DNA of 27,297 nucleotides, taken from UHGV virus genome UHGV-0184544. The stretch is one strand, 5' to 3'. The notes under the pieces were generated by a model. That model worked only from the letters and a program-made list of their open reading frames with translations, had not been told where the DNA came from and ran no database searches. This DNA is from a virus. A program made the position numbers and the translations under genes. Within the stretch, counting starts at the first letter, position 1. Every line of letters starts with the position of its first letter. Below are positions 1 through 27,297 of the stretch, piece after piece.

Positions 1-15889: not shown

Positions 15890-18033
15890 TGAAAAATGAA
15901 ACTAATACCATGGCGACGAAAAACGACAACGGAGCCACGCCGCGTTTTTCTCAGCGCCAGTTACAGGCGCTTTGTTCTGATATTGACAGTCAGCCTAAAT
16001 GGCGCGATGCCGCAAACAAGGCCTGTGCGTATTACGATGGTGACCAGTTGCCACCGGAAGTTCTCCAGGTGTTGAAAGATCGCGGTCAGCCGATGACCAT
16101 CCATAACCTCATCGCGCCTACCGTTGATGGTGTTCTGGGTATGGAGGCCAAAACGCGGACTGATCTGTTGGTGATATCAGATGATCCTGATGATGAAACA
16201 GAAAAACTGGCTGAAGCTATTAATGCTGAATTTGCCGATGCTTGCCGCCTTGGAAATATGAATAAAGCCCGTTCTGATGCCTATGCGGAACAAATCAAAG
16301 CGGGGCTCAGCTGGGTGGAGGTCAGACGGAACAGCGATCCGTTCGGGCCTGAGTTTAAGGTGTCTACTGTCAGCCGGAATGAAGTGTTCTGGGACTGGCT
16401 CAGCCGGGAGGCTGATTTAAGTGACTGCCGCTGGCTGATGCGCCGCCGCTGGATGGATACCGATGAGGCAAAAGCCACATTTCCGGGAATGGCTCAGGTT
16501 ATCGATTATGCCATTGATGACTGGCGTGGTTTTGTCGATACCACGGTTACTGAAGGCCAGCCCAGTCCGTTGATGAGTGCATGGGAAGAGTATCAGTCAT
16601 GGGATCGACAGCAGAACGAATGGCTTCAGCGTGAACGCCGTCGTGTGCTGCTTCAGGTGGTTTATTACCGTACATTCGATCGCCTGCCTGTGATGGCGCT
16701 CAGCAGTGGCAGGGTGGTGGCCTTTGATAAAAATAATCTGATGCATGCGGTGGCTGTGGCATCCGGGCGGGTGCAGGTGAGAGTCGGGCGGGTAAGTCGT
16801 ATTCGTGAAGCCTGGTTTGTGGGACCGCACTTTATTGTGGATCGCCCCTGCAGTGCGCCGCAGGGGATGTTCCCGCTGGTTCCCTTCTGGGGATACCGGA
16901 AGGATAAAACCGGGGAGCCTTACGGGCTGATTTCCCGGGCCATTCCGGCACAGGATGAGGTGAATTTTCGTCGTATAAAACTGACGTGGTTGCTTCAGGC
17001 CAAACGCGTGATTATGGACGAGGATGCCACCCAGTTGTCAGACAACGAGCTGATGGAGCAGATCGAGCGTCCGGATGGCATTATTAAACTGAATCCGGCC
17101 CGAAAAAATCAGAAAAGCGTTGCTGATGTTTTCCGGGTTGAACAGGATTTTCAGGTTGCCAGCCAGCAGTTTCAGGTCATGCAGGAGTCGGAAAAACTTA
17201 TCCAGGACACGATGGGGGTTTATTCCGCATTTCTCGGGCAGGATTCAAATGCATCGTCCGGTGTGGCGATCAGCAACCTGGTGGAGCAGGGAGCCACAAC
17301 CCTTGCCGAAATCAACGATAACTACCAGTTTGCCTGCCAGCAGGTGGGAAGGCTGTTGCTCGCTTATCTTCTTGATGACCTGAAAAAGCGGCGTAATCAT
17401 GCGGTGGTGATTAATCGCGATGATCGTCAGCGTCGCCAGACCATTGTCCTCAATGCTGAAGGTGATAATGGTGAACTGACCAATGATATTTCAAGGTTAA
17501 ATACACATATTGCGCTGGCTCCTGTTCAGCAGACACCGGCGTTTAAGGCACAGCTTGCACAGAGAATGTCAGAGGTTATTCAGGGGCTGCCGCCTCAGGT
17601 GCAGGCTGTTGTGCTCGATCTGTGGGTTAATCTTCTGGATGTGCCGCAGAAACAGGAATTTGTCGAACGTATTCGTGCGGCGCTGGGGACGCCAAAATCA
17701 CCGGATGAGATGACTCCGGAAGAGCAGGAAGCGGCAGCACAACAGCAGGCGCTGGAGCAACAGCAGGCAGAACTTCAGATGCGCGAAATGACAGGCCGGG
17801 TGGCTAAACTGGAAGCAGAAGCTGCCAGGGCACGCGCGGCTGCGCAACGGGATAATGCTGGCGCACAACGGGATGTCGCCGCGGCACAGGGACAGCGTTA
17901 TGTGGATGCGCTTAACCAGGCACATACGGCAGAAATCATTACCGGCATACAGAATATGGAACAGGAGCAGGAAGTTCTTCAGCAACAGATGCTGCATACA
18001 CTACAACAGCGGATGCATGAAATGCCGCTCTGA
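15889..18033 (+). CDS. Portal protein
   Basis: 714 aa directly after the large terminase (TGATG overlap). Size and a Gln/Ala-rich C-terminal helical region are typical of P22-like portals. Confidence 0.75.
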   Translation: MKNETNTMATKNDNGATPRFSQRQLQALCSDIDSQPKWRDAANKACAYYDGDQLPPEVLQVLKDRGQPMTIHNLIAPTVDGVLGMEAKTRTDLLVISDDPDDETEKLAEAINAEFADACRLGNMNKARSDAYAEQIKAGLSWVEVRRNSDPFGPEFKVSTVSRNEVFWDWLSREADLSDCRWLMRRRWMDTDEAKATFPGMAQVIDYAIDDWRGFVDTTVTEGQPSPLMSAWEEYQSWDRQQNEWLQRERRRVLLQVVYYRTFDRLPVMALSSGRVVAFDKNNLMHAVAVASGRVQVRVGRVSRIREAWFVGPHFIVDRPCSAPQGMFPLVPFWGYRKDKTGEPYGLISRAIPAQDEVNFRRIKLTWLLQAKRVIMDEDATQLSDNELMEQIERPDGIIKLNPARKNQKSVADVFRVEQDFQVASQQFQVMQESEKLIQDTMGVYSAFLGQDSNASSGVAISNLVEQGATTLAEINDNYQFACQQVGRLLLAYLLDDLKKRRNHAVVINRDDRQRRQTIVLNAEGDNGELTNDISRLNTHIALAPVQQTPAFKAQLAQRMSEVIQGLPPQVQAVVLDLWVNLLDVPQKQEFVERIRAALGTPKSPDEMTPEEQEAAAQQQALEQQQAELQMREMTGRVAKLEAEAARARAAAQRDNAGAQRDVAAAQGQRYVDALNQAHTAEIITGIQNMEQEQEVLQQQMLHTLQQRMHEMPL

Positions 18034-18051
18034 AAATCCTGAACTTAACGG

Positions 18052-18077
18052 AACCCCGTCATCGTACGGGGTTTTTT
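18052..18077 (+). terminator. Intrinsic terminator after the portal gene
   Basis: Stem AACCCCGT / ACGGGGTT, loop CATCGT, then TTTTTT. Confidence 0.7.
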
Positions 18078-18190
18078 GTTTCCGGAGATAAGCGTTCCGG
18101 GAGCGGTGCGCTTATTCGCGGGGGCAGCGATAAGCCTTATTTACTCAACCATTCGGATCTGTCCGATAAACAGACCATGCGGAGTTATTT

Positions 18191-19198
18191 ATGGATTTTG
18201 AATTTACGGGTGAAGAAACCCCGGAACAACTGGAAAAAATGCTGGAAGGGCTTGGGGATGTGGATATTGACGGTCACGAACAGGACGGCGTGACAGAGGC
18301 CGCCACAGAAAATCATGCGGATGAGGCAGCACAGACACAGACGGGCGATAACACTGCGGCACCGACGCCGGATGCCAGTGCTGAGCAGACGCAGGACGTG
18401 AAGGAGCCGGAGGCGAAGGGTGTGCTCACCCGCGATGGTAAACACGTCATTCCCTATGAAGTCCTTGAGGCTGAACGTTCCGGTAAGCAGCGGGCCGAAC
18501 AGGAAGCCGCACTTCTTCGGGGACAGATAGCCGAAGAAAAACGCCTGGTTGAACTGCTGACGTCTCAGATCCACCAGGCCGGTATGAAACCCGCACCGTT
18601 ACCGGAAAACGAAAAAATCTCTGATGAGAAGATTGCCCGTATCAGGGATATGTATCCGGAAATTGGTGACGCGGTGGCTTCGCTCATCCGTAAAAATAAC
18701 TATCTCCAGTCCCGTGTTCAGCAATCAGCACAGCAGGCAGAAGGTCATGGTGGTGAGGATTTATCACCGGTTCTTGATGCGATGAATGCCGTGCCGGTGC
18801 TGAAAACGTGGCAGAACTCCGATCCGGATCGCTTCTCGGTTGCCGTATCCATCGACGGGAAGCTCCAGAATGACCCCGCATGGAAAGACAAACCGCTCAC
18901 TGAACGTTTCGCCGAAGTGGCCCGCCGTACGCAGCTTGCTTTCGGTGAAGCCAGTGAGCCGCCTTCTGATGACAAGGCAGACAACACGGATATCCGGAAA
19001 ACGGCGGAAGAAAAAGTGAAAGCCGCTGAACGGGAGATGGCAGTGCCTGCTTCCCCGTCAGAGCTTGGCAACACGGCTTCCGTCGGAACCGGTGATAATT
19101 TTGAACGGTTACTTGGTGCTTCCCATACCGAAATTGAAGCCGCCATGCGAGGCATGACGGACGCTGAAATTGACGCGATTCTGGAAAAACTCGGGTAA
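18191..19198 (+). CDS. Putative scaffolding protein
   Basis: 335 aa, highly acidic, helical/coiled-coil-like, between portal and major capsid. GGAG RBS. Confidence 0.55.
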   Translation: MDFEFTGEETPEQLEKMLEGLGDVDIDGHEQDGVTEAATENHADEAAQTQTGDNTAAPTPDASAEQTQDVKEPEAKGVLTRDGKHVIPYEVLEAERSGKQRAEQEAALLRGQIAEEKRLVELLTSQIHQAGMKPAPLPENEKISDEKIARIRDMYPEIGDAVASLIRKNNYLQSRVQQSAQQAEGHGGEDLSPVLDAMNAVPVLKTWQNSDPDRFSVAVSIDGKLQNDPAWKDKPLTERFAEVARRTQLAFGEASEPPSDDKADNTDIRKTAEEKVKAAEREMAVPASPSELGNTASVGTGDNFERLLGASHTEIEAAMRGMTDAEIDAILEKLG

Positions 19199-19220
19199 CC
19201 ACTGAAGGAGTACTGACGTA

Positions 19221-20435
19221 ATGACCACAGTAACAACAGCCCAGGCGAATAAGCTGTATCAGGTGGCGCTTTTCACGGCTGCCAACCGCAACCGCTCAAT
19301 GGTGAATATACTCACTGAACAGCAGGATGCACCAAAAGCAGTTTCGCCTGACAAGAAAAGCACGAAGCAGACCAGTGCCGGTGCACCGGTTGTGCGAATC
19401 ACGGACCTCAACAAACAGGCCGGTGATGAAGTGACGTTCAGCATCATGCACAAACTCTCTAAACGTCCGACGATGGGGGATGAGCGCGTTGAAGGCCGTG
19501 GTGAAGACCTCAGCCATGCTGATTTTTCCCTGAAAATTAATCAGGGCCGTCACCTGGTGGATGCGGGCGGACGTATGAGCCAGCAGCGTACGAAGTTCAA
19601 CCTGGCATCCTCTGCCAGAACGCTGCTGGGTACGTACTTTAACGACCTGCAGGACCAGTGTGCGATAGTGCATCTTGCCGGTGCCCGCGGTGATTTTGTT
19701 GCTGATGACACCATTCTGCCAACGGCAGATCACCCTGAATTCAAAAAAATCATGATCAACGACGTACTGCCGCCGACGCATGATCGTCATTTTTTCGGTG
19801 GGGATGCGACGAGTTTTGAGAGTATTGACCAGTCTGACCTGTTCACTCTTGCGCTGGTCGATAATCTCTCACTGTTTATTGACGAGATGGCTCATCCGTT
19901 ACAACCGGTACGCCTGTCCGGTGATGAGCTGTATGGCGAAGATCCGTATTACGTCCTCTACGTCACGCCGCGTCAGTGGAATGACTGGTACACCTCCACG
20001 TCCGGCAAGGACTGGAACCAGATGATGACGCGTGCCGTAAACCGCTCAAAAGGGTTTAACCATCCGCTGTTCAAAGGCGAATGTGCGATGTGGCGCAATA
20101 TTCTGGTCCGTAAGTATGCGGGGATGCCGATCCGTTTCTATAAGGACTCAAAGGTCCTTGTATCGAAAAACGATATGGCAGCAACCACAGAGGAGAAGCA
20201 GGCCAAGACCAACATCGACCGTGCCATGCTGCTGGGGGCTCAGGCGCTGGCGAATGCGTACGGCCAGAAGGGCGGCGGCCACTTCAACATGGTTGAGAAG
20301 AAAACGGATATGGATAACCGTACTGAGATAGCAATCAGCTGGATCAACGGTCTGAAAAAAATCCGTTTCCCCGAGAAGAGCGGCAAGATGCAGGATCACG
20401 GTGTTATTGCCGTTGATACCGCAGTGAAGCTCTGA
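19221..20435 (+). CDS. Major capsid protein
   Basis: 404 aa after the scaffold, AAGGAG RBS, followed by a strong terminator as usual for highly expressed capsid genes. Assignment by position and size. Confidence 0.7.
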   Translation: MTTVTTAQANKLYQVALFTAANRNRSMVNILTEQQDAPKAVSPDKKSTKQTSAGAPVVRITDLNKQAGDEVTFSIMHKLSKRPTMGDERVEGRGEDLSHADFSLKINQGRHLVDAGGRMSQQRTKFNLASSARTLLGTYFNDLQDQCAIVHLAGARGDFVADDTILPTADHPEFKKIMINDVLPPTHDRHFFGGDATSFESIDQSDLFTLALVDNLSLFIDEMAHPLQPVRLSGDELYGEDPYYVLYVTPRQWNDWYTSTSGKDWNQMMTRAVNRSKGFNHPLFKGECAMWRNILVRKYAGMPIRFYKDSKVLVSKNDMAATTEEKQAKTNIDRAMLLGAQALANAYGQKGGGHFNMVEKKTDMDNRTEIAISWINGLKKIRFPEKSGKMQDHGVIAVDTAVKL

Positions 20436-20451
20436 TTTTTCCTTTCCCCAT

Positions 20452-20474
20452 GCCGGGTTATCGCCCGGCTTTTT
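20452..20474 (+). terminator. Intrinsic terminator after the major capsid gene
   Basis: Stem GCCGGG / CCCGGC, loop TTATCG, then TTTTT. Confidence 0.7.
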
Positions 20475-20489
20475 CAGGAGTCATTAATT

Positions 20490-20882
20490 ATGGCAAAGAC
20501 TATCCTTGCTCCGTCACTGAGTGAGCGGGTTTATTCAGGTACGCATGGTAATGAGTCGGTGGCAGAAGGTGTGTTTACAGTGAATGCTGCCGAACAGGAA
20601 ACCGTTATTAATCTTCTCTCACTGCCGACTGGCGTTCGCATTAATGGGATCCAACTGATTTCAAAAGGTGGTCTTGGTGGTACGGCGACCGTCAGCGTTA
20701 AATCTGGCAAGCATGAGCTCATTGGTGACAGTGGTGCAGTAACTGCCAGCTTTGCTAAATATGTGCCAGTGGAGCCGTACACCACACTGCGTGACGGGGA
20801 GCTGGTTACGGTCACCATTAAGACAGCTGCTGCGACCGGTACCCTGAATGTTCTGCTGCGTTATACCGTGGTGGGATACTGA
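20490..20882 (+). CDS. Hypothetical virion protein (decoration or head-completion candidate)
   Basis: 130 aa ORF with CAGGAG RBS, between two terminators in the structural module. Confidence 0.55.
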   Translation: MAKTILAPSLSERVYSGTHGNESVAEGVFTVNAAEQETVINLLSLPTGVRINGIQLISKGGLGGTATVSVKSGKHELIGDSGAVTASFAKYVPVEPYTTLRDGELVTVTIKTAAATGTLNVLLRYTVVGY

Positions 20883-20895
20883 TATAAACCTTCCG

Positions 20896-20918
20896 GCCCG
20901 CGTCATGCGGGCTTTTTT
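20896..20918 (+). terminator. Intrinsic terminator
   Basis: Stem GCCCGC / GCGGGC, loop GTCAT, then TTTTTT. Confidence 0.7.
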
Positions 20919-20932
20919 ATCCGGGGAATTAT

Positions 20933-21394
20933 ATGAGCGAGAAAATTGCCGTTGTCTATATCGGCCCCAAACCCGTGAAAAAGGATACCCTTACCGGGAG
21001 TCGTACACTGTTCCCGCGTCTTGAGCCGGTGCATGTTGACAGCGCGCTTGCCTGGCAGTTGCTGGCCTTTCCGGATGTCTGGGTTCGTCATGAAGAGCTT
21101 GATGGTGTGCTCAAAAAGCAACAACAGGATGAGCAGTTGCGGCAGGCACAGCAGGCGCAGGAAAGAGAACAGGTTGCTCTTGCAGAAGCGGAGAACAGTT
21201 TTGTGGTTAGCGTTGGTGGTCAGGATGTGGATTTGAGCAAACTCACGTCCGCACGGCTGGCAACGTTGTGTGAGGCAGAAGAGCTGAATATTCACAAAGA
21301 CCCGAAAGAAACGGCTGATGCATTTCGTGTCCGTGTGCGTGAGGCATTTCGCCGTCGTGTTGCGGAGACTGAACAGCATGGCGGAACTGACTGA
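20933..21394 (+). CDS. Hypothetical structural-module protein
   Basis: 153 aa ORF in the late operon; Gln/Glu-rich central segment. Confidence 0.5.
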   Translation: MSEKIAVVYIGPKPVKKDTLTGSRTLFPRLEPVHVDSALAWQLLAFPDVWVRHEELDGVLKKQQQDEQLRQAQQAQEREQVALAEAENSFVVSVGGQDVDLSKLTSARLATLCEAEELNIHKDPKETADAFRVRVREAFRRRVAETEQHGGTD

Positions 21395-21941
21395 TTTTTT
21401 ACCGTATGTCCGTCGCCATATCAGTGGTCCGCTGAACATTATGATGACGGATGCGTTATCCATGTCGGCAGTGGCATTCTGCCGTCAGTCCCTGTTGTGC
21501 CGCCGTGAAGCCACGCTGTCACCGTCAGCCGGAGAGGACTGTGTGCTGCCATATGACGCGGAGAATGAAGAGTGCGTACATATTATTCGTATCCTCGCTG
21601 ACGGGCGTGAGCTTTTTGCCGGTCATGATGTGGAAATCCGCCCGGGGCGGGTAATGCATTTTGCCTGTTCGCCCGGAGAGGTGAGTGTGCTTTATGCCGT
21701 TGCTCCGAAAGCAGGGAGCCGTCAGGTGCAGGATGAACTGCGGGCATGGTCTGAAGAAGTGGCTGCAGGGGCGCTTGAACGGTTGTTCATGCAGACCGGG
21801 GTTTCATGGTCAGACCCGTCGCGCGCACAGTATTTCTCTGTGCTGTTTTCTGAGGGTATCCGTCGGGCATATCGCGACACACTGGCGACAAGTCCGTACT
21901 CCTCATACCGCAATCCTGTCCGCAGACAAAGGTTTTACTGA
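21378..21941 (+). CDS. Hypothetical structural-module protein
   Basis: 188 aa from the internal ATG at 21378 (MAELTDFLPY...), overlapping the preceding stop. The ORF-track start at 21318 lies inside the upstream gene. Confidence 0.45.
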   Translation: MAELTDFLPYVRRHISGPLNIMMTDALSMSAVAFCRQSLLCRREATLSPSAGEDCVLPYDAENEECVHIIRILADGRELFAGHDVEIRPGRVMHFACSPGEVSVLYAVAPKAGSRQVQDELRAWSEEVAAGALERLFMQTGVSWSDPSRAQYFSVLFSEGIRRAYRDTLATSPYSSYRNPVRRQRFY

Positions 21942-22591
21942 TGACGACGATTACTGAAATCATCGGACGAGTGAACACGCAACTGGTTGACCCGATGATG
22001 GTGCGCTGGCCTCTGGCTGAGCTGTGTGATTATTACAATGATGCTGTGCGGGCGGTGATTCTGGCAAGGCCGGATGCAGGCGCAAGTCTGGAGACGCTGA
22101 ATTGTGTTCCTGGTGCACGTCAGACTTTGCCTGATGGCGCAATACAGCTTCTTGACGTGATATGCCTCAGCGATGGCAGTGCTGTAAAACCGCAATCCCG
22201 TGAGGTGCTTGATGCACAGTATCCCGACTGGCACATGCTGAGGGGGAAACCGGAATGCTTTATCAGCAGTGATCTTGCCCCGCGCGTGTTCTGGCTGTTT
22301 CCGGCACCGGAGGAGGCTGTGAGTGTTGATGCTGTGGTCAGCCGCATTCCGGAGGCGGTGTATGTTCTGACGCAGGATGATGACACGCCTGTACCGCTGG
22401 AAGAGGCTTATGTTAACCCGCTGGTTGACTGGATGTTGTTTCGTGCATTCAGCAAGGATGCAGCCGGTGGTGCAGAGTCAGGACTGGCAGCACAACATTA
22501 TCAGAGTTTTGTTGAGCAGCTCGGGATTAAACAGGGTGCAGACAGTGCATTGTCTGCCCGCAAGAAGGTGTTTAACGGAGGTGGAATGTGA
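21941..22591 (+). CDS. Hypothetical virion/tail-associated protein
   Basis: 216 aa directly upstream of the tail fiber; its stop overlaps the fiber start. Confidence 0.5.
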
Positions 22592-24603
22592 GTGTTGTTG
22601 TTTCGGGGACGCTGAAATCTCCTGATGGTGAGGCAATATCAGGCGCAAATATTACCCTGACGGCGCTGACAGTTTCACCGGATGCGCTCAGCGGCACCAG
22701 TGCGTCAGCAGTGACTCGTGACGGCGGGTATTACGGAATGACGCTGGAGCCGGGGGAGTATGCGGTTTCTGTGACGGTGAAAGGGAAGACTGCTGTCTAC
22801 GGACGTGTGCGTATTGAGGGGACTGAAAGTACGGTGACGCTCAATATGCTGTTACGCCGCAGTCTTGTTGAGGTGAGCATACCCGGAGAACTGCTGACAG
22901 ATTTCCGGCAGATACAGAACAATGTGGCGGATGACCTTGCCACGATTCGTCGTCTGAACGAAGACACGGCGGTGAAAAATAATCAGGCTTCACAGTCGAA
23001 GGAAAGCGCTGCTGCCAGTGCGAAGACTGCATCAGAAAGCGCGAAGGCTGCGACCAGCAAAGCGACGGAGTCTGCACAAAAAGCCAGTGAGGCTGCAGAG
23101 GCGGCGACCCGGGCAGGTGAGTCTGAAAAGGCAGCGGCAGCTGACGCTAAAGAGGCCAGACGACATGCTGAAACCGCCAGAGTGGCTCAGGAGGCCGCCG
23201 GAGACGTTCTTAAACGTGCTGAGGCTGCTACGGTTAGTGCTGAAGAAGCCAGACGTATGGCTGAGAATGCACGAGGACCTAAAGGCGATACAGGGCCGAA
23301 AGGTGATGCTGGTCCTCGTGGTGAAACAGGTCCGGCGGGTCCGCGTGGGGAGAAAGGTGAGCAGGGAGAGCGCGGACCTCAGGGCATACCGGGCCAGAAA
23401 GGTGATACAGGAGAACGGGGACCTCAGGGAGTGCAGGGGCCAGCTGGCGCAACAGGGCCATCTGGCCCACGTGGTGCGACCGGGCCACAGGGAGCAATGG
23501 GGCCGCGTGGTGAAACCGGGGCCAGAGGCGAAAAAGGAGACCCGGGGGGGCCTCAGGGACCAAAGGGGGATACTGGTCCGAGAGGTGAGCCGGGGCCGGC
23601 AGGAGCAAAGGGAGAGCGCGGTGAGACCGGACCTGCGGGGCCGAAAGGGGAACCCGGGGAACGTGGTCCGCAAGGATTACAGGGCCCCGCCGGAGAGAGA
23701 GGTGAACCGGGTCCGGCAGGTCCGAAAGGTGAACGAGGCGAAGCTGGACCTCAGGGACCTCGTGGGGAGCCAGGCCCGGCGGGCAGCGCAGCAAATGTGG
23801 CAGATGCGACGACGGCACAGAAGGGAATTGTGCAGTTAAGCAGCGCAACGGACAGTGATGATGAAACGAAGGCAGCCACACCGAAAGCTGTGAAGGCGGC
23901 AATGGATGAGGCCAGGGCAGCGAAACAGAAGGCAGAAGAGGTTGCGACAACCCGCCCGTCGGGAGAAAGCATACCTGGACCGAAAGGTGACAGGGGCGAG
24001 CAAGGACCGGCAGGTCCCACAGGTCCGAAAGGTGAGCGCGGTGAACCCGGACCTCAGGGGCCTGCAGGACAGAAAGGTGAGCAGGGCCTCCGTGGGCTGC
24101 AGGGGGCGACAGGACCTGCGGGAGCAGTGGGGCCCGCAGGCCCACGGGGACCGGCTGGTGCAGCTGGTCCCAAAGGTGATGCAGGCCCGACCGGACCCCG
24201 GGGTCAAAAAGGTGATACAGGACCTGCAGGTCCGCAGGGACCAGCTGGCCCGGCAGGCCCACAGGGGGTTGCCGGAAGGGACGGCAATGTTTCCACCGGG
24301 AAATATGCGGTTGGTTCTTATGTTTTTGGCGTGTCCTCTGTCTATGCTGACGGCGAAGGCTTATTTTCATCAGGGATATATGAAAACATTCAGGGTAGCT
24401 CCATTGATCTGATTTCAATACAGACAACACAAACAGGCGCATCAACACCAAATCAAATCTGGTTTTTGAAACTGGAGGAGGACATTCCGGGGGTGTGGCG
24501 GGCATTTAAACCCGCCGCATATATTGATCTGATGCCAGAAGGAATGCAAGGAGGAAAGAACTCGATGTTTAACTTTATTACTCTTTTCCAGCGGATAGCG
24601 TAA
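22588..24603 (+). CDS. Tail fiber protein with two collagen-like Gly-X-Y domains and a phage-tail-fibre repeat
   Basis: Long uninterrupted [30 protein letters not shown]... runs (~23275-23785 and ~23977-24285). Between them, [30 protein letters not shown] matches the tail-fibre repeat motif. GTG start overlaps the upstream stop. Confidence 0.8.
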
Positions 24604-24614
24604 CGAGGTACGGC

Positions 24615-25208
24615 ATGATAATAGCGATCAGTGCGGTTAAGGATCCGGTATATACCAGGCAGGGATGTATCAACTGTCTGGTGAAACTCACCGGAGTTGA
24701 CGAGGAGGAGACGGACTGGCTTCCGTTTACGGCGACACCAACGGACGAAGCCCCTCATGGAAAAGAACTCTGGCAGGCACTGAACTCAGGTCAATATGGT
24801 CAAATCGCGCCGTATACTCAACCGGAAGATGCGGTGGAAAAAGCCAGACAACAGAAAATTAATGAGATCAACGCCTGGCGTAATGCGATGGAAGCGGCGA
24901 ACTACACGTTTGAGCACAATGGGCGTAAATGGGACTACGGGAAGTCAACGCAGACGCGTCTTGAGCCGTCGGTGGCTGCCGCGAAAGCAGGAATACTGCC
25001 GGAGGGTTTTTTCTGGACGGATGCGGAGAATAACGACGTCCCGATGACGGCTGGGGAGCTGATGGCACTCAGTGAGGCGGCGGAGAAGGCGATGTTCACC
25101 AAAGGGATGGAAATTCATGTCAGACAGCGCACGATGAAAAAAGAGATTGAAGCGCTGGGTGATGCGGAAGCTATACTGGCGTATAAGGTCGGCATGGCTG
25201 ACAGGTGA
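24615..25208 (+). CDS. Tail fiber assembly (chaperone) protein, Tfa-like
   Basis: 197 aa immediately after the fiber with GAGG RBS. Size, position and general resemblance to Tfa proteins. Confidence 0.65.
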   Translation: MIIAISAVKDPVYTRQGCINCLVKLTGVDEEETDWLPFTATPTDEAPHGKELWQALNSGQYGQIAPYTQPEDAVEKARQQKINEINAWRNAMEAANYTFEHNGRKWDYGKSTQTRLEPSVAAAKAGILPEGFFWTDAENNDVPMTAGELMALSEAAEKAMFTKGMEIHVRQRTMKKEIEALGDAEAILAYKVGMADR

Positions 25209-25335
25209 AAAAAAGAGGGGCGCTCCAGCCCCTTGCTACAAAGCTATGGCTAAATAAAGAATACTCAGGTCGAGGAAATAATCTGGCAATGATAATTAAA
25301 GGAGATGCAACGGCCTCCTTCACCCCTGTCAAAGA

Positions 25336-25628
25336 TAAAAAACTGGGGAGTGCGTGCTCCCCGAGAGCATGATACTTGTGGTTGATAGTTATTTTTATCC
25401 GGCGACAAAGATATTGAGATGAGGTCGCGGATGCAATACAGAATTTTCGTATTGCATGGTAACTGCTGATTCCTGAAACTGAAAGTCGTCATGAAACTGT
25501 AAGCGAAAAAACGGGGAGACGGCACGCTCCCCAAGGTCATACATGAGATAGTGGTGTTTTTATAGTCGAAAGAATAATTGCATAAAAAGAGTGTAAATTA
25601 AACATTCAGGGGATACAGAATTTTCGTA
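25336..25628. repeat. Two diverged ~120-170 bp direct repeat units in an AT-rich spacer
   Basis: Each has an A6 run plus GGGGAG...CTCCCC hairpin (25337-25362; 25506-25532) and the 16-mer ATACAGAATTTTCGTA (25436-25451; 25613-25628). Confidence 0.7.
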
Positions 25629-26015
25629 GGCTGAGGGATTGCTGAAAATAATTTAGTGCGTCCTTCAATGGTCACTCAATAGTCATCAGATTGTGCTGAT
25701 GTAAACAGTTAAGCACAATTTGATTATTTGACTTTCTTCTTTTTGTGACTAACTTCACAATTAAAGATGTAACCGTATACAAATTGTTGATGAATAAAGA
25801 GACAGCATAAGTGGCAGGCCAGTCGTAATGCGGATATCCCTTCGCGGACGTGATATCACCGACGTTATAGTAAGGAAATTCCGAAAAACTTTATATTAAA
25901 ATTCGGAATTTCTTCAGGAGTAAGCTCATGAGAGCGGCGAGACATCAGATTTTCTTTATATATCCGATGTTGAACTGTTTTATTTGTATACAGATAATTT
26001 TATAGGGTATACCAC

Positions 26016-27297: not shown

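Follow-up and report, generated by a model that had tools for sequence, protein, structure and literature searches.

The question raised by this locus is why three strong terminators, all oriented leftward, should stand in a stretch of prophage DNA that has no leftward gene for them to serve. The window, by which we mean the whole 27,297-nucleotide stretch analysed here (UHGV virus genome UHGV-0184544), comes from a lambdoid, 933W-like prophage whose long genes all lie on the plus strand and include a cI-like repressor, a helicase, a primase, NinG, a sialate-esterase-like gene and structural genes. A collagen-repeat tail fibre (22588-24603, plus strand) is followed by a DUF4376 tail-fibre-assembly-like gene (24615-25208, plus strand; Pfam PF14301, E=1e-19) and, after a spacer of 807 bp, by an eib-like trimeric autotransporter adhesin gene (26016-27086, plus strand; YadA_anchor, PF03895), 3' of which lies a strong plus-strand terminator (~27110-27145, -19.4 kcal/mol). 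RefSeq annotates the adhesin gene as a YadA C-terminal domain protein, and its relatives in RefSeq and GenBank are the Eib immunoglobulin-binding adhesins. These adhesins, which occur in commensal and in LEE-negative Shiga-toxin-producing E. coli, bind immunoglobulin, confer serum resistance and bring about chain formation.

In the preliminary description, the segment upstream of eib was called an AT-rich spacer with three hairpins that read as intrinsic terminators for leftward transcription, and both points were borne out. The GC content of the spacer is 31-45%, against 50-57% in the flanking tail gene, and each of the three hairpins is predicted to form a stem followed by a T-run on the minus strand only, no T-run being present after any of them on the plus strand. 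A scan of 24900-26300 returned five terminator-like sites, all on the minus strand, compared with 0.9 ± 1.1 in shuffled sequences; three of the five, located within a 330-nt stretch, are strong, with five G-C pairs each in stems of 6-7 pairs and a run of T6-T7. Terminator 1 (25208-25233, minus strand; stem 25233-25216) is formed by AGGGGC/GCCCCT followed by T7 (-11.6 kcal/mol), and its U-tract adjoins the stop codon of the tail gene. Terminator B (25337-25362, minus strand; stem 25362-25345) reads GGGGAG-N6-CTCCCC followed by T6 (-11.6 kcal/mol), and terminator A (25506-25533, minus strand; stem 25533-25512) is also followed by T6 (-12.5 kcal/mol). Between terminators 1 and B, a conserved minus-strand hairpin (25297-25322) was flagged as terminator-like and looks like a weak fourth terminator; it exists in two sequence forms (-9.5 and -14.8 kcal/mol), the second having an altered right arm that lengthens the stem and a U-rich tail after it. 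With "comparably strong" defined as a stem of at least five G-C pairs followed by at least six T, the 20 kb scanned at 7300-27297 hold one other such minus-strand terminator, at 7751-7732. No plus-strand terminator was found between the tail-fibre-assembly-like gene and eib in the scan of 24900-26300, and the barrier between late operon and moron that had also been proposed can therefore work one way only: leftward transcription would be stopped at the tail-gene stop codon, while rightward transcription is left unblocked.

Searches for known features in this region gave little. ARAGORN found no tRNA or tmRNA gene in 24900-26300, and no Rfam family matched 24500-27297 on either strand at E<=1, the models for AgvB, AsxR, Esr41, STnc100 and IsrG included. 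The window does contain two copies of the STnc100/PasD prophage sRNAs, at 7044-7721 on the plus strand. Minus-strand ORFs of 49 and 91 codons in the spacer were rejected, since they cross the terminators and are absent from deletion variants.

Among 5426 complete E. coli genomes, 27 carry the 807-bp spacer; it stands at 71 places in total, each on a chromosome, and no annotation lies under it at any of them. None of the 27 carriers is known to be a model strain for which sRNA maps have been published. When 25330-25680 and 25190-25345 were compared by blastn with the 5426 E. coli genomes, homologues of the spacer were returned from the same 27 only, and a 22-base pattern scan of one genome per species gave no match. 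The spacer is found as well in phages PhiR5/PhiR12 and in P-EibA (AF151091), and pattern scans added contigs from IMG/VR and from human-gut metagenomes. In AF151091 the only feature annotated in the spacer is a stem-loop that matches 25875-25912; the ~800-bp region upstream of eib has thus been in GenBank since 2000 with one stem-loop marked. In PhiR5_2, two minus-strand ORFs of 49 codons are annotated there. The literature on eib sRNAs, eib promoter mapping and the PhiR5/PhiR12 phages yielded nothing useful.

At every locus examined, the spacer is flanked by a DUF4376 tail-fibre-assembly-like gene on one side and an eib gene on the other. In most related loci BLAST homology begins within the DUF4376 gene, with 24836 as the commonest starting point; it continues across the spacer as far as the eib signal peptide and is found again in the C-terminal part of eib, so that the 3' part of the DUF4376 gene from ~24836 moves with the spacer. 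The phage backgrounds differ, being of the J-lom-stf lambdoid type in P-EibA and of the N4-gp56-type capsid here. Taken together, the extent of the homology and the different phage types indicate that the spacer travels with eib between phage backgrounds. The adhesin loci of STEC1585 and SCU-171 have the gene order seen here and share with it only the end of the DUF4376 gene and ~170 bp before the adhesin start; in STEC1585 a plus-strand terminator directly follows the DUF4376 gene and leftward terminators are lacking. Since these distant loci share only the two ends, 25211-25846 is specific to the eib lineage, and the terminators within it are all leftward.

We then compared 43 distinct full-length haplotypes, which fall into three structural forms. 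The two-unit form present in the window accounts for 27 of them; the P-EibA-type form, found in 15, lacks 25430-25550 (121 nt, containing one 16-mer and terminator A); and in one contig (L034) an in-register deletion has occurred between the two copies of the 16-mer described below. Diversity (pi) is 0.036 at the 3' end of the tail gene, 0.068 in terminator 1, 0.058 in the body of unit C, 0.043 in terminator B and 0.010 in the B body (25363-25429); it is 0.053 upstream of B (25430-25505), 0.075 in terminator A, 0.12 in the A body (25534-25612, minus strand), 0.003 in 16-mer A, 0.029 in the segment of an 11-nt repeat (25664-25685) and about 0.011 in the remainder of 25629-26015. The A body, which is the most variable segment of the spacer, comprises two haplotype families ~23% apart that also differ by a 2-nt indel. 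It is clear from these values that constraint is on two parts, namely a 67-nt island immediately 5' of terminator B and ~400 bp next to eib, and not on unit A.

Two of the three terminators are conserved. Terminator 1 is present in 43/43 haplotypes with its stem intact in 42; in a divergent haplotype family its loop is altered and 2 nt longer, and all 12 stem bases and the U-tract are kept (within the same family, 9 of 28 positions differ in terminator 1, none of them in the stem, and 18 of 96 in the adjacent unit C, 25237-25336). Terminator B is likewise present in 43/43; it is strong (-11.2 kcal/mol or better) in 37 and weakened to between -6 and -7 kcal/mol by one stem mismatch in the other six. 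Terminator A is lineage-specific, being intact in 20 haplotypes, slightly weakened in one, degenerate (-2.7 kcal/mol) in six and deleted in 16.

The two terminators A and B had been assigned to tandem, diverged repeat units sharing a 16-mer, and in this window that assignment holds. The 16-mer ATACAGAATTTTCGTA occurs in exactly two copies, at 25436-25451 (copy B) and at 25613-25628 (copy A), where 0.01 matches would be expected; this is one base to the left of the position that a rough reading gives, and no third copy within three mismatches was found nearby. Units A and B align at 74% column identity, and their overall similarity is significant (z=9.9). This similarity is confined to the 16-mer and to ~35 nt plus the hairpin at the 3' end, the 73-80 nt between these shared boxes being not significantly alike (z=0.7); the repeat is therefore a pair of shared boxes, not a uniformly diverged unit. 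Unit C, which lies between terminators 1 and B, was tried as a third repeat and rejected, as it is no closer to A or B than shuffled sequence is, which places terminator 1 outside the repeat. The proposal of two tandem leftward units thus stands for B, which is found in all 43 haplotypes, and does not extend to A, which is not conserved. Absence of the units from other eib prophages, named beforehand as the result that would count against the proposal, is contradicted for B (43/43) and half observed for A. As terminator A and one 16-mer are missing from 16 haplotypes and terminator A is degenerate in six more, at most unit B is clearly constrained.

The 16-mer itself may belong to a promoter or a 5' end, act as an operator, or have survived by chance. 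Its dyad symmetry extends over 10 of 15 positions by hand count, which makes it a weak near-palindrome. Copy B is enclosed by a perfect inverted repeat with 9-bp arms, ATGCAATAC-N9-GTATTGCAT (25431-25457), seen only in the 27 two-unit haplotypes and with substitutions in two of these; copy B is absent from 16/43 haplotypes. On its left, the nearly invariant block adjoining eib begins with copy A. An exact run of 16 bases within units of ~74% identity would arise by chance with a probability that we estimate at roughly 0.2-0.4, which is not very improbable. The deletion in contig L034 is the one expected between direct repeats and shows that the 16-mer can serve as a recombination substrate. 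Crossover sites of a DNA invertase (gix/pix/cix) were considered and rejected, the copies being direct and not inverted; where the flanks of the examined eib loci are annotated, they include no invertase gene. In the right arm of the eib stem-loop, 12 of 16 positions agree with the reverse complement of the 16-mer; this match was set aside as compatible with chance in AT-rich DNA (~0.2, an estimate).

The 67-nt B body (25363-25429, minus strand) is the candidate body of a small RNA. Between the window and a divergent haplotype (L072) it differs at 1 of 67 positions (1.5%), while its flanks differ at 18 of 96 and 13 of 76 (17-19%); a binomial estimate for this contrast, computed after seeing the data, is ~7e-5. 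B body and terminator B are kept in all three structural variants. An orphan terminator that is preceded by a conserved body and stands between genes, none of which it could serve, is the classical mark of a small-RNA gene. With its terminator included, the B RNA is predicted to fold better than shuffled sequences (z -2.3 to -3.2), into a single-stranded A/U- and CA-rich stretch, a hairpin and U6, a shape which the 3' module of Hfq-type sRNAs usually has (Ishikawa 2012 and Otaka 2011, cited in PMC4104026). Taking into consideration its position, conservation and predicted shape, the 67-nt block probably marks an undescribed small RNA gene travelling with eib. Other signs were weaker. When the B seed region was matched against plus-strand RNA from the window, and the three candidate RNAs against the eib leader, neither search gave better pairing than shuffled RNAs did. 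Compensatory covariation was absent among the 43 haplotypes, on which the terminator stems are uninformative because they are invariant, and the only internal hairpin predicted in the B body is disrupted in the majority allele. A 17-codon plus-strand ORF (25369-25422) also falls on the conserved island, which could alternatively be a site acting at the DNA level.

The second constrained part, 25613-26015, is nearly invariant in the 43 haplotypes. The best-scoring predicted sigma-70 promoter for eib is TTGAAC-N17-GATAAT (25970-25998, plus strand), and the stem-loop annotated in AF151091 lies at 25875-25912 (plus strand), with position and pairing kept in the distant adhesin loci and arm sequences that differ. 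The ~170 bp common to those loci are the same 168 bp that, placed upstream of eibG in a plasmid clone, suffice to complement an eibG deletion (PMC13534694). In wild strains Eib expression is poor, and eibG mRNA changes with static growth, oxygen, pH and temperature (PMC4352079); RNA ends are not mapped in the eib expression papers. The 11-nt tandem repeat (25665-25685; Tandem Repeats Finder: period 11, 1.9 copies) is present in one, two or three copies among the haplotypes. It is adjoined by a palindrome with 13-bp arms and a 14-bp centre (25685-25724), whose arms are invariant in 43/43 haplotypes, eight differing at a flanking base only, and which by symmetry offers TTGTGC-N17-CACAAT on both strands.

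Candidate leftward promoter elements were located by a position-weight-matrix scan, as consensus matches only, in the invariant stretch 25629-25663 (minus strand), namely a -10 element TAAATT (25655-25650) and TTTTCA-N17-GAAAAT. The best leftward consensus match, TTGAGT-N18-TAAATT, would start transcription near 25643; its -35 is inside the 11-nt repeat and is lost in 29 one-copy haplotypes. TTTTCA-N17-GAAAAT is weak and its -10 falls inside 16-mer A, and a further match, TTGCAT-N17-TATCTT, is lost in the P-EibA-type variant. With three promoter sites in the scan against 3.3 in shuffled sequences, we found weak consensus matches and no convincing leftward promoter conserved in all structural variants.

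As the best explanation of these observations we put forward, tentatively and with more doubt than conviction, that the spacer holds one conserved leftward orphan unit, a candidate sRNA gene divergent from eib, with backstop terminators behind it, which has been partly duplicated in this window. The terminator signals, their orientation and conservation, and the conserved island are what the sequences show; leftward transcription, its start site and a function of the RNA are what we infer. The distal two-thirds of the spacer would then be a non-coding module, transcribed leftward and mobile together with eib, with the B body (25429 to 25363) and terminator B (25362 to 25337), both on the minus strand, as its conserved core and a trans-acting small RNA of roughly 100-190 nt as its product. 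Transcription would start, divergently from eib, within the invariant block 25613-25760, which holds 16-mer A, the 11-nt repeat and the palindrome, and would run to terminator B or end early at terminator A where that is present. B body and terminator B lie leftward of the 16-mer A block in all variants, which fits a single leftward promoter. In the haplotype of the window, the 5' box (the 16-mer) and the 3' box with its terminator would have been duplicated to give unit A a terminator of its own. Terminator 1 and the 25297-25322 hairpin would catch read-through, and with these backstops leftward transcription would end at the tail-gene stop codon and not continue antisense into the late genes.

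Other readings account for parts of the same evidence. The hairpins could be a one-way terminator array without any functional RNA, stopping spurious or bidirectional leftward transcription from the AT-rich eib region before it reaches the tail genes, a reading that we consider unlikely though far from negligible. Three to four leftward hairpins stacked in 330 nt with the last of them at the stop codon of the tail gene, several weak promoter-like sites on the minus strand of the spacer and of the AT-rich 5' region of eib, the failure to find either a target or a clear dedicated promoter, and a redundancy that allows terminator A to be lost are what such an array would look like; however, it leaves unexplained why conservation is far higher in the 67 nt upstream of terminator B than in the terminators, the module follows eib and not the tail operon across phage types, and a distant relative does without any leftward terminator. 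The small-RNA and insulator readings are in any case mutually compatible. Alternatively, the region may act as DNA in the control of eib. Proteins such as H-NS-type silencers or the IbrA/IbrB activators would then bind the two 16-mers, the B body, the palindrome and the 11-bp repeat, and the hairpins would be incidental; this seems to us improbable. Near invariance of 16-mer A and of the whole of 25613-26015, a palindrome that adjoins a repeat varying by one helical turn, and the response of eibG mRNA to static growth, oxygen, pH and temperature all point in this direction, and Eib expression in ECOR-9 reportedly requires ibrAB. Against it, 168 bp upstream are enough for complementation, albeit on a multicopy plasmid, the symmetry of the 16-mer is weak, its second copy can be lost and none beyond these two is found nearby, and conserved U-tracts on one strand find no explanation in DNA binding.

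It could also be argued that the whole arrangement is functionless debris, left by insertions, duplications and deletions at a recombination hot spot past the tail-fibre genes. Three structural variants, copy-number polymorphism of the 11-nt repeat, a very variable A body, a decaying terminator A, a module boundary inside the tail-fibre-assembly gene and the mosaic passenger domains of the adhesins are all of this character, but terminator 1 has kept its stem and U-tract next to ~19% divergence in the adjacent unit C, and a 67-nt island at 1.5% between flanks at 17-19% resembles neither neutral decay nor long-tract gene conversion; debris seems to us improbable. A coding role, for the plus-strand 17-codon ORF at 25369-25422 (MILVVDSYFYPATKILR) or for short hydrophobic minus-strand ORFs in unit A, is very improbable indeed. 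The sole substitution inside the 17-codon ORF among the 43 haplotypes is synonymous, with 3 of the 13 flanking B-body positions variable, and two 49-codon minus-strand ORFs were called by the annotators of PhiR5_2; yet the former has no usable ribosome-binding site (a GAGAG lies 1 nt from its ATG), and the latter read across terminators, do not survive in the deletion variants and shift frame with the 2-nt and 11-nt indels.

Returning to the conserved leftward orphan unit, a fuller version can be drawn, which we regard as rather unlikely in all its parts: the 67-nt block and terminator B would be an undescribed sRNA that shares a palindromic control region with eib, the strength of which would be set by the copy number of the 11-bp repeat. 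Were this true, adhesin expression, with its static-growth response and its IbrAB dependence, would be linked to the control of host or phage genes, and the second unit in the window would represent a young paralogue whose body differs. A real sRNA would be a new example of a regulatory RNA that accompanies a virulence-related moron and would give a handle on eib regulation; if there is only a stack of terminators, the moron cassette would be one that shields the phage late genes from its own divergent transcription. For the field of prophage sRNAs, either outcome would be incremental and not surprising.

How does this locus compare with known systems? The classical phage moron is said to consist of a promoter, a gene and a terminator, and eib fits this description, being AT-rich, having an upstream control region of its own and, at its 3' side, a strong plus-strand terminator, and being inserted after the tail-fibre genes. 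Unlike the classical moron, the spacer feature lies upstream of eib and points the opposite way, and no plus-strand terminator separates the late operon from eib, whereas a distant relative (L078) has one. OmrA/OmrB are adjacent units of the same orientation with a common 5' box, a common 3' terminator region and differing middles, to which units A and B bear a resemblance only; here, in contrast, one copy is dispensable, and promoters and transcription of the 5' box are conjectural. The STnc100/PasD sRNAs are prophage-borne and present in the same window; they belong to an unrelated family on the plus strand, near the antiterminator and lysis region. PasA, PasC and PasD lie near the Q antiterminator, lysis and esterase region (bioRxiv 10.64898/2026.05.13.724894), and an assignment of the spacer to any of them was rejected because the locations differ.

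The closest parallel is with the AgvB/AsxR and EcOnc01-03 group of EHEC, short sRNAs of lambdoid prophages that are encoded at moron sites and read in the direction opposite to the late operon (Tree et al. 2014, PMC4104026) and whose anti-sRNA paralogues have conserved 3' and variable 5' parts (PMC4104026). The predicted module resembles this group in lying beside a moron, being directed against the late operon and having intrinsic terminators and paralogous copies on horizontally moving DNA. It differs from AgvB and AsxR in giving no match to RF02702 or RF02703 (Rfam, E<=1), in its position at the end of the tail-fibre genes and not downstream of pR', and in the predicted size of its RNA, which is probably larger. 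By analogy, the locus may work like the EHEC anti-sRNAs without being a member of that group and, if real, would be a prophage moron-associated sRNA with protective terminators, of an already known kind.

Among the eib loci, homology breaks recurrently at 24836, within the DUF4376 gene, at 26042-26092, just 3' of the eib signal peptide, and at 26801, where the conserved C-terminal part of eib begins. These recurrent breakpoints indicate a mosaic cassette whose passenger domain is exchangeable.

Within the spacer, a palindrome at 25685-25724, whose 13-bp arms flank a centre of 14 bp, shows no variation in these arms in any of the 43 haplotypes (distinct full-length versions of the spacer). By symmetry, TTGTGC-N17-CACAAT is found on both of its strands, and the palindrome could be an overlapping divergent promoter pair or, alternatively, an operator. 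Between this palindrome and the 16-mer copy at 25613-25628 lies an 11-nt tandem repeat (TTCAATGGTCA, 25665-25685), of which the 43 haplotypes carry one, two or three copies, each of approximately one helical turn; the best leftward -35 match is gained or lost with this repeat.

Closer to eib, an AT-rich stem-loop (25875-25912) lies just 5' of the ribosome-binding site of an upstream ORF. The distant adhesin loci L078 (approximately 3008-3052) and L079 (approximately 3028-3064) have a stem-loop in the same place, and the conservation of position and pairing despite different arm sequences suggests that the structure functions in the leader or as an operator. The upstream ORF itself (25928-26005, plus strand) has 25 codons, with AGGAG 7 nt 5' of its ATG, and ends 10 nt short of the eib start codon. 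Of the two distant loci with the same gene order, STEC1585 has a 22-codon counterpart, with HQIFFIxPM, and SCU-171 has none. Since most substitutions in this ORF among the eib haplotypes are non-synonymous, there is only weak evidence for a coding function. Another plus-strand ORF, of 17 codons (MILVVDSYFYPATKILR, 25369-25422), falls within the invariant 67-nt block; its sole internal substitution is synonymous, and it has no usable ribosome-binding site.

At the other end of the spacer, the hairpin at 25208-25233 has an A-run upstream in the eib lineage and therefore reads as a minus-strand terminator, whereas at the same spot in L078 (2780-2806), immediately 3' of the stop codon of DUF4376, the hairpin is followed by a T-run and is a plus-strand terminator. 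The flanks of the two hairpins look alike (GGTGAAAAAAAGAGGGG in the window and GGTGGAAAAGAGGGA in L078), and the two may represent a switch of terminator polarity.

Elsewhere in the window, upstream of the sialate-esterase-like gene (7923-9926), are two full-length plus-strand copies of the STnc100 sRNA (RF02076), at 7044-7237 (139.9 bits) and 7513-7721 (129.8 bits), and a degenerate third copy on the same strand, at 7273-7448, with a weak match. They are opposed by a strong minus-strand terminator (7751-7732), with an 8-bp stem containing seven G-C pairs and followed by T8, which matches no Rfam family. By analogy with the short sRNAs described downstream of pR' by Tree et al. (PMC4104026), this terminator could be the end of a convergent short sRNA of that type.
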